IMG/VR virus record: IMGVR_UViG_3300049488_000015
Location: 1 to 58,930 of that record
Strand: one strand, 5' to 3'
Length of the DNA stretch: 58,930 bases
Source: a virus
Lineage: Duplodnaviria > Caudoviricetes
In this document: positions 1 through 58,930 of the stretch, piece by piece
How the letters are laid out: every line of letters starts with the position of its first letter
Position numbering within the stretch: position 1 is the first letter of the stretch
Notes under the pieces: model-generated
The model's input: only the letters and a program-made list of their open reading frames with translations
What the model was told of the DNA's origin: nothing
Databases searched by the model: none
Translations under genes and position numbers: made by a program

Positions 1-141
1 TCGCGGAGCTCGACTCGTCGCCACTAACGGAATGCATCGACTTTCCAGCTCATATCAGTACGGAAATGACGAACAGGAAAAGCTCGACGCTGCCAGAGCA
101 TTTTGCGCCAAGTTTATGCCCTACGCTCCCGATCTAGACCC

Positions 142-380
142 TGTCCCGGGACAATTTAATGGGGACAATTATTACCATTTTTACCCTAAACAGACTGACT
201 AGAATTTGGTGCAATCTGATGTGCAAATTTTTATTTTCTGCAAAATAGTTGTAACTTGCTTTTATTTTTTCTGCAAAATAGAAAATATTTTTTTGCACAG
301 CAGGCACAAACTTTTTCTAGCATTTATATTTTAAAAATTATTTTCTGTAGAATATCACGGAATCCAATATTGCAGAAAAA
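142..380. repeat. AT-rich non-coding region with short direct and inverted repeats (candidate origin or end region)
   Basis: Palindrome TGTCCCGGGACA at 142-153; GGGACAATT at 148-156 and 162-170; TTTTCTGCAAAATAG at 234-248 and 267-281, with variants near 341 and an inverted variant near 368; many A/T tracts. Confidence 0.6.
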
Positions 381-562
381 TAAAAAAATTGTTATACTAA
401 AAGTCCTTAATAAACACATATTTAACACAAAATTATTTAAAAAAGCTATTTATAGACCCTATACCCCGAAAAATATACATCAACAGTAGTTTTAGAAAAA
501 GGAGGGGTGACAACTATGTAAAAGGGAGTATTGGCTGCACTTGCTACTCACGCTTAATTTCC

Positions 563-591
563 TTGTTAAGTAGCTAAGTATTAAGTATAAT
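563..591 (+). promoter_or_regulatory. sigma70-type early promoter
   Basis: TTGTTA-17 nt-TATAAT upstream of ORF 635. Confidence 0.6.
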
Positions 592-634
592 CCAGTCTTG
601 CTCAACTCTACATTGTTATTAAAGGGTTCCCACC

Positions 635-1084
635 ATGCAGACATTCTCCGATAACGAAATTGAATTCATCGAAGCTGATAAAAAAGAAGCTCCGAAGTAT
701 AAAGAAAAGCCTGAGCGAAAAGATCAGTTTGAATTGGATATAATTAAGTTCCACATCTCAAACCAAAGCTACAGCAAATTCCTGAATAAAAATATTACAA
801 ACATTCAAGAGGCTTGCACTCATGCTGTTTATTCTGCTAGACAGTGGGAAAAGGAAGACAAAGCAGAACTCCGCAAGGCCCAAAATCAACGTTATCAACA
901 AAAAAAGAAAGAAACATTCGTTGAAACTAATCCAGTTTTAATTAAAGCCAAAATGGATTGGCAAGAAGCTATCGCAAAGCGTAAGGCTGCAATGGAGGAA
1001 TGGAATTTATACGTTTCCAGATTGCAACACGAATATCTCAGAATTAAACTTGGAGTCAAAAATGACAAACACATCAAAGCCTAG
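635..1084 (+). CDS. hypothetical early protein, charged/helical
   Basis: 149-aa ORF after a promoter; C-terminal helix resembles that of the next gene. Confidence 0.75.
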   Translation: MQTFSDNEIEFIEADKKEAPKYKEKPERKDQFELDIIKFHISNQSYSKFLNKNITNIQEACTHAVYSARQWEKEDKAELRKAQNQRYQQKKKETFVETNPVLIKAKMDWQEAIAKRKAAMEEWNLYVSRLQHEYLRIKLGVKNDKHIKA

Positions 1085-2063
1085 CTGGTTGTCGCAACTT
1101 AACTCAACTCAACTCACTCCGGAAGTAATCAAGGAGCCTGCTTCCATCCCCGAACCTACCGAGGACGAGCACGTCGAACCGCTCGCACAGTACGAAGCTC
1201 CACCTCCGCTTGATGTTGTGCTGGCAATCCCTTCTTCCACAAAGCTCCCATTCGCTTTTGATGCAGAAGCATTCGGCCGTCGTGTCTATATGCCGGACGC
1301 TGTTGCCAACGATGATACGCTTATCGAATTCAAAACTGCGCCAGCCTTGCCTACTGTAACTGAATCAAATTCAAATGTGGTCAGGGAGCCCTGCAACTGG
1401 TCTGGATTGGATGGTTCATTCGGTAAGCTTGGATCAAGTTCGTCTTTATATATCACAAGTTTGGTGGAAGTTGCGCCGACGGACGTAATTGAATCCGGTT
1501 TCGCCAATGCTATGCCGTTCCTCCCCAATGACGAGGCCTTGCTGCCGGAGCCTGCCTTGGGCTTGGAAGGTCGGGTGGAGCTTGGTGCGAATGAGTGGCT
1601 TGGGCTGCTCACACCGACGGAATCCATTGCGTTTGATAACCACATTCAAATCGTTATGGCAGTCAATCCGCTCCATGCGTCGTATTTGATTCGGCTCAAG
1701 GGTTGGCATTCCAAGTTCTTTAAGGCCAACATAACGTCGCCTGAGATGGCAGAAGAACACATTCGTCTGGCCCTTGGTCGGGGTGAGGAGCCGGATGGAT
1801 GGGATAACGCGGATCATCGTCGCATTAAACAAGCTCAGGATTTACTGGCCAAAGGGTTCGCAGGTAAAGCAAAGCACGAAGCCCGGGAGCGTTGGAAACA
1901 GTACATTGCCGGAGCTCGCGAAGCTTGGAAGCAGTCCGTCGTAGATCGCACAGCTAAATTGGAGATCCTCAACATCGAGGTAGCCAACAAGCACGAAGCA
2001 TTCAAACTGGCCAAAGAAATGAAGTTCGAGGAATACATGGCACGTTTTGAATCGGGTGATTAA
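1062..2063 (+). CDS. hypothetical early protein, Pro/Glu-rich N-terminus
   Basis: Long ORF; GGAG Shine-Dalgarno (SD) before ATG at 1062. Confidence 0.8.
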   Translation: MTNTSKPSWLSQLNSTQLTPEVIKEPASIPEPTEDEHVEPLAQYEAPPPLDVVLAIPSSTKLPFAFDAEAFGRRVYMPDAVANDDTLIEFKTAPALPTVTESNSNVVREPCNWSGLDGSFGKLGSSSSLYITSLVEVAPTDVIESGFANAMPFLPNDEALLPEPALGLEGRVELGANEWLGLLTPTESIAFDNHIQIVMAVNPLHASYLIRLKGWHSKFFKANITSPEMAEEHIRLALGRGEEPDGWDNADHRRIKQAQDLLAKGFAGKAKHEARERWKQYIAGAREAWKQSVVDRTAKLEILNIEVANKHEAFKLAKEMKFEEYMARFESGD

Positions 2064-2267
2064 ATGAACGCACTTGACAAAGCTTTATTGGAATTCGTGC
2101 GCCGGACAGATGGTCAAGTGCCGCGCGTTATCTACATCGGTTGGAATATGCTTGCAGAGGTAATGAAGTCGGATCGCTGCTTTCAATTTGATACAAAGAG
2201 CAAAATGTATCAAGGAATTCCGTTCTTCCGTGTCAGCGGTGATGACGGCCATCTGGCTGTCTTTTAA
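2064..2267 (+). CDS. hypothetical protein
   Basis: Starts immediately after the upstream stop; 67 aa. Confidence 0.65.
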   Translation: MNALDKALLEFVRRTDGQVPRVIYIGWNMLAEVMKSDRCFQFDTKSKMYQGIPFFRVSGDDGHLAVF

Positions 2268-2274
2268 ATAGTGC

Positions 2275-2303
2275 TTTACAGACGCAAAGCTCCTCTATAT
2301 AAT
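2275..2303 (+). promoter_or_regulatory. sigma70-type early promoter
   Basis: TTTACA-17 nt-TATAAT. Confidence 0.75.
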
Positions 2304-2322
2304 AACTTCATTGGTTCAGTAA

Positions 2323-2403
2323 ATGCCTAATTTGATCGGTTTGTTAATTGTTTCGGTCGTTGCTGTTCTAATCTTCGTAACCTTACTCTGGAGCATAAAA
2401 TGA
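2323..2403 (+). CDS. putative 26-aa single-transmembrane peptide
   Basis: MPNLIGLLIVSVVAVLIFVTLLWSIK; ATGA overlap with ORF 2400; no clear SD. Confidence 0.35.
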   Translation: MPNLIGLLIVSVVAVLIFVTLLWSIK

Positions 2404-2588
2404 CAGTCTGCACGGAAACCATCGAGTTCAAGCTTGCTGCTAAAGAAGTTCGCAAGTTGGAGCTCCAAGGCTTTGGATATTACCAGTGCGTCCAGTCCGC
2501 CATGCGTCTTGTTGTGGGCCAGGGTTTCGGCCAAGAGTATGCCCAACAGGTCGCGGAAGATGCCTGGGATTTGGTTTGTGCGAACTAA
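2400..2588 (+). CDS. hypothetical protein
   Basis: GGAG SD; part of a tightly packed early operon. Confidence 0.6.
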   Translation: MTVCTETIEFKLAAKEVRKLELQGFGYYQCVQSAMRLVVGQGFGQEYAQQVAEDAWDLVCAN

Positions 2589-2597
2589 GGGAAGATC

Positions 2598-2816
2598 ATG
2601 GAAGGTAAAGACTACACATACAGGCAACTGATTAAACTTGATACGACATTTGGCGGTCTCACCAAGAAGCAGTCAGTCCAGTCGCGTCAATTGGATCGCC
2701 GTTGGAAAAAGGCATATAATAACGTCATGGTGAAGCATCAGAAGGCAAAGTGCCGCATGGAACGCCGTGTCGTTGATGATCTGTGCGACTATTACGACGA
2801 ACTGATGGGAGGTTAA
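2598..2816 (+). CDS. hypothetical protein
   Basis: AAGGGA SD; operon packing. Confidence 0.65.
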   Translation: MEGKDYTYRQLIKLDTTFGGLTKKQSVQSRQLDRRWKKAYNNVMVKHQKAKCRMERRVVDDLCDYYDELMGG

Positions 2817-2817
2817 G

Positions 2818-3006
2818 ATGAACATAGCTGAACAAAAATATCTGGAAGACCAACTCTACAAGGCGATTCCGGTTCTTCCTGAAAGTGTGGGCGTCATTCG
2901 CATTAAAATTCAAACCCATCTTGGCGCGACCAACTGGCTCAATGTGGATGCGGATAAGTACAAGAAGATTGAAAACATTTTGCGAGGTCTTGACAAATGG
3001 CCATAG
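2818..3006 (+). CDS. hypothetical protein
   Basis: GGAGG SD; operon packing. Confidence 0.65.
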   Translation: MNIAEQKYLEDQLYKAIPVLPESVGVIRIKIQTHLGATNWLNVDADKYKKIENILRGLDKWP

Positions 3007-3227
3007 AAATCAAACGTTGGCTCAGTCCTGTGCCGGGTTTCTGCGAAACATGCGACGGCCCGATCCACAAGGTTTTCTACGACGCAAGAACAAATCGTGG
3101 GCCTTGGGCTTGCATGTGTAAGACTTGCCAAACACTCGGCCCTGGCTTGAATAAGCTTGGAACGGGTTTCGGGCAGGAATACACCGAAGACAAGAAAACG
3201 GGCCTCTGGCTCAAGACGGGAGGGTAA
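2997..3227 (+). CDS. small Zn-finger-like protein
   Basis: CETC...CKTC cysteine pairs; GAGG SD. Confidence 0.7.
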   Translation: MAIEIKRWLSPVPGFCETCDGPIHKVFYDARTNRGPWACMCKTCQTLGPGLNKLGTGFGQEYTEDKKTGLWLKTGG

Positions 3228-3228
3228 G

Positions 3229-3528
3229 ATGTACTCACTTGCCCCTGTAAATAAAACAGCATCTATGATTGTTAATCAGTCTGGTTGCGAAGATAGGATA
3301 GAAAGTTCTATTGCAGAAGTAAATAAAGAAGGTATGATTATTCGTAACCGAATAAAAGAACTTGCGGATAAGATAGGGCTTAAAAAACCAACAACGTCAC
3401 AGCTCGGACGTTGGCGAAAAGAAAATCCAGGCAAGTTCCAAGAAGAGTCACGTCAGCTTGGGCTTTTATTCATGTTTTATAAAATATCTAAACATCATGC
3501 TCGTGAGCTTGAAAGGTTATCCAAATGA
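3229..3528 (+). CDS. hypothetical protein
   Basis: GGAGG SD before ATG 3229; ATGA overlap with next gene. Confidence 0.6.
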   Translation: MYSLAPVNKTASMIVNQSGCEDRIESSIAEVNKEGMIIRNRIKELADKIGLKKPTTSQLGRWRKENPGKFQEESRQLGLLFMFYKISKHHARELERLSK

Positions 3529-3803
3529 AATGCGTTCTTGAATTCGGTGTCCGGGGCGGCAACTTCACTGAAGTGCAAATTATTCCAACACAGCAGCTCG
3601 GAGCTAAATTGGCCGCAGCCTTGGTTCATGTGTTTAGCGACCCGGAATACGATAACCCGACCGCTCGTGCATTTGCTTGGATCGTTGCTAAGAATGCTCC
3701 TCGCAAATCCTGGCAGTCCAGCACTCATTTCGTAAGCTTGTCCCTACTTGATGGGGATCTGCGCGGCCCGGCCTCTGCTCAACTCTGGAAGAAGGATAAT
3801 TAA
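3525..3803 (+). CDS. hypothetical protein
   Basis: Coupled start/stop; 92 aa. Confidence 0.65.
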   Translation: MKCVLEFGVRGGNFTEVQIIPTQQLGAKLAAALVHVFSDPEYDNPTARAFAWIVAKNAPRKSWQSSTHFVSLSLLDGDLRGPASAQLWKKDN

Positions 3804-3804
3804 A

Positions 3805-4041
3805 ATGCCCATAATGATGACACCTCGCGAAGCTCTGCAAATCCAACAACGGCAGATCATGCACTATGCGGATTTGTTTCCGGGAAAGCTTTCCGGTCTG
3901 GAAGCAGAGATGGAAAAGCGTACCAATTTGGACGGACTTGATCTGGACAAGAAGTACGACATTTTCACAATCAACAAGGCTATCCCGCGCGGCGGCGATA
4001 TTGAGCAACTTGTCTTTGGTAAGGTGCAGAGCGGTGACTAA
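3805..4041 (+). CDS. hypothetical protein
   Basis: AAGGA SD; ATG 1 nt after the upstream stop. Confidence 0.6.
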   Translation: MPIMMTPREALQIQQRQIMHYADLFPGKLSGLEAEMEKRTNLDGLDLDKKYDIFTINKAIPRGGDIEQLVFGKVQSGD

Positions 4042-4222
4042 GCCGGAAGTTCTAATTTCGCTTAAAGCACAGTCGGTTCAGAGTTTTCTTACCGAGCTGG
4101 CGGAAATCGAGGCACAGCAGCTGGCGCTCGGGTTCCGTATGGGCGAGCTCGTTGATAAGCAAATGACGCTGGCCAAAAAAAGCAAAGCCTTGAAAGAGTC
4201 CATTGGAAAGTTAATCAAATGA
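4034..4222 (+). CDS. hypothetical coiled-coil protein
   Basis: GTG start overlapping the upstream stop; ATGA overlap downstream. Confidence 0.5.
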   Translation: MTKPEVLISLKAQSVQSFLTELAEIEAQQLALGFRMGELVDKQMTLAKKSKALKESIGKLIK

Positions 4223-4428
4223 AACGTAAAATTGTTATTGAAAATTGCGACCAATGCCCGAATCGGGATCACAGCGGAGGGTTCGCACGGATTGCTTATA
4301 TTCCAATCTGCCGAAAGGCTAATAAAGAATTGGATTGGAATCCCGGTACGCCTTCCAGAACTGGCCGGGTTTGTGCAGTCTGCACAAATATAATTCCTGA
4401 ATGGTGTCCTCTTGAAATAGATAATTGA
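4219..4428 (+). CDS. small Cys-rich protein
   Basis: CDQCP...C...IPEWCPL pattern seen in small phage proteins. Confidence 0.65.
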   Translation: MKRKIVIENCDQCPNRDHSGGFARIAYIPICRKANKELDWNPGTPSRTGRVCAVCTNIIPEWCPLEIDN

Positions 4429-4453
4429 CATCTGTTAAGTGAATGGGTATAAT
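4425..4453 (+). promoter_or_regulatory. consensus sigma70 promoter
   Basis: Perfect TTGACA-17 nt-TATAAT. Confidence 0.9.
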
Positions 4454-4485
4454 TACTTCATTCGCTAACAACACAGGAGAACGAA

Positions 4486-4737
4486 ATGCAAATTGAAAGT
4501 CGCATCCAAGGCATTCCGTGCTTGATTGAAGTAACCACATTGACTGTTGTGAAGCCGTGGCGCGGTTCTGCTCAGTCTTGCCCGAGCTCCGACGACTATT
4601 ACGGTTATTCGGAGGTTGAGTTTGAAGTCCTTGATCGAAAGGGTTACAAAGCAGCCTGGCTCGAGCGTAAAATGACCGACAATGATCGGGCTCGTATTAA
4701 AACCGAAATCCTTGAAGCGGATGGAGATGAAGAATGA
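4486..4737 (+). CDS. hypothetical phage protein
   Basis: AGGAG SD after a strong promoter; 83 aa. Confidence 0.75.
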   Translation: MQIESRIQGIPCLIEVTTLTVVKPWRGSAQSCPSSDDYYGYSEVEFEVLDRKGYKAAWLERKMTDNDRARIKTEILEADGDEE

Positions 4738-5000
4738 CAAATTTTGTTAGGGAAGAACGCTACATCGTCACTAAGATCAAAACCGGAAAACAGGTTGATT
4801 GTGTTGTAGTGGAGAAGGACTGGCCTGAATACGAGATCGTATGGAAGATGATTCAAGATCGCGTTGAAGGGAAAGGAAATGAAATCGAAACTCTCCGAGC
4901 TACGCTAAAGAAGGCAAAGTGGATGCTTGAGCGGGATTATATAGACGACCAGAAAATGTCTTTTATTCGCGAGTGCGAGAAAGCACTAGGTGAAGAATGA
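4734..5000 (+). CDS. hypothetical phage protein
   Basis: ATGA overlap; ERYIV...CVVVEKDWPEYE pattern. Confidence 0.7.
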   Translation: MTNFVREERYIVTKIKTGKQVDCVVVEKDWPEYEIVWKMIQDRVEGKGNEIETLRATLKKAKWMLERDYIDDQKMSFIRECEKALGEE

Positions 5001-5239
5001 GCTGCGGATATAGGCAATATTGGATGGCGGCAGATTGTCCCCATTGCGGTCAAAAAGACGAATTGGATAAATGGAAAGGTGCTCGAATGGGTTCAACTGC
5101 CTGGGGACACGATTATTCGTGTTGTTCAGAAGCTTGCGGAATTGCTTTTAAGAACAATCCAAAACGTCTTGAAATGGATCGGGCTAAGATTAAAGCTCAG
5201 ATTGCAAATCTTGAATATCAGTTGAAGCATTTAAAATGA
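4997..5239 (+). CDS. small Zn-binding protein
   Basis: CPHC...CSEAC; ATGA overlaps at both ends. Confidence 0.7.
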   Translation: MSCGYRQYWMAADCPHCGQKDELDKWKGARMGSTAWGHDYSCCSEACGIAFKNNPKRLEMDRAKIKAQIANLEYQLKHLK

Positions 5240-5616
5240 TTCACGCCAACGAAGCAGGGTATCAGGTCACGAAGCAGTCGCTTTATCAGCGACTTCGTTT
5301 CCTGTGGCGAGTAATTAAATATGTGGTCAAGCCTCATGTTTATATTGACATTCACAGGGAGGTAGATCAGTTTGGTCGTATTATGGTTTCTGGGTGGATT
5401 AAAAAGCCTGGTGATAAAGAGTTTAAATACCATTATGTGAATTATGATGGTAAAACTGTTCCAACAGCTTTCATTGACGGTAGGCAAATTCAAGAACCGT
5501 CGGAAAAGATTATTTCAATCGGAAGGACGATAAAACATGAGCAAATCAAAAGTCGCGGAAGTTCGTACGAACTTGAAGTTGGGAATCGTGCAAATCAAGA
5601 TGAACCGGGGATCTAA
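5236..5616 (+). CDS. hypothetical protein
   Basis: ATGA overlap; 126 aa; 3' end overlaps the next ORF. Confidence 0.55.
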   Translation: MIHANEAGYQVTKQSLYQRLRFLWRVIKYVVKPHVYIDIHREVDQFGRIMVSGWIKKPGDKEFKYHYVNYDGKTVPTAFIDGRQIQEPSEKIISIGRTIKHEQIKSRGSSYELEVGNRANQDEPGI

Positions 5617-5743
5617 CCACATCTTGGAAGGCAAGGACGCTGTCAGTTTTGAGCAGCGCCGGAACGCCTATATGTGCGATAACAATTCGCATTCGGAAGC
5701 CAGCTTGCTGGCAGCAAACGATTATCTTGAAGGGAGACTGTAA
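5537..5743 (+). CDS. hypothetical protein
   Basis: AAGGA SD; TAATG coupling to the next gene. Confidence 0.55.
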   Translation: MSKSKVAEVRTNLKLGIVQIKMNRGSNHILEGKDAVSFEQRRNAYMCDNNSHSEASLLAANDYLEGRL

Positions 5744-5988
5744 TGTATCGCATTCATTTTGATCCAAATGTTGGCCGTTTTGTCATTCAAGTCCTTGTCT
5801 GGGGTTTCATCTGGGAAAGTGTCCGCAGTCTGAACGAACAAGGCAAGAAAACTTCACCTCTTACTTTCGAGACATATGATGACACAGTCGCGCACGTTCA
5901 AAAGATGGGCCTTCATACCCTATATCAAGATCGCTCCGCCAACAAGTATCGTGAGCATATCCAAAGACACGATAGCTACGCCCGGTAA
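5743..5988 (+). CDS. hypothetical protein
   Basis: GGAG SD; 81 aa. Confidence 0.65.
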   Translation: MYRIHFDPNVGRFVIQVLVWGFIWESVRSLNEQGKKTSPLTFETYDDTVAHVQKMGLHTLYQDRSANKYREHIQRHDSYAR

Positions 5989-6118
5989 AGACTGTCCCAA
6001 TATCATCACGCTGATGGGGATATGCTTGCACCTGATACAGATTGGTATGTCTGTCCAAATTGCGGTTATAAAACCGACCCGGAGTAAATAACTAATCCTG
6101 TAAATTGCTTAACGATTG

Positions 6119-6148
6119 TTGTGAAAACTTACCGGATAGCTATATACT
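6119..6148 (+). promoter_or_regulatory. putative sigma70 promoter of the replication operon
   Basis: TTGTGA-18 nt-TATACT. Confidence 0.5.
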
Positions 6149-6174
6149 GCACAGCTTACAAATAAGAGGTCACT

Positions 6175-6414
6175 ATGAGTGCAAATGCCCAGAGCCAATT
6201 TGATTTGACTTATGTTACCAGTACCGAGATTGCTAAGGAACTTGATGTTTCACGAGCTGCCATGTGCCAGGCTGTAAGCCGAGGCCTTTTGCCTAACCCT
6301 ATCAAGGTTAATGATGGGCAAATCACTTTGTTCGAACGTGCCAGCGTGGCTCCGTTTGTCGAAGCATGGAAAACAGTTCTGAATATCAAGCGAGCAATCA
6401 AGAATGAACAATAA
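6175..6414 (+). CDS. HTH DNA-binding protein (AlpA/excisionase-like)
   Basis: STEIAKELDVSRAAMCQAVSRGLLPNPIK helix-turn-helix and wing pattern. Confidence 0.75.
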   Translation: MSANAQSQFDLTYVTSTEIAKELDVSRAAMCQAVSRGLLPNPIKVNDGQITLFERASVAPFVEAWKTVLNIKRAIKNEQ

Positions 6415-8725
6415 GGTCAGGTTACTTGAGAACCTGCCAGAAGAATTAAAGTGGGCGCGTCAATGGTGCATAGCTGGCCCGGACAAAGCCCCTTATTCCG
6501 TAGGGCAGAATGGTCTTTATAACGCAGACGTCACCAATCCAGCACAATGGATGGATTTTGAAACTGCTGTAGAGGTTGCACAACAAGTCAATGGGGGGAT
6601 TGGCTATGTACTTGACGAAAAGGACAGCTATACCTGTATTGACCTTGATGTTAAGGACAAGGATAACGAAAGCGATCCTGAAAAATGGACAAGCCAGGAA
6701 CAACTCAACCGATTTTGGTCAATCGTACAAGCATTTGACAGCTATACTGAGCGTTCGCGTTCTGGAAAAGGTCTGCACATCTGGGTCAAAGGGAACATTG
6801 GCAAAGGTTGTCGCCGTGACGGCGTTGAAGTCTATTCCAAGCAAAGATTTATCATCTGTACTGGTGACATTGTAATTGATAAGCCACTTAAAGATCAGCA
6901 GGCTTTGCTTGAAATCCTTGTTCAAGAGATGTCAGCAGGGGAAACAAACAAGACCGACGAACTTGTTGAAATTGAGGCAATTGAATCAGATGAAGTTATT
7001 TGGCAGCGAGCAGCTACAGCAGCCAACAATGACAAATTCGTCCCGCTCTGCGAAGGGCGTTGGCAAGACTTAGGGTATCCTTCACAGTCTGAAGCAGACT
7101 TGTCGTTGATGTCCATGTTCTGCTTTTACTCAAAATCTAACGACCAGTGCCGTCGGTTGTTCCGTCTTACTATGCTCGGGAAGCGAGAAAAAGCAGTAAA
7201 GAACGATCGGTATTTGAATTATACATTGAGTCGTATCCGTGCAAGACAGGAACGGGAAGAACAGCAATTCATAAAAAGTCAAGACCTTGTTAAGGATGTT
7301 GTTGAGTCTTTGCAACGTCAATCCAATGCACCTGTGGCAGCGCCAACGGCTGTTTCCGTAGCATCCCTGGCACCTCTGCCCAAGGTAGATGATGGTGGTA
7401 TAACGTGGCCTCCCGGTTTTATGGGTCAGATTGCAGGCTACATTTACAAGTCTGCTCCGCGTCCTGTTAAAGAAGTCGCTATTGTTGCCGCGATGGGTTT
7501 GTTGGCTGGCATATGTGGTAAGCCGTTCAGCATTCCAGGCTCTGGCTTGAACCTTTACATTATTCTAGTGGCACGTTCTGCCATTGGTAAAGAAGCAATG
7601 CACAGCGGCATCGCATCCTTAATGGAGTCTTTACGTTCGCGTCTGCCACAAGCAATGGGATTTGTTGATTTTAGCGATTTTGCTTCAGGGCCTGCTTTGA
7701 CAAAAGCAGTAGCTCAGAACCCTTGTTTCTGTAATGTGGCAGGTGAATGGGGGCGGAAGCTTCGTCGCCTTGCTAAAGAAGACCGTACTGAAGGCCCAAT
7801 GCAGCAACTTCGGACAGTGATGACAAACCTGTACCAGAAGTCGGGGCCTGCTTCTATTGTTGGCGGTATTACCTATTCCAATAAAGACCAGAATATCCAA
7901 TCGGTTTCTGGCGTATCGTATAGCATGATTGGTGAAACAACTCCATCAACGCTTTACGAGTCGCTAACTGAATCCATGATGGAGGACGGTTTTCTTTCAC
8001 GCTTTACAATTGTCGAGTATAAGGGTGAGCGACCTGCACACAATTATAATGCCCTACGGGAGCCCGACCAACCCTTGGCGGACGCTTTGGCGCAACTTTG
8101 TCACCATGCCTTGACTCTGTTATCCCGTAATGCAAGACAAGAAGTTGGACGCACACAAGAAGCAGGGCAAATTCTATATAATTTTGACGTTGAATGCGAT
8201 AGAAATATCAATGCAACCGAAGATGAATCCTTCCGTCAAATGTGGAATCGTGCTGCTCTTAAAGTGACCCGGATTTCTGCCTTGTTGGCAGTTGCAGATA
8301 ATTTTCTTCACCCTGTTATTCAGACGCACCATGTTACATGGGCAATTGACCTTATTCATCGCGACATCAAAATGATGAGCAAGAAGATGATGGAAGGCGA
8401 TATTGGCGTTGATGATAACAGCCGCGAAAAGAAGATTCTGAGCGTTTGTAAAGATGTATTGACAAATGGTTTCGCTCCCATGTTTAACGTATCGCGCATG
8501 ATGGCAGTTGATGCGTTAATACCTAGAAAGGTCTTTACAACTAAGCTCGGGAGGCATCCTGCATTCTGTAACCACAGATTCGGCTCAAGCCTTGCAATCG
8601 ACCATACTGTCAAGAGCCTTATTGATGGCGGTTTCCTTATCGAAGTACCAAAAGACAAGCTGTTAAATCAATACGGATTTCACGGTAAGTGCTATCAACT
8701 TATTAACATCTCTGTCTTGCAATAA
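6404..8725 (+). CDS. DNA primase (prim-pol N-terminus) fused to a DUF3987-like helicase/ATPase domain
   Basis: CIDLD, SYTERSRSGKGLHIW and SQSEAD motifs; C-terminal NLYIILVARSAIGKE and DGFLSRF. Confidence 0.85.
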   Translation: MNNKVRLLENLPEELKWARQWCIAGPDKAPYSVGQNGLYNADVTNPAQWMDFETAVEVAQQVNGGIGYVLDEKDSYTCIDLDVKDKDNESDPEKWTSQEQLNRFWSIVQAFDSYTERSRSGKGLHIWVKGNIGKGCRRDGVEVYSKQRFIICTGDIVIDKPLKDQQALLEILVQEMSAGETNKTDELVEIEAIESDEVIWQRAATAANNDKFVPLCEGRWQDLGYPSQSEADLSLMSMFCFYSKSNDQCRRLFRLTMLGKREKAVKNDRYLNYTLSRIRARQEREEQQFIKSQDLVKDVVESLQRQSNAPVAAPTAVSVASLAPLPKVDDGGITWPPGFMGQIAGYIYKSAPRPVKEVAIVAAMGLLAGICGKPFSIPGSGLNLYIILVARSAIGKEAMHSGIASLMESLRSRLPQAMGFVDFSDFASGPALTKAVAQNPCFCNVAGEWGRKLRRLAKEDRTEGPMQQLRTVMTNLYQKSGPASIVGGITYSNKDQNIQSVSGVSYSMIGETTPSTLYESLTESMMEDGFLSRFTIVEYKGERPAHNYNALREPDQPLADALAQLCHHALTLLSRNARQEVGRTQEAGQILYNFDVECDRNINATEDESFRQMWNRAALKVTRISALLAVADNFLHPVIQTHHVTWAIDLIHRDIKMMSKKMMEGDIGVDDNSREKKILSVCKDVLTNGFAPMFNVSRMMAVDALIPRKVFTTKLGRHPAFCNHRFGSSLAIDHTVKSLIDGGFLIEVPKDKLLNQYGFHGKCYQLINISVLQ

Positions 8726-8744
8726 ACGATCGTTAATGTATAAT
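8717..8744 (+). promoter_or_regulatory. putative sigma70 promoter
   Basis: TTGCAA-16 nt-TATAAT before dUTPase. Confidence 0.55.
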
Positions 8745-8773
8745 TGGAACTGTACAAACAAAGCGAGGTTGAT

Positions 8774-9244
8774 ATGAAAACACTGAAAGTATTGAAATCC
8801 CATCCGGATGCAGTTATTCCCAAGTATGAAACGGATGGAGCGGGCTGTTTTGACATTGTGTCAATCAGCGAAGGCGGCGTTGGGCTTTCCAATGGTGCTA
8901 TGGTGTTCCGAACTGGTTTGAAGTTCCAAGTTCCGGAAGGTTATACGATGCTCGTTTTCAGTCGGAGCGGCCATGGCTTCAAAAGCGATGTTCGGTTGTC
9001 CAACTGTGTTGGCGTCATTGACAGCGACTATCGCGGCGAATTGCTTGTCAAGCTGCGCTCCGATGCACCTGCTTCGTTTGCAGTTCTCAAGGGTGATCGC
9101 ATTGCTCAAGCGATGCTTATTGAAACTCCTCGTTTTGTACTTGAAGAAGTTTCTGAATTGAGTGAAACTGCACGAGGTGAAGGTGGCTTTGGAAGCACTG
9201 GAACTCAGCGCAAGTTTTTTGGCCAAAACCCTCAAGTCCTGTAG
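8774..9244 (+). CDS. dut: trimeric dUTPase
   Basis: Motifs GCFD, RSG, GVIDSDYRGE, DRIAQ, RGEGGFGSTG; GAGG SD before ATG 8774. Confidence 0.95.
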   Translation: MKTLKVLKSHPDAVIPKYETDGAGCFDIVSISEGGVGLSNGAMVFRTGLKFQVPEGYTMLVFSRSGHGFKSDVRLSNCVGVIDSDYRGELLVKLRSDAPASFAVLKGDRIAQAMLIETPRFVLEEVSELSETARGEGGFGSTGTQRKFFGQNPQVL

Positions 9245-9253
9245 GAGAACAAC

Positions 9254-9703
9254 ATGACCGCAATCCCCGAAAATACTGTCACCCAGAAAGATCTGGAAGA
9301 ATGGTATCGCTTGAAAGAGCAGCTCGCATCTGTCAAAGCTTCCGAAATGCTGCTTCGGCAAAAGATTTACAAGGGTTTGTTCATTGATCCGAAGGAAGGA
9401 ACCAATAGCGTTCCGCTCGGCAACGATGGTTGGCTTATCAAAGCCAAGCGTGTTATCAATCGCGATGTGGATCAAGCTGCTTTGCAGCACAGCATGGCTA
9501 TTGACGAAGCCACAAAGATGTCTCGCCTGAGTGCTAACGGCATTCACGTGGAACAACTCATCAAATGGACTCCGGAACTCGTTACCAAGGCTTATCGCCT
9601 TCTGACCGAGGAACAAGTCAAGATTTTTGACGAAGTCCTTATCATTAAGGATGGTTCGCCGTCCCTTGAAATCGTTCTACCTACTTCTGCAAAGAAGGGA
9701 TAA
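9254..9703 (+). CDS. hypothetical replication-module protein
   Basis: AGGAG SD; 149 aa; no motif confidently assigned. Confidence 0.75.
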   Translation: MTAIPENTVTQKDLEEWYRLKEQLASVKASEMLLRQKIYKGLFIDPKEGTNSVPLGNDGWLIKAKRVINRDVDQAALQHSMAIDEATKMSRLSANGIHVEQLIKWTPELVTKAYRLLTEEQVKIFDEVLIIKDGSPSLEIVLPTSAKKG

Positions 9704-10194
9704 TGAACGTCACAATCCTTACGGATGCCAGCCACTGTCCTGATTTAAAAGTGGCTGGTTATGGTTTCTGGATTGCATCGGAACGAGGTAAATTGCCTGG
9801 ATCTGGTGCAATGAAGAATCTAGTGCGAACCAGTACATTGGCGGAAATGCAAGCTGTGGTCAATGCCCTGTGGAAAGGTGCTAAAGCTGGACTAATTCAA
9901 AAAGGGGATGAACTACTAATCCAAATTGATTGTGAGGCAGCAATTTATGCCTTCAGGCATAAACGAAATGTGGCAGATGATGAAAAACAAGTTGTTGAAC
10001 AGCTTTATCTGATACTAACCACATTAGATTTGAAATGCAAATTCCGTCACGTTAAGGCTCATACTGGAAGCGAAGCAGCAAGATCCCGCGCCAATGATGC
10101 TTGTGATAAACGTGCTCGGAAAGCGATGCGTCGCGCTCGTATTAAATTGAAAATTCAACAAGCTCGGGAGATTTTAAATGAAACAGTATCTTAA
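9703..10194 (+). CDS. RNase H (HI-like)
   Basis: ILTDAS, AEMQA, QIDC, HVKAH, NDACD catalytic pattern. Confidence 0.9.
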   Translation: MNVTILTDASHCPDLKVAGYGFWIASERGKLPGSGAMKNLVRTSTLAEMQAVVNALWKGAKAGLIQKGDELLIQIDCEAAIYAFRHKRNVADDEKQVVEQLYLILTTLDLKCKFRHVKAHTGSEAARSRANDACDKRARKAMRRARIKLKIQQAREILNETVS

Positions 10195-11038
10195 ACTGCT
10201 GGAACGTGTCTTGGAAGAAGGCAAATGGCAGGGTAACAGGACAGGCATCCCTACCAAACGCATCGAGGGTGCAATGCTGGAATTTAACTTGAAGGAGGGT
10301 TTTCCCGCAGTCACGACAAAAAAGCTTGCCTGGAAGAATGTTGTTGGCGAACTATTAGGCTTTATCCGCGGTTATACCGATGCAGAAATGTTCCGAGAAC
10401 TCGGATGTAAAGTCTGGGATCAAAATGCAAATGAAAATGAAGCCTGGCTGGCCAACCGTAACCGAGTCGGGAAAGACGACCTTGGGCGTATTTATGGCGC
10501 ACAGTGGCGGAATTGGACTATCCCATACAGCAGCCAAACAATTGATCAGCTGGCAAATGCTGTGCATGATGTCATGTTTAACCCGACTAGCCGTCGCATC
10601 ATTGTAACAGCTTGGAATCCGGGTGAAATGGATCTTATGGCGCTCCCACCTTGCCATATGACTTATCAGCTGCTTGTTGATGTTGATGCTAACGAAGTAT
10701 CGCTTTGTATGTATCAGCGTTCTTGCGACCTATTCTTGGGCATTCCATTCAATATTGCGTCGTATGCTCTCTTGCTTGAAATGATTGCCGCAGCTACGGG
10801 CAAGAATGTGGGCAAACTTGTGATGTTCCTGGCAGATGTACATATCTACCAAAATCATATGGAACAAGTCCTTGAGCAACTCAAGCGCGAACCTCTGCCG
10901 CTTCCGCAGCTCAAGATCAAAGATGTGTTTTTCAATAGCTCAATAGGTTTGAATCGAATGCTCGAAGCAGAACCAGATGACTTTACGCTGGAAAACTATG
11001 TTTCGCATCTTCCAATCAAAGCGGAGATGGCAGTATGA
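10178..11038 (+). CDS. thyA: thymidylate synthase
   Basis: SRRIIVTAWNP, MALPPCH, YQRSCDLFLGIPFNIASY, HIYQNH. Confidence 0.97.
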   Translation: MKQYLKLLERVLEEGKWQGNRTGIPTKRIEGAMLEFNLKEGFPAVTTKKLAWKNVVGELLGFIRGYTDAEMFRELGCKVWDQNANENEAWLANRNRVGKDDLGRIYGAQWRNWTIPYSSQTIDQLANAVHDVMFNPTSRRIIVTAWNPGEMDLMALPPCHMTYQLLVDVDANEVSLCMYQRSCDLFLGIPFNIASYALLLEMIAAATGKNVGKLVMFLADVHIYQNHMEQVLEQLKREPLPLPQLKIKDVFFNSSIGLNRMLEAEPDDFTLENYVSHLPIKAEMAV

Positions 11039-11982
11039 AGCCGATGCTTGCTGAAGATTATGTGGAAGTAAAACTTCGCTTCCCGTTGATTGCACAACCC
11101 AAGATTGACGGTGTTCGGGGCTTGAATATGCTTGGAAGTCTAACAGGCAGAAGTCTAAAGTCCCACAAAAACAAATATACATCCAAGTTCTATAGCCATT
11201 CCAATTTGGTTGGTTTGGATGGTGAATTGGCTGCCGCCTGGGAATGCGATCCGGATCTTTGCCGTAAGACTTCGTCTGCTCTTGGTACAATTGAAGGCAA
11301 GCCTTATACGCTATGGTGGCTGTTTGATTACATTACACCTCAGACACGTTTGCTTGGATACAAAGACCGTTATGAAGCTTTGACGGAACGTATCCGAGAG
11401 CTTTACCACATCAATAACCCTGTCTGGCAGCATCTCCGAATTGTACCGAGCGTTCTTTGTCATAACCTTGAAGAGCTTCTTGCTTGCGATGCAAAATGGC
11501 TCGAAATGGGCTTTGAGGGTACTTGCATCCGCGATCCAGATGGCTTGCATAAGCAAGGGCGTTCAACTGTTCGTGAGATGGGCCTGCTTCGCATTAAGCG
11601 ATTCATTGAATCCGAGGCGCTTATTGTGGGAATCACGGAGGGTGAAACAAATGTTAATGAAGCTCAAATCAACGAGCTTGGAAAGACATTTCGGACTTCA
11701 CATAAGGATGGTAAAATCCCGAATGGTATGGTTGGCAGCATTCAAGGTAAGCAAATCAAGGATGTTTTTGACCCTACCAGACCGGGCGTGAAAATCTTGG
11801 AAGATGGTCAAGATATCACAATTTCTACTGGTACGCTGACAGAAGCAGAATGCAAATTCTACTTTGAAAATCCGGGTCAGATTATCGGAAGGATTTCGAA
11901 GTACAAGTTCTTCCCAAAGGGTATGAAAGACAAGCCGCGTTTTCCAAACCATCAGTCTTTTAAGATCGAGAGCGACATATGA
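11035..11982 (+). CDS. ATP-dependent DNA ligase
   Basis: KPMLA, KIDG adenylation motif, LDGEL, FEG, RIKRF, PRFP. Confidence 0.93.
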   Translation: MKPMLAEDYVEVKLRFPLIAQPKIDGVRGLNMLGSLTGRSLKSHKNKYTSKFYSHSNLVGLDGELAAAWECDPDLCRKTSSALGTIEGKPYTLWWLFDYITPQTRLLGYKDRYEALTERIRELYHINNPVWQHLRIVPSVLCHNLEELLACDAKWLEMGFEGTCIRDPDGLHKQGRSTVREMGLLRIKRFIESEALIVGITEGETNVNEAQINELGKTFRTSHKDGKIPNGMVGSIQGKQIKDVFDPTRPGVKILEDGQDITISTGTLTEAECKFYFENPGQIIGRISKYKFFPKGMKDKPRFPNHQSFKIESDI

Positions 11983-12218
11983 AACTCACATCTGTGCAGC
12001 GGGTTGATGAAGCCCCTTCAAATCTGACTAATAAAGAACTCGTAAGTCATATTTGTCATTACTTCCCAAATCTCCATGGGCCCTTGCGTATGATGTTTGA
12101 ACGCTTTGCTCATAACGCAAGTGCAATCAACAATGACTTTGAAACAGATACCAAGAATATGGATCTTGGTTCGTGTCCGCATTGTGGTTCTCTGCTCGAA
12201 GTGAATATCACGATTTAG
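11979..12218 (+). CDS. hypothetical protein with C-terminal CPHC
   Basis: ATGA overlap; 79 aa. Confidence 0.65.
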   Translation: MKLTSVQRVDEAPSNLTNKELVSHICHYFPNLHGPLRMMFERFAHNASAINNDFETDTKNMDLGSCPHCGSLLEVNITI

Positions 12219-12298
12219 TACGGTCGTTTCGTGCTATACTGTTTCAACGGTACAGCAATTCCCGTAAGTTAATCTGAATTGCAGAAAACGAGGTTAAG

Positions 12299-13129
12299 AT
12301 GAGTTTCCTTCAACAAGTTGCAACAGGTCGCAGGCCTCAAGGTATCCGAGTTGCCATCTGTGCTCAAGAAAAAATGGGCAAGACAACTCTCGGTTGCGGC
12401 GCACCTGATTCGCTTCTGGTTCCGCTCGAAGTTGGTTACGAAAGTGTCACCTCCGCAAAAACTCCCATGATTCAAACTTGGGACGAGTTGCAAGGTCTGC
12501 AAGGCGAAATCTTTGCAGCTCTGCAAGCTGGACAGTTTCCTTACAAAACCATCGTTTATGACAGTGCAACTGCTCTTGAACGAATGATTCACGACAAGAC
12601 ATTGTCGCGCGATCCGGCGTATGGAAAAGGCAATGCTAAAGCTGTTACGATGGAAAGCGCCTTGGGTGGATATGGAAAGGCATACACTTATGCCAACGAA
12701 CTTTTCGATATCTTCCTGAAACAGTGCGACCAACTGGCTGTCTATGGCCAAGTCAATATCGTTATCACCTGCCATGCGTTCGCTTCCAAGATGGTTGATC
12801 CGCAGTCCGGTGAATACGATTCTTGGGATATTCTTCTGCATTCGCCGAAGAACAACAAGACGTATGGCAAGCGTGAAATGCTCACCCAATGGGTTGATAT
12901 GCTTGGTTTCTTGTACGAACCGATGTATATTAGCAAGGGTGAAGACAAAGTTGCAAAGGGTGTCAGTGCGAACAAGGGCCGAGTCCTTGGTCTGTCCAGA
13001 AGCCCTGCCTATGTTGCGGGAAACCGTTATGGTATTATTGGCGAAATTGCAATACCGCCTGTTGATGGTTGGAATCATTTGGCAAACGCCATCTACAACT
13101 CGTCAGGCGTTGATGTTTTCAAGAGGTAA
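12299..13129 (+). CDS. AAA_24-type ATPase (Sak4-like recombination protein)
   Basis: Walker A-like QEKMGKTT, YKTIVYDS, GGYGKAY; upstream of a DUF669 gene. Confidence 0.85.
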   Translation: MSFLQQVATGRRPQGIRVAICAQEKMGKTTLGCGAPDSLLVPLEVGYESVTSAKTPMIQTWDELQGLQGEIFAALQAGQFPYKTIVYDSATALERMIHDKTLSRDPAYGKGNAKAVTMESALGGYGKAYTYANELFDIFLKQCDQLAVYGQVNIVITCHAFASKMVDPQSGEYDSWDILLHSPKNNKTYGKREMLTQWVDMLGFLYEPMYISKGEDKVAKGVSANKGRVLGLSRSPAYVAGNRYGIIGEIAIPPVDGWNHLANAIYNSSGVDVFKR

Positions 13130-13173
13130 GCGACTCCTCATAAAAGTCGCATCTTCCTAGCTAGGGGAATTAA

Positions 13174-14004
13174 ATGGCAATTCTTAATTTTGATGCAAAC
13201 ACCGTCGTACCGGATACCGGCAGTTTCGAAGCACTCCCGGCAGGCTGGTACAAGGTAATGATGGAATCGTCGGAAATGAAACCGACGAAGGACAACAACG
13301 GTTCGTATCTTGAATGCAAGTACAAGATCCTGGATGGGGTTCATAACGGCAAGAGCGTCTTCGGACGCCTTAACCTTCGCAATGTCAACGCCCAGGCTCA
13401 AGAAATTGCCTACAAGCAACTATCCGCGATTTGTCATGCAACCGGCATTCTGCAAGTTGCTGACTCTGCCCAACTGCACAACATTCCGCTCCAGATCAAA
13501 CTGAAGCTGCGCGAAGCTCGCAAGGAACTGGACGCACAAGGCAATGTGGTCAAGGAATACGAAGCCAGCAACGAAATTAGTGCGTACAAGAACATCAATG
13601 AACAAGTCGGCGCCCCGGCTGTCGGCGGTTTCCCTGCTCAAGTTGCTCCGCCTGCACCTGCTTTCATGCCGCCGCCTGCTCCTCCTGCTTTCGCTCCCCC
13701 GATGCAACAAGCACCGATGCAACAAGCACCGCAGTTTGCTCCGCCCCCTGCTGCCGCTGCACCTGCCGCGCAAGCCCCGCAATGGCAAGCACCGGCAGCG
13801 CAACAACCCTGGCAAGCCCCCGCCGCTGCCCCTATTGCTGCACCGCAGGCTCCTCAGTATGCTCCAGCTTCGGTTCAACAAGCTCCGGTTCAGCAGCCGC
13901 AAGCCCCTCAACAGTACGCCCCGGCGCCGGTTCCGGCAGTCAATCCGGCAGTTGTCCAAGCTGCAACTCCGCCTTGGATGCAGCCGCAAGCTCCGCAGGC
14001 TTAA
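13174..14004 (+). CDS. DUF669-family ssDNA-binding protein with Pro/Ala/Gln-rich tail
   Basis: FEALPAGWY...KPTKDNNGSYL...QLSAICHA...NEI; low-complexity C-terminal half. Confidence 0.85.
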   Translation: MAILNFDANTVVPDTGSFEALPAGWYKVMMESSEMKPTKDNNGSYLECKYKILDGVHNGKSVFGRLNLRNVNAQAQEIAYKQLSAICHATGILQVADSAQLHNIPLQIKLKLREARKELDAQGNVVKEYEASNEISAYKNINEQVGAPAVGGFPAQVAPPAPAFMPPPAPPAFAPPMQQAPMQQAPQFAPPPAAAAPAAQAPQWQAPAAQQPWQAPAAAPIAAPQAPQYAPASVQQAPVQQPQAPQQYAPAPVPAVNPAVVQAATPPWMQPQAPQA

Positions 14005-14023
14005 TTGCTGCTGTTTTGACCTT

Positions 14024-14052
14024 AAAGGGATGTCGAAAGGCATCCCTTTTTT
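14024..14052 (+). terminator. Rho-independent terminator
   Basis: AAAGGGATGTC-GAAA-GGCATCCCTTT followed by T tract. Confidence 0.85.
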
Positions 14053-14064
14053 ATTAAAGGGAAT

Positions 14065-14601
14065 ATGATGCTTAGTTACAACGAACTCTGGCAACTATAT
14101 CACAACGGCGTCTTGCAAGACCTTGGAAGTACCGATCAAATACAAGGGTCTTCTATTGATGTAAGGCTTGGCAAGATTGTCATGGTTGAAAAACCGGGCG
14201 AACACCATATTGTGTTGCGTAATCGCGATGCAATGCAGATGGAATCGATTGATATTACCGATAACGGATTTGATTTAGGTCCGGGAGAGTTTATCCTTGC
14301 ACACACTGAAGAAATGTTCTTCATGCCTGATTATCTCAGCGCAACATTCCATCTCAAATCAACTTCCGCTCGGTCTGGCCTTGGTCATTTGCTTGCTGTA
14401 CATATTGATCCAGGATTTAATAATTCTACTTTGACCCTTGAAATTCATAACGTAAGTCGTTACCATACAGTAGAACTAAACAGGTACGACGCTATTGGAC
14501 AGATAATGTTTTGGCGTCACGAAGAAGTTCCTGACTTTGCATCATACAAGTCGCGAGGCCATTACAATAATGACAGAATCGTTAGCGGGGTGAAAAAATA
14601 A
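14065..14601 (+). CDS. dcd: dCTP deaminase
   Basis: SSIDVRLG, PGEFILAHT, KSTSARSGL, IDPGF, TLEIHN, IGQIMF. Confidence 0.9.
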   Translation: MMLSYNELWQLYHNGVLQDLGSTDQIQGSSIDVRLGKIVMVEKPGEHHIVLRNRDAMQMESIDITDNGFDLGPGEFILAHTEEMFFMPDYLSATFHLKSTSARSGLGHLLAVHIDPGFNNSTLTLEIHNVSRYHTVELNRYDAIGQIMFWRHEEVPDFASYKSRGHYNNDRIVSGVKK

Positions 14602-15503
14602 TGTATATCGCAACCAAGACTCTTGATCTAATTAATTCAATGATTCAAAAAGATCAAGGTGCAAAGTATCGTGAATGCTTGGGTAAGGTCATTAACCACA
14701 TTGGTGACGCTTACAATCCTGAAGAACAAACATTCCGAAGTCACCTTGGCGCTTCTATGATTGGTCGCGAGTGCGCCCGTGATATTTGGTACGGTTGGCG
14801 CTGGGCAGTTAAGCCTAATTTTGATGGACGTATGATTCGTCTATTCAACCGTGGCCATTTGGAAGAAGCTCGTTTCATTGCAATGTTCTTGATGATTGGT
14901 TGCGATGTATATCAACAAGATGCAAACGGTAAGCAATATCGTATTAGCCATGCTGAAGGTCACTTTGGCGGAAGTGGCGATGGTATAATTGTAGGTCTTC
15001 CGGATCTTGCCCCGGGAACTGCGGCACTTGCAGAATTTAAGACACACAATTCCAAGTCCTTTGCCAAGCTTGTTTCTGTTGGCGTAAAAGAAGCAAAGCC
15101 TGAACACTATGTTCAGATGAATACTTATATGGGCAAGATGGGTCTAGCTGTTGCCATATACGGCGCAGTTAATAAGGATAACGATGAATTGCATCTTGAG
15201 CTCATTGCTTATGATGCAAATGTTGCAGGTGAATTTCTTGACCGAGGCGAACGACTTGTTTGGATGGAAACGCCTCCGCCAAAAATAGGCTCAACTGTCG
15301 GCTTTTGGAAGTGCCGAATGTGCAATAATAAGGGTGTTTGCCATATGAGCGATGCACCGAACGTGAATTGTAGAACTTGCGAGTTCAGCCGACCAATAGC
15401 TGGAGCTCAATGGGAATGTACAAATCCAGTTTGTGCTGGAGTGATCCCTAAAGAGTTCATGCTCACTGGTTGTTCTCATTACGAAAAGAAGAAGGTATTT
15501 TAA
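14601..15503 (+). CDS. Cas4-like PD-(D/E)XK exonuclease
   Basis: LGASMIGREC, GSGDG, EFKT, QMNTY, C-terminal CRMC..C Fe-S ligands. Confidence 0.85.
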   Translation: MYIATKTLDLINSMIQKDQGAKYRECLGKVINHIGDAYNPEEQTFRSHLGASMIGRECARDIWYGWRWAVKPNFDGRMIRLFNRGHLEEARFIAMFLMIGCDVYQQDANGKQYRISHAEGHFGGSGDGIIVGLPDLAPGTAALAEFKTHNSKSFAKLVSVGVKEAKPEHYVQMNTYMGKMGLAVAIYGAVNKDNDELHLELIAYDANVAGEFLDRGERLVWMETPPPKIGSTVGFWKCRMCNNKGVCHMSDAPNVNCRTCEFSRPIAGAQWECTNPVCAGVIPKEFMLTGCSHYEKKKVF

Positions 15504-15504
15504 T

Positions 15505-17241
15505 ATGATTCAAGCCCGTAGTTATCAAGTTGAAGCGGTTAGTAGCATCTACAGTTATTTTGCATCGAAGCAAGGTAATCCGCTGATCGCGATGCCTACG
15601 GGCACAGGTAAATCTGTGGTCATCGCAATGTTCTTGCAGAGTGTTTTCCACAGTTACCCGGACCAAAAGATTCTCTGTTTGACGCACGTCAAAGAACTTA
15701 TTGAACAGAACTACCTTAAATTGCTATCTATTTGGCCTAATGCTCCAGCTGGCGTAAATAGCGCAGGCCTCAAGCGTCGGGACACGATTAATAAAATCAT
15801 CTTTGCTGGTATTGCATCAATTGCAAAATGCTGGCGTGACTTTGGTTTTGTTAATCTGGTTATGATTGACGAAGCCCACCTTGTGAGCCCCAATGACGAA
15901 ACAATGTATCGTACTGTCTTGGAAGGTCTTAAAAGCATCAACCCTCATCTTAAAGTAATTGGTTTGACTGCAACTCCATGGCGCTTAGGCCAAGGTCGTA
16001 TTACACAGGACGGCATATTTACAGATATATGTTTTGACATTACAGGTTTGTCTGCTTTCAATAGACTGATTGCAGAAGGTTTTCTTGCACCTGTAGTTCC
16101 GAAGCGTACTCAGACAATGTTGGATACTGAAGGTGTCCATATGCGAGGAGGCGAGTTTATTCAAGCTGAATTGCAGAACGCTGTTGATAAAAGCGAAATT
16201 AGTTATGCTGCTATCAAAGAAGCTATGGAGGTAGGATATGACAGAAAACATTGGCTTATTTTCTGTGCTGGCGTAGAACATGCAATTCACGTCAGTGATA
16301 TGCTTAATAGCTGCGGAGTTAGCTGTTTGCCTATTCATAGCAAGCTGAGTCCAAAAGAGCGTGACGATGCAATTCGAAAGTTTAAATCTGGGGAAGTTCG
16401 TGCATTGACGAATAACAATGTATTGACCACAGGTTTCGATATGCCTGGGATTGATCTTATTCTAATGCTGCGCCCAACCCAATCGCCTGTTCTTTGGGTT
16501 CAGATGCTAGGTCGCGGAACACGTCCGTGTGAAGGTAAGGAAAACTGTCTTGTTTTAGACTTTGCTGGCAACACAAGACGGCTTGGCCCTATCAACGACC
16601 CTGTAATACCAAAAAAGAAGGGTACTAAGACAGGGGAAGCGCCAATTAAGCTGTGCGAGTGCTGTGGCACTTACAACCATGCGAGCGCCCGGTTCTGTGG
16701 AGGGCAAGCTTTCCCAACTGTACAGGGCTGCGGCCACGAGTTTAAGATTATGACTAAACTCAAGCAATCTGCAAGTACAGAAGAATTAATTAAAGGGGAT
16801 GCTCCTGTTGTTGAAGTATATACAATTGACACAATAACTGTCAGCAAGCATGAAAAGCACGATAAACCGCCTGCAATGAAAGTGACGTACTACTGCGGTC
16901 TAAAACACTTTACAGACTATGTCTGCTTGGAACATGAAGGTTTTGCTTCTCGTAAAGCTAGAGAATGGTGGCGGGAGCGTCGCGCAGAAGGAATGAGCAC
17001 CGTAGTTCCCGAGACAACAGAACATGCAATTTCTCGTTTCAATGAATTAAAGTCTGCCACACATCTTCGCGTCTGGGTAAATAAGAAGTATCCAGAAATA
17101 CTTGCTTACTGCTATGATAATACTGCCTTTGGTACAATAGAAGCTCCAAAGGTAGAAATAACAAAGCCTATTGAACCTCCCTTGCATGTTCCGGATGTAG
17201 AAGATCTGGAAGCATATGAATCCGACGATATTCCATTCTGA
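15505..17241 (+). CDS. SF2 DEAH helicase (RadD/YejH-like) with Zn finger
   Basis: PTGTGKS, DEAH, TATP, LTTGFD, QMLGRGTR, LDFAGN, CECC. Confidence 0.93.
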   Translation: MIQARSYQVEAVSSIYSYFASKQGNPLIAMPTGTGKSVVIAMFLQSVFHSYPDQKILCLTHVKELIEQNYLKLLSIWPNAPAGVNSAGLKRRDTINKIIFAGIASIAKCWRDFGFVNLVMIDEAHLVSPNDETMYRTVLEGLKSINPHLKVIGLTATPWRLGQGRITQDGIFTDICFDITGLSAFNRLIAEGFLAPVVPKRTQTMLDTEGVHMRGGEFIQAELQNAVDKSEISYAAIKEAMEVGYDRKHWLIFCAGVEHAIHVSDMLNSCGVSCLPIHSKLSPKERDDAIRKFKSGEVRALTNNNVLTTGFDMPGIDLILMLRPTQSPVLWVQMLGRGTRPCEGKENCLVLDFAGNTRRLGPINDPVIPKKKGTKTGEAPIKLCECCGTYNHASARFCGGQAFPTVQGCGHEFKIMTKLKQSASTEELIKGDAPVVEVYTIDTITVSKHEKHDKPPAMKVTYYCGLKHFTDYVCLEHEGFASRKAREWWRERRAEGMSTVVPETTEHAISRFNELKSATHLRVWVNKKYPEILAYCYDNTAFGTIEAPKVEITKPIEPPLHVPDVEDLEAYESDDIPF

Positions 17242-17248
17242 GGTTATT

Positions 17249-17947
17249 ATGTACGTCAGTATTGATATGAAAGAAATGAAGGTTATTCATAAACATCCTT
17301 CATGCAATGTTGTCTTGAACCTTGTTTATTTGGAATGCCCGAAAAGCGAATGCCACGTATCTTCAATTGATATGTGCCTTAAAGACAAAACAGAACTTGA
17401 ACTTAAAATGCTCTACCGTAACATGATCGGTGGCGAAAAGTTTCCTGCTGATCTGCGTCGTGTTGTGCTTGACCACATATTCAACAAAGTTCCAATTAAC
17501 GACGTTATTCCGGAAGAAGTTGTAAGGCTTGCATCAAATGTGGGAAGCAGCGATCGCAAGGTATATAAATATATCAAAGGTCAGTTTTCTTCGTTTCTTA
17601 ATCCTTCTATTTTCCAAACTATACCGGAAGCGCCAAAGGTTCATGCCGCGCCTCCGCCTGCATACTTTGCAAAGAAGCCTTCCATTCTTGACGACTTGAA
17701 TGAGGATGATCCGCTTCCGCCTAAAGATGAATATATACCTCGAGCACCTCGTGAAAGTTCCGGGCCTAGCGACAGACCAAAGGCAGGATCTACAACAGGT
17801 AAAGTATGGGATATTGCAGATGCATTTGCTGCCACAATAACGGACGATAAAGCATTGCGTAAATCTGTCATTACAGAATGTGAAGCACAAGGTATTAATA
17901 AATCAACTGCATCTGTGCAATTTGGTAAATGGAAAGCAAGCCGCTAA
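17249..17947 (+). CDS. hypothetical protein with C-terminal putative DNA-binding domain
   Basis: GAGG SD; RPKAGSTTGKVW...GINKSTASVQFGKWK domain shared with the next gene. Confidence 0.75.
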   Translation: MYVSIDMKEMKVIHKHPSCNVVLNLVYLECPKSECHVSSIDMCLKDKTELELKMLYRNMIGGEKFPADLRRVVLDHIFNKVPINDVIPEEVVRLASNVGSSDRKVYKYIKGQFSSFLNPSIFQTIPEAPKVHAAPPPAYFAKKPSILDDLNEDDPLPPKDEYIPRAPRESSGPSDRPKAGSTTGKVWDIADAFAATITDDKALRKSVITECEAQGINKSTASVQFGKWKASR

Positions 17948-17955
17948 AAGATTAC

Positions 17956-17984
17956 TTGCCATATCAGACACTATGCGGTACTAT
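17956..17984 (+). promoter_or_regulatory. putative sigma70 promoter
   Basis: TTGCCA-17 nt-TACTAT. Confidence 0.6.
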
Positions 17985-18039
17985 ATGTTTGCTGCATTAA
18001 ACAACTCAACCCGAACTGAAATAACCAAGGAGAAATACC

Positions 18040-18579
18040 ATGACCGAAAAGACCGCTGAACAACTCGCCGCCGAAAAGCTGGCTGCCGAACAAGCTGCTG
18101 CCGCCAAGGCTGCTGAAAAGGCTAAGAAGGATGCCGAGAAGGCTGAAAAGGCTACTGCCGCCAAGCTGAAGAAGGAACAAGACTCTGCCTCTTCCAAGGC
18201 CAAGAAGGAAAGCGAAAAGGCTGAACGCGAAGCCAAGAAGGCTCAGGAAAAGGCTGACAAGGAAGCCGCCAAAGCTGCCAAGCTCGCCGCCAAGGAATCC
18301 GTCAAGATGCCGGAACAAAACGGTATCCGCCGTCCGAAGCCCGAAACCGAAACGGGCAAGGTCTGGGCACTGGCCGACACCATCTCCGCTTCCCTCGGTC
18401 AGCCGACCCCGATTGCCAACCTGCTGAAGACCGGCCAGGAACAGGGTCTGAACGACTCGACAATCCGTACCCAATACGCTCGCTGGCGCGCCTTCCACGG
18501 CATCACTGGCCGTGTGTCCCTGCCTGCTGCTGAAGCCCCGGCTGCTCCGGTCGCCCCGGAAGCTCCCGCCGCTCAGTAA
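18040..18579 (+). CDS. Lys/Ala/Glu-rich putative DNA-binding protein
   Basis: AAGGAG SD; H1/TolA-like low-complexity N-terminus plus RPKPETETGKVW domain. Confidence 0.8.
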   Translation: MTEKTAEQLAAEKLAAEQAAAAKAAEKAKKDAEKAEKATAAKLKKEQDSASSKAKKESEKAEREAKKAQEKADKEAAKAAKLAAKESVKMPEQNGIRRPKPETETGKVWALADTISASLGQPTPIANLLKTGQEQGLNDSTIRTQYARWRAFHGITGRVSLPAAEAPAAPVAPEAPAAQ

Positions 18580-18594
18580 GTTTTGCGGTATAAT

Positions 18595-18624
18595 AAAAGG
18601 GTCGGCATAACGCCGGCCCTTTTT
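18595..18624 (+). terminator. Rho-independent terminator
   Basis: AAAAGGGTCGGC-ATAAC-GCCGGCCCTTTTT. Confidence 0.8.
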
Positions 18625-18655
18625 AATGTGTGACACACCGTAAGGTAATCGGAAC

Positions 18656-19363
18656 ATGAATCAACAAGCAATAGAAAAAGCCGTTTCATCTGCAGACGGT
18701 TTCTTGGAAGTACATAGTATCTTCCATACAATCCAAGGCGAAGGCCCTTTTTGCGGAACTCCTGCAATCTTTATACGCCTCGCTGGATGCAATCTTCAAT
18801 GCCCAAGCTGCGATACAGACTACACTTCCAAACGGGAGCGTATACCTGCAAATATCATACTCCAACGTTGTGTTAATTTTTCAACAAAGGGTTTGATTGT
18901 TATCACAGGCGGGGAACCGTTTCGGCAGTCTATTGGACATTTGATCGCGCTCCTCACAGGGTTCGGCTATTATGTCCAAGTTGAGTCGAACGGAACTCTC
19001 CCGCCACCTCCTCAGATTGTGTGGTCAAAAAAGCCGCAAGATCGCAAAGGTGCTTATATTGTTTGCAGCCCCAAGGCAGGTCGGATCAATACCCTATTGG
19101 AACGAGAAGCCTGTGCCTTCAAATATGTCATCAGCAATGATGAACAGAACGAAAGCGATGGTCTGCCTACAAAAGTTTTAGGTCATAGTGCTCACCCTCA
19201 AGTGGCACGAGCCGTCTTCCGCGGTAGGCCTGTATATTTGCAACCAGCAGACGCACACAACGAAGAAGCAAATTGGTTGAACAATCAAGCTGCGGTTTCG
19301 TCGTGTATGAAACATGGTTATATTCTGCAATTGCAAATCCACAAATATCTCGATCTGGAGTAA
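18656..19363 (+). CDS. queE: 7-carboxy-7-deazaguanine synthase (radical SAM)
   Basis: IFHTIQGEG, RLAGCNLQCPSCDT, ITGGEP, ESNG, SPK, QIHK. Confidence 0.95.
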   Translation: MNQQAIEKAVSSADGFLEVHSIFHTIQGEGPFCGTPAIFIRLAGCNLQCPSCDTDYTSKRERIPANIILQRCVNFSTKGLIVITGGEPFRQSIGHLIALLTGFGYYVQVESNGTLPPPPQIVWSKKPQDRKGAYIVCSPKAGRINTLLEREACAFKYVISNDEQNESDGLPTKVLGHSAHPQVARAVFRGRPVYLQPADAHNEEANWLNNQAAVSSCMKHGYILQLQIHKYLDLE

Positions 19364-19366
19364 CCC

Positions 19367-20155
19367 ATGAAAAAAGCCCTTGTTGTCCTCTCCGGCGGAC
19401 AAGACTCCACGACTTGCCTTTTTTGGGCAAAGCGTTATTTTGACGAAGTTCATGCAATCACATTCAACTACGGTCAGCGTCATATGATTGAAATCGATTC
19501 TGCAAAAAAGGTTGCAGAGATGGCCGGAGTTGTGAGCCATGAAATCATTGATGTTCCGAACTGTCTTATCTCAATGTCGCCTTTGACAAGCAACAACGAT
19601 CTGGAAAAGTATGAAAATGCTCAACAGATGGAAGAAATCATCGGGAACCGTCGTGAGCTGACCTTTGTTCCGATGCGGAACGCACTGTTCCTGACAATTG
19701 CTGCCAACCGAGCAGAAGCTCTTGGCATCCCCAATATCGTGACGGGTGTTTGCCAAATGGACAATGCCAATTACGATGATTGTCGTGCAACATTTATCGA
19801 TGCTACGACCGAGTATATCAACTATGCGCTCGGTCACGATCACCGTGGAACCGAACCCATTCGCATTCATACGCCTTTGATGACTCTGAGCAAAGCTCGC
19901 AGCGTCAATATGGCATTTGGAATGCCTGACTGTTGGGAAGCTCTTGCATACAGCCACACAAGCTATGACGGCAAATATCCCCCGACGGATATGAACCATG
20001 CAAACGTTCTTCGTGCTCAAGGCTTCGAAGAAGCAGGTCTTCCGGATCCTCTTGTTGTCCGTGCTTTCCATGAAGGTCTTATGGAACTTCCGAAGACCGC
20101 CAACTACTTGCATATCACAAAAGACAAGAAGGTGGTTCCCTATGCACACGGCTGA
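19367..20155 (+). CDS. queC: 7-cyano-7-deazaguanine synthase (atypical, lacks Zn cysteines)
   Basis: LSGGQDSTT, FNYGQRH, TFVPMRN, YDDCR, TPLM.LSK. Confidence 0.92.
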   Translation: MKKALVVLSGGQDSTTCLFWAKRYFDEVHAITFNYGQRHMIEIDSAKKVAEMAGVVSHEIIDVPNCLISMSPLTSNNDLEKYENAQQMEEIIGNRRELTFVPMRNALFLTIAANRAEALGIPNIVTGVCQMDNANYDDCRATFIDATTEYINYALGHDHRGTEPIRIHTPLMTLSKARSVNMAFGMPDCWEALAYSHTSYDGKYPPTDMNHANVLRAQGFEEAGLPDPLVVRAFHEGLMELPKTANYLHITKDKKVVPYAHG

Positions 20156-20618
20156 ACGTTATCACGACATTTCATGTGGTCATCGAGTTGTTGGCCACGA
20201 GAACAAATGCAGGCACTTGCATGGTCATAACTATCGTGTTCATTTTGTGTGTGCTGCACAAAAGCAATGTGAATCGCTTGACCACATTGGTCGCGTTATC
20301 GACTTCACAGCAATCAAGGAAAAGCTGTGCATGTGGATTGAAGACAATTGGGACCACAAATTTCTTGCCTGGGAACAAGATCACGTGATGCAGTTTGCAA
20401 GTAAGTCTATGCAAGAAATGTCAAATGGGGATATAACACAATCTGTTATTTTTGATAGTTCTATTGTTTGGACACCTTTCAATCCAACTGCTGAAAACAT
20501 GGCAAAGTATCTTGTTGAAGTTATTGCGCCCATGCAGCTTGAAGGAACCGGCGTTGAATTGATCAGCTGCAAGATTGAAGAAACCATGAAGTGCTCTGCA
20601 ACCTATCACAAGGAATAA
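20142..20618 (+). CDS. queD: 6-carboxy-5,6,7,8-tetrahydropterin synthase
   Basis: GHR...KCRHLHGHNY, WDHKFL, NPTAENMA, EET; start set at ATG 20142 after AAGGTGG. Confidence 0.93.
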   Translation: MHTAERYHDISCGHRVVGHENKCRHLHGHNYRVHFVCAAQKQCESLDHIGRVIDFTAIKEKLCMWIEDNWDHKFLAWEQDHVMQFASKSMQEMSNGDITQSVIFDSSIVWTPFNPTAENMAKYLVEVIAPMQLEGTGVELISCKIEETMKCSATYHKE

Positions 20619-20620
20619 AA

Positions 20621-21526
20621 ATGTCCAAGACAATTCTCAACCATGGAAACATCGGGGATTTGGCACATACCGTTCGCGAAGCAATTATTGCATCTGGTTT
20701 GATGTTTGCACGATGCTATCCAATCCCTCGTGGCGGTGTGGCTGCGGCATATGCGGTTTATAACTCATCCTGTCCGTTTGCTATTGTCAATACACCGGAA
20801 GAAGCAGACTTCTTTATTGACGACATCATTGATTCCGGTGAAACGATGCGTCGTTACTGCGACGAATACCCAGGCAAGATGTTCTTTGCTCTTATTGACA
20901 AGCTCAATGGCGAATACGCCAACGAATGGGTCGTGTTTCCTTGGGAAGTTACTTCCGAAGGTACTGACGAATCTGCAACAGATATTGTCACCCGTCTGTT
21001 GCAATTTGTCGGCGAAGATGCAACTCGTGGCGGTCTTCTGGAAACTCCGCACCGTGTTCTGAAAGCCTGGAAGCATTGGTGTGGCGGTTACGATCTTGAC
21101 GCAAAGTCTGTCCTCAAAACATTCGAGGACGGTGCGGAGAACTGCGATGAAATGGTCGTTCGTGTTGTTCCTTTCTACTCTCATTGCGAACATCATATGG
21201 CCGCTATTATTGGCCATGCTGTTGTGGCTTATGTTCCAAATTCGAAGATTGTAGGATTGTCCAACATTGACCGTGTTGTTGATATGTTTGCCCGGCGTCT
21301 GCAAGTTCAAGAACGTCTGACAAACCAAATCGCAGAAGCGATCATGGAAAACCTTGAGCCCAAGGGCGTCGGGGTCTGGGTGAATGCTCGTCACCTTTGC
21401 ATTGAATCTCGCGGTGTCCGCAACCAGAATTCGGTTACAGATACATTAGCACTTCGTGGTGTATTCAAGGAAGATGCCCGTACTCGTGCAGAGTTCATTG
21501 CAGTGGCTCGGACTAAAGTGCAGTAA
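20621..21526 (+). CDS. folE: phosphoribosyltransferase-like domain fused to GTP cyclohydrolase I
   Basis: N-terminal PIPRGG, FFIDDIIDSGET, WVVFPWE; C-terminal GLLETPHRV, SHCEHH, RRLQVQERLT, HLCIESRG. Confidence 0.92.
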   Translation: MSKTILNHGNIGDLAHTVREAIIASGLMFARCYPIPRGGVAAAYAVYNSSCPFAIVNTPEEADFFIDDIIDSGETMRRYCDEYPGKMFFALIDKLNGEYANEWVVFPWEVTSEGTDESATDIVTRLLQFVGEDATRGGLLETPHRVLKAWKHWCGGYDLDAKSVLKTFEDGAENCDEMVVRVVPFYSHCEHHMAAIIGHAVVAYVPNSKIVGLSNIDRVVDMFARRLQVQERLTNQIAEAIMENLEPKGVGVWVNARHLCIESRGVRNQNSVTDTLALRGVFKEDARTRAEFIAVARTKVQ

Positions 21527-21552
21527 TCTTTTACTGTGTTGCTTTGGTAGGG

Positions 21553-21580
21553 ATGGGGAGTTCGCTCCCCATTTTATTTT
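21553..21580 (+). terminator. Rho-independent terminator
   Basis: ATGGGGAG-TTCG-CTCCCCAT followed by TTTATTTT. Confidence 0.9.
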
Positions 21581-21643
21581 ATGCGTATGCCTAACGTGGC
21601 AAGTAGTAAAATGCAGCTATTAACCTATAAGGAAACATAGCAA

Positions 21644-22135
21644 ATGACCCCCGCACAATTAGCAAAAACAGGCAGCGAATCTGCACATCAAATTGCACTG
21701 TTTGCATGGGCTTCTGTTGCCTACAATCATGGGTTTGAACTTGCCCAGTTATGGTTGGATGGAGGCAATGTTGCTGTAGATACATTGTCGGAACCTGCTG
21801 TACCGGAACTCAAATGGATTCACCACATTCCAAACGGTGGAAGTCGTGGTAACGATGTTCGCTCGCAGCAAATTCGCGGAGCTAAACTTAAAGCTGAAGG
21901 CGTTCGTTCCGGAGTGAGCGATATCTGTTTGCCTGTTCGCCGTGCAGGTTGCAGCGGACTCTATATTGAAATGAAACGTCCTTCGGAAAAGCCTAAGCGT
22001 GAAGGTTCCCGCGGAGGTATATCGGATGAACAGCGCGACTTTGGCGCATTTATTCAATCACAAGGTTTCGGATTTGTTGTGTGTTATAGTTGGGAAGAAG
22101 CACGTGACATTATTATTGCCTACCTGAAATCATGA
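21644..22135 (+). CDS. VRR-NUC domain nuclease (putative resolvase)
   Basis: ESAHQ, HIPNGG, LKAEGVRSGVSD, LYIEMK, SDEQ. Confidence 0.88.
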   Translation: MTPAQLAKTGSESAHQIALFAWASVAYNHGFELAQLWLDGGNVAVDTLSEPAVPELKWIHHIPNGGSRGNDVRSQQIRGAKLKAEGVRSGVSDICLPVRRAGCSGLYIEMKRPSEKPKREGSRGGISDEQRDFGAFIQSQGFGFVVCYSWEEARDIIIAYLKS

Positions 22136-22386
22136 AACGAATTCTTATCTCTGCTTATTGTAAGATACACGCGGATTACTATGCTAGGGAAGTTCTTAAA
22201 ATCTCTAGCAGCCAATGGTATTTCATTAATGACGCTTATAGAATACGCGGTCAGCGAGGTAGGGGGTTGATTTTTGTAAATGCCCCAAGGCATAGACCAT
22301 CGCTTGTTGAGATGGAAAAACGTGACTATCTTTTTGAAACTTGCCTTGCTTGGGGAATTGATATTAAACGAGTTGAACTTTCATGA
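22132..22386 (+). CDS. hypothetical protein
   Basis: ATGA overlaps on both sides. Confidence 0.65.
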   Translation: MKRILISAYCKIHADYYAREVLKISSSQWYFINDAYRIRGQRGRGLIFVNAPRHRPSLVEMEKRDYLFETCLAWGIDIKRVELS

Positions 22387-23303
22387 ACCTTTTTCTCGCT
22401 GCTGTATATACAAACGCCTACAAGCCTGGGCAGAACCGTTATCTAAAGCTTAACGAACACGAGCAAGCAATTGTTCAAGATTTGCCGCATATTCTGGAAT
22501 CGTACCACTATGTTGGAAGCCAGCGCATTGTAGATCAAATGCGAGCAGACGGTGCAAAGGTCTTCCTTGACTCCGGTGCGTTCTCTGCACATAGTCTTGG
22601 AGTTGCAATTTCAATTGAAGACTATTGCGAATACATTAAACGCAATATGGACATATTGAGGGTTGAAGATGGAGCAGTCATGGCATCTGTGCTGGACGGC
22701 ATTGGCGATCCCCTCCAAACATGGCGGAATCAGCTTGAAATGGAATTACGAGGTGCTAAACCGCTCCCATGCTTCCACTTTGGAGAAGACACCCGTTATC
22801 TTGACTGGTACATTGAAAGATATGACTACATCACGATAGGCGGTATGGTTGGAAAATCTACCGATACATTAATAACCTGGCTTGACCGTATTTGGGAAAA
22901 GCATCTTATTGACGGTTCTGGAAATGCAAAAATTAAAGCCCATGCGTTCGGCATTACTTCTGTTTCTATTATGGAGCGTTATCCTTGGTATAGCTGTGAC
23001 TCTTCATCCTGGATTCAGTCTGCTGCTTTCGGTTCTATAGTTTCCCCAGACTACGGCCCCTTATCCGTTTCGGACAAGTCTCCAAGTAGGCACGACTTTG
23101 GAAGGCATGTGACCACATTAACTCAGCCTGAGCAAGATTACGTCTTAGCTATGCTTGAGCGCCAGGGTTTTACTATGGAACGCCTCTCAACTGTTTATGA
23201 GTCAAGAGCTGCCTATAACTTGTGGTCATACGGTATAATTAATGCTATGGTGAATGCTGGTAAAGCAAAAGGGAAACATATCATGGCACAGGAGCTATTC
23301 TGA
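22383..23303 (+). CDS. dpdA: TGT-like DNA base-exchange enzyme (DpdA-type 7-deazaguanine insertase)
   Basis: FLDSGAFS, LDGIGD, PCFHFGE, IGG, HAFG, SCDSSSW TGT-fold motifs; sits between the que cluster and the polymerase. Confidence 0.8.
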   Translation: MNLFLAAVYTNAYKPGQNRYLKLNEHEQAIVQDLPHILESYHYVGSQRIVDQMRADGAKVFLDSGAFSAHSLGVAISIEDYCEYIKRNMDILRVEDGAVMASVLDGIGDPLQTWRNQLEMELRGAKPLPCFHFGEDTRYLDWYIERYDYITIGGMVGKSTDTLITWLDRIWEKHLIDGSGNAKIKAHAFGITSVSIMERYPWYSCDSSSWIQSAAFGSIVSPDYGPLSVSDKSPSRHDFGRHVTTLTQPEQDYVLAMLERQGFTMERLSTVYESRAAYNLWSYGIINAMVNAGKAKGKHIMAQELF

Positions 23304-23563
23304 TGAAACACATTGCAAATTGCACACCAAGAAAGCCGATGCCTAAGGAAGCTGACCTTGAGGAATTGGATGTTGTATATTATCATCATGGTTCAAAGGC
23401 TAAAGAAGGCGAACCTCCTTTGATTAAAGAAGGCGATAAGCAAGTCTGGAAATGTCCAAACTGCGGGCATGAATTTGTTATAACTCGTACTGGAAAGATT
23501 TCTAAAGCTGCTTCTATTCGTAAAGCTAAAGAAATGCGCGAAAAGGGTTTCCGTCATGCTTAA
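23303..23563 (+). CDS. small protein with CPNC motif
   Basis: TGATG coupling; GGAG SD. Confidence 0.65.
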   Translation: MKHIANCTPRKPMPKEADLEELDVVYYHHGSKAKEGEPPLIKEGDKQVWKCPNCGHEFVITRTGKISKAASIRKAKEMREKGFRHA

Positions 23564-24509
23564 AGAGTTGAAGTTTGTACAAGGAGCAGTCAGCAAGAAG
23601 GATTTCATTCCTGCACTTACCCATTTCCGCATTGAGAACCGTACTGTCCGAAGTTATAACGGAATGCTGGCGCTGTGCAGCCCTATTGCATTGGACATTG
23701 ACTGTTCCCCAAAAGCAGAGCCACTTGTCAAAGCTATCGGTCATTGTGATGAAACAGTAACGCTAACTCTTACGCCTACCGGGCGTTTGTCTGTAAAGTC
23801 TGGTTCGTTTAAAGCACTAATTGATTGTGTGCAAGATGAAGTTCCGCACGTCGTTCCGGAAGGCAAACGTATTGACTTTGACGGTCAGACTCTATTAACT
23901 GCATTGGAAACCATTTACCCTTTCATTGGAAACGATGCGTCGCGTCCTTGGTCTAATGGCATATTGCTGAAAAACCAATCTGCATTCGCAACTAATAATG
24001 TGACGCTTGTTGAGTATTGGGTAGGCGCAACATTCCCGACAGAGTGCAATATTCCCCGAGCTTGCATTAAAGAGATGCTTCGTATTGGAGAAGCTCCTTT
24101 GTATGCTCAATTGGATACAAATAGCATTACGTTCCATTATGGCCCAGATAGTTGGATCCGTACTCAGCTGTTCAGTACGGAATGGCCTGACCTTGCTAAA
24201 GTGTTGGAAACACCGGCACAGCATAAGGCACTGGACGAATCTATTTTTGAAGGTTTAGAAAAGCTCAAGTCCTTTGTTGATAAACAAGGGCATATTTTCT
24301 TTAAGCCTGGACAGATTTGCACTTCCCGGGACGATGGTGAAGGTGCAGACTTCGACGTAACAGGCCACGAATATGAAGGCATTTACAATATTGAAATGCT
24401 GATGCTGCTCAAGAATGTGGTTAAAGGTATTGATTGGAGTATGTACCCGAAACCGTGCATGTTTTATGGTGATAGACTTCGTGGGGCAATTGTCGGGATG
24501 CGCGGATAA
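23556..24509 (+). CDS. DNA sliding clamp (Pol III beta-like)
   Basis: AVSKKDFIPALTHFRI and SRPWSNGIL..AFATN resemble beta-clamp domains; directly upstream of the polymerase. Confidence 0.75.
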   Translation: MLKELKFVQGAVSKKDFIPALTHFRIENRTVRSYNGMLALCSPIALDIDCSPKAEPLVKAIGHCDETVTLTLTPTGRLSVKSGSFKALIDCVQDEVPHVVPEGKRIDFDGQTLLTALETIYPFIGNDASRPWSNGILLKNQSAFATNNVTLVEYWVGATFPTECNIPRACIKEMLRIGEAPLYAQLDTNSITFHYGPDSWIRTQLFSTEWPDLAKVLETPAQHKALDESIFEGLEKLKSFVDKQGHIFFKPGQICTSRDDGEGADFDVTGHEYEGIYNIEMLMLLKNVVKGIDWSMYPKPCMFYGDRLRGAIVGMRG

Positions 24510-26623
24510 TGGCAAGAGCAGATATGGCAGGTTTGTTCTGGGACGACACCCCTCCACCGAAACCTCCAAAGAAAGAAAAAGAAAAACGGACACCTCCTGA
24601 ACGTACTTGGGATAGACCTGACTATCTTCCTAACTTGGAAGAAGCAAGGGCGTTTAACGTCCCTGTTATGAACGATGCGCAGCTTTTTGAAGCAATGCTT
24701 AATCAAGAGCGCCTTGTATTTGACATTGAGTGCTATTGGAATTATTACCTTGCTGCCTTTGCATCTTTGACAACAGGTAAAGTATGGTATGCAGAATTCC
24801 GTCGTGGCGAATATTTAGACAGACAAAGGCTTGCTTGGGTTATTGAAAACTTCTTGAGCGTTGGCTTCAATAGCCTTGGGTATGACTTGCCTATAACTGC
24901 TCTAGCTCTTGCAGGAAAAGATACGGATATCCTTAAAAGCGAGACAAACGAAATTATTCTTAACGAGGTACAAGGTTCTCAGATTTTAAAGAAGCATAAG
25001 GTTAAACGAATTAAGTCTAACCACATTGATATTATTGAAGTTGCACCTCTCCAAGCCAGCTTGAAGATTTACGGCGGTCGGCTACATACCCCTCGTATGC
25101 AGGATCTACCTTTCCATCCAGAAGTAGAACTTAGTGAAGATCAAATTACTTGCGTTCGTTGGTATTGTATCAACGACTTAATTAATACAGCGTCGCTCTA
25201 CAATGCACTGGACGAGCAGATTAAACTCCGCGAGCGCATGACGCAAGAATATAATGTTGATTTGCGTAGTAAGTCTGATGCACAGGTTGCAGAGTCTGTA
25301 ATTGCGTCCGAAATAACATCGCTTAATAACGGAGTTCGCCCACAAAAGCCTTTGATTGAAATTGGTACTTGGTATCGCTATCATACCCCGTATTTTATGC
25401 GGTTCTATAGCCCAACAATGCAGTATGTGATGAACGTAGTACAAAACGCTCTTTTCATCGTTGGTGAAAATGGAGCAGTTGGGATGCCTAAAGAAATTGC
25501 AGATCTAGAAGTAAAGATTGGGGAAGGTGTATATCGCTTTGGTATTGGAGGTCTGCACAGCTCTGAAAAGAGTAAAGCACACTTTGCTGACGATGACCAC
25601 ATTCTAGTTGATCGCGACGTTACATCCTACTATCCGTTTATTATTCTGCTGCTAGGTCTGTTTCCAACACACCTTGGGCAAAACTTTCTACGAGTCTATA
25701 AAACAATCGTGGATCGCCGTTTGTCTGCTAAGTCTAAAGCAAAGCAGATTAAAGCATTAATTGACTCCACAATCAACAAGGTTGAAGACCCTATACTTAA
25801 AGCAGAGCTTAAAGAAGTTTCTACAGCCCAGGACTCTTTGAAGATTACAATTAACGGTTCGTTCGGTAAGCTAGGCAGCAAGTATTCTATCTTATATGCC
25901 CCGGACTTGCTAATTCAGGTAACAATTACAGGACAGCTATCTTTGCTAATGCTTATTGAACGCTTTGAACTTAGCGGGATCCCAATTGTATCTGCAAATA
26001 CAGACGGAATTGTTATTAAGTGTCCGAAGCATCTTATTCCAGTTATGGATTCCATCGTAAAGCAATGGGAAGAAGAGACAGGCTTTGAAACCGAAGATAC
26101 ACAATACCTCGCTCTACTTAGCCGCGATGTGAATAACTACATTGCCGTCAAGCGTAAGTTCGATAGCAAAACAAAGACATACACAAACGAACCTGCTGGC
26201 TGCAAGACAAAGGGCATTTTTGTCGTTCCTGATAAGGGTAAGTTCAACCTACAAAAGAACCCGCAAAATGTTATCTGTGCCCGTGCAATTACAGAGTTCT
26301 TGACAAAAGGTACGCCTATTGAAAAGACAATCCATGAATGCAAGGATATTACAGATTTCGTCAATGTTCGGGCTGTAAAAGGTGGAGCAGTAAAGGTTTA
26401 TGACGACGGTCGGGAAAACGAATATTTGGGTAAAGCTGTCCGCTGGTATTATGCAACAGGAATGACGGGCGAAATTGTATATGCTAAGTCAGGCAATAAG
26501 GTATCAAGAACGGAAGGTGCAAAGCCTTGTATGGACTTGCCTAAAGAATTTCCAGACGATATTGATTACGATTGGTATATTGCAGAAACCATCAAAATGT
26601 TTGGGGACATCGGATATAGCTAA
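24509..26623 (+). CDS. family B DNA polymerase with 3'-5' exonuclease
   Basis: FDIE, GFNSLGYD, YCIND exonuclease motifs; DVTSYYP, KITINGSFGK, NTDG, KTKG. Confidence 0.93.
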   Translation: MARADMAGLFWDDTPPPKPPKKEKEKRTPPERTWDRPDYLPNLEEARAFNVPVMNDAQLFEAMLNQERLVFDIECYWNYYLAAFASLTTGKVWYAEFRRGEYLDRQRLAWVIENFLSVGFNSLGYDLPITALALAGKDTDILKSETNEIILNEVQGSQILKKHKVKRIKSNHIDIIEVAPLQASLKIYGGRLHTPRMQDLPFHPEVELSEDQITCVRWYCINDLINTASLYNALDEQIKLRERMTQEYNVDLRSKSDAQVAESVIASEITSLNNGVRPQKPLIEIGTWYRYHTPYFMRFYSPTMQYVMNVVQNALFIVGENGAVGMPKEIADLEVKIGEGVYRFGIGGLHSSEKSKAHFADDDHILVDRDVTSYYPFIILLLGLFPTHLGQNFLRVYKTIVDRRLSAKSKAKQIKALIDSTINKVEDPILKAELKEVSTAQDSLKITINGSFGKLGSKYSILYAPDLLIQVTITGQLSLLMLIERFELSGIPIVSANTDGIVIKCPKHLIPVMDSIVKQWEEETGFETEDTQYLALLSRDVNNYIAVKRKFDSKTKTYTNEPAGCKTKGIFVVPDKGKFNLQKNPQNVICARAITEFLTKGTPIEKTIHECKDITDFVNVRAVKGGAVKVYDDGRENEYLGKAVRWYYATGMTGEIVYAKSGNKVSRTEGAKPCMDLPKEFPDDIDYDWYIAETIKMFGDIGYS

Positions 26624-26734
26624 TCCCCTACACGAAATGAACGAACCCTTACATTTGAATGTGTGTTAGCGTACATACAGATATAAAGTTCTTTACTATA
26701 CTTTAAGCTCCTACCAACCCGACAGGAGCTTAAA

Positions 26735-27055
26735 ATGAACACAATTCTTAATGTATCTGAATACCAGTTCGAAGAAGGTATATTTGCTCGTTTAGAAGCA
26801 TCGCTCCGAAACCTTCTTCACCAAGCAATCCACGGCGAAATTGAAAATGTGTCCAAGCGTCATATTTCTAACGGAGTATGGGAACCGCTGCCTGGAAGCT
26901 TGTCCTATAAAATGTGGTTAGCATTTGAACAAGCGAAGTTGAATCCCAACCTTGTTGAATTCAAGAAAATTACAATCTTATCTCTTGAAAAGGATTGGGT
27001 TTATAGAACTACATTTCGCGAGTTTGAACGTTGGAGGCTTTTTAAGATTCGCTAA
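26735..27055 (+). CDS. hypothetical protein, possible paralog of the 17249/18040 domain
   Basis: AGGAG SD; PLPGSLSYKMW...TTFREFERWRLF. Confidence 0.7.
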   Translation: MNTILNVSEYQFEEGIFARLEASLRNLLHQAIHGEIENVSKRHISNGVWEPLPGSLSYKMWLAFEQAKLNPNLVEFKKITILSLEKDWVYRTTFREFERWRLFKIR

Positions 27056-27107
27056 TCTTTAACAGCTTACAACAGGGAGCCAGTATAAGGCTTCAGCTTA
27101 CCAAAAC

Positions 27108-27151
27108 AAACCCCGGCAACACAGCGCCAAATCGTGTGCCGGGGTATTTTA
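27108..27151. terminator. probable bidirectional terminator between converging arms
   Basis: CCCCGGCA...TGCCGGGG stem flanked by A-rich and T-rich tracts. Confidence 0.7.
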
Positions 27152-27634
27152 TTAGGCTGCTGTACCTGTAGCATCTACCCAACCGGATCCCGAATACCAA
27201 TTAGGTTTTCCAGTTGTCGTGTTGAAGTACATTGCACCAGTTAAAATATTAGCACTCGGTCGATTTGCAGTAGTTCCGTAACCTTGTATGTACTTGAAAG
27301 ACGTACCATCGTGCAACCATTCCGAATTGGTATCCTCGACATAAATCATCCAACCCTTCTTACCTGTGTAAAACTCCCAGGCGACAGCTACAGAAGAATA
27401 GCGAGCAATTTTTCCAGTATTTGTGCTCCATGGCGTACCTGTGGCACCAGTAGGGACAATATAAGTGTCACCGTCCGCTGGCGATCCAGGCTGTGCTGCA
27501 ACAGTAGCACTTTTGGCATGAGTCTGGACAAGTGCATCCAATCCTCGCCACATTGCCATAAGATTTGTATAATGGACTTCTCCCTGAAGACCATTCACAA
27601 GAAGACCAAGATTAGGGCCAGATGTTAATGCCAT
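27152..27634 (-). CDS. DUF2793-like tail tip protein
   Basis: GLDALVQ..PGSPADGDTYIVPTGATG..W...IA...WEFY..KKGW. Confidence 0.75.
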   Translation of the reverse strand: MALTSGPNLGLLVNGLQGEVHYTNLMAMWRGLDALVQTHAKSATVAAQPGSPADGDTYIVPTGATGTPWSTNTGKIARYSSVAVAWEFYTGKKGWMIYVEDTNSEWLHDGTSFKYIQGYGTTANRPSANILTGAMYFNTTTGKPNWYSGSGWVDATGTAA

Positions 27635-29811
27635 TATAAACCTCCTAAGTAATTGCCAAGGTCATACCCGACCCCTGTTCGTTCTACATAAAAATCATGA
27701 GATTGATAACTGTCGATGCTTGCACGGACGGCTGTCAATTTAATTCGTTGAATGCTATTAGTTAGCCCTGCTGTATCTGTATTTTCTGTTGCCCATGTAT
27801 AAGGACTTGTGACCACATTGCTACGAATTAGCGTCGTCCCGTTCGATTGATAAATATCGCATCTGTAAGTGACGCCCGCTTCTGGGCCAATATTTGCTGC
27901 GGTATGGTCGACAATAGGTCTTACAAGCTGCTGTGTCCTATCACGACCAACCCAAGTTAAACTGAATGCTCCACTGACAACCGATGGGTAATAGACATTA
28001 TTCAGCTTAACTTGACCGGGTGCATACGGCTTCGTCTGACGACCAACCATAACAACCGAAGTATCTGTTGCAGATGCAAGTGCAAATACCCCACTTGAAG
28101 ACCTCATGCACATTCTAGCATAGATTGTGCCGCCGGAAGCCCATTCATAAGTATCAAAAGTCCTTGCAGACTCCGAGAATAAAAACAATGCACCTGCTGT
28201 ATGATCTTGCGGAACTGTATCTAAACAACCCCGAGCAATAGTAAGAGCTCCAGTTGTCAAATTAATAGCATCCAAACGAACAATTTCGTTATCGATATAA
28301 CAATACTGACCAACTTGTGCAATCTGTACAGAATTTGTAAATCCAGTCAGAGTTATTGCTGTATCAACTTTACCAATATTAGCAGAAAGAATTCCGTAAG
28401 GTGTAGCTTGAGCAACATCCCGTAATGTCTTTGATGTGCCTGCAACAGCACTTGTCCAAAGTTCATAACCTTGCGAATATTGCGCCATTTCTCCTGCATT
28501 GGCAATAAGGTACGCTGTTGTCGGCGTCATTGCAGTAAAGGACGTCGAAGTTAATATATCGTTCAATTCAAAATAGCTTGCTTCACGAGCATAGCGATAA
28601 GTATATTGAACTGGAGTAGCAATTGGATCCGTCCAGAGGTTTGTCTGGTTGCCCACATATGTCGTCGAAGGCAGGCCGAAAACATCTTCTGCACATTCGA
28701 CAATAATTTCGCCTGTTGTAAGACCACCTGCATTGATTGCCATCACACGGCAGATAATATCAACAAGACCGTGTTCTGCCCAAGAAAATTTAAAGCAGTC
28801 ACCAAGGGACAAAGCCCAACCAGTTTTATTGACCTTGATCTTAATACGAGCAAGCGGAGTGCTCTTTTGACGGAGGTCGCGCATAGCCAAGCGAGCTGCA
28901 TTTGCTGCGGTATCGATTCCGGGGTATGTTGCAGAATGGGATACAATACCACCTTGCGCTTGAATAGAAGCAAGATCTTGAACTGTAACCGTATCGTCAG
29001 AAATACCACCTTGAGGGCGATAGCTCAATACAACTTCATTGACAATTTCGCTGTATGTGGGACGGTCAAAGGACTCCAGCGTAACCACATTGGATTCGTT
29101 ATAAACAGGCAGCGAAGCAACAACGTAGTCATCGCGAAGAAGCTTGACGGCAAACTTTCCTGTAGAAGGTTCAATAAAGAACATGCCGTTGCAATGCCCC
29201 AAGACTTCGTAGATAAACTTTTCAATACTGTCTTGGTTACTAATCATCATTGACACGCCAAGACCTTCTGTGAAGCAGGTATCAGCAGCAGAGCGGAACT
29301 TTGTATCGTTCAACAAAGCAGGGTCAATGCCCATACCCCAATCTTTGTTTGTCAATGTTTCATATATAACATGGATAGGATTTGCGCTGCCGTTAATTTC
29401 TGCTTTCGCAGCGTACCAAGTTCTCGCAGGGATTCGTTTAATTTTGATAGCCCACGGCTTCGGATAGGGCGACATAGCACAGACATAGCATTGCTTCAAG
29501 ACAAGAGAAACAACACCACGAAATGCCGGAATCAGTGTTTGAATTTTGCTTTGCAGATAGGCATTTTTAGCCTGTGTAAGCTCGCCCATAAGAACTTGAA
29601 CGGTTCCAGAAATACCACCTTCTTTTTTGGCACCGCCGAATAATTCAGGAGCAGCAATTGTAATATCGCCTGAAGCAGTTACGTTCCCACTCCAAGCTTC
29701 CCGGTCGCCTACAATAATCTTTTGAATACTATCAACAGGGCCATGGCAGATTACCAAGTGCATCCCTAAGAAGTATTTAAATCCGATTACCTGCTTCTTC
29801 TTGCTGCCCAT
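27634..29811 (-). CDS. central tail/host-specificity protein
   Basis: YFLGMHLVICHGPVD, PAFRGV, NPIHVIYETLTN, RGCLDT motifs; position in tail module. Confidence 0.85.
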   Translation of the reverse strand: MGSKKKQVIGFKYFLGMHLVICHGPVDSIQKIIVGDREAWSGNVTASGDITIAAPELFGGAKKEGGISGTVQVLMGELTQAKNAYLQSKIQTLIPAFRGVVSLVLKQCYVCAMSPYPKPWAIKIKRIPARTWYAAKAEINGSANPIHVIYETLTNKDWGMGIDPALLNDTKFRSAADTCFTEGLGVSMMISNQDSIEKFIYEVLGHCNGMFFIEPSTGKFAVKLLRDDYVVASLPVYNESNVVTLESFDRPTYSEIVNEVVLSYRPQGGISDDTVTVQDLASIQAQGGIVSHSATYPGIDTAANAARLAMRDLRQKSTPLARIKIKVNKTGWALSLGDCFKFSWAEHGLVDIICRVMAINAGGLTTGEIIVECAEDVFGLPSTTYVGNQTNLWTDPIATPVQYTYRYAREASYFELNDILTSTSFTAMTPTTAYLIANAGEMAQYSQGYELWTSAVAGTSKTLRDVAQATPYGILSANIGKVDTAITLTGFTNSVQIAQVGQYCYIDNEIVRLDAINLTTGALTIARGCLDTVPQDHTAGALFLFSESARTFDTYEWASGGTIYARMCMRSSSGVFALASATDTSVVMVGRQTKPYAPGQVKLNNVYYPSVVSGAFSLTWVGRDRTQQLVRPIVDHTAANIGPEAGVTYRCDIYQSNGTTLIRSNVVTSPYTWATENTDTAGLTNSIQRIKLTAVRASIDSYQSHDFYVERTGVGYDLGNYLGGL

Positions 29812-29983
29812 AAGCGGCCTCTATCATTTTTGTGACCATGTGGTCATCTATTTTAGCTAATTCGGATTCCTCAATACCATTCTGGAGGAACGCATCCCAA
29901 TCTAATTCATGGCGTTCTGCAAAAGCTCGCATTCCGCTTGAGCAATAACCCATCTGCCAACCATGTTCAACTCGAATTATCAT
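29777..29983 (-). CDS. tail assembly protein
   Basis: YCSSGMRAFAERHELDWDAFLQNGI. Confidence 0.75.
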   Translation of the reverse strand: MIIRVEHGWQMGYCSSGMRAFAERHELDWDAFLQNGIEESELAKIDDHMVTKMIEAAYGQQEEAGNRI

Positions 29984-29984
29984 T

Positions 29985-30209
29985 TTAGTCAGACATCACA
30001 GCTTCGGAACGCAGATCGCCATACCAAACGACATTCGGTGCTTTGACCACATATGTCCCAAACACAACAGGAATCGGGCGTCCGGGTTCGGCAGTAGGCA
30101 TATCGAAATCTTCAAGCAATGCAGCCTTAGCTGCTGGAGGCTTCGGAGCCAAGACAACAGCTAGAATGAGCGCAACAACAAAGATAATGATGTAGGCAAT
30201 CCATTCCAT
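29985..30209 (-). CDS. small tail assembly/virion protein
   Basis: Hydrophobic N-terminus; PTAEPGRPIPVVFGT...PNVVWYGD. Confidence 0.75.
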   Translation of the reverse strand: MEWIAYIIIFVVALILAVVLAPKPPAAKAALLEDFDMPTAEPGRPIPVVFGTYVVKAPNVVWYGDLRSEAVMSD

Positions 30210-30217
30210 GATAATTC

Positions 30218-31027
30218 CTAAAAGATCAAAGAACCGCCAAGTGGGTTCTTTGATGGGTAAAAAGGTTGGCCACCGTAATTGTCATCGTTTGCAAATTTGG
30301 AATTGCAGGTTGTGAGCAAGTGATCGCATCCAGGATATACCGTAATTGTTTGCCCGACAAGGATTCCATTATATGGAAGATTAAGAGTAATTGTGCTTCC
30401 AGTATGGTCTGTGATAAAACGGCGTTCAATTGCAAGGTTATTCGACCAATCTGTGAAACCGCCTGCAAAGTAACCAGCAGCTCGGGCGCCGATTGCAACA
30501 GCCGTTAATGTCTTGCCTGAGACTGCGGTAATGATTGCAGTATTGGCAAAACTAAGCGAGGTTAAAGAACATTGCTGACCGTACAAAACGTGAGGACAGG
30601 TTGTTTGATACCGACGGCGAAGGATTGGACGCTTCAATGCAGTAAAGATAGGCTCGCAACGAATTTCTGCTTCACGCTCTTTGAATTTAACATTGACAAT
30701 CCGACCAACCCAGATAGTCAAAACTTCTGTGTCACTTTCGTGATACCTTTTAATTGTTAAGTTAATTGGATCGGAAGGGGGTGCTCCCTTAAACTGAGCA
30801 AGAAAATCAACATCCTTGTCCATACTGATGCTAATTGGGTTACGCGACATTTCTTGAGTTTGCTCAAGACCTCCACGTTCCGCAATAATCGATTTATATG
30901 TAAAAGCGCCAATTACTTTATCTTCATCGGCTGTTGTGTAACGCCAGATAATAACCCCTCTTGAAAATTCATAAATTTCAATTGGGTGGCCAAGATAAGA
31001 AGAAGTTTCATAAGCTGTATATGTCAT
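30218..31027 (-). CDS. BR0599/DUF2163-family tail protein (Fe-S, gpL-like)
   Basis: CPHVLYGQQC; GCDHLLTTCNSKFANDDNYGGQPF. Confidence 0.85.
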   Translation of the reverse strand: MTYTAYETSSYLGHPIEIYEFSRGVIIWRYTTADEDKVIGAFTYKSIIAERGGLEQTQEMSRNPISISMDKDVDFLAQFKGAPPSDPINLTIKRYHESDTEVLTIWVGRIVNVKFKEREAEIRCEPIFTALKRPILRRRYQTTCPHVLYGQQCSLTSLSFANTAIITAVSGKTLTAVAIGARAAGYFAGGFTDWSNNLAIERRFITDHTGSTITLNLPYNGILVGQTITVYPGCDHLLTTCNSKFANDDNYGGQPFYPSKNPLGGSLIF

Positions 31028-32676
31028 GGTGTAATCTCAATCACAGGAATATCCGCAGTCACAACACGATTAGATAACCAATTCAGATCAACCTTATCTG
31101 TATCAAGCCTACGAAGACTTAAATAAGAAATTCTACGAATTGTTGAAGGAGCAATATTAGCTAAAGCTGTATCCAATTGAAGATTTGTCTGCAAAGCATC
31201 TTGTTGCGCAGCAGATGTAATTGTTCGTGTTAGAAATGTCCCATCCGTGAAGAAAATGCAGATGTGCTTTCTTGCTGACGAAAACGTAAGATAGTTATCA
31301 TCATAAATCAAAATACTGGTACTAATCAGCGTAGTTTGACTTACACGAAAATCGTCCTCAAATGAAGGAATCCAAAATGGTTTTTGACGCCCACCTCGCC
31401 TGTGTAACCATTTCCGGAATATATTGATTTCACTCATACCTTGAAGAATATATTTCAATGTACGTTTTTTCTTTGTGTATTTCCAAGGTGAGAACTGAGT
31501 AAAAGAACCCGTATCAAAATCAACACTATCAATTCTTGTGGAATACGGATCTTCCAAAACATCGCCAAGTAATGTTTCGTCTGTATAAAGGTCTTCACCT
31601 AAAAATTGTGTCGGAGCAGTACCTGAACCAAAACTCAAATTATCAGTAAAACTAAATCCAATGTTAATGGACATATCATGCCCAAACAATTTCTTTGTCG
31701 GGACACCTGTTACCATACCAATTCGAGCAGGCATAACCCATGCAGAGCTATAACCAGAAGTTAAGGGAAGCCTCAATGTAATCGCGCCCGCAGCAACAGA
31801 AATTACTTCTACGGTAATATTTTTATCATTTGATTCGTAGATATATGCAAGGCTGTTTGCACGAAAATCTGTTTTTGTTGTGTCGATTGTTATTGAAGTT
31901 GCATTAGCAGCAATGTTTCCAACAGATTGAGCTTCTGTCCAAAGAGGTACTGCCCAACGACGGGACAACCATGTATAAATTGAATTTTCAATCTTGGGCA
32001 TATCCTTAACATGAATAGGATAGTTCGCCTTAATACCTTGACGAGGATGCTTACGAAGGCGAATACGCTGTTCAGTTCCGTCGTTTGCTGTGACCACAGT
32101 AGTATTCCATTGAAGCTGCTCTTGTGCAGGAGCTTCGAACGGTTGAGTGAATGTAATAATCCGCGAACCTGTGATATCTAACTCGCCGTAATTTGCACCT
32201 GCCCAGTTGAAACCATATGTCGCATTAATATCCGGTGCGCCATTAAGGCTCACCGTTAATGTCATAATCTTACTTTCCATCCGAACAAATGTAGATGGAA
32301 CAGAAATGCCTGAAGTTGAGAATCCAGTAGTCCCGCTTTGCGAGATTGTGGTCAATGTCTTGTTTGTAAGATAAGCATTCCAAATTTCAACAGTCCGAAC
32401 TTGATCGCTAGTCAAATTTCCTAGTACAATTGTCGAAGGGACAGTATGAATTCGATTGTAATAATCTTCATAATAACACTGAAGCACTTTCCCGCTTTTA
32501 ACATAGATTGTCTGACTAACAGGAAGATTATTTACAAGAGGATCGGAAAGCCATACAGGTTTAGCTTCAGAAGCTATAAAATTTAAGAACGCAAAATTAT
32601 CTAGGTCGTCTGAGATTTGATCCCATTGAAACCCATATAAGCAAGGAGCAATATTACGTCCAGAAATAACAGCCAT
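31024..32676 (-). CDS. minor tail protein (distal tail-like)
   Basis: GTEQRIRLRKHPR; FRKWLHRRGGRQKPFWIPS; position. Confidence 0.75.
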   Translation of the reverse strand: MAVISGRNIAPCLYGFQWDQISDDLDNFAFLNFIASEAKPVWLSDPLVNNLPVSQTIYVKSGKVLQCYYEDYYNRIHTVPSTIVLGNLTSDQVRTVEIWNAYLTNKTLTTISQSGTTGFSTSGISVPSTFVRMESKIMTLTVSLNGAPDINATYGFNWAGANYGELDITGSRIITFTQPFEAPAQEQLQWNTTVVTANDGTEQRIRLRKHPRQGIKANYPIHVKDMPKIENSIYTWLSRRWAVPLWTEAQSVGNIAANATSITIDTTKTDFRANSLAYIYESNDKNITVEVISVAAGAITLRLPLTSGYSSAWVMPARIGMVTGVPTKKLFGHDMSINIGFSFTDNLSFGSGTAPTQFLGEDLYTDETLLGDVLEDPYSTRIDSVDFDTGSFTQFSPWKYTKKKRTLKYILQGMSEINIFRKWLHRRGGRQKPFWIPSFEDDFRVSQTTLISTSILIYDDNYLTFSSARKHICIFFTDGTFLTRTITSAAQQDALQTNLQLDTALANIAPSTIRRISYLSLRRLDTDKVDLNWLSNRVVTADIPVIEITP

Positions 32677-32678
32677 GA

Positions 32679-33629
32679 TTAAGGCTCGTACTTAATAGCC
32701 CAACCAAACGTTCCAGAATGGTTGGTTACTACTGTACATGAACGATTTGTCATATCTTTTCTAAAAGTCGGATAGACTTTCCATTGGTCAGCACCAAGAG
32801 TAATAATTTGGCCAGGGTCATAATTATCAATTCTCAAAAACCTTGCATATGCAAGGTCTAAAACAAGCGATAGTTTTGAACTTGGCCTTGTTTTATATGC
32901 ACGAATTGGCAATAGAACAGATTCACTATTATAAGCATTAGGCTGACAATTCAAAAGGTTTGTCAAATAGCTAATACCAATCCCATTATCATTACCACCT
33001 GCAGACAAAATCCAACGTTGTGCGTCAAGATTTGTATCAACAAACGAATTACAAAACTGAGGGCTAATTGCATAAGGGGTCATACCTTGAAACCAAAACG
33101 GCGAATAACAAACCGTTCCAGCAGAACTTGAGAACATCCCACTTCCGCTTATATTATTATTATTATACGCAGAATAAGAAGTACCAAACATTCCAGCTTC
33201 ATTGGCATTACAAGTTCCACTGATATATAAACCGCTTCCTGGAATTCCGGGTACGTTTGATTTTCCAAACGTACAAAACTGATACTTTATAGCATCATGA
33301 TTAACAATCAAATAAATTTCTTCTGCAAAAACATGGCAATGATAAGTTGCAGGGAATGTAATATCGTTTTGAAGATCCGCAGTCTGGCCACCTGTAACAC
33401 CACTTCCACTTCGACCGATAGCTACTGCATACGGACAAGGATCTGTCAGCAATGCTGTCCTCATAAGAAAATGGACTTTAGTTGCTGTTGTCTGGATTCG
33501 GACATACATTGGGGCTTTGTAGAGGACTTCGTTTCCAGAATCCCAAGTCCATCCATTTGCAGTAAGGGCTGCAATTAAAGCTGTTCGAATATCTGCGTAG
33601 CTGGATACAGATCCTGTGTAATAGGCCAT
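32679..33629 (-). CDS. virion structural tail protein
   Basis: MAYYTGS start; downstream of the tape measure gene. Confidence 0.7.
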   Translation of the reverse strand: MAYYTGSVSSYADIRTALIAALTANGWTWDSGNEVLYKAPMYVRIQTTATKVHFLMRTALLTDPCPYAVAIGRSGSGVTGGQTADLQNDITFPATYHCHVFAEEIYLIVNHDAIKYQFCTFGKSNVPGIPGSGLYISGTCNANEAGMFGTSYSAYNNNNISGSGMFSSSAGTVCYSPFWFQGMTPYAISPQFCNSFVDTNLDAQRWILSAGGNDNGIGISYLTNLLNCQPNAYNSESVLLPIRAYKTRPSSKLSLVLDLAYARFLRIDNYDPGQIITLGADQWKVYPTFRKDMTNRSCTVVTNHSGTFGWAIKYEP

Positions 33630-34462
33630 TATTCTATCCTCAAAGCGTAGTAATCACCATGGCCAGTTCGCCAAGTGTCTTGAATAACCACATATGTTAT
33701 TCCGCTAATCACAAGCGTATTTTCTGTTGCATTATTAAAGCCTGTGATATGATAAATACCATCTAAGCGGCCATAAAGATCGGTTGCTGTAAATAGCTCA
33801 ACTGGAAATAGTTGGTATTCGTTATTTGTATCCCGAATTTGTGTTGTAACAACAAGATTTGAATCATATGGATAAGTATAGGGACTCACCCAAGCACTAT
33901 TATTTCGGAGAGCTGCTCTTGTACCAAGACCACCACGAACATAAAAGTAATGGGCAGTATCGCTGAAACGTGTTGCCGCAGCCCCAGCAAAGGATCCACC
34001 TACAAAGACAGGATAAGGATACTGAGTCGGACGAGCATAAGGAACAAATTTGCCTGCATAGAAAGATTCATATACAGGCGTACCGACTTTCATTGTACAG
34101 GCAATTCGTTGAGCATTAACACAAAGCCAATAATCAATACGAGCATTGTGAGCAGGAACTCCTACAAGATAAAAGCCTGGCTGAGTTTCAAAGCTATTAC
34201 CTGCCGTATAACCTGTAAAAGTGCCAACTTGAATATTATAATAGTCTGCGCCAACATCAAGATAGGTCTTAAAACCGATATAAATATTTTCAAGACCTGT
34301 AAGACCTACACCAAGAAGGATGATTTCCCTTGTATTTGAAGTTGAGACATCGCGTAACGTGCTCCAACCATTTGCAAGGGCAAGTGTCTTAATGCGATCA
34401 ACCATCTTGCAATGAGCAAGAACAGTATCCGCATTATCTACATAAGAAATTTCATACGCCAT
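33629..34462 (-). CDS. virion structural tail protein
   Basis: Directly follows the tape measure gene; YARPTQYPYP..GG. Confidence 0.7.
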   Translation of the reverse strand: MAYEISYVDNADTVLAHCKMVDRIKTLALANGWSTLRDVSTSNTREIILLGVGLTGLENIYIGFKTYLDVGADYYNIQVGTFTGYTAGNSFETQPGFYLVGVPAHNARIDYWLCVNAQRIACTMKVGTPVYESFYAGKFVPYARPTQYPYPVFVGGSFAGAAATRFSDTAHYFYVRGGLGTRAALRNNSAWVSPYTYPYDSNLVVTTQIRDTNNEYQLFPVELFTATDLYGRLDGIYHITGFNNATENTLVISGITYVVIQDTWRTGHGDYYALRIE

Positions 34463-34469
34463 ATCAGCC

Positions 34470-37400
34470 TCAGTTATTAATCACGTTACGGACTGCGCCG
34501 GAGTTACGTTGGAGGGTATTCAGTAGAACTCTTTCACCTTCAGCACTCGACATATAATCATGGAGGAGGTTAGGATCTACAACGTTAATTACTTTAACAG
34601 AAGGTTGGCTAGAATTTCCACCTTGCCCGTTTTGATTCTTACGGTTAGCTTCATCACCCTTACGAACCTGAGTTGGGGTGCTAACTGCCACACGCTCGCC
34701 AGGGGAAGCACGGAACGAAACCATTTGACTATCTACTCCACCCGAGCCTCCCACAGTAAAGCCGCCGCCTGTTGCAAATGCAGACTGGCTACGAATCTTA
34801 TCTACGTTCGCCATACCTGCTGCAATAGCTGCCGCTGCGGCTGCTGCACCAAGAGCCGGGCCAACATAGGGGATGCTAGACATAGAAGCATAAGCACCTG
34901 TTGCAGACTTGTATGTATCAATAACAGCTTGTGTGATTGCCGCAGCCTTACCGATTGCGGACAATTGCTTGTTCTTGCTTGTTGCCAACACAGCCATTTG
35001 ACCAAAGAACTTCTGCTGGTTCGATGTACGGATGTCAAACTCTTTCATTTGAGTTTGTGTGGTCAATACATCAAATGTTTGCTGGTCAATAGCATTCTGT
35101 TCCTTCATTGTCTTCAACTGTGCATACATCAAAGACACTTGGTTCAGTTGTGCATCAATTGCAGTTTGTGTTGCACTTGTATCAAAGCCCATCGACTTGA
35201 GCATGGAATCCGCAGCTTGTGCTGTATCACCTTGCGCCCAATCCGGACTCTGTTGTGCTTGCTTCAAACCAGCTACAGACGTATTCGTATCTGTAAGCTT
35301 CTGGGAATTGCTACTTGCAAGGAACTGATCACGAGCAGCAGTTTCTTTGTTCAACTGAATTTGTGCAGTAACCTTCTTCCGAAGTTCTTCTGTCTGTGCA
35401 GCATCCAGCAAGACACCCTTGCTCAGAAGTTCATTACGGAATTGGATAAACTTGTTTTCGGTTTCACGAGCAGTTGGCAGGAGTTGTGCAAGGCGCACTT
35501 CTTCCGCCATCTTAGAATCAACCTTCAACAGCTCGTTTGCTTGGAGTTGTTGTCCCAACTGAACAGCAACATCATATTCTTGCTTGAAAATTGCCAGTTG
35601 GTCAGCACGACCCTTAATCCCCTTTTCCTTCAGGTCTGCTGTGCTCATTGCCTCAAGTTCAGCAGTTTTCTGTTGAATCTCAAAAGCCTTTTGGAAGCCT
35701 TCGTTCAGCTTGTATTGTGCTTCACCTGTCATAGAGATAGTTGCATATTCCTTTTCAGCAACAAGCAATTGAGCCTGCAACTTGGCAAGAGCACTTTCAT
35801 CTTTACCAAGACGACCAGACGGGCCTTTACTCTTATCTTCTTTGCCAGGCGGGTTCCATACGCCTGTGCCAACAGGGTTTGTTTCAACCTTGGGAATTTC
35901 AATCTTTGCAGGCTTGAGAGCAAGGTTTTGAGCCTTCTCCATTTCATTAACAAGTTCTTGTTGAAGCTGGACAGCTTTGTATGCCTCATCAACATGCTTG
36001 CGGTCAAGACCAATTGTACGGTTACGCAAATCGTAAATTTCTTGGAGCTTGTCCAGTTCAGCACGTTCTTTGCCCAATTCGCCACCACCGTACTTGGCTT
36101 GTTCCTTCAAAGACTTGAGCTTTTCTTCAGCAGTCTTGATTGCCTTGCCGGAAGCAGTTTCAGAATTACGACCCCACAAGAGCCAGGCTGCGGCACCGGC
36201 TGTGAGCAAACCTAGGATAATAGCCAAAGGTCCGCCAAGCATTGCAAGCAAGGGGGCTAAGGTACTGGCTCCACGAGCAACAGGCCCCATGGCACCGCTC
36301 GCGGCAAGCATACCGCCAGCAAGGTTCATTGCAGCCGCGCCCGTGCTTACAAGCATACTTGCAATACCGGCCCCAACTTGTGCAGCCTTAAGAACGAGCC
36401 AAGCTTTCGCAAGGTCATAAATAAGCGGAGCGAGCTCAAGGAATGTTTGACCAGCACTGATTGTTACAGCAATGATTGTATCCAAAGCAGACTTAAATTC
36501 ATCACTCTGGAAGATACCTTTAAGCGTAGTCGAGAACGTAACGAACTCAGGTTCCATCCGCTTAAAGGAAGAAGCAAGTTCAACTTCCAATGTGTTAAGT
36601 GCAGCTTTCCATTCATTCTTTGCAGTAGCATTCAATTCATCTGCAACACTCTTAGCAAACCCTTTAGATTTTTCCGCAATACGTGAATAGAAGTCATCCC
36701 ATTGCTTTTCGGTAAGGTCAAGCATGGCAACCATTTCTTTAGAGCCGCGTTCGCCTCCCAAGAAGCCTTTCAGCTTAACTTGCGAAGGTTCGTCCAGCTT
36801 GTTCATCTTGGTACGGAGTTCGTTAATAATATCAACAAAGCTCTTGACCTTTTGAACTTCTTTACCGTCAGGGCCCTTAACAGCTTCTTGCATTTTAATA
36901 CCAAGCTGTTCCCAGACCTTTGTCACTTCTTTTGTAGGAGTATAAAGTTCTTTGAGCATATTGCGGTATGCTGTACCAGCTGAAGTCCCGGTCACATTGA
37001 CCTTGGCCAGCAAGGCAAGAGCTGCCATTGTTTGATCGACGTTCTGCTTGTATTGTGTGCCCACAGTAGAACCATACTTCATCGACTGTGTAAGGTCTTG
37101 GACGCTTGCTTGCGAAGCTGCCGCAGCCTTGGCAAACAGATCCGCAATATGTGCAGACTGATCAAATCCAAGCTTGAAAGCATTTAGTGTGCCTACAAGT
37201 GCAATACCAGCTGACTCCATATCAAGCTCGCCCACAGTAGCAAGGTTGAGGACGTTAGGCATAGCAGCAAGGGATTCTTTTGCATCCAGGCCAGCTTGGG
37301 CAAGAATACGATAACCGCTTGCAATTTGTGTCGGTCCAAAGGCACCTTTGACAGCAAGTTGGTTTGCTTGTTCGTTCAATTTAGAAATAGCATCAGCACT

Positions 37401-38687
37401 TTCGTTACCGAGAGACTTAACAAACTGAAGTTGGTATGCCATTTCGGAACCGGACTTTGCAGCTCCAACAAATGCAGAGCCCAATGCTGCACCTGTGAGC
37501 AAAGGTAAAATAGAACCATAAGTCATCCACAGCGTACCGAGCGAACCTGACAAACCTCGTGCAACAGCATGGCCGTCACTACCAACTTGATTCCAGAGAC
37601 GTTGATTGTCCGTAGCTGTCCGAGTAGAACTACTTAACTTGTCGTGTGTGCTCGCAAGATTTGATTTTGCAGTGACGTTTTGCTTGACCACATCAATACT
37701 TGCTGTATTCAGCGAAAGTTCCTTTTCAATCATTGGAGCCAACAAAGAATACATTGCCATTTGACGCTGCATAGCTTGCGTTTCCGCAGTTTGCAAAGCT
37801 GTCTTTTGACCGAGTTTCTTTGTTGTATCGTCCGCAGCATACAAAGCAGATTGCGGGTTCGGGCCTTTAATCAAAGACCGATCCAGTCGTTCTGCATTAA
37901 CTGTCTGCATTCCAGAACGTTGTGTTGCTGTACGAAGATTGGATGCACTATTAGCAGCATCGCGTTTCTTCATTTCAGCCGCCCACCATGCTGTATAACC
38001 TTCTTCTGCTGCCTTGCGAGCATTAATCGCAGACATTGCACTTTGGAGGCGCTTTTCGTTTGAAACTACTTCCGCTGCTTCAAGAACAGACAAATTCTTT
38101 GCAGCAGATGCAATAAAAGCAGCATCTTGCTTGTCGCGTTTATCCAGTTCCTTTGTCCAGAACGCACTGTAACTTTGTTCAAGTTCCTGTCGCTTGACAA
38201 TTGTGGTCATTGCAGTCTTTAACCGCCGAGCATACGACTGGTTTTCAATCTGCTCCTGTGCAGCCATATCCTTTGCAATTGCTTGGATTAATTCAGCACT
38301 TGCCTTTTCTTGATTGCGGTAGTATTCGTTCAACGCATCCATACCAATCGGGCTGGAGGTCATTGCTTCCATTTGAGATTTCAGGGATGCAGCAGAAGCC
38401 TTTGCCTCGCGCGAAACCATCTCAAAATGCTTCATCAGAGTATTACGGTATTGGGTAAGGTTCCGACCCATCCGATCAACCATTGTGCTGTTGAAAGAAT
38501 CAATCTCTTGAACCATGCCGCGAAGACGCTGCAACGATGTACCGCTCTTGGCAGTATCGTCCAGCGTTTTATTCATACCCTTTACGGACTTATCGACTTG
38601 TTCAGCCTTTGCTGCCAAGCTATCCATGCTTCTGGAAACAGCTCGCGATCCATCTTCGCGAATCCGGATATCAATATTTTCGCTCAT
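34470..38687 (-). CDS. tail tape measure protein
   Basis: About 1405 aa, Ala-rich helical, TP901-like core (LAQAGL, GTSAGTAYRNM); C-terminal FATGG; start at MSENID. Confidence 0.92.
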   Translation of the reverse strand: MSENIDIRIREDGSRAVSRSMDSLAAKAEQVDKSVKGMNKTLDDTAKSGTSLQRLRGMVQEIDSFNSTMVDRMGRNLTQYRNTLMKHFEMVSREAKASAASLKSQMEAMTSSPIGMDALNEYYRNQEKASAELIQAIAKDMAAQEQIENQSYARRLKTAMTTIVKRQELEQSYSAFWTKELDKRDKQDAAFIASAAKNLSVLEAAEVVSNEKRLQSAMSAINARKAAEEGYTAWWAAEMKKRDAANSASNLRTATQRSGMQTVNAERLDRSLIKGPNPQSALYAADDTTKKLGQKTALQTAETQAMQRQMAMYSLLAPMIEKELSLNTASIDVVKQNVTAKSNLASTHDKLSSSTRTATDNQRLWNQVGSDGHAVARGLSGSLGTLWMTYGSILPLLTGAALGSAFVGAAKSGSEMAYQLQFVKSLGNESADAISKLNEQANQLAVKGAFGPTQIASGYRILAQAGLDAKESLAAMPNVLNLATVGELDMESAGIALVGTLNAFKLGFDQSAHIADLFAKAAAASQASVQDLTQSMKYGSTVGTQYKQNVDQTMAALALLAKVNVTGTSAGTAYRNMLKELYTPTKEVTKVWEQLGIKMQEAVKGPDGKEVQKVKSFVDIINELRTKMNKLDEPSQVKLKGFLGGERGSKEMVAMLDLTEKQWDDFYSRIAEKSKGFAKSVADELNATAKNEWKAALNTLEVELASSFKRMEPEFVTFSTTLKGIFQSDEFKSALDTIIAVTISAGQTFLELAPLIYDLAKAWLVLKAAQVGAGIASMLVSTGAAAMNLAGGMLAASGAMGPVARGASTLAPLLAMLGGPLAIILGLLTAGAAAWLLWGRNSETASGKAIKTAEEKLKSLKEQAKYGGGELGKERAELDKLQEIYDLRNRTIGLDRKHVDEAYKAVQLQQELVNEMEKAQNLALKPAKIEIPKVETNPVGTGVWNPPGKEDKSKGPSGRLGKDESALAKLQAQLLVAEKEYATISMTGEAQYKLNEGFQKAFEIQQKTAELEAMSTADLKEKGIKGRADQLAIFKQEYDVAVQLGQQLQANELLKVDSKMAEEVRLAQLLPTARETENKFIQFRNELLSKGVLLDAAQTEELRKKVTAQIQLNKETAARDQFLASSNSQKLTDTNTSVAGLKQAQQSPDWAQGDTAQAADSMLKSMGFDTSATQTAIDAQLNQVSLMYAQLKTMKEQNAIDQQTFDVLTTQTQMKEFDIRTSNQQKFFGQMAVLATSKNKQLSAIGKAAAITQAVIDTYKSATGAYASMSSIPYVGPALGAAAAAAAIAAGMANVDKIRSQSAFATGGGFTVGGSGGVDSQMVSFRASPGERVAVSTPTQVRKGDEANRKNQNGQGGNSSQPSVKVINVVDPNLLHDYMSSAEGERVLLNTLQRNSGAVRNVINN

Positions 38688-38688
38688 C

Positions 38689-39138
38689 TTATTCCCCAAT
38701 ATTATGCAGGATAGTAAATCCAGCTTTTTGAATCTTGGCAATGGATTCTAGAACTGCTTCCTGCACAAAGCCCGGAGGGGCTTGCTTTGACGAGCCATTA
38801 TTCAGATCGCCAATATAGTCTAGATTGTTTGTGATATGAACTGTTTGCCCGGGCTGATATGCCGCAAGCTTTTGGCTTCCCATTTCAACGGAAGCAATGA
38901 TGTTGTCAAGAGCTGTGGAGCCCTTTTGGCCCGGAACATAAGCATCACGAGTCCCGGTCGCTGGAGAGTTTAAATTCACTTGCCAATTCGACCGGGCATC
39001 GCCTTTATCTACGGGCGTATCACTGACCACATTAGCCAGGACAGTTTCGGCAACCTGCACAACAAGCTTATCCGCGTTTCTACTAACAGCGACGGAAGCC
39101 TTACGCATTTTCTTAGCAAGACTTCCGAAATCAGCCAT
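38689..39138 (-). CDS. HK97 gp10-like tail completion protein
   Basis: TPVDKGDARSNW; NNLDYIGDLNNGSSKQAPPGFV. Confidence 0.85.
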   Translation of the reverse strand: MADFGSLAKKMRKASVAVSRNADKLVVQVAETVLANVVSDTPVDKGDARSNWQVNLNSPATGTRDAYVPGQKGSTALDNIIASVEMGSQKLAAYQPGQTVHITNNLDYIGDLNNGSSKQAPPGFVQEAVLESIAKIQKAGFTILHNIGE

Positions 39139-39145
39139 TGTTTCC

Positions 39146-39499
39146 TCACGTTTTGGGCTGTGATGCTTTTAACTTATTTGCCTTAAACTTGAGATATGAT
39201 TCGTCCATATGTTGGATATGGTAGATCAGATCGTCGCGTTGTTCCCCGATTATAGCATGGATAAAACAATACTCGCTAATCTGCAACCATCCAATAGGGC
39301 CTTCTGTTCCGTACCCTTGACCTCTACATGACGTTAAATCCATAAACGCCATGTAGAAGAGTTCTAAACCTTGGAACAACTCCGGAGCATTTTGTATTCG
39401 ATCAGGTAAAGGCATCCTCTGCCTAAAACACTGTTCAATAATAAACTTTTCCGTAGGCCCTTGTTCTAAGGCGTAGATCAAGACCTCGCTTAGTTTTTT
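39146..39499 (-). CDS. tail assembly chaperone C-terminal extension (gpT-like), reached by -1 frameshift
   Basis: -1 frame continues from A-AAA-AAC as KLSEVLIYALEQG. Confidence 0.75.
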   Translation of the reverse strand, partial: KKLSEVLIYALEQGPTEKFIIEQCFRQRMPLPDRIQNAPELFQGLELFYMAFMDLTSCRGQGYGTEGPIGWLQISEYCFIHAIIGEQRDDLIYHIQHMDESYLKFKANKLKASQPKT

Positions 39500-39909
39500 G
39501 CGTCGGCTTCCAGGATTTCCGAACGGAACAGGGCAGCACGAGTGGCCTGGTTCTGGATGTCCGCCCACAGGTCGGGCAGGTCGTCCATCAGCTTCGTGAA
39601 GTTGGCCTGGTTGAAGGCAAGTTCATTGCCGTCTTGGTCTTCGACGTTTTCCCAACCCAGAACAACGGATTGAGCATAAACTTCCTTGGTCAGCTTTTCA
39701 GCGACAGCGTTGTCCAGAGTTTCGTTCTGGATCTGGCGACGGTAGGGCTTGATTTTGGATTCGAGCAGCTTGGCGTAATGCGTATTGGCGCCGCCAGCAC
39801 GAGCGATACGAATCGAGATAACCTTCTTCTTCGAATTCAGACCGTACTCGAGAACGACACCATCTTTTTCGATGTTTTTGTCGGTTTGGAATTGTGCGTA
39901 AAGGGACAT
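39490..39909 (-). CDS. tail assembly chaperone (gpG-like)
   Basis: Follows the major tail gene; ends GCA AAA AAC TAA slippery site. Confidence 0.85.
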   Translation of the reverse strand: MSLYAQFQTDKNIEKDGVVLEYGLNSKKKVISIRIARAGGANTHYAKLLESKIKPYRRQIQNETLDNAVAEKLTKEVYAQSVVLGWENVEDQDGNELAFNQANFTKLMDDLPDLWADIQNQATRAALFRSEILEADAKN

Positions 39910-39932
39910 TTTTCACTCCGGGTTGAGTTAAT

Positions 39933-39959
39933 AAAAAAGGGAGCAGATGCCCCCTTTTT
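39933..39959 (-). terminator. Rho-independent terminator after major tail gene
   Basis: Minus strand AAAAAGGGGGCATCTGCTCCCTTTTTT. Confidence 0.75.
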
Positions 39960-39976
39960 GTGAAGCAGGATAAAGC

Positions 39977-41497
39977 TTACACCCCGCCAGCAGCATCCGG
40001 CAAGTAGTTGAAGGTTTGGAACAGAAGCGTATGTCCAAACTTCGATTCCGCAGCCGTTGTTTCCAGCGGAAGGGTGATCGGCTGGTCTTGTTCAACAGAC
40101 AAGCGACCATCGCCCAACGACAGGAGCGGAACGTCCCAAAGCAGAGCCTTGTTCTTCTTCTGCATAATAACATCCAGTGTAACGTCGCTGTTATTGCGAA
40201 CAGCAGAAACCGCAGTTGTGGATGCAAAGTATGCAGTGAGCGAACCACCGACTTCGAAAGTACCGACCGACGTATCGAAAGCACCAAGAACGCCAATTGC
40301 CTTGTTCGGGCTGACACCGTTCTTGATATCCAGCTTCATTTCTGTTGCAAAAGCGAACAGCGGAAGCGGGGCCGGATCAGTTGCCGACACAAGCGCAAGC
40401 TTGATACGGGCAAAGTCCGACGAGGTATTGAAGGCAGAACCTTGGACAAGTGTCGGACGTGTGCCAGACTTGACACCAGTTGCGCCGGTACGTTGTTCGT
40501 TATCAACAGCAACGAACGACAGATCCATCGTAACCTTGTCAGCTTGAGCAATGGTAAGACCAAGCTCATTGGCAACAGCACCAACCAAGTATTCCGACTG
40601 TGTGCCGGAACCGTCGTCACCGAGGGTGCGTTCAATCTGGAGAGTACGGCGCTTGATGAGAGCGGCGGTACTTTCGTTCTTGATAACGTCACCGTAGAAG
40701 ATACGGATAGTCTTGCCTGTGCCAACTTCAGCGCCTGCACCTGTCCAGGAAATCTTGTCGAATTCGAGGTAGGTTGAAGCAATTGCACTGATGCGAGCAA
40801 AGCCCTTGTTGATGCTGAAAGTCGTACCAGCCAGATCGCCACCGAGGTAGATCCACTCGCCCGGGATAAGGCCCAGTGTGGTCATATTGGTCGTGGTAGC
40901 CGTGAGGCGAACCAGCGAACCGTTCATGGTGATGGAAACATCAGCAGACGGGAACTGGAAGCCAACAACAGACAGGGATGCCGCAGCCGTCGGAGCTTCA
41001 GTAACTGGAGCTTCAACAGTGACCACAGTAGTCGCCGTCGAGGATGCCACCGTAAAGACACCATTGTTGGCCGCAGTTGTGAAGTCGGCAGCAAGCACGA
41101 GATGGTTGGCAACAAAACCTGTACCGTTTGCAGACACGGTAAAAGTCTTGGTTCCAGATGTGACAGCAGAAATGGTATCCGCTGTGCCGTTCATCGGAAT
41201 TGTCTTTTTCTTTTCACGGATATCCGCGAACATGAAAGCTTGCAGCAGACGAGTCGTGTTCGTCATTGTCAAGTCTTGGTTGAAACCGCCGGACGCATCC
41301 AGGTCGGTTGTGACACCCTTTTTGCGCTGGCGAGCCGCATTGATCGGGTTACGAGCAACCGTTGTAATCTGACCGCCAAAGTCGGAGTAGGAGTTCGGTT
41401 CCAGCGGATACCAGACCGGAGTACCCGGGAGTGTTTTCAGGGACAGTTCTTCAGCAAAGCGAAGCCCTGTGATGTTACTGTCAATCTTGTTTGCCAT
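39977..41497 (-). CDS. major tail tube protein
   Basis: 506 aa, IDSNITGLRFAEE start; strongly biased codons; upstream of the chaperones. Confidence 0.88.
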   Translation of the reverse strand: MANKIDSNITGLRFAEELSLKTLPGTPVWYPLEPNSYSDFGGQITTVARNPINAARQRKKGVTTDLDASGGFNQDLTMTNTTRLLQAFMFADIREKKKTIPMNGTADTISAVTSGTKTFTVSANGTGFVANHLVLAADFTTAANNGVFTVASSTATTVVTVEAPVTEAPTAAASLSVVGFQFPSADVSITMNGSLVRLTATTTNMTTLGLIPGEWIYLGGDLAGTTFSINKGFARISAIASTYLEFDKISWTGAGAEVGTGKTIRIFYGDVIKNESTAALIKRRTLQIERTLGDDGSGTQSEYLVGAVANELGLTIAQADKVTMDLSFVAVDNEQRTGATGVKSGTRPTLVQGSAFNTSSDFARIKLALVSATDPAPLPLFAFATEMKLDIKNGVSPNKAIGVLGAFDTSVGTFEVGGSLTAYFASTTAVSAVRNNSDVTLDVIMQKKNKALLWDVPLLSLGDGRLSVEQDQPITLPLETTAAESKFGHTLLFQTFNYLPDAAGGV

Positions 41498-41503
41498 TTC
41501 GAG

Positions 41504-41908
41504 TTACCTCACTTCGTCAAAAGAAAAGTCCGTTAGGACATCCACTTGCTCAAAGGCTCCGCTTGCCCCTTGTTCGCGAATCCGTGTGTTGCGGAACCAC
41601 ACGTCCAACCTTGCATCTTCATAGGCGTTGGAAACCATTTGAGCCAGCTGATACGCTTTTGTTTGACCGCCACCAACAGGCACAAAAATCTGAACTGCTA
41701 AAATTCCATACCGACCGAAACGACGAGTACCATGCTCACCTGCGAGCGTCGTTTGCTTGCCGTCGGTATGCTTTAAAACTACCCTTGCCCATGGCGTTTC
41801 CTCGCGCGGAGGGGTGCCAGGGAGGTCGCCCCATACAACAGGCCACTCGCTGTCCCACACAGCATGGAAGATACTGTAAATGTTATCACGAGCTTCTTCG
41901 TAGGTCAT
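41504..41908 (-). CDS. tail terminator protein
   Basis: PWARV, GILAVQIFVPVGGG; position. Confidence 0.75.
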   Translation of the reverse strand: MTYEEARDNIYSIFHAVWDSEWPVVWGDLPGTPPREETPWARVVLKHTDGKQTTLAGEHGTRRFGRYGILAVQIFVPVGGGQTKAYQLAQMVSNAYEDARLDVWFRNTRIREQGASGAFEQVDVLTDFSFDEVR

Positions 41909-42294
41909 CGAGCTATACCAAAAATGTAGATGATTGTTTGTTCAGCTGGACACAACGTCTGCGACCAGATAACTTTCCAAATTGTACCATCAATATCTTT
42001 GATTCTTGTAATTTTATCTTCAAGTCCTTCTGCCACGGCTGCACAGATTGCAACCTTAGTAGAACGTTTCAAAAGGTCTTTATCTTGAACGATAATGCCA
42101 AGGTCTTTACCGATAGGGGCAATGAATGCACAAGGCACGGAACGATATTCCATGACCACATCTTGCTCGGTAGTACCCTTCCAAGGTTTGCTCAAATCCG
42201 AGGTATTTGTTCCAAGCGTCTGCAATGTAACGAGTTTGCCTTCTTCCGTCAGCAGCTCATGTGCCAGCAAGACAAATTCGCTATAATCAGCCAC
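41905..42294 (-). CDS. head-closure/head-tail joining protein
   Basis: Position and size; ATGA overlap. Confidence 0.65.
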   Translation of the reverse strand: MADYSEFVLLAHELLTEEGKLVTLQTLGTNTSDLSKPWKGTTEQDVVMEYRSVPCAFIAPIGKDLGIIVQDKDLLKRSTKVAICAAVAEGLEDKITRIKDIDGTIWKVIWSQTLCPAEQTIIYIFGIAR

Positions 42295-42799
42295 GAATCA
42301 CCATCCCTCCGCTTATGCGGATCAGCCCCTTCAAAAGAGCATCTGCTGCCGGGTAGGGGCGAATAATGGTACGGATCGTTCCAGCACCTTGATACTGATA
42401 ACGAGTTTCTTTTTCAATCGGGCCGACCTTTTTACGGGTTCGTTCCAGGCCAAGACCCGTAGGGTCAATCAAAGGATCGGGAAGGAGTTTTGCTGCCAGA
42501 GCACGGACAGCATATTCGCAGCAGGCACGTTTGAGGCCAATAGGCATTTCTGCAAAGGAGATACTCACTCGCGGAAAGCTCAGGCCTTGAACTGTTGTCT
42601 TTGCTTCACCAAGGAACAAATGGCTAAAGCGAAGTTCAATATAATCTGTTGCTTGTATCAGAGCAGCTTGTTTCGCAGCAGCAATTCCAGTCCAGGCTGC
42701 ATTTGCTCGGTCTGTAAAATAGGCATCAGCAAATGCAACATCACAATAAGCATTTGCATCTGCAATCCCTGTGCCATCTTCTACAGTAAAGGTCATCAT
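42287..42799 (-). CDS. head-tail adaptor (DnaT-like family)
   Basis: VEDGTGIADANAY, QATDYI, QGLSFPR, KVGPIE. Confidence 0.82.
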   Translation of the reverse strand: MMTFTVEDGTGIADANAYCDVAFADAYFTDRANAAWTGIAAAKQAALIQATDYIELRFSHLFLGEAKTTVQGLSFPRVSISFAEMPIGLKRACCEYAVRALAAKLLPDPLIDPTGLGLERTRKKVGPIEKETRYQYQGAGTIRTIIRPYPAADALLKGLIRISGGMVIRG

Positions 42800-43209
42800 T
42801 ATTCCTTTGCAGGCAGATCACATTGGACATCGTCCGTGTCAGCTGTAATCAGTTCAGTAATCAGCTCCGCAAGCTTTTTACGGGCATTAAGATCGCAAGT
42901 GCACATACCTTCCACAATTGTTTCAATTGCGATAAGTACAGCACGTTGATTCGACAAACGGCGTTCAAGCTTGCGCTGATCGCGGTTCATTGTATTGATT
43001 TCGGATTGCTGTTTATTGATAACAGCTTCCAGGCGATGAATTTCGCTTTCCAGACGGTCGATCACATTACCTTCTGCTGTTGTAGATTTGATTGCAAGTT
43101 TATCAACATGAAATGTACGGATCACCCAACGGAGGAGCCAGAACATACCGCCGCCCGCTGCCAGACCGCCAATTGTGTAGTTTGCAACTTCCGATGTTTC
43201 AACAGCCAT
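42799..43209 (-). CDS. membrane-anchored coiled-coil protein (lysis-associated?)
   Basis: N-terminal hydrophobic segment plus heptad region; start uncertain (43209 or 43257). Confidence 0.6.
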   Translation of the reverse strand: MAVETSEVANYTIGGLAAGGGMFWLLRWVIRTFHVDKLAIKSTTAEGNVIDRLESEIHRLEAVINKQQSEINTMNRDQRKLERRLSNQRAVLIAIETIVEGMCTCDLNARKKLAELITELITADTDDVQCDLPAKE

Positions 43210-43678
43210 TTTGTGCTTCCCGATTATCCCTGCGATCACATTTGCCGCCGTAGTCACTTGCTCGACGTCCTTTTACTTCATAACCGGATCGGATCCAGAC
43301 CCATCCAGCAGATAAAACCAAAGCAGCTTCACCGCTGATTGCAGCCGGGGGAGGGGAAACACTCAAATACATGCTGATAACCACATATAGCCACAGGGCT
43401 AGGTTCCATCCAGCAAAGTATGTTGCAAACCTCGAATGGTAGTCCCCTTTGAACAATATTCCAAACTGTGTCAAAGCAGACATCAAGAATACAAGTCCCC
43501 ATGCGTTTTCGCTCATCACATGAGCCATCACAGTATATGTGGGACGACCAAATGTTTCGCCGGGCCAAAGCAATGTAATTGCCCAAATCAATTCCGCAAG
43601 ACCAAGAGTGAATCGAACGCCGTGTAAATCAGAAAAGAAAACAATTGACAATATTTTATCAACGGCGTTTGTCATCAC
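43199..43678 (-). CDS. multi-pass membrane protein (holin candidate)
   Basis: About four hydrophobic segments; directly after the endolysin. Confidence 0.65.
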   Translation of the reverse strand: MMTNAVDKILSIVFFSDLHGVRFTLGLAELIWAITLLWPGETFGRPTYTVMAHVMSENAWGLVFLMSALTQFGILFKGDYHSRFATYFAGWNLALWLYVVISMYLSVSPPPAAISGEAALVLSAGWVWIRSGYEVKGRRASDYGGKCDRRDNREAQNGC

Positions 43679-44211
43679 ATACCACTCAAAAATAAGTTAT
43701 ATTCAACAAACCGACGGCGTATCAATCCTCGAAATACAATACCGTTAGATTTGTTCCACTTCTTGAATTCTTCAGCTGCTGCCCTTAACTCTCCGCAATT
43801 AATCAAGCGAAGTAGGGTTGAAATCTGTAAGTTGCCAGCACCGCAGTTGAACACAAAATCTATGAGGGCTGCAAGCTGCTCTGCTGACAACGGAATTTTA
43901 ACAAGTCTCTTAACAGAAACAAAAGCTTTATTAAGGTTGATCCCAAAATCTGAGTCCGCTTGTTCCTGAGTTATTCTTGGATATGTCTCATGCAACCATA
44001 GATCAACTTGCTTGCGAGTCCATCCGTTTTGCTGCATGATTGTTTGGAGACGCACTCGCGACAGGAGATTTCCCCATCCGTTTGTTGGATAACCGGCGCA
44101 ATCCCAATAGGCATCAAGTGAGCATTTTTCAAACGGCTTTGCGAGTTCCTCTGCCAAAACCAAAGGCGATTTGACGACTTGACCATAGGATAGGTTCCAG
44201 TCTAATTTCAT
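43675..44211 (-). CDS. endolysin, GH24 lysozyme
   Basis: E-x8-D-x5-T triad (FEKCSLDAYWDCAGYPT); ALIDFVFNCG; GLIRRR. Confidence 0.92.
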   Translation of the reverse strand: MKLDWNLSYGQVVKSPLVLAEELAKPFEKCSLDAYWDCAGYPTNGWGNLLSRVRLQTIMQQNGWTRKQVDLWLHETYPRITQEQADSDFGINLNKAFVSVKRLVKIPLSAEQLAALIDFVFNCGAGNLQISTLLRLINCGELRAAAEEFKKWNKSNGIVFRGLIRRRFVEYNLFLSGM

Positions 44212-44215
44212 GTGG

Positions 44216-44620
44216 TCACTTCACAAGTTCAAACTTACAATTTTCAGTTCCGGGAATAATTGTCATAGGGTAATAGACTTTTCGTTCCCAACGATCTTTT
44301 GCATGAGGATTCGAAGTAGATTTTTGATCGTCCGGGAGCCATTGCAAATTAAAGACTGCATCGCAACCACCGCAAGCCAACGGAATAGTATGATCTTTAG
44401 CCCATCCAGGGCAAGCACCTGTTGTTAATCCAGTAGAAGGACAAGGATGCAGTTTTTGAAAATTCTTCAGAATAAACTGACTGCGGATGATGTCCCCATT
44501 TGCATCGCGTTTCGGAATACCGCAAAAGCGAATATCAACAGGTTGTTCAGCGCCAAATGTGCTTCCAAGGTTGAAAGCAGCAAATGTGATTGTAATAAGA
44601 AAGACAAATAGTTTCATCAT
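44216..44620 (-). CDS. HNH-family protein with N-terminal signal peptide
   Basis: MMKLFVFLITITFAAF leader; HPCPSTG...CPG..DHTIPLACGG.D...NLQWL. Confidence 0.75.
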   Translation of the reverse strand: MMKLFVFLITITFAAFNLGSTFGAEQPVDIRFCGIPKRDANGDIIRSQFILKNFQKLHPCPSTGLTTGACPGWAKDHTIPLACGGCDAVFNLQWLPDDQKSTSNPHAKDRWERKVYYPMTIIPGTENCKFELVK

Positions 44621-45165
44621 TGACCCTTTGCAGCATTCATGGCAGAACCACCAAAAGCAGCTTTGGCAGAACGATTACCGAACCAGTACGACAAGACTAA
44701 GATTACAATGCCGCGATCTTCCGCGCCCCATACTTGCAACAGCGCAACACTGAGACCGCTGGAGGCTGTCTTTGCAATAGCGAGCTCGGCCCACTTAACA
44801 GCAACGTAGAAACCAAAGGCAGCATAAGTAATTCCCGGTCGTACCATTCCAGCAAGGAAATCAAGAAGGCAGAACAAATAAAAAGCGGGGTACAATGCCC
44901 AACCCGATAAGCCTTGACCTTTTGCAGCATCCAAAAGCTGTACCCCGAAACTGGATTGCGGCTTATGAAGTTCAATAGCCTCGCTGATCTCTCCTTGCGT
45001 ATTGATTTCTTCCATCTTGTAAAGATGGTCTTGAGCACCTTTCTTCATCTGCAAATCCATCATTGCAAGTTCGTGCTCGTTATCTTGTTTTTTGTTGTAG
45101 TATTTCAAAACTTCCGGAATGAACGGAGCTGAAAAACCAACAAGAGCAGAAATAATTTCAATCAT
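44617..45165 (-). CDS. 3-TM holin-like protein
   Basis: KKQDNEHEL, VRPGITY, LSYWFGNRS; GGAG SD before MIEII. Confidence 0.7.
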   Translation of the reverse strand: MIEIISALVGFSAPFIPEVLKYYNKKQDNEHELAMMDLQMKKGAQDHLYKMEEINTQGEISEAIELHKPQSSFGVQLLDAAKGQGLSGWALYPAFYLFCLLDFLAGMVRPGITYAAFGFYVAVKWAELAIAKTASSGLSVALLQVWGAEDRGIVILVLSYWFGNRSAKAAFGGSAMNAAKGQ

Positions 45166-45613
45166 TTTGTCTCCCTTTGACCACATTAATCGCACAGACT
45201 TCCCAAAGGTCTTGAGGAGTCACACGCCATGCTTCTTTATTGATAAGTGCTTTTCCTGCCTTAGCACAGCACCATGCAACAAGTTCAGAACAGAACCATT
45301 TATCATCTTCTTGCCAGTTACGATGAAGTTCCATTCCAAACAATGCTGTGAGGTCGTAACCCTTTCCAAACTGCAAGCGAGCAAAGTCCAGAGCAGCACG
45401 AGGAACATCCACATCCAAAACAATAAGTCTTGGATAGTGTGCATATAATTCTTCTGCAAGGTATTCCGTCACACCTCCTTTACCATAGCGGGAATCAATT
45501 GCAGTATGTGTTTCCTCATCGATAAATCCAACATGGGAAAAATCGCTCCACGTCAGAAAACGAATAAGCTTGGAGCCAAGCAGATCGGTATCCGCAAAAA
45601 AGATTTTGACCAT
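45158..45613 (-). CDS. permuted papain-like NlpC/P60 enzyme (YiiX/YaeF-like)
   Basis: FSHVG...GKGYD...WFCSELV...VTPQDL. Confidence 0.85.
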   Translation of the reverse strand: MVKIFFADTDLLGSKLIRFLTWSDFSHVGFIDEETHTAIDSRYGKGGVTEYLAEELYAHYPRLIVLDVDVPRAALDFARLQFGKGYDLTALFGMELHRNWQEDDKWFCSELVAWCCAKAGKALINKEAWRVTPQDLWEVCAINVVKGRQND

Positions 45614-46069
45614 TTAAGGCTCCCACCGTTCTTCAGGCTGAACTTGATTATGAATAATCTCGTCTGCACGAGACATATCTAGGATACCTAATGCAACAAG
45701 TTGATAAAGACCATATTGCGTATCCTGACGCTCAAGGTCAATAAACTTTGCATTGTCCGAATCTTTTGCATAAACGCGAAGCGATGCTGCAATCTGACGA
45801 GCCTGAAAAGGTGCGGTTTTGTCGTCAAGCGACATAAGTTCAAGTGCAACCTTTTCCGCCATATGGAAACGATTGCGAAAAGCTAGAACTGTAATCTTCC
45901 GCGGTTCGTTCGGAGGAGCAATAGAAATTTCGGAAGGTTGATTACCTGCATTGCACCATTCAACATATGCAACATAATCAGGATCATCAACTGTTTGAGC
46001 TGGAGCAACCTGCTTCCCGTCTGAATCTCGGGTCACACTTCCAGTTGCAAGATTCAGTGTATAAGACAT
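45614..46069 (-). CDS. fibre assembly chaperone-like protein
   Basis: DYVAYVEWCNAGNQP; ITVLAFRNRF; follows the fibre gene. Confidence 0.6.
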   Translation of the reverse strand: MSYTLNLATGSVTRDSDGKQVAPAQTVDDPDYVAYVEWCNAGNQPSEISIAPPNEPRKITVLAFRNRFHMAEKVALELMSLDDKTAPFQARQIAASLRVYAKDSDNAKFIDLERQDTQYGLYQLVALGILDMSRADEIIHNQVQPEERWEP

Positions 46070-47193
46070 TAGTAATCCGTTTCAATATAGATATTGAGAA
46101 TGTCCAAACCACAAGCAAGAAGCGTGGCATTATTTGTCCGCCAGGCGCGATGTGCCAACAGCGTTGTATTCAAAGGAGTTTGTGTCCCGGGAGTTCCAGG
46201 AGTGATTGTATTTTCATAGACAAACGTTGTCCCAACTCGCTCAAGACGAACATTAACAACACCATTCGAATTAGGAGAACAAAATATTGTCAAATCATAA
46301 ACAATACCGTTTGTGGCGCCAACACCTGCCATAGGTGGGAAGTTAGTTCCAAGAGCAACTGCTGTCTGTGCCGCAGAACCACCATAGACAAGGTAAAGCT
46401 GAGTTGCATCTGTTGAAAGCTGTGCAATACCGATTGCATTTGTCAGCGTACTAGGTTCAACATTTGTTGGAGTTGTTGTTTGGGAAGTAACACCAAAAAA
46501 CGAACGAGCACCAGAAACAGCCGCAGCATCTGTGATTGCAAAACGACACGAATAAAAGAAACCGCCAAGACCTGCTCCATCGCCTGTGGTGAATTGTGCA
46601 GCGCCTGTAAATTGTCCGCAAAAGGCCGCAGCCGTTGCAGCGGAAACATAACCAATACGACGTGTTCGAGTCAGAAGATTTGTTGTTGCAACATTTCGAG
46701 CCGTTGCCGTTCCGATTGCAGTTGGAGCTGTAAAACCATTCACGCCGGGAGTTGTTGTTGCATTACCCGGAGGTGTCCAGATACCAACCTTTTGACGCCA
46801 GATAGATGGTTGCAAACAAGCATCCATATTTGCAACACCAACCATTGCAGGAAAGAAACGATTTGCAATCTTCTTGCAAAACATCTTGACTTTACCTGTA
46901 GCTGGAGCAACAACAGATGCTTGCTCTATCAAGACTAGGTCGCCATTATCAACTTCAATATTAGCTGCACCTGCAAAGGCACCTACATTATTGTATTGTA
47001 GCTCACCAGAATTGCCAGCAGGCGAACCTCCACCACCAGCAGAGCCAGCTGTCCAAATTGTACCGTTCCAATAGACAGGTTTTGTCAGTGCGGTACTCCA
47101 GGCCCAACCAGGCCCAGATGGTACGGGTGTCGTCGCACCCTCCGCCACTGCAATCTGCGAGAGGGCAATAGTGCGGAGGGCTTGAATTGACAT
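46069..47193 (-). CDS. fibre/receptor-binding protein
   Basis: Gly/Thr/Ala-rich; GGGGSPAGNSGELQYNNVGAFAG fibre repeat. Confidence 0.65.
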   Translation of the reverse strand: MSIQALRTIALSQIAVAEGATTPVPSGPGWAWSTALTKPVYWNGTIWTAGSAGGGGSPAGNSGELQYNNVGAFAGAANIEVDNGDLVLIEQASVVAPATGKVKMFCKKIANRFFPAMVGVANMDACLQPSIWRQKVGIWTPPGNATTTPGVNGFTAPTAIGTATARNVATTNLLTRTRRIGYVSAATAAAFCGQFTGAAQFTTGDGAGLGGFFYSCRFAITDAAAVSGARSFFGVTSQTTTPTNVEPSTLTNAIGIAQLSTDATQLYLVYGGSAAQTAVALGTNFPPMAGVGATNGIVYDLTIFCSPNSNGVVNVRLERVGTTFVYENTITPGTPGTQTPLNTTLLAHRAWRTNNATLLACGLDILNIYIETDY

Positions 47194-47194
47194 A

Positions 47195-47986
47195 TTAGCT
47201 GCTTACCTTGACACGATAGGCAGCAGCCGCCGGGGCGCTATCCATAACGATGGTGATTGTATTGACCGAGGTATGCTGGACTTCAGCAAGAACTTCGTCA
47301 AAGTTGCCACTGTTACGATAAATTGTAACATCCACATCCTTGGTATTCAGGTTGTGTGTGATAACAAAGGAAGTTGCAGAACCATCGCCAAAGTTGGCAG
47401 CAAACTTCTTGGAAGAGAAAACAGAAGTTGCAAGCTTCAACGGCGTAACAGCGCGAAGGTCGTCCGTACCAGCATCGGTTTCAGCTTGAGTTGCAAGCTC
47501 CATGATACCAGCAGAAGTTTCAGATGCTGCACCAGCAGACGAGCCAAAAACAGACCAAGTTAGTGTCGTAGTACCAAGCGTGACATTGACCACAGATTGA
47601 CGGTAGGTTATTCCAGCATTCGTGCCTTCTTCCACCGTCGTACAAGCTTGCTCAACTTCAGCAGCAACGCTCATGTCCAAAGCACGAGTCATTGGCGTAG
47701 CAGCACCGTTCCAGATGTAAATACCGTTTTCAGCGCCAGCTGTTTGAGCACGGACCAAGACGCGATCATTCGCAGCCATGGCAATGCCGTCAATTGTTGC
47801 ACCAGGCGAAGCCAGTGTCAGGTTTGCCTGTGTGGAAACGCGAACGCTGTCTTTCCAGGCAATACCTTCAATGGCACTATCGACATAGGCCTTTGTGGCA
47901 GCATCTTGGGCACCAATCGGATCAGGAAGGCTAGTGATCTTGCGGACACCGCCAAAGTCCATACTACGTTGAACATCAATAGCCAT
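47195..47986 (-). CDS. head/tail fibre protein
   Basis: DAATKAYVD, DRVLVRAQT..ENGIY, ATQAETDAGTDDLRAVTPLKL, THNLN. Confidence 0.72.
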   Translation of the reverse strand: MAIDVQRSMDFGGVRKITSLPDPIGAQDAATKAYVDSAIEGIAWKDSVRVSTQANLTLASPGATIDGIAMAANDRVLVRAQTAGAENGIYIWNGAATPMTRALDMSVAAEVEQACTTVEEGTNAGITYRQSVVNVTLGTTTLTWSVFGSSAGAASETSAGIMELATQAETDAGTDDLRAVTPLKLATSVFSSKKFAANFGDGSATSFVITHNLNTKDVDVTIYRNSGNFDEVLAEVQHTSVNTITIVMDSAPAAAAYRVKVSS

Positions 47987-47997
47987 TTAATTTCTCC

Positions 47998-48309
47998 TTA
48001 GGAACAGACGGCGTAACCAGCAGTTACATTATCAAAAATCACTTGCACCTGATTGACAGAGGTATGGATAACCTCCGCCATCATTTCAACACCACCAACA
48101 CTAAAAACGCCCACTAAAGGGCGCCGTCCTAGATTGTGGTTAATCACCCATGTTGCAATCGGGGTCAAAAACTGAAAAGGAGGAAGGCTCGCTCCACCAC
48201 TTGCTCCAGCAGGCCCTTGACCAACTACAAGAGTTGATTTAATTTCAGGAGGCGATTGGACAACAAGTTGAAGAGGCTGCGGCGTTTGAATTACAAGGTT
48301 AAACGACAC
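47998..48309 (-). CDS. small fibre-associated protein
   Basis: GQGPAG; WVINHNLGRRP resembles the C-terminus of 47195. Confidence 0.65.
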   Translation of the reverse strand: MSFNLVIQTPQPLQLVVQSPPEIKSTLVVGQGPAGASGGASLPPFQFLTPIATWVINHNLGRRPLVGVFSVGGVEMMAEVIHTSVNQVQVIFDNVTAGYAVCS

Positions 48310-48685
48310 GAGTTACCTCACGAAAGTTTTCGTACTCCCCATAATACAGAGGGGTAATTCTATTCGAAGTATCCAGAAGTTCCATATCCCATTGATAAAT
48401 GGATTTAGGATCCTTTTGAAATTCGCCAGCTAGAATAAGTGCTGTTACAGTATGAGGAATTTCAAAAGAAAACTTACCTGCTACAGCATCAATGATCGTA
48501 ACAACAAAGTCTGCAACCTTAGTTGCATCCAGAGCATTTTGACGAACTTGCCCTTGAATTGTGCAGCCTGTAAGATTCACAGGGTTCAAATCAGGATTTG
48601 TAAGAGTGACAATAAATGGCCCAAGCGTAGCCCCCTGACGAGCCAGAAGATCTAGCCGCTCACCTCGGAAACCAACTTGAGCCAT
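48299..48685 (-). CDS. BppU-like/virion structural protein
   Basis: PVNLTGCTIQGQVR...YQWDMEL...LYYG...EVTR. Confidence 0.65.
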   Translation of the reverse strand: MAQVGFRGERLDLLARQGATLGPFIVTLTNPDLNPVNLTGCTIQGQVRQNALDATKVADFVVTIIDAVAGKFSFEIPHTVTALILAGEFQKDPKSIYQWDMELLDTSNRITPLYYGEYENFREVTRVV

Positions 48686-48695
48686 TTATAACCCC

Positions 48696-49235
48696 TTACC
48701 GCTTTTTAGCGAGAGCTTGATCGATCGGTGCAGCTTGCGGGATCAGATTCTGGATGTCAGCAAGCGTGACGCCGCTATCGCGAAGAACTTGAGCACGACG
48801 ACCGCGTTCAGCAATCAGGTTTTTCTGCGAATTCAAATAACCCATGATAGCATCCGCATTTGTTTCAACTGCGCCGCTGTCTTGCTGTTCGTTAATCAAA
48901 TCGTCCAGGACTTGTTGTTGCTTGCGGAAAGCTTCGTTCGCAGCATCAACATCCGCCTTGCAGACGTCCAAGCCTTCGCGAGCTTGTGCAATCAGAGCTT
49001 CGTATTCCTTAGTGACCACACCATCTTCGGATTCGGTTGTTGGAGCAACACTTTCCGTCGGGGTGACAGCAGTAGAACGACTGAAGCCAGGCGCTTCGGT
49101 TGTAATCATGTCGCGGGTGATCGTTTGGTCAGCAGCCAGCATACGGATTGTTTCAATCCGAGGCAGACCATCGGTTGTCCAATGGTTGTCGTTGGCAGGA
49201 TCCAGCTTTTCGAGAGCTTCTGTAATCTTACTCAT
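48696..49235 (-). CDS. hypothetical head-module protein
   Basis: LDPANDNHWTTDGLPR plus coiled coil. Confidence 0.7.
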   Translation of the reverse strand: MSKITEALEKLDPANDNHWTTDGLPRIETIRMLAADQTITRDMITTEAPGFSRSTAVTPTESVAPTTESEDGVVTKEYEALIAQAREGLDVCKADVDAANEAFRKQQQVLDDLINEQQDSGAVETNADAIMGYLNSQKNLIAERGRRAQVLRDSGVTLADIQNLIPQAAPIDQALAKKR

Positions 49236-49244
49236 TTTTTCACC

Positions 49245-49691
49245 TTACAGGTTATCAACGTCAGTTGAATTTGCAAGAACGTCCGGCCCGGATTGAGCAA
49301 GATATTCAAACATGGAAAGAGCATCACTTGCCTTCGTGATGGTATGTGTGCCAGAACCGGCGCCTGTCAGCACCGCAATAGGCCCACCACGACGAGTAGT
49401 TAATTTCACGGTATTGGCATCAACAACCGTATGGATCCAGTAATGCTGACCAGTAGCAAGACCGACCGGAAGGGTTCCAGTTGTTGTCAGAATGAACGGC
49501 CCCTTGCCAACTGTTTTGGCATGACCTGTCCAAGTAATGTTTTCACCTGCGGCGCCCGTAAATGTCGCGAAGGCGCCAGTACCATTCAACGCAACTTGGC
49601 GCTGAGTAAGAAAAACATTCAGTTTGTCTTGACGGGAGGTACGAGCGTAGTTCTGGTGACGAATTCGACGCTGTCTGGGAGTGCGAGCCAT
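49245..49691 (-). CDS. putative virion/head decoration protein
   Basis: AAGGA SD; beta-rich TTGTLPVGL...YW domain; basic N-terminus. Confidence 0.6.
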   Translation of the reverse strand: MARTPRQRRIRHQNYARTSRQDKLNVFLTQRQVALNGTGAFATFTGAAGENITWTGHAKTVGKGPFILTTTGTLPVGLATGQHYWIHTVVDANTVKLTTRRGGPIAVLTGAGSGTHTITKASDALSMFEYLAQSGPDVLANSTDVDNL

Positions 49692-49725
49692 GATCTTTTC
49701 CTTTATTTCGCTGCGCGGATAGAAC

Positions 49726-49751
49726 AGACTACGAGCCGAAGCCCGTAGTCT
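49726..49751 (-). terminator. UUCG hairpin after the capsid gene (terminator or mRNA stabiliser)
   Basis: Minus strand AGACTACGGGC-TTCG-GCTCGTAGTCT, weak U tract. Confidence 0.65.
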
Positions 49752-49765
49752 TATTCAGTTTGCGA

Positions 49766-50797
49766 TTAGAATTCGCGGGTGATCAGGCGAGCGATCTTGA
49801 CTTGCTTGCGTTCCGGGAACACACGACGCCAGGAGGTAGCAGCAGCCAGATTGTTCGTGGTAGCAGCATTGGACGGGCCACCCGAGGCAGCCGTACCGAT
49901 GTAGGCGTAACCGACCGGAGCCAGGCACCATTCGACACGGTTGAACAGGGTATCCTGGCCGGAGCCGTTACCAGCGGACGGGGCGCGGAACACTTCCGTC
50001 GGGACACGCGGCGAGCCACGGCCATTACGGATGGAACCGGAACCGAACATCCAGCTTTCGAACACACCGCCGGTGAAGGGCATACCGTCATCAACAATCA
50101 CTTCACGGCCCAGGAACATCGGAACGCGAATAGCAGCCGGGTTGTTGCTGTCGAAGACGAAGTCGATCAGGTTGTTCTTGAGCATACGACCATAGACGAC
50201 CGAATGCACACAGATCATGCCCAGCGATTCCATCGAGTCGCCCATGGTCAGGGTGCCATCAATGAAGGCTTCAGCGGTGAAGTTGGTGACGCCGGCGGTG
50301 AAGGAAGCACCAGACACATTGAACGTCATATCGTTCTGGGTATGGTAGGCATCGGTGACGGTGGCGTTGTCAGCGAAGACGCCCTTCATGGTGGCGATGA
50401 AAGCAGCTTGTTCGCGACGCTTCCAGTAGTCGGCAACACGGTTGGCGATGGCAGCGAGCGGGTCTTCAGCGATCAGGTCGGCGGTCAAGTCCATGGAGCT
50501 CCAGGAGTTGTTGCGCGACATGCGGACTTGGATTTCGGACAGCGTACCGATCTTGTTGGGGCTGGAGTTTTGTGCCGGATCGTCCGTGGAGACGTTTTCC
50601 GCATCATTTTCCAGATCCTTGAAGGAAGGCTCGTTGAACGTGATACCGGCGCCGGATAGGTTGTTATCCAGAATGGCGTCACGTGTAATGGCCCCGGAAG
50701 CGATCAGACGCGACTTTTCTTGGGTCAGGTTCTGAACGTAGGGGGTAAAGATTGCCGGGACGATAACGTCCGATAGGCGAACAACACCAGCAGCCAT
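49766..50797 (-). CDS. major capsid protein
   Basis: RLSDVIVPAIFTPYV; 343 aa; strong codon bias; GGAGG SD; follows the scaffold gene. Confidence 0.92.
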   Translation of the reverse strand: MAAGVVRLSDVIVPAIFTPYVQNLTQEKSRLIASGAITRDAILDNNLSGAGITFNEPSFKDLENDAENVSTDDPAQNSSPNKIGTLSEIQVRMSRNNSWSSMDLTADLIAEDPLAAIANRVADYWKRREQAAFIATMKGVFADNATVTDAYHTQNDMTFNVSGASFTAGVTNFTAEAFIDGTLTMGDSMESLGMICVHSVVYGRMLKNNLIDFVFDSNNPAAIRVPMFLGREVIVDDGMPFTGGVFESWMFGSGSIRNGRGSPRVPTEVFRAPSAGNGSGQDTLFNRVEWCLAPVGYAYIGTAASGGPSNAATTNNLAAATSWRRVFPERKQVKIARLITREF

Positions 50798-50944
50798 GGT
50801 AATTCCTCCAAGTGGCTCAAGTTAATAAAAGAAACTTCTAACTCGATGCACACCCCATGGCAGCAATCGGTTTTTGGTTAGAGCACAAGCTCCATGGAGG
50901 CAATATAGCAAATCCCTAGAGCTTGTGCAATGACCACAGTATGA

Positions 50945-51760
50945 TTACTTGGTCGGTTTCATCCCGCCAATCTTCGTACCGGCCGATTTCGCCAACTGAT
51001 CAGCACGAGTCGGGTTTTCGGTGTAGATGCGAGCTTGTTCGGTCATATTCCAACCATCCTTGCTCCAAGGGTTCGTTGTAGAACCACCGCCGCCACGATT
51101 ACCCGGAGCACCACCACCAGCGGACGGGCCCCACCAATGCGGACGCTTGGCCTGCATTTCGCTCAACCAGACTTCCGGAGAGATACCAGGCGTGACGCCG
51201 ACGTTGTCCTTTGTGACAACAGCACCGCTTTCGTCGATGGTGAAAACACGCTCGGCCAAGAGGGTGATATCTTCGACAGCCGAATCAACAACCTTCAGTT
51301 TGGATGTAGCAGTACGGACGTTATCAGCAATGGTACGCTGAACTTGTTGCGTTTCGAAACCTTGGACACGAGAAATGAGCTCGGCATTTTGTTGTGCCAG
51401 AGTCATCTTTTCGCGTTCGACCGGCGCCAGCTTGGATTTCAAACGACCTTCGACAATGTCGTTGATCTTTGCATCATCCAGTTTGCCGTTGGCAGCAGCT
51501 TCCAGTTCAGGATACTTGTCCAGGCGAGCTTGAATCTCGGACAGATCGCCCAAGGATTCATATGTGGTCAGCTTGGTCTTGATGTCCTTATTGGCGATGC
51601 GAGCTTGTGCTGCTTCATCTTTCAGAGAGCGAACACGCGGCAAGCCGTCAAGTTCCAGGATGTCCAGGACGTATTTGCCCAGTTTGTCATCTTTGCGGTA
51701 ATGGTCATGGAACGCACTGTCCAAGTCCTCCAAAGATTCAACGATTGCTTTCAAAGCCAT
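50945..51760 (-). CDS. capsid scaffolding protein
   Basis: Coiled coil; HWW.PS.GGGA; NPWSK...NMTEQ; between portal and capsid. Confidence 0.85.
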   Translation of the reverse strand: MALKAIVESLEDLDSAFHDHYRKDDKLGKYVLDILELDGLPRVRSLKDEAAQARIANKDIKTKLTTYESLGDLSEIQARLDKYPELEAAANGKLDDAKINDIVEGRLKSKLAPVEREKMTLAQQNAELISRVQGFETQQVQRTIADNVRTATSKLKVVDSAVEDITLLAERVFTIDESGAVVTKDNVGVTPGISPEVWLSEMQAKRPHWWGPSAGGGAPGNRGGGGSTTNPWSKDGWNMTEQARIYTENPTRADQLAKSAGTKIGGMKPTK

Positions 51761-51786
51761 GTTAATACTCCTCTGCCATGCAGATT

Positions 51787-51813
51787 AAAAAGGCGGAGCA
51801 CCATTGCCCCGCC
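51787..51813 (-). terminator. terminator-like hairpin between portal and scaffold genes
   Basis: Minus strand GGCGGGGCA-ATGG-TGCTCCGCC-TTTTT. Confidence 0.7.
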
Positions 51814-51823
51814 AAACTAAAGC

Positions 51824-53335
51824 TTACTCTTGATTTTTGTTTTGCGCCGGATCTGTTTTCTTTGGATCTTGCGGCGGTTGCTTGTCACCGGGCTTTGCTG
51901 CCGGTTGCTGTTGTTGATTCGGAAGGCCGTTCGGACCTTCTTGTTCAATAAGAGCTTTTTCAGCTTCGTATTCCATCTGTGTAAATCCACGGTCTTTCAA
52001 AGACTCGTGAATACTTTCCAGCGATAGCGGAGCACCCATTGAACGAGCAGTCATTAGATAGACAAGTTCTTGAGCAGTAGAAGCAGCATTTGTAAATTCG
52101 GTATTCGGATCAACATGAACAAGCGCCGGATCCAAATTCATCCAAACAGCAATAGCACGAAGGATGCTTTCCAGTGCTTCGCCGCTGGATTGAGCAATTT
52201 GGGTAAGGTTGGCAGTTTGTGCAGCCAGACGCGCCAGCATAGCATTACCAGATTCATTTTTCAGACTCTGGTTGCCAATCAACTGGCCTGCTTTGAATTC
52301 AGCACGTTTGCGATCATTTTCAATCGCGTTACGCTGCTCTGCAAGGCCTGTGGAGCTAACACCGATGAACTTTGCATCACCTCCCATTTCAACATCAAGA
52401 CGACTACCAGCACCAACACGGATTGCATCTTCAGTTTGACCGGGAACTGCATTCGGGTTACGAATACCGCCAACCGTAACAAGAGTGTCCTGACCTTGCA
52501 TGTGAAGATTTTGACGATAATCTGCTTCACTGCGATAAATAGTCAAGCAATTAAGGCCCAAGCCTTGCAGGGGCGGGGTATCCGGTGTCGGGACAAGATC
52601 TTTACTATTCACAAAGACAAACGGAATATGTTCAAGTGTCTTGCCGCGAAGCATAGGCGGAACCATTGCTTCTTCATTGTAGTCAGCGTGGTCAAACACA
52701 CCTTGGCGATATGTTGCGGTTTCTTCTTGCTCGTTCAGCTTGCCCAATTGCAGCACACGGAAACGATCGCGGAAACGCCATTCAAAGTTGTCGCGAACAA
52801 GACCGCTTTCGTTCAAAACAACCATGTTCAATTCGTTTTGCCCGATATAGGCTGCACCATCATCCCAATTTGTGATGCTTTCCGCAGCATACATCGAAAT
52901 GAAAGGTTGCGGGTTGAGCGGATCAGGATTGACAGGAAGATCTGCAAGCAAGCCCAAGCGGCCTGTAACAAGTTGTTCTTCGTTCATCTTACGAAGCAGC
53001 AAATCCAACGACTCACCGTCAATGGTTGCAGCTTCTTTCAGGTATTCCATTTCGGGCGGAAGATCGATCCGCGCATCCTTCTGGTGCATCAAACCGATAA
53101 GGGCTTCAACACCTTCTTTGACGTAGTCGGGAAAGACTGCACGAGCTTTATAAGCATCATAAATCTTTCGACCAATACCACCGGGCTCCATACCATCAAG
53201 GATCATGCCAGCTGTAGGCGGAAGGTATCTTTCACCCTTTGCCTTTACAGCAACCTCGCCCTTATAGAAGTCGCGCATGGACGTCCAATTGTCCAGCATG
53301 GCTGCATATTGCGGATGAATACTTTTAAGGCTCAT
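51824..53335 (-). CDS. portal protein (DUF4055-like)
   Basis: HPQY, YLP, YKARAVF, IPFVF, YRSEADY; GAGG SD before MSLKS. Confidence 0.88.
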   Translation of the reverse strand: MSLKSIHPQYAAMLDNWTSMRDFYKGEVAVKAKGERYLPPTAGMILDGMEPGGIGRKIYDAYKARAVFPDYVKEGVEALIGLMHQKDARIDLPPEMEYLKEAATIDGESLDLLLRKMNEEQLVTGRLGLLADLPVNPDPLNPQPFISMYAAESITNWDDGAAYIGQNELNMVVLNESGLVRDNFEWRFRDRFRVLQLGKLNEQEETATYRQGVFDHADYNEEAMVPPMLRGKTLEHIPFVFVNSKDLVPTPDTPPLQGLGLNCLTIYRSEADYRQNLHMQGQDTLVTVGGIRNPNAVPGQTEDAIRVGAGSRLDVEMGGDAKFIGVSSTGLAEQRNAIENDRKRAEFKAGQLIGNQSLKNESGNAMLARLAAQTANLTQIAQSSGEALESILRAIAVWMNLDPALVHVDPNTEFTNAASTAQELVYLMTARSMGAPLSLESIHESLKDRGFTQMEYEAEKALIEQEGPNGLPNQQQQPAAKPGDKQPPQDPKKTDPAQNKNQE

Positions 53336-53342
53336 TATATCC

Positions 53343-54905
53343 TCACATACCTTGAGTTCTACCGCCACGGGCGCCGGTTTCAGTGGAAAGTGCTTTGTAA
53401 CGGGCTTCGTCACAAATGTGATCTTCAGAATCTGTATCTATATCGTCCGGATTTGTTTCATCGCGTGGAGCAACAGGGAACAGTTCTGCAAACATTTTAC
53501 AGGTATTGAAGATAAACATACCAGGCTTTTCACGAGGCATGACTATCTCTTTACCATTTTCATCTTTTTGGATAACAGGCAAAGCATCCTTGAGGTATTG
53601 ACGCAATTGTTTCCAGCCAGCAGTTCGACTGCCCTTAGCCTTATCGCTGCGATGCCACTGGACGCCTTTATAACGTTTGCCATTAATCTTAACAGGCTTT
53701 GCCATATCAGCAGCAATCGAGTTACCGTTTTCAACGTCCCAAATGCTATTATCAGCGGGGCCCGGAACAACTCGATTATGGATGCCTGCTTGTACTTCGC
53801 GTTCAACAATACCGGCAGCAATATCTGTGGATAGCAAACGAAGACCTTGATTTGGTTTGCCTGTCCAGCCGTACCATTCATCAATACGGAAGATATCACC
53901 TTTAACAGTGCTCATCCATTTCCCGTTAGAAAGGCGAACATCCGAACCATCGGATTCAGCCCACCAACCAACAGAAAAAGGTCGAGACTCACCATGATCA
54001 TAAGACCGATCGATGCGCCAATTAGAAGGTATGTCAAAGGGTTCAATGATGTGAATATTCTGATCCCATACATCATCAAACATACCGCCAGCAACAATGT
54101 CCCAATCACCATACAGCCAAGCACGACGCTTGTTAGGATCAGTAATAGATTCAAGTTCAGCCACGTACTGAGGTGATAGGTATCTGTTTTCACGATACGA
54201 TCCAAAAATATGGGTCTGGGTCTTTGCGATGTCTTCACGCTGCTGAGTCCGAGGATTGAAAACATTGACCACACGTCTTACAATCTGTCCAGGCTTGCCT
54301 GTAGCGATAAAACGCTTCTTTACCCAATTATGTCCAGAACCATGCGGATTTGTTGTAATAAAGATTTCCAGCGGAAGTTCGGGCAGATAATGCGGGGTGG
54401 GATCGTCACCGTAATACTGCGGATGTTCGTTCGGTAGAAATGACGAACGATTACAAGACATCATGGACTCGAATAGATTGTCATTCGGGTACTTAGTTAA
54501 TTCGTTCCAACCAATGAAAGGAAACTCCTGACCGTGATAACCCCAATAGTCAGTATCTTTTTTGATTGCTCGGAAAAGTAGTTCTTCGCCAGTAGGCCAG
54601 ACCCATCGATAGTCTGCTTTGCTGGACATGAACCGAGCGCCATCCTTAAATTCAGGAAACCAGCGCATAGACTTGGAAACCAAGTCATCTAAGTTCTTGT
54701 ATTCTCTGTCGAAGATAATGCCGCGCCAGTACCGCCCATAACCTTGCCCCACGTTTCGTCGAAAGCGCATCAATTGCGCGTCAGTCTTGCCCGGGCCACG
54801 TGTGCCATGGAAGACAATAATATTTGCAGGACAGGTAAGCGAAAGCGTCTGGGAACCAGCAAGCGGCTCCCAGACAACTTTTGTCCCATCAGGCAGAACT
54901 CTCAA
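53343..54905 (-). CDS. terL: terminase large subunit
   Basis: GTRGPGKT Walker A, IGWNELT Walker B, TTNPHG, C-terminal RNase H-like EDHICDEARY. Confidence 0.93.
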   Translation of the reverse strand: MRVLPDGTKVVWEPLAGSQTLSLTCPANIIVFHGTRGPGKTDAQLMRFRRNVGQGYGRYWRGIIFDREYKNLDDLVSKSMRWFPEFKDGARFMSSKADYRWVWPTGEELLFRAIKKDTDYWGYHGQEFPFIGWNELTKYPNDNLFESMMSCNRSSFLPNEHPQYYGDDPTPHYLPELPLEIFITTNPHGSGHNWVKKRFIATGKPGQIVRRVVNVFNPRTQQREDIAKTQTHIFGSYRENRYLSPQYVAELESITDPNKRRAWLYGDWDIVAGGMFDDVWDQNIHIIEPFDIPSNWRIDRSYDHGESRPFSVGWWAESDGSDVRLSNGKWMSTVKGDIFRIDEWYGWTGKPNQGLRLLSTDIAAGIVEREVQAGIHNRVVPGPADNSIWDVENGNSIAADMAKPVKINGKRYKGVQWHRSDKAKGSRTAGWKQLRQYLKDALPVIQKDENGKEIVMPREKPGMFIFNTCKMFAELFPVAPRDETNPDDIDTDSEDHICDEARYKALSTETGARGGRTQGM

Positions 54906-55420
54906 CTTTCAGCCTCACTGGTAAGCTTCTCTTGGCTGACAATAGCCTGAGCTTCCCAATCACCACAGGTTGCAATGCCCGGGACAGCCATCACGCCGCC
55001 CTTATGGTTGATGGTTTGTTCCACCTTGGTTGGTGCATCCATGCCATGCAACGAGGCAAGTTTGGAGAGAGCTGCAATACGAGCGCCGTGACTAGCACCC
55101 GCGCCACGATAGTTAGCTTCCCGAAATAGTGAAGTGATAATCCGTTGTTTCGTTTCAGCGGCTTTTTCTTTGTCATCTTTTTCACCAACATCGTGAGAGA
55201 GTTCAACAATACGCCGGCGAACATATGTCTCACCCATAAACTGGATAGCATACTGCTTGGCGTACGAGTCCAAGAAGCCGCAGCGGATACATGCAGCTAC
55301 TTCGTCAAAGTCTGTAAGGAATTCGCGGACAAACAAATCGCGGAGTTCCTTCTCCTGAGCGGTAAGGTCAGGAGTGACCGCATCGCCGTAGTTGGATTTC
55401 CAAAATACTCCGTTAGTCAT
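54902..55420 (-). CDS. terS: terminase small subunit
   Basis: FVREFLTDF..AACIRCG HTH; ARIAAL..L..GMDAP; precedes terL; start may be 55429. Confidence 0.8.
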   Translation of the reverse strand: MTNGVFWKSNYGDAVTPDLTAQEKELRDLFVREFLTDFDEVAACIRCGFLDSYAKQYAIQFMGETYVRRRIVELSHDVGEKDDKEKAAETKQRIITSLFREANYRGAGASHGARIAALSKLASLHGMDAPTKVEQTINHKGGVMAVPGIATCGDWEAQAIVSQEKLTSEAES

Positions 55421-55449
55421 TTGATTCACCTTTTATTCACTATGGCTGG

Positions 55450-55478
55450 AGTATAAAAGACAAATTGCCCTTTTACAA
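55450..55478 (-). promoter_or_regulatory. sigma70-type promoter of the packaging/structural operon
   Basis: Minus strand TTGTAA-17 nt-TATACT. Confidence 0.65.
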
Positions 55479-55549
55479 GGCAGCGACCGAGAATAACGCA
55501 TAATCTTGTGCTGCCCTGTAGCAGGTTCGCGCACAGCCTGCACATAAAC

Positions 55550-55581
55550 AAAAAGGGGTAAGGTTGTTACACCCTACCCCT
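55550..55581 (-). terminator. Rho-independent terminator
   Basis: Minus strand AGGGGTAGGGT...ACCTTACCCCT-TTTTT. Confidence 0.7.
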
Positions 55582-55597
55582 AGAAACTAAGCAAAGA

Positions 55598-56032
55598 TTA
55601 CTTAGTTTTAATCTTTCTTGTAAGCTTGTGTCTGTGCTTTTCGTAAGCATACAGCATGGAAGCCAGCATATCTTGCTTGACGTAAGCTTCAACTTCCCAA
55701 CCAGGCTTGTCCTCGCCCATATGCTTCTTCATGTATTGCCAAACATGCTCAACTTCATGAGCAATCAGGCTAATGACACCAATCGGATCACGACCAGAAA
55801 AGTCACCAAGCGTAATGATAACAATATGCTTATGATCAAAAGACAGGAATTCAGAAACTCGAGCTTGGGTATCTGTTTTAAAATCCGGATACTTTTCACC
55901 TTTGCAACCAACAACCTTCATCTGCTTCTTCCAAACTTCTTCGTTTGGACAGAATCCCCAATAGGATGGAAAGCTGTAACGCTCAAACCAGACCATCCCA
56001 ATATCCGACATTTCGTTATTCATTACCTTCAC
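55598..56032 (-). CDS. hypothetical protein with HExxH motif
   Basis: IAHEVEHVW...EVEAY, zincin-like. Confidence 0.65.
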   Translation of the reverse strand: MKVMNNEMSDIGMVWFERYSFPSYWGFCPNEEVWKKQMKVVGCKGEKYPDFKTDTQARVSEFLSFDHKHIVIITLGDFSGRDPIGVISLIAHEVEHVWQYMKKHMGEDKPGWEVEAYVKQDMLASMLYAYEKHRHKLTRKIKTK

Positions 56033-56243
56033 TCATGCGAACAGTGCAATAAAAAATCAATGCTGTGCAATCCAGAATAATATCTTGCAAAGCATGAATC
56101 TCTTGACGAAAACGGGTACGCAATTCATCGTTTTCGTCGTTACAGGCTGCACAGTAGTTAAGATTCGCACCCTGAAGCCGGAGTTCCGCTGACGTCTTTT
56201 CCTTCATCGTCTTGCGGAAGATTTCCTGTAGATTTGTTTTCAT
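56016..56243 (-). CDS. hypothetical protein
   Basis: Operon packing; start at MKTNL. Confidence 0.5.
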   Translation of the reverse strand: MKTNLQEIFRKTMKEKTSAELRLQGANLNYCAACNDENDELRTRFRQEIHALQDIILDCTALIFYCTVRMSEGNE

Positions 56244-56349
56244 CTTTCTTCCCAAATATTCGGTCGAAATTGTCTTCGAAGTTCTTGCGAGCTTCTTCGT
56301 CTTTGAATTTTATCCAAATCCGATCACCAGTTGTATCATTTCTCGACAT
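56158..56349 (-). CDS. hypothetical protein
   Basis: MSRNDTTGDRI...FEDNFDRIFGKK. Confidence 0.55.
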   Translation of the reverse strand: MSRNDTTGDRIWIKFKDEEARKNFEDNFDRIFGKKDENKSTGNLPQDDEGKDVSGTPASGCES

Positions 56350-56581
56350 CTGCAAGCTCTTTGAGTTCAATACGAACAACACCCTTGGCGGTTTCCGTCA
56401 TTTTCTTGCCTTGACGATTTACCATAAGGTTTCCAAACTTGGTACGCTTCAAACGGAACACAAAACCGTTTTCTTCGTCCGCAGTAAGAACATCTGTTTG
56501 CTTTACATCGTCCAGGAACACGTTAAACGCTCGTGCATTGGGGCTGTAAGCTTGATCTTCCTTGATAATTGAAATTCGCAT
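56336..56581 (-). CDS. hypothetical protein
   Basis: VFLDDV...TADEENGFV...GVVRIE. Confidence 0.65.
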   Translation of the reverse strand: MRISIIKEDQAYSPNARAFNVFLDDVKQTDVLTADEENGFVFRLKRTKFGNLMVNRQGKKMTETAKGVVRIELKELADVEK

Positions 56582-56582
56582 G

Positions 56583-56765
56583 TTATTTCTCATTGACCAC
56601 ATTGGTTCGGGCCTTGCGGCGTATCCGAATAATGTGGTAAGCCGCCAGAATCAGCAGCACACCGCAAAATCGACCGTAATTTTCAGGCGAAACGATGCCG
56701 AAAATCGCCAAAACAATGTAAATCAGCGGCAATCGCTCGTAAATTGCATCCGGAAACCAGATCAT
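56583..56765 (-). CDS. small two-TM membrane protein
   Basis: IYERLPLIYI; two hydrophobic segments; ATGA overlap. Confidence 0.65.
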   Translation of the reverse strand: MIWFPDAIYERLPLIYIVLAIFGIVSPENYGRFCGVLLILAAYHIIRIRRKARTNVVNEK

Positions 56766-57127
56766 TTCGTTTTCCCATCACATTCAATAGCAGGTTTTAG
56801 GCCCATACTTGTGAAAAGTTCATCAAACATGGCTCCAAACTTCCCTTGGCGTTTGGTATTTCCAACAATACACAGTTCTTGGCCAATATGCTCGCTCAAT
56901 TCGGGTGAATCTTCAAGCTGCATTTCCTTCCAACGCTCAAGAGTGTCAATTGCTTCCTGAATATCCTTGTGAATATTCTTGTGGCCGCGCCCACCAGCCA
57001 CCAAAAGCTTCTTGATAGCGTGTCCGATTGCTTGGTCTGTGACTCCAAAAAGGGAAAGCACCCGATAGACATCAATGTCTTCAAGGTACTTAACGTTCTT
57101 GAAATAATGGTTATGCTTGCGACCCAT
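56762..57127 (-). CDS. hypothetical phage protein (possibly DUF3310-related)
   Basis: IDVYRVL..F.VTD...HAIKKLL.AG.RG.K...DIQEAI. Confidence 0.7.
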   Translation of the reverse strand: MGRKHNHYFKNVKYLEDIDVYRVLSLFGVTDQAIGHAIKKLLVAGGRGHKNIHKDIQEAIDTLERWKEMQLEDSPELSEHIGQELCIVGNTKRQGKFGAMFDELFTSMGLKPAIECDGKTK

Positions 57128-57189
57128 TATTCCTCCGGAGGTGGATTGGGAACGTGACCGCGATGGTCGTGCCAGCTCATTTTATTCAT
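57127..57189 (-). CDS. putative 20-aa peptide
   Basis: AAGGAG SD; MNKMSWHDHRGHVPNPPPEE; TAATG coupling to the next gene. Confidence 0.45.
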   Translation of the reverse strand: MNKMSWHDHRGHVPNPPPEE

Positions 57190-57198
57190 GATAACTCC

Positions 57199-57438
57199 TT
57201 AGCAAGGAATAGACTTCAACAGAGCGCCCGTAACCATGACAACAAAAGTATTACCCTGCTGATCTTTCAGAACGATATCAACAGTGGAGTTATTACCTTT
57301 CGTGCCGTTACGAACGACGACAACTTTGTCAATTTCAATAGCCTTGATACCGTCACGGTAAATATGGCCGCGATCAATTGAGTCTTGTGCATCTTTACAA
57401 ATATGCACTTCCAACTTTTGCATTACACCAAATGTCAT
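57199..57438 (-). CDS. hypothetical protein
   Basis: GGAGG SD before MTFGV. Confidence 0.65.
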   Translation of the reverse strand: MTFGVMQKLEVHICKDAQDSIDRGHIYRDGIKAIEIDKVVVVRNGTKGNNSTVDIVLKDQQGNTFVVMVTGALLKSIPC

Positions 57439-57530
57439 AACAACCTCCCTGAGTAAAGTAGGCTGCACTCACGACTAGCTTGGATTCTGGAATCCCTAGG
57501 CGTTTGAACGAATGCAGCCTACTTTACTGA

Positions 57531-57604
57531 TGGTGCCCCGTATCGGAATCGAACCAATACCTGATGATTACAAATCAACTGCACGACCTTCATGCTAACG
57601 GGGC
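57531..57604 (-). tRNA. tRNA-Thr (anticodon UGU)
   Basis: Acceptor GCCCCGT/ACGGGGC plus ACCA; anticodon loop TT-TGT-AA; T-loop GGTTCGATTCC. Confidence 0.92.
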
Positions 57605-58715
57605 GGAACGAGCACTTAGCAGTCCTGATGCACTCGCTATTACCTTCTAATTCAACTTGTGGTTAAATAGTGCTGCGGTAAAACGGGGTCACTGACAAGC
57701 TTTCCCGAGCCCGCTTCCTCCTTTCTTGTGAAAAGTTGGAAATGTCAGTGACTTAAAGCGGGTCAATAACCTGGCCTAGACAGGTAGCACAACCGCCACG
57801 CCCTGTGGGCGAGTATTGTGGTATTGACTTAAAGACATGTGTTAGTTGAACCTTGACGCCTGTTCCTGACATGACACCTAACCGAACAACTAACTATGGA
57901 GCTGCCTGAAGATTCGAAAACTAATAACCCAGATAGGGATATAAGTAGCAACAAACAGCTCCACACTTAGCTCTTGGCGGGATAGCATTCACAGACACCT
58001 ATACAAGTTTCCTAGAGATTCATGACGATCTCACCGCCTTGCAGTCGTTCCATATAACGTCATATGCCCAGGCATACTGAACGACAATCTGCTATTCATC
58101 ACCCGCCAAGAGTGTTGGATCCTGCCATCCATAGAGGTTTAGGCCATGAACGTAGTATATGCGAAGCTCAGGGGAAGACTTCGCAGAATCATAGTCACTC
58201 CCAAAGTGACCCAAGATCCAACACTATTGGCGCCGGGAGCTGCAATACAGGATACCCGATTAGGCAACTGTCCTGCACTCGGCCGAGCTGCTATTTGCAA
58301 CTCCCGACTAGGGGCTTCAAGAACAGTTCGGACGGCCAAGGCTTTTACTACCGCGACCCGATTCACTCCAACATAACCAGAGCTACGCCAGCTTCAAGGC
58401 ACTATTCTTTTATTAACATTCCGTAGCAGCTAGGCCCTGCTCGGCCAATTTAGGTTTTATATTCCAGTTCAGGGTAACAGTATATTGATGGTCATACCCC
58501 GCTGTTACCCGGGAGTCCCTGCATTGATGACCACATTAATTATAGAGCTCCAAAGAGATAAATTAACGCAAACTTCTATGCAGGGCTGACAGTGCTGTGT
58601 TCGGTTTCGTTTTTCAAGTGAAGCCATTGTAACGAGTAACAGTTTGATGGGCAAGAATCTGTGCAGGATAGGAGTGCTTAACGATCGCAAAGACTTCACA
58701 GGGATATCGCCCACT
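57605..58715. ncRNA. candidate large structured ncRNA or ncRNA array
   Basis: Consecutive inverted-repeat-closed domains with nested hairpins; no credible ORF; adjacent to the tRNA. Confidence 0.55.
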
Positions 58716-58752
58716 ATTTTTAGGAATGTATATGCACGTATAAACTGAAGGG

Positions 58753-58930
58753 GTTAGAGTATGTTAGACATTGTTAGAGCAGCATACTTAGAGATACAGG
58801 CGCACACGTATAGCAAGAAATGTACCAGTCTAATAAATAGGAAGTATCTGGTATTAGTAGATGTAGAGTATATCAAGTGAGGAATTAGATAGAGGGATAG
58901 ACAGGGAATTCTAAAGATATGGAGAATTGG
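58753..58930. repeat. C-poor terminal tract with TAGA-type repeats
   Basis: GTTAGA at 58753, 58763 and 58773 (10-bp period); further TTAGA/GTAGA/ATAGA copies to the end. Confidence 0.5.

Follow-up and report, generated by a model that had tools for sequence, protein, structure and literature searches.

A purine phosphoribosyltransferase-like domain fused to GTP cyclohydrolase I in a phage deazaguanine cluster

The fusion gene and the deazaguanine cluster

The window, by which we mean the whole stretch of 58,930 nucleotides that was analysed, is a 99%-complete genome of a member of the Caudoviricetes (IMG/VR record IMGVR_UViG_3300049488_000015). Its plus strand carries, in this order, genes for a QueE-like radical SAM protein (CDG synthase; 18656..19363; phrog_2076 [E 1.3e-54], with a weak match to the Radical_SAM Pfam family), QueC (19367..20155; PF06508 [E 2.7e-51]), QueD of the PTPS family (20142..20618; PF01242 [E 2.2e-24]; ATG start read from the ORF), a fusion of a small phosphoribosyltransferase (PRT) domain with FolE (20621..21526), a VRR-NUC nuclease-like protein situated between folE and dpdA (21644..22135; PF08774 [E 1.3e-6]; phrog_824) and a DpdA-type DNA guanine transglycosylase (22383..23303; phrog_887, “queuine tRNA-ribosyltransferase” [E 3.3e-87]). 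[quoted passage not shown] The genome encodes a single PRT, and no ribonucleotide reductase large subunit was found in the 99% of it that the window represents.

The fusion gene is an open frame without internal stops, specifying a product of 301 aa (P0001). Its ATG at 20621 follows the TAA stop of queD (20616-20618) and an AAGGA sequence (20610-20614), and a comparison of N-termini indicates that the homologues share this start position. A frameshift or a wrongly chosen start as the source of the N-terminal domain was ruled out, the ribosome-binding site, the start and the N-termini of the homologues being concordant. A GTG at 20591, giving a 311-aa ORF, was likewise rejected as the start; it overlaps queD, and the homologues start at the ATG. 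The protein has two domains, and its full-length AlphaFold2 (AF2) model reaches pLDDT 94.5 and pTM 0.82.

The second of these, residues about 118-297 (Pfam 122-295; 20984..21505), matches the GTP cyclohydrolase I family PF01227 [E 9e-64] and exceeds the NCBIfam cut-offs for both NF006825 (222.8 bits against 174) and TIGR00063 (211.4 against 181.6). With Foldseek it matches FolE of T. thermophilus (1wm9; TMt 0.92, 49% identity). The catalytic and metal-binding motifs C-E-H-H and H-x-C are present as C189-E-H191-H192, H258 and C260. Conservation, here and below, was scored over 189 distinct (non-identical) fusion proteins; C189, H191, H192 and H258 occur in all of them, C260 in 188. On these matches the C-terminal domain is unambiguously predicted to be an ordinary GTP cyclohydrolase I, which would start preQ0 synthesis.

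One residue departs from the family. The codon at 21263..21265 (plus strand) reads AAC, so that the window has G-L-S-N (Asn215) where its relatives have G-L-S-K, a peculiarity that the earlier note had already picked out; position 215 is Lys in 188/189 proteins and Asn solely in the window. The invariant Lys presumably contacts the triphosphate. In contigs from the best-matching public run (probably the source sample, hence not independent) no single listed piece spans the gene; one long piece stops and the other begins within 21259-21286, an interval that includes codon 215, and each of the two carries one differing letter. Two loose contig ends from a low-share public run, translated by eye, read G-L-S-K.

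The N-terminal domain

Residues 1-109 (20621..20947) precede the FolE domain. Taken as a single sequence they are difficult to classify. The general PRT family PF00156 matches at E 0.058 (13.2 bits, cut-off 26.3), over residues 66-81 only and short of the gathering threshold, and a precomputed match to it is present in 2/120 relatives, among the matches listed. A phmmer search of the domain against the PDB gave no match at E ≤ 10. The NCBIfam XGPRT equivalog NF006613 reaches E 9e-4, with 18.8 bits for the domain and 16.2 for the whole protein where the cut-off is 138; phrog_8995 matches at E 4.7e-6. The XGPRT equivalog is nonetheless the best NCBIfam family both for this domain and for 6/6 of the phage and Prochlorococcus relatives tested, and the stand-alone phage relatives (31.9-94.1 bits) fall under its cut-off too.

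As the PRT assignment is weak from a single sequence, it was settled by family profile and fold searches. A profile of the N-domain family matches XGPRT chains in the PDB at E 1.1e-10 and HGPRTs at 1.6e-3 or worse; the alignment falls into two stretches, family positions 1-61 corresponding to XGPRT 1-58 and 67-112 to XGPRT 85-140. The AF2 model of the domain (pLDDT 95.0, pTM 0.87) has the α/β core of the PRT fold. Its best PDB match with Foldseek is E. coli XGPRT (4jls; E 9.5e-6, TMq 0.70), the top matches are the E. coli and Y. pestis XGPRTs, and every listed match at E ≤ 1e-3 is to a purine PRT or a protein resembling one. The nearest ESM-Atlas clusters comprise proteins of 110-154 aa, mainly viral, described as “putative phosphoribosyltransferase”. 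These results confirm that the N-terminal ~110 aa are an XGPRT/Gpt-like type I PRT domain preceding a canonical FolE. The earlier note, which had recognized type I PRTase hallmarks and a Gpt-like character in the first ~109 aa and placed the fusion in a deazaguanine cluster, is borne out on each of these points: the motifs PIPRGG, FFIDDIIDSGET and WVVFPWE lie where it had put them, the purine PRT identity and the fold are those which it proposed, and the Pfam and phrog matches place the fusion within a queE-queC-queD-folE-...-dpdA cluster.

PIPRGG (residues 34-39; 20720..20737) aligns with the S-R-G-G (PPi) loop of XGPRT, and the residue numbering of the two proteins is the same up to G39; its conservation is 0.99 for P36, 0.98 for R37, 0.99 for G38 and 1.00 for G39. 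The PRPP-binding motif FFIDDIIDSGET (residues 64-75; 20810..20845) consists of a hydrophobic run, two acidic residues and D-[ST]-G-x-T (D67 D68 .. D71 S72 G73 x T75) and aligns with IVIDDLVDTGGT of XGPRT; D67, D68, D71 and G73 are conserved in 100% of the fusions, S72 in 97% and T75 in 99%. Lys94 (20900..20902) aligns with the Lys of the FAKPAG segment of XGPRT and is a Lys in 179/189 proteins (95%). WVVFPWE (residues 103-109; 20927..20947) closes the PRT fold at its C-terminus and aligns with TWIEQPWD of XGPRT (W103 0.98, F106 0.97, P107 1.00, W108 0.99, E109 0.99); the stand-alone phage PRTs terminate at a motif of this type. An acidic linker (residues 110-121; 20948..20983) joins the two domains; its columns 110-117 are variable or gapped, and in the full-length model it has the lowest pLDDT of any block (85). 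In the purine pocket of XGPRT we take Lys to contact O6, Trp to stack on the base and Asp to lie near N7; K94, W103 and D71 align with this Lys, with the Trp and with the third Asp of XGPRT, and are 95-100% conserved.

Two segments of XGPRT are absent: a hairpin of ~26 residues carrying the mobile loop (~59-84) and a shorter stretch of ~10 residues (~119-128). Counted from RGG through the PRPP motif, the loop-less forms span 38-41 residues and canonical Gpt-like proteins 61-65. The mobile loop of the 6-oxopurine PRTs seals the transition state (PMC5081515, PMC11089518), and the profile alignment skips XGPRT 59-84, where this loop lies. The suggestion that the domain is short and may be degenerate is thus half correct: it is short, through two defined deletions which include the mobile catalytic loop, but the ligand-binding motifs that remain are strongly conserved, far beyond chance. 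Because the retained motifs are 95-100% conserved in the 189 fusions, the ligand-site residues are under selection and the domain is not decaying. Judged from the alignments, it is a streamlined XGPRT descendant which has kept the PPi loop, the PRPP/5’-phosphate motif, and the putative Lys and stacking Trp of the purine pocket.

Loss of the loop raises the question of a regulatory function. A loop-less PRT might bind a ligand (PRPP, GMP/GTP, ppGpp or a 7-deazaguanine base) and tune the activity or assembly of the FolE decamer, with no useful catalysis of its own, in the manner of GFRP on mammalian GTP cyclohydrolase I or of PurR and PyrR with their PRT-like effector domains. Several features are consistent with this. 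The fusion partner’s substrate is not the product of a PRT; the pTM of 0.82 for the two-domain chain suggests a fixed arrangement of the domains; ppGpp-binding PRT folds are among the structural neighbours (5vog); GFRP complexes illustrate how protein binding can regulate decamers of the FolE family; and conserved phosphate- and base-binding motifs suit binding as well as catalysis. On the other hand, conservation extends to R37 in the PPi loop and to D71, for which a nucleotide sensor would have no obvious need. Together with the occurrence of related proteins in other settings, given below, this makes a sensor in our opinion possible, if unlikely.

Occurrence of the fusion and of stand-alone relatives

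The fusion is not confined to the window phage. FolE was matched in 393 phage records in GenBank, 34 of which have the PRT domain at its N-terminus, as do 77/81 metagenomic viral loci; nearly all of these lie inside queE/queD/(queC)/dpdA clusters, and DpdA homologues are found downstream of the fusion in 71/81 of the viral loci. Cultured phages of the NP1/PaMx25 and VpKK5 types are among the carriers. What the earlier note described in one phage is in this sense a large family. The PRT domain is joined to two types of FolE, respectively 59-81% and 36-40% identical to that of the window, while related E. coli phages such as GottfriedDienst have a FolE without it. The database records label the fusion proteins “GTP cyclohydrolase I” alone, and for this reason the PRT domain is invisible to annotation-based surveys. 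A link between PRTs and FolE or deazaguanine is not discussed in the literature that we searched, though the supplementary gene tables of PMC10516641 and PMC6884629 may list PRT genes. The pairing of PRT and FolE appears to be common in deazaguanine phages and previously unremarked.

It could be argued that the domain is a structural or vestigial appendage, the remnant of an ancestral gpt gene kept purely for FolE solubility or oligomerisation, with no ligand-dependent role. It is truncated, it misses the curated family thresholds, and many dpdA phages manage without it, as the above proportion of FolE-matching records indicates. However, the near-identity of the PRPP, PPi and purine-pocket positions in 189 proteins, in which other N-domain positions vary freely, and the retention of the domain with two different FolE types, argue for a role, and we consider a mere appendage highly improbable.

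Three unrelated deazaguanine phages have a separate XGPRT-like gene beside or among the que genes. In Flavobacterium phage immuto_2-6A (gp211) it lies immediately upstream of folE, in Brevundimonas phage MaInes (MaInes_00780) immediately downstream of it, and in Synechococcus phage BUCT-ZZ01 between queE and queD. Cellulophaga phage phiST (CGPG_00045) and the CP220-type Campylobacter phages each possess an XGPRT-like gene. In phiST a MazG-like pyrophosphatase gene adjoins folE, and in MaInes genes for a dNMP kinase and a ribonucleotide reductase (RNR) adjoin the folE-PRT pair. MT835497, which is unannotated, has a PRT match and no FolE or Que match within 6 kb on either side.

Loop-less forms occur apart from FolE as well. 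A viral contig (L025) encodes a stand-alone loop-less PRT and no FolE, and at 24 picocyanobacterial loci the gene next downstream of a loop-less PRT gene encodes a nucleoside 2-deoxyribosyltransferase, whose start the PRT gene overlaps in L108; this neighbourhood is a base-salvage setting. The stand-alone loop-less forms, their deoxyribosyltransferase neighbours and the viral ESM-Atlas clusters indicate that the domain probably has a function of its own. These Prochlorococcus and viral proteins are unexpected of a dedicated FolE regulator, and the loop-keeping XGPRT-like proteins which occupy the same slot in phiST and MaInes look like enzymes; both observations weigh against a sensor.

Possible roles and comparison with known systems

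The protective modification of phage DNA with 7-deazaguanines is currently described as the work of FolE, QueD, QueE, (QueC), tailoring enzymes and DpdA. The published accounts of the pathway that were consulted do not address the fate of the guanine which DpdA expels or how the drain on GTP is balanced.

The explanation that we rank first, with a probability of roughly 40%, is that the PRT domain serves guanine salvage, which was also the first idea put forward in the earlier note; we infer in this case catalysis by the domain, guanine as its substrate, a connection with DpdA and a benefit to the phage. The domain would bind PRPP and a 6-oxopurine and join them into the nucleoside monophosphate; the base used in the infected cell would be the free guanine expelled from phage DNA as DpdA inserts preQ0. 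Host kinases would raise GMP to GTP, the substrate of the fused FolE, closing a cycle from DNA-G through guanine, GMP, GTP and preQ0 back to DNA. Salvage would also clear a base that competes with preQ0 at the transglycosylase, and the fusion would supply salvage capacity one-for-one with the GTP-draining enzyme. The quantities may be considerable: the window genome contains 26,933 G, and with assumed values of 10-25% replacement, 100 genomes and a 1-fL cell, 0.45-1.1 mM guanine would be released and an equal amount of GTP consumed.

We count in favour of guanine salvage the XGPRT identity of the domain, the selection on its ligand site and the signs that it functions on its own, and also that the PRT-FolE link is found in several arrangements, namely as a fusion, with two FolE types and as separate neighbours. 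Release of guanine would be largest in phages that replace all of their G, and the XGPRT-like genes of the CP220-type phages and immuto_2-6A, along with that of phiST, are counted for the same reason. Furthermore, the purine-pocket residues are alike in fusion loci with (n=49) and without (n=22) a QueC match, which a common ligand such as guanine fits better than a variable end product. Against this, the deleted segment is a large mobile loop and an enzyme lacking it may turn over slowly or not at all; two kinase reactions separate GMP from the substrate of FolE, so that the fusion cannot channel a metabolite; a non-catalytic domain binding PRPP or a nucleotide would show the same conservation of motifs; and the PF00156 and XGPRT scores are far under the curated cut-offs. 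The GottfriedDienst-like E. coli phages suggest that the domain is dispensable in some hosts, and with its unique K215N at an otherwise invariant Lys the FolE copy of the window is perhaps less than fully active.

Alternatively, the base that the domain couples to PRPP might be CDG, preQ0 or one derived from them, giving a nucleotide for a pre-replicative polymerase route, for storage, for export or as a decoy. There is a precedent in TubE, a proven CDG:PRPP phosphoribosyltransferase from a cluster with FolE, QueD and QueE homologues, of which ToyH is the presumed preQ0 (toyocamycin) counterpart (PMC6112128). In immuto_2-6A and BUCT-ZZ01 the XGPRT-like gene is part of the que cluster, phiST and the CP220-type phages also have one, and complete replacement of G has been reported for the CP220-type Campylobacter phages and for immuto_2-6A, a DpdA3 phage. 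The MazG-like pyrophosphatase beside folE in phiST and the dNMP kinase and RNR in MaInes are consistent with such a route, and removal of the loop might, speculatively, make room for a 7-substituent. But the window phage encodes DpdA, a user of the free base, and has the one PRT and no detected RNR large subunit; the pocket residues are alike in QueC-plus and QueC-minus clusters, in which the bases made should differ; and searches of the PDB by profile and by fold match XGPRT best, not HGPRT-type enzymes. A 2023 study moreover concludes that deazaguanine insertion is post-replicative in all the phages that it examined. We consider this alternative quite improbable for the window protein. In its boldest form, an XGPRT-derived PRT that phosphoribosylates a 7-deazaguanine base like TubE as an overlooked, recurrent part of phage deazaguanine systems would, on our analysis, be a long shot.

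Whichever of these applies, a PRT module joined to, or beside, the first enzyme of the pathway in many unrelated phages suggests purine bookkeeping within the system, and the PRT domain offers a concrete and readily assayed protein for this idea. If catalytic it would be, to our knowledge, the smallest 6-oxopurine PRT, working without a mobile loop, and would be relevant to PRT enzymology; if a sensor, we know of no earlier built-in regulator of a microbial FolE. A PRT acting on deazaguanine bases would imply that deazaguanine can also reach the DNA as a nucleotide, through a polymerase, beside base exchange by DpdA, could explain complete G replacement in some phages, and would contradict the current view of purely post-replicative insertion.

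Among characterized proteins the closest to the N-domain, by profile and by fold, is XGPRT (Gpt) of E. coli and Yersinia (1a95, 4jls, 5xtk, 6kp5; NF006613). The two have in common the SRGG/PRGG loop, the IDDxxD[ST]GxT motif, the aligned Lys and the W-x-x-x-P-W-[DE] end, and differ in that the N-domain has 109 aa against 152, lacks the two segments described and is fused to FolE. The PRT of phiST, a phage whose DNA carries dDG, belongs to the same family as the fusion N-domain (hhalign with the family alignment, probability 98.9%, E 2.7e-17) and is its top BFVD fold match. The stand-alone PRTs of deazaguanine phages share LIDK and W[IV]VFPWE motifs with the N-domain, and those of phiST, immuto_2-6A, MaInes, BUCT-ZZ01 and CP220 come from phages with FolE, QueD and QueE genes, often beside folE. 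Among them the loop hairpin is kept in phiST and MaInes, kept in part in CP220 and absent in immuto, in which the second segment remains.

TubE, according to PMC6112128, is a “phosphoribosylpyrophosphate transferase” of 194 aa, 39% identical to ToyH. TubE and ToyH resemble the fusion in being purine-type PRTs encoded with FolE, QueD and QueE homologues, and PF00156 is present in tubercidin-type clusters. Unlike the fusion, TubE stands alone, in Streptomyces secondary metabolism, leads to a nucleoside antibiotic and involves no DpdA. The earlier note’s statement that the canonical pathway includes no PRTase holds for queuosine and the DNA deazaguanines, with TubE as a precedent from the deazapurine nucleoside antibiotics. 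Gat-QueC provides a precedent for an extra domain on a preQ0-pathway enzyme that alters the outcome of a phage pathway; there, in contrast to PRT-FolE, QueC is joined to a glutamine amidotransferase domain with an established role in making G+. Lastly, GFRP, a module on a FolE-family decamer which transmits small-molecule signals, is the functional analogue of a sensor domain; it is unrelated to the N-domain in fold, forms a polypeptide of its own and comes from eukaryotes, its target being the GTP cyclohydrolase I of mammals.

The fusion gene and its cluster

The mini-PRT-FolE gene (20621-21526, plus strand) is a single open frame encoding 301 amino acids. Its ATG lies three bases past the QueD stop codon, with AAGGA six bases upstream, and homologues of the product have their N-terminus at the same residue. 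By every measure residues 122-295 are a GTP cyclohydrolase I: they match PF01227 [9e-64], the scores exceed the cut-offs of the NCBIfam FolE models, and the FolE part of the full-length AlphaFold model superposes on Thermus FolE with a TMt of 0.92. The cluster runs QueE (18656-19363), QueC (19367-20155), QueD (20142-20618), the fusion gene, a VRR-NUC protein (21644-22135), a small ORF and a DpdA-type transglycosylase (22383-23303; phrog_887, 3e-87) in a virus record that is 99% complete. A published account of Queuovirinae-like phages gives the same gene order (PMC10484667). At 14065-15503, upstream of the replication genes, start and stop overlap between a gene for a dCTP deaminase-like protein (PF22769, 1e-26) and one for a Cas4-domain exonuclease (phrog_1990, 2e-106); a 276-amino acid ORF at 13174-14004 has as its C-terminal half an extreme Pro/Ala/Gln-rich low-complexity tail.

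The earlier note had read GLSN in place of the FolE motif GLSK, and this is borne out: residue 215 is Asn (AAC, 21263-21265), a position occupied by Lys in 188 of 189 relatives. In E. coli FolE this Lys presumably contacts the triphosphate. Public contigs gave no confirmation of the base: in the run with the best coverage the two long contig pieces end or start within 21259-21286, right across codon 215. Asn215 could reflect true hypomorphic variation, polymorphism within the population or an error of assembly.

The N-terminal domain as a relative of XGPRT

Taken as a single sequence, residues 1-109 gave PRT signals that are suggestive only (PF00156, 0.058; the XGPRT model, 9e-4; phrog_8995 "phosphoribosyl transferase", 4.7e-6), and no match to the PDB by phmmer. 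An exhaustive HMMER search recovered 476 representatives at E ≤ 1e-3, and a profile made from 83 of these matched XGPRT chains of the PDB at 1.1e-10, the other purine PRTs scoring much worse. The AlphaFold model obtained with the same alignment (pLDDT 95.0, pTM 0.87) has a PRT fold, for which Foldseek returned E. coli and Yersinia XGPRT as the best PDB matches (E about 1e-5, TMq 0.70). Family profile and fold thus uphold the earlier note, which had placed a PRTase-like domain ahead of FolE.

Alignment with XGPRT falls into two blocks, family positions 1-61 with XGPRT 1-58 and 67-112 with 85-140, leaving XGPRT residues ~59-84 without a counterpart; the stretch at about 119-128 (~10 residues) is missing as well. 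As judged against the canonical Gpt-like proteins recovered, the first gap corresponds to the hairpin that links the RGG helix to the PRPP strand. Two papers on 6-oxopurine PRTs (PMC5081515, PMC11089518) describe this hairpin as a large mobile loop which, in transition-state complexes, becomes ordered and covers the active site. Because the gap falls on this hairpin, the domain is a loop-less mini-XGPRT, a relative of the XGPRT family and not a member by curated thresholds.

Conservation was assessed in 189 non-identical fusion proteins, taken from the fused viral loci (270-410 amino acids) and from the 120 database clusters listed (280-360 amino acids); longer intein-bearing forms and fragments were excluded. 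G39, D67, D68, D71, G73 and P107 are 100% conserved, P36, G38, T75, W108 and E109 99%, R37 and W103 98%, S72 and F106 97%, and K94 95%; most of the remaining N-domain positions vary freely. When aligned with XGPRT, the conserved residues fall in the PPi loop, in the PRPP/5'-phosphate motif and, with K94 and W103, on what we take to be the Lys and Trp of the purine pocket. Such a pattern indicates a domain that is not decaying. It had been called short and possibly degenerate: short it is, with XGPRT segments absent, but motifs conserved at 95-100% speak against degeneracy, and they contradict the reading of the domain as a mere vestige, which we consider very improbable.

Distribution of the fusion and of stand-alone forms

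The fusion proved to be recurrent. With the N-domain as query, tblastn matched 34 GenBank phage records (Pseudomonas phages of the NP1, PaMx25, JG012 and JG054 types, Vibrio phages of the VpKK5 types, and Stenotrophomonas, Xanthomonas, Variovorax and Sphingomonas phages), in each case beneath a GTP cyclohydrolase feature or in an unannotated record; the FolE part, for comparison, matched 393. Of 173 candidates in the protein database, 143 were fusion clusters at E ≤ 1e-3. From IMG/VR the best 80 of 278 related stretches were kept, and 81 viral loci were examined, an earlier pair being counted in. Domain and FolE share a single frame in 77 of the 81. At locus L020 they are in frame and the FolE alignment extends 6 nt beyond the ORF stop, at L038 the fusion is cut off by the contig end, and L025 encodes a stand-alone protein of ~140 amino acids, no FolE being found on its 38-kb, 62%-complete contig. 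On viral contig L030 (7986-8908) the two parts are out of frame with each other (frame +2), through either a frameshift or a sequencing error. Matches to QueE occur at 78 loci, to QueD at 62, to QueC at 56 and to DpdA at 71; the ten loci without a DpdA match are mostly short or truncated.

Two FolE types share the same N-domain, one short and 59-81% identical to that of the window, the other longer and only 36-40% identical. Some fusions (P0126, P0167, L028:7995-9737) reach ~580 amino acids because an HNH-endonuclease intein is inserted in FolE at about Pfam model position 70. The 230-amino acid protein P0114 has the same N-domain and, where FolE would otherwise lie, about 110 residues that match no Pfam family.

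Among ESM-Atlas clusters the nearest, "putative phosphoribosyltransferase" proteins 110-154 amino acids long, are mostly viral. Outside phages, loop-less stand-alone homologues (128-148 amino acids) are found in Prochlorococcus and Vulcanococcus genomes, at about 30 loci, and in 24 picocyanobacterial loci a nucleoside 2-deoxyribosyltransferase gene (PF05014) comes after the mini-PRT; at L108:7926-8776 it overlaps the PRT stop. On four Dehalococcoidia chromosomes (L102:7926-8804, L103, L113, L117) a mini-PRT is joined to a divergent domain resembling FolE, in which C-E-N-H and Y-x-C replace the C-E-H-H and H-x-C of FolE; the ~8 kb on either side gave no match to Que or DpdA.

Proposed guanine salvage and comparison with other deazaguanine phages

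We rank guanine salvage first among the possible roles, with a probability of roughly 0.4. For each base inserted DpdA frees one guanine and one GTP is spent; PRT activity would send the freed guanine back to the GTP pool and would also clear a base that competes with preQ0 for the transglycosylase. The genome contains 26,933 G, and with assumed values of 10-25% replacement, 100 genomes and a 1-fL cell the release comes arithmetically to about 0.45-1.1 mM. Salvage is favoured by the kinship with XGPRT and not HGPRT, the salvage-type partner gene (PF05014) in Prochlorococcus and the existence of stand-alone forms. Against it stand the loss of the mobile loop and the two kinase steps that separate GMP from the FolE substrate. 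That same loss, fusion to FolE in itself and a compact two-domain AlphaFold model (pTM 0.82) favour a ligand sensor regulating FolE, the main rival and less probable than salvage; stand-alone and loop-bearing relatives speak against it. The purine pocket is unchanged between fusion clusters with QueC (49) and without it (22), which also favours salvage. A deazapurine PRT has a real precedent in TubE, the CDG:PRPP PRT of tubercidin biosynthesis, and would be the most exciting option for phages with full replacement; it is improbable here, a poor fit because DpdA is present, RNR is absent and the pocket is invariant. Functions outside these readings take the remaining probability.

The best viral fold match of the N-domain is a 142-amino acid "phosphoribosyl transferase" of Cellulophaga phage phiST (hhalign probability 98.9%, 2.7e-17), which, unlike the window's domain, keeps the mobile loop. 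Its relatives occupy 34 phage records: 15 Campylobacter (CP220, CPt10, CP21 and others), 5 Cellulophaga, 4 Flavobacterium immuto, 2 Brevundimonas, 1 Synechococcus, 2 other, and 5 Vibrio fusions. For all the separate phage PRTs the XGPRT equivalog is the best match, with every score below its cut-off. In immuto_2-6A a loop-less PRT gene (131 amino acids) lies directly upstream of folE within QueD-QueE-...-PRT-FolE-...-DpdA-...-QueF; in Brevundimonas phage MaInes it is directly downstream of folE, after RNR and dNMP kinase; in Synechococcus phage BUCT-ZZ01 it falls between queE and queD; in CP220 it is two genes ahead of a radical-SAM gene; and in phiST it lies in the RNR region, 19 kb away from the FolE-QueE-QueD cluster. 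In that cluster (L162 47175-48384) a MazG-like pyrophosphatase gene overlaps the folE start, which would suit dGTP or GTP pool control. Published reports describe dG as fully substituted with dADG in Firehammervirus Campylobacter phages, the DpdA3 subfamily (encoded by immuto_2-6A) as allowing complete guanine replacement, and dDG in phiST DNA. Salvage is favoured both by the loop-bearing, enzyme-like versions in phiST and MaInes and by the PRTs of phages for which replacement of all G is reported.

The main texts of the central phage-deazaguanine papers and of the iggy/Queuovirinae paper do not contain "phosphoribosyl", and that of the 2019 phage-deazaguanine paper also lacks the strings "PRT", "salvage", "gpt" and "recycl". 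A full-text search for phage XGPRT with deazaguanine, most subscription journals lying outside its scope, found no paper; among the listed matches of a second search (7 of 9), none concerns a PRT-FolE link as judged by title and abstract. Supplementary gene tables may list these PRTs. Individual stand-alone phage genes do carry PRT annotation in GenBank, one Campylobacter phage record reading [quoted passage not shown], and therefore the pieces have already been seen by annotators; the fusion itself bears no annotation other than FolE. In phages that replace guanine in their DNA by 7-deazaguanines, FolE is thus found time and again linked to an XGPRT-derived domain, its PRPP/purine site intact and strongly conserved, its mobile loop absent.

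Follow-up and report, generated by a model that had tools for sequence, protein, structure and literature searches.

Features of the non-coding stretch

The window analysed is the whole 58,930-nt stretch of DNA in IMG/VR record IMGVR_UViG_3300049488_000015, a roughly 59-kb siphophage genome from wastewater whose large terminase is closest to those of Iggy-type and Chi-type phages. At one end of this genome, a gene-free stretch of about 1.1 kb lies at the head of about 30 kb of co-oriented late genes, on the same (minus) strand as a tRNA gene. The features found, in the order in which they would be transcribed, are as follows.

58626-58654 (-), sigma-70-like promoter: -35 TTGCCC (58654-58649), 17-nt spacer and -10 TACAAT (58631-58626), with the start of transcription inferred near 58619
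58515-58587 (-), P1: long imperfect hairpin of the 5' core, capped by a small terminal hairpin
58466-58543 (-), near-invariant core element, containing hairpin X (58510-58472; 9 bp, 21-nt invariant loop)
58244-58447 (-), M1: composite of at least five short hairpins with a weak 4-bp long-range closure
58104-58232 (-), M2: junction module in which a 19-bp closing helix encloses three hairpins, with conserved single-stranded junction segments
57971-58112 (-), M3: module closed by an 11-bp helix, with a nested hairpin pair inside
57885-57975 (-), M4: 20-bp helix carrying a conserved, irregular distal part
57841-57894 (-), M5: window-specific hairpin whose 5' arm overlaps the 3' arm of M4
57762-57828 (-), M6: window-specific Y-shaped hairpin
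57688-57752 (-), M7: Y-shaped module with a 10-bp closing helix and a conserved interior
57605-57687 (-), M8: spacer directly 5' of tRNA-Thr
57531-57604 (-), tRNA-Thr (UGU)
57447-57533 (-), long hairpin (24-nt arms, 88% complementary, 16 bp perfect) that starts on the 3' end of the tRNA and stops at the ribosome-binding site of the first ORF
57199-57438 (-), first protein-coding ORF downstream (79 aa), marking the 3' limit of the non-coding unit

The original prediction listed 10 closing helices, some with nested hairpins, over 57452-58715, and this observation was confirmed. All 10 helices are present, nine as perfect Watson-Crick helices and one with 11 of 12 pairs, and a separate search found 15 inverted pairs. 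The nested hairpins are also present (helices 12, 13, 18 and 19 of the three-sequence alignment described below). However, the limits need adjusting, as the RNA most likely runs from about 58619 to 57447, and 58620-58715 is promoter and upstream DNA. No terminator-like site was found in the stretch other than one inside the tRNA (1 found, 2.1 expected).

The tRNA was identified by ARAGORN and by the Rfam tRNA model (55.5 bits). No other part of the stretch was called by either, and the 65-75-nt modules gave no tRNA-clan match at E<=10. Low-stringency ARAGORN with introns, used to look for tRNA remnants in the modules, was too noisy to use. The 79-aa ORF has relatives at 52-55% identity but no Pfam or PHROG family. 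A small neighbouring ORF used as bait returned 3 loci that are distant, not syntenic and lack a tRNA, and these were excluded.

Folding and coding potential

Folding no better than that of shuffled controls had been named in advance as an outcome that would count against the feature. Relative to dinucleotide shuffles (20 for each strand), 57680-58310 gave z -4.78 on the minus strand and -3.54 on the plus strand, and 57621-58620 gave z -3.46 on the minus strand (0 of 20 shuffles as good) and -1.65 on the plus strand (2 of 20). Taken as a block, 58311-58930 is not above chance (z +1.5 and +2.1), although it holds two covarying hairpins. For individual modules, whose boundaries were chosen on the helices and are therefore biased, z was -3.78 for P1, -2.2 for X, -7.24 for M2, -2.9 for M3, -6.31 for M4, -2.70 for M5, -3.72 for M7 and -8.32 for the terminal hairpin. 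M6 (-1.29) and M8 (-0.95) do not fold significantly better than shuffles.

Protein-coding content, another condition under which the prediction would have failed, was examined in the sequence. A 120-aa ORF (58064-58426, plus strand) and ORFs of 69-76 aa exist, but 4 of 4 ORFs tested had no Pfam or PHROG match, the ORFs are broken or frame-shifted in two homologous loci (L088 and L090, see below), and no long frame opens under table 4 or with TAG read as Q. Together with the z-scores and covariation, which exclude chance, this makes a protein-coding or recoded gene, or hairpins that arose by chance, very unlikely.

Comparison with Rfam and with cultured phages

Matches to catalogued RNAs, proposed beforehand as a check, were sought with cmscan against all 4227 families of Rfam 15. 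Only the tRNA was found. The remaining rows are miRNA and snoRNA noise far below gathering scores. Neither GOLLD nor ROOL was matched, at gathering score or at E<=10 with lax filters, and the RNA is therefore not GOLLD or ROOL. A scan of 58430-58630 alone, made to look for small self-cleaving ribozymes in the invariant core, gave only sno-RNA noise at E 0.16-8.7. Theta-type HDV-like models (PMC10879173) were not included in that scan, and an attempt to thread an HDV-like fold onto the core by hand failed because the P2 partner is not conserved.

A blastn search with 57400-58930 matched 1 of 50,697 cultured phage records, on the tRNA only. A model of M2 (R1) searched against the full records of 80 TerL relatives hit only the 3 seed records, and 0 of the 22 records that are at least 90% complete. 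The 1016-nt RNA searched against 50 of those records gave two marginal matches of 21-33 nt. A 19-nt word of M4 was found in 0 viral contigs, and the single genome contig containing it (L094) is a chance match in coding DNA of a Saccharibacteria MAG and was excluded.

Homologues and covariation

The family is narrow, found in about 12 contigs. The homologous loci are referred to here by L numbers. An exact pattern of the core occurs in 3 viral and 7 metagenome contigs, and the core element is 88-98% identical in relatives whose flanks do not align.

Absence of covariation in homologues was a further outcome that would have told against the prediction. Instead, strong compensatory change was found. 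In the alignment of the window, L088 and L090 (154 pairs), 95.8% of cells are paired, against 37-45% in slid controls, and 39 pairs change on both sides, against 3-8 in slid controls. None of 500 shuffles reached the observed values. In M2, aligned across 7 sequences with 28 pairs, 92.3% of cells are paired (35-44% when slid) and 21 pairs change on both sides (5-10 when slid), and again 0 of 500 shuffles reach this. However, we note that M1, M3 and M4 rest on only three sequences, and that the structure was predicted from the same sequences on which it was counted, so the counts lean towards it. In M3 (helices 15-20), helices 18-20 include 8 pairs with changes on both sides, and in M4 (helices 21-24) 100% of cells are paired and 4 pairs changed on both sides. 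M1 comprises helices 1-10.

The MFE fold of 9 of 9 leaders gives the P1 hairpin, which holds the predicted pair 58517-524/58578-585, and its closing arms differ between lineages but stay complementary. X has one compensatory G:C to C:G change (L012) and one G:U (L090), and an overlapping alternative helix has one compensatory C:G to G:C change (L008).

Of the 10 predicted helices, 7 are supported by homologues, namely the P1, X, M2, M3, M4 and M7 closures and, by eye only, 58234-245/58295-306. Each has at least one compensatory change except the M3 closure, which has G:U changes only. Two others, 57762-768/57822-828 (M6, 7 of 7 complementary) and 57841-848/57887-894 (M5, 8 of 8 complementary), lie in window-specific sequence without homologues for comparison, and the latter overlaps the conserved 20-bp M4 helix. 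A near-identical DNA contig in sequencing run X2 covers M6. The 16-bp hairpin (57452-57528) has no counterpart after the last tRNA in the four relatives checked (L006, L008, L088 and L091).

Strand, promoter and expression

The original prediction regarded the G-U wobble evidence for the strand as mixed. With the homologues, it resolves clearly for the minus strand, the strand of tRNA-Thr and the late genes, with 74 G:U against 7 A:C cells and an alifold energy of -145.2, against -98.8 for the plus strand. Model R1 scores 118.9 bits on the minus strand and 30 on the plus strand, and M2 is single copy in the window.

These findings bear on the possibility that the element works at the DNA level, as terminase-binding or cos-proximal sites or as a replication origin, with the inverted repeats being protein sites or cruciforms. 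The record ends look like a cos junction only about 280-300 bp from the promoter, though tblastn of the early proteins of the window against the loci gave no hits, and the junction was thus not confirmed by synteny. The invariant core also hardly varies, so that covariation gives no verdict for it, and it contains short repeated words. However, about 600 nt of branched structure kept by compensatory changes, with a 74:7 excess of G:U over A:C on one strand, is expected for RNA and not for duplex DNA, and P1 and X each carry compensatory changes. We consider a DNA-level role very unlikely.

The promoter was found by a consensus scan that, as a whole, is not above chance (3 found, 4.4 expected). 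The weight comes from conservation, as TTGC[AC]C-17-[TC]A[CT]AAT is at the same place in 10 of 11 sequences examined, while the spacer varies. It is unclear in L007. No terminator lies between promoter, tRNA and ORFs, here or in L091 and L008.

A transcript, the lack of which had also been named as evidence against the prediction, was sought in sequencing runs. Words of the stretch occur in 24 runs in 15 studies, but no true RNA run contains it, and the wastewater runs labelled RNA-Seq are flagged as probably DNA, so neither a transcript nor its ends or processing sites are shown. Parts of the stretch without cover in these runs say nothing.

Module content and order in relatives

The RNA has two parts, a conserved two-hairpin 5' core (P1 and X) and a variable island of self-closed modules plus tRNA(s), whose content and order differ between relatives. 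L012 has promoter and core followed directly by ORFs, with no tRNA and no excess structure (z 0.14). Relatives carry Pro, Thr and Leu tRNAs in the island. The 5' sub-module of M1 (about 58400-58335) is shared with most relatives, with nhmmer matches in L008/L086/L087, L089, L091, L092 and L093. In L007, an M3-like half lies upstream of M2, and M2 ends 2 nt before tRNA-Leu. L089 has an M2 truncated by other sequence. L008, L091 and L006 lack M3 and M4, and M4 is present in the window, L088 and L090 only. M7 is shared with L006, L091 and L093, its closing arms differing but staying complementary, and it ends 3 nt before tRNA-Pro in L091 and L006. M8 is 96% identical over 76 nt to L088, where the neighbouring sequence is only about 67% identical.

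One alternative is a single large ornate RNA of about 600-1000 nt that works as one folded unit, in the manner of GOLLD or ROOL, which are tRNA-island-associated phage RNAs that assemble into RNA-only cages. The helices of M1/M2/M3/M4 abut with 0-2 nt linkers, which favours coaxial stacking, and M2/M3 and M3/M4 abut with no linker, which leaves no single-stranded RNase E site. In the window, L088 and L090 the whole series M1-M4 is collinear and conserved over about 590 nt. However, besides the lack of any Rfam match, module content and order differ among relatives, and no loop-loop complementarity of 5 bp or more between modules is conserved in all three sequences, though the latter is only weak support for independent modules. 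Assembly into a homo-oligomeric cage was not assayed. We regard this alternative as possible but unlikely.

Interpretation

The original prediction was of one large structured RNA or a processed array of small RNAs, probably co-transcribed with tRNA-Thr on the minus strand. Our analysis supports that interpretation, and the variation among relatives favours the array of modules.

The reading we hold to be more likely than not is that the stretch is the non-coding 5' part of a minus-strand transcription unit. In this view, the conserved promoter starts an RNA of about 1.17 kb with three parts: the two-hairpin 5' core, found in every relative that has this promoter; the variable island of independently folding modules, each closed by its own helix (M1-M8), together with one to three tRNA genes, here tRNA-Thr; and, in this phage only, the long hairpin that abuts the first ORF. 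The helices, the selection on them, the strand, the conservation of the promoter, the lack of coding capacity and the modular make-up are demonstrated by the analysis. By contrast, it is an inference that the primary transcript is cut into the tRNA and several stable structured RNAs, with RNase P and 3' trimming releasing the tRNA and RNase III-type cuts falling in the 19-24-bp closing helices, as in rRNA operons and the T4 tRNA cluster. It is likewise an inference that the invariant core contacts a conserved partner, such as RNA polymerase or an RNase, which was not identified here, and so controls or stabilises the transcript that continues into the late genes.

A further alternative is that the region is purely a cis-acting leader of the late operon, in which P1+X would modify RNA polymerase as the HK022 put RNA does, or recruit a phage factor, the dense structure downstream would only shield a long untranslated, tRNA-bearing leader from Rho and RNases, and no separate RNA product would have a function. 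Promoter plus P1+X is the only part present in all relatives, and no terminator separates it from the late genes. However, simple shielding does not explain conserved junction sequences, or the specific covarying three-way junctions such as M2 that are kept in 7 lineages at different positions, and no terminators that would need suppressing were found. We consider this alternative doubtful.

A more speculative possibility, to which we give only tentative weight, is a new class of large, modular phage RNA with two new functional parts. The first would be a near-invariant, possibly pseudoknotted 5' core, in which two overlapping helices each have a compensatory change, that acts on RNA polymerase or an RNase and could be a put-like antiterminator or a new ribozyme or aptamer. 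The second would be a set of exchangeable RNA genes (M2, M3, M4 and M7) that travel with tRNAs in a hot spot next to the genome end and, like GOLLD and ROOL, would act on tRNA or translation biology, or assemble into higher-order RNA particles.

The natural variation of this locus already dissects it, as one relative has only the promoter and core, others carry different sets and orders of modules, and tRNAs are inserted at module borders, giving ready-made deletion and swap variants. It also separates a candidate regulatory core, invariant and at the head of the late operon, from cargo modules. If the core proves to be an RNA-only antiterminator or a ribozyme, or the modules prove to be independent mobile RNA genes, either would be a new principle for phage gene organisation. 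If it is only a processed leader, it is still a well-supported new RNA family for Rfam.

Comparison with known systems

In rRNA operons with spacer tRNAs, each RNA is enclosed by a long helix formed from its flanks, the RNase III processing stalk, of about two turns (about 20 bp). Closing helices of this length are found for M2 (19 bp), M4 (20 bp) and the terminal hairpin (24-nt arms), in a predicted transcript that also holds tRNA. However, the modules are 65-200 nt, not rRNAs, some closing helices (M1, M3, M5-M7) are only 4-11 bp, and cleavage is not shown.

HK022 put is a highly conserved promoter-proximal double hairpin of about 65 nt in the nascent RNA, at the head of a long operon, that makes polymerase read through intrinsic and Rho-dependent terminators (PMC8632103). 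P1+X is also a promoter-proximal double hairpin, predicted in 9 of 9 leaders. It is about 120 nt, larger than the size given for put, and sits at about +33 to +148 relative to the inferred start. No sequence or structure comparison with put was possible, and read-through was not assayed.

RNAC and RNAD of phage T4 are structured non-coding RNAs transcribed from a phage tRNA region, with unknown roles (PMC3014915). They are processed out of a common precursor with the tRNAs. The RNA described here is likewise non-coding and structured, and is co-located and co-oriented with phage tRNA genes; its excision and accumulation as stable RNA were not measured, and no T4 sequence was compared. Here there are at least 8 modules over 1 kb behind a conserved 5' core, and not two RNAs of about 120-140 nt.

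Large structured RNAs beside phage tRNA genes, including GOLLD, ROOL and T4 RNAC/RNAD, have been known for years without a function. GOLLD and ROOL are large, multi-helix, covariation-supported non-coding RNAs carried by phages or prophages next to tRNA genes, and GOLLD also has a variable half and sometimes an embedded tRNA (bioRxiv 10.1101/2024.12.08.627333). The stretch described here, whose function is also unknown, shares this context, but as it matches neither covariance model the comparison is an analogy of context only. No pseudoknots or multimerisation are shown for it. The host-range context also differs, as these are Iggy/Chi-like cos siphophages from wastewater and freshwater, and the make-up is modular, with variable order. 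The locus adds an unrelated family, from Gram-negative-type cos siphophages, to the large structured RNAs found beside phage tRNA genes.

Genomic context

The IMG/VR virus record of 58,930 bases is classed as linear and 99 % complete. Genes run on the plus strand from 635 to about 27,055 and on the minus strand from 57,468 down to about 27,152, and the minus-strand block begins with small ORFs followed by the small terminase, large terminase and portal genes. The large terminase is 64-68 % identical to those of Acinetobacter phage HD01, Pseudomonas phage Iggy and related siphophages of about 60 kb. The structured region lies in the gene-free stretch between the first minus-strand ORF (ATG at 57438) and the right end of the record, where tRNA-Thr(UGU) is the only annotated element. 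The features referred to below are as follows.

58654-58649 and 58631-58626, minus strand: -35 (TTGCCC) and -10 (TACAAT) of a sigma-70-like promoter, separated by 17 nt
Near 58619, minus strand: inferred start of transcription
58587-58515, minus strand: P1, the long hairpin of the 5' core
58510-58472, minus strand: X, the second hairpin of the 5' core, with 9 bp and a 21-nt loop
58462-58543: 76-nt conserved element
58232-58104, minus strand: M2, a junction module closed by a 19-bp helix
57607-57682: 76-nt spacer before tRNA-Thr (M8)
57531-57604, minus strand: tRNA-Thr(UGU)

The record ends look like a real genome end of the cos type. Relatives whose contigs run through the homologous place (L088, L090, L089, L092, L093, L012 and L007) carry a conserved GC-rich block directly followed by the words with which the minus strand of the window begins, and the record stops exactly at that border (window 1-30 and 58900-58930). 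The RNA promoter is then only about 280-300 bp from the physical end. In L088, L090, L089, L092, L093 and L007, a word of about 20 nt ending in ...ACCAT(G) recurs several times (iteron-like) 100-700 nt beyond this border, where the window has other repeats. At the opposite end of the record, an AT-rich stretch at 180-634 (GC 0.36 in the first kb) lies before the first plus-strand ORF. It includes two copies of a word of about 15 nt, at about 232-250 and 268-290, and several promoter-like words, and is probably the early promoter/operator region.

Folding and coding potential

The original prediction, that this stretch lacks a convincing gene and is tiled by domains each closed by a helix, is confirmed. 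All ten helices that it named are present where it placed them, nine of them perfect and one with 11 of 12 positions paired, and there is no terminator-like site apart from one inside the tRNA. Comparison with dinucleotide-shuffled controls on both strands had been proposed in advance as a test, and 57680-58310 was found to fold better than the shuffles on both strands, more so on the minus strand (z -4.78 against -3.54). The 1000 nt from 58620 to 57621 give z -3.46 on the minus strand and -1.65 on the plus strand, whereas the outer part, 58311-58930, is not above chance as a block. When the modules were examined one by one, on boundaries that were chosen from the helices and are therefore biased, M2, M4 and the terminal hairpin that follows the tRNA were extreme (z -7.2, -6.3 and -8.3, respectively), P1, M3, M5 and M7 were clear and X was moderate, while M6 and M8 were not significant.

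The ORFs in the stretch (120, 76, 75 and 69 aa) have no Pfam or PHROG match and are broken or frame-shifted in the two closest homologues. No long frame opens under genetic code table 4 or with TAG read as Q.

Homologues and compensatory changes

In cultured phages, nothing but the tRNA was matched. Among the 80 retained viral contigs that encode a related large terminase, only four (L006, L007, L008 and L012) share anything with the stretch, and what they share is mainly the 76-nt element, which is 88-98 % identical while its flanks do not align. A search with an exact pattern from that element recovered 3 viral and 7 metagenome contigs. Two of the metagenome contigs are true homologues of the folded region, namely L088, which aligns with 58930-57886 at about 67 % identity and with 57682-57607 at 96 %, and L090, which aligns in pieces. 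An nhmmer profile found partial homologues only in contigs that carry the 76-nt element. A 19-nt word of M4 also occurs in L094 (4306-4324), but this is a chance match inside coding DNA of a Saccharibacteria MAG and the two are not related.

Covariation in homologous regions was a further point on which the prediction was to be judged. RNAalifold applied to the window, L088 and L090 (window 58470-57880) predicts 154 pairs in 24 helices. On that structure, 95.8 % of cells are standard pairs, against 37-45 % when the 3' partners are slid by 1-3 columns, and 39 pairs have changes on both sides, against 3-8 in the slid controls. None of 500 column shuffles reaches any observed measure. The structure was derived from the same three sequences, which inflates these figures, but the margin is nevertheless large. 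Module M2 could be aligned in seven lineages, and its 19-bp closing helix and two inner hairpins give 92.3 % paired cells, against 35-44 % slid. In M2, 21 of 28 pairs change on both sides, against 5-10 slid, and 0 of 500 shuffles reach this.

Read as minus-strand RNA, the structure from the three-sequence alignment has 74 G:U and 7 A:C cells and an alifold energy of -145.2, while the best plus-strand structure has 16 G:U and 18 A:C cells and an energy of -98.8. The M2 covariance model scores 118.9 bits on the minus strand of the window and 30 bits on the plus strand. The RNA is therefore on the strand of tRNA-Thr and the late genes. A role at the DNA level is hard to square with the 74:7 wobble asymmetry.

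Promoter and 5' core

Upstream of the 76-nt element, all relatives align on the sigma-70-like promoter. The pattern TTGC[AC]C-17-[TC]A[CT]AAT is present in 10 of 11 sequences examined while the spacer varies, and L007 is unclear. The consensus scan alone would not be significant, and the weight is in the conservation.

From the inferred start near 58619, each of 9 leaders folds into the same two hairpins, P1 and X. The arms of P1 differ between lineages yet remain complementary, and the 21-nt loop of X is invariant. X has one compensatory change (in L012) and one G:U (in L090), and an overlapping alternative helix has one compensatory change (in L008). The core may therefore be pseudoknotted or may switch between folds, and the data do not distinguish these. 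No Rfam ribozyme or other family matches the core. The invariant loop of X (58481-58498) shares a run of G residues and the words ACCAUCA.UA with the 3' end of tRNA-Thr plus its trailer (57523-57541), which may be chance or a mimic of a tRNA 3' end.

A mosaic island of modules and tRNA genes

In L012, the promoter and core are followed about 160 nt later by a run of ORFs down to the terminase genes, with no tRNA, no M2 and no excess folding (z 0.14). The other relatives have, between the core and the first ORFs, different sets of modules plus tRNA-Pro, -Thr and -Leu. M2 is present in the window, L088, L090, L091/L093, L006, L007 and L008, is cut by the contig end in L092 and is truncated in L089, whereas M3 and M4 are complete only in the window, L088 and L090. 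In L007, an M3-like half lies upstream of M2, and M2 ends 2 nt before tRNA-Leu. M7 ends 3 nt before tRNA-Pro in L091 and L006, and its closing helix covaries. The spacer M8 is 96 % identical in L088 (3012-3087), where the flanks are about 67 % identical and where it is not next to the tRNA, and this suggests recent exchange or strong constraint.

L088 also has two small ORFs inserted among the modules and tRNAs, both on the minus strand, one of 68 aa with a hydrophobic N-terminal stretch (2788-2994) and one of 106 aa that is cysteine-rich (3281-3601), and the island accepts protein genes as well. A tRNA-Arg(CCU) candidate with an insert of about 32 nt in the anticodon region follows M4 at once in L088 (about 3640-3780, minus strand). 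It was seen by eye, and was called by ARAGORN only with introns allowed at low stringency.

The promoter and core are thus the constant head of this transcription unit, and the modules and tRNAs form a mosaic island behind it. A purely cis-acting leader would explain the core, but not junction modules kept in seven lineages at different positions.

Distribution

The M2 model found nothing in 77 further terminase relatives, including 22 records at least 90 % complete, and a BLAST search of the whole RNA against 50 of them gave only two marginal matches of 21-33 nt. The family is thus confined to a narrow clade, with about 12 contigs and roughly 8 distinct lineages. Words of the stretch occur in 24 sequencing runs from 15 studies of wastewater, sludge and fresh water, and four of these runs, from two studies, were examined.

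Predicted mode of action

The original prediction read the stretch as one large structured RNA or a processed array of small RNAs, probably co-transcribed with tRNA-Thr on the minus strand, and this is supported in those parts that could be tested. The analysis demonstrates a promoter, a folded RNA under selection on the strand of the tRNA, and the absence of a terminator before the late genes, both here and in two relatives. That there is one primary transcript, containing the core, the modules, the tRNA and then the late mRNA, is inferred, and expression has not yet been shown. Because a tRNA must be cut out of it, such a transcript would be processed in any case.

Long closing helices are what RNase III cuts in rRNA operons, and in this view the corresponding helices would be those of M2 (19 bp) and M4 (20 bp) and the terminal hairpin (24-nt arms), which starts on the 3' end of the tRNA and stops at the ribosome-binding site of the first ORF. 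The invariant core at the head of about 30 kb of co-oriented genes suggests contact with a conserved machine.

Relationship to known RNAs

The closest precedent for the core is the put RNA of HK022, a promoter-proximal double hairpin of about 65 nt that makes RNA polymerase ignore terminators (PMC8632103), though that function is a hypothesis here. The independence of the modules in evolution fits RNAs that fold and perhaps act on their own, like RNAC and RNAD of the T4 tRNA region, whose roles are also unknown (PMC3014915).

A single ornate RNA in the manner of GOLLD or ROOL is favoured by the zero-length linkers between M2, M3 and M4 and by the shared context of phage and tRNA island. It is disfavoured by the failed match to the family models and by the variable module order. 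We also found no conserved pairing between modules, although this is weak evidence.

A scan against Rfam had likewise been named beforehand as a check, and the RNA is not a member of any Rfam 15 family. The object is a new, narrow-range, modular structured RNA unit with a conserved 5' core and no known function. In kind it belongs with the tRNA-island RNAs of phages, while in sequence and architecture it is new.
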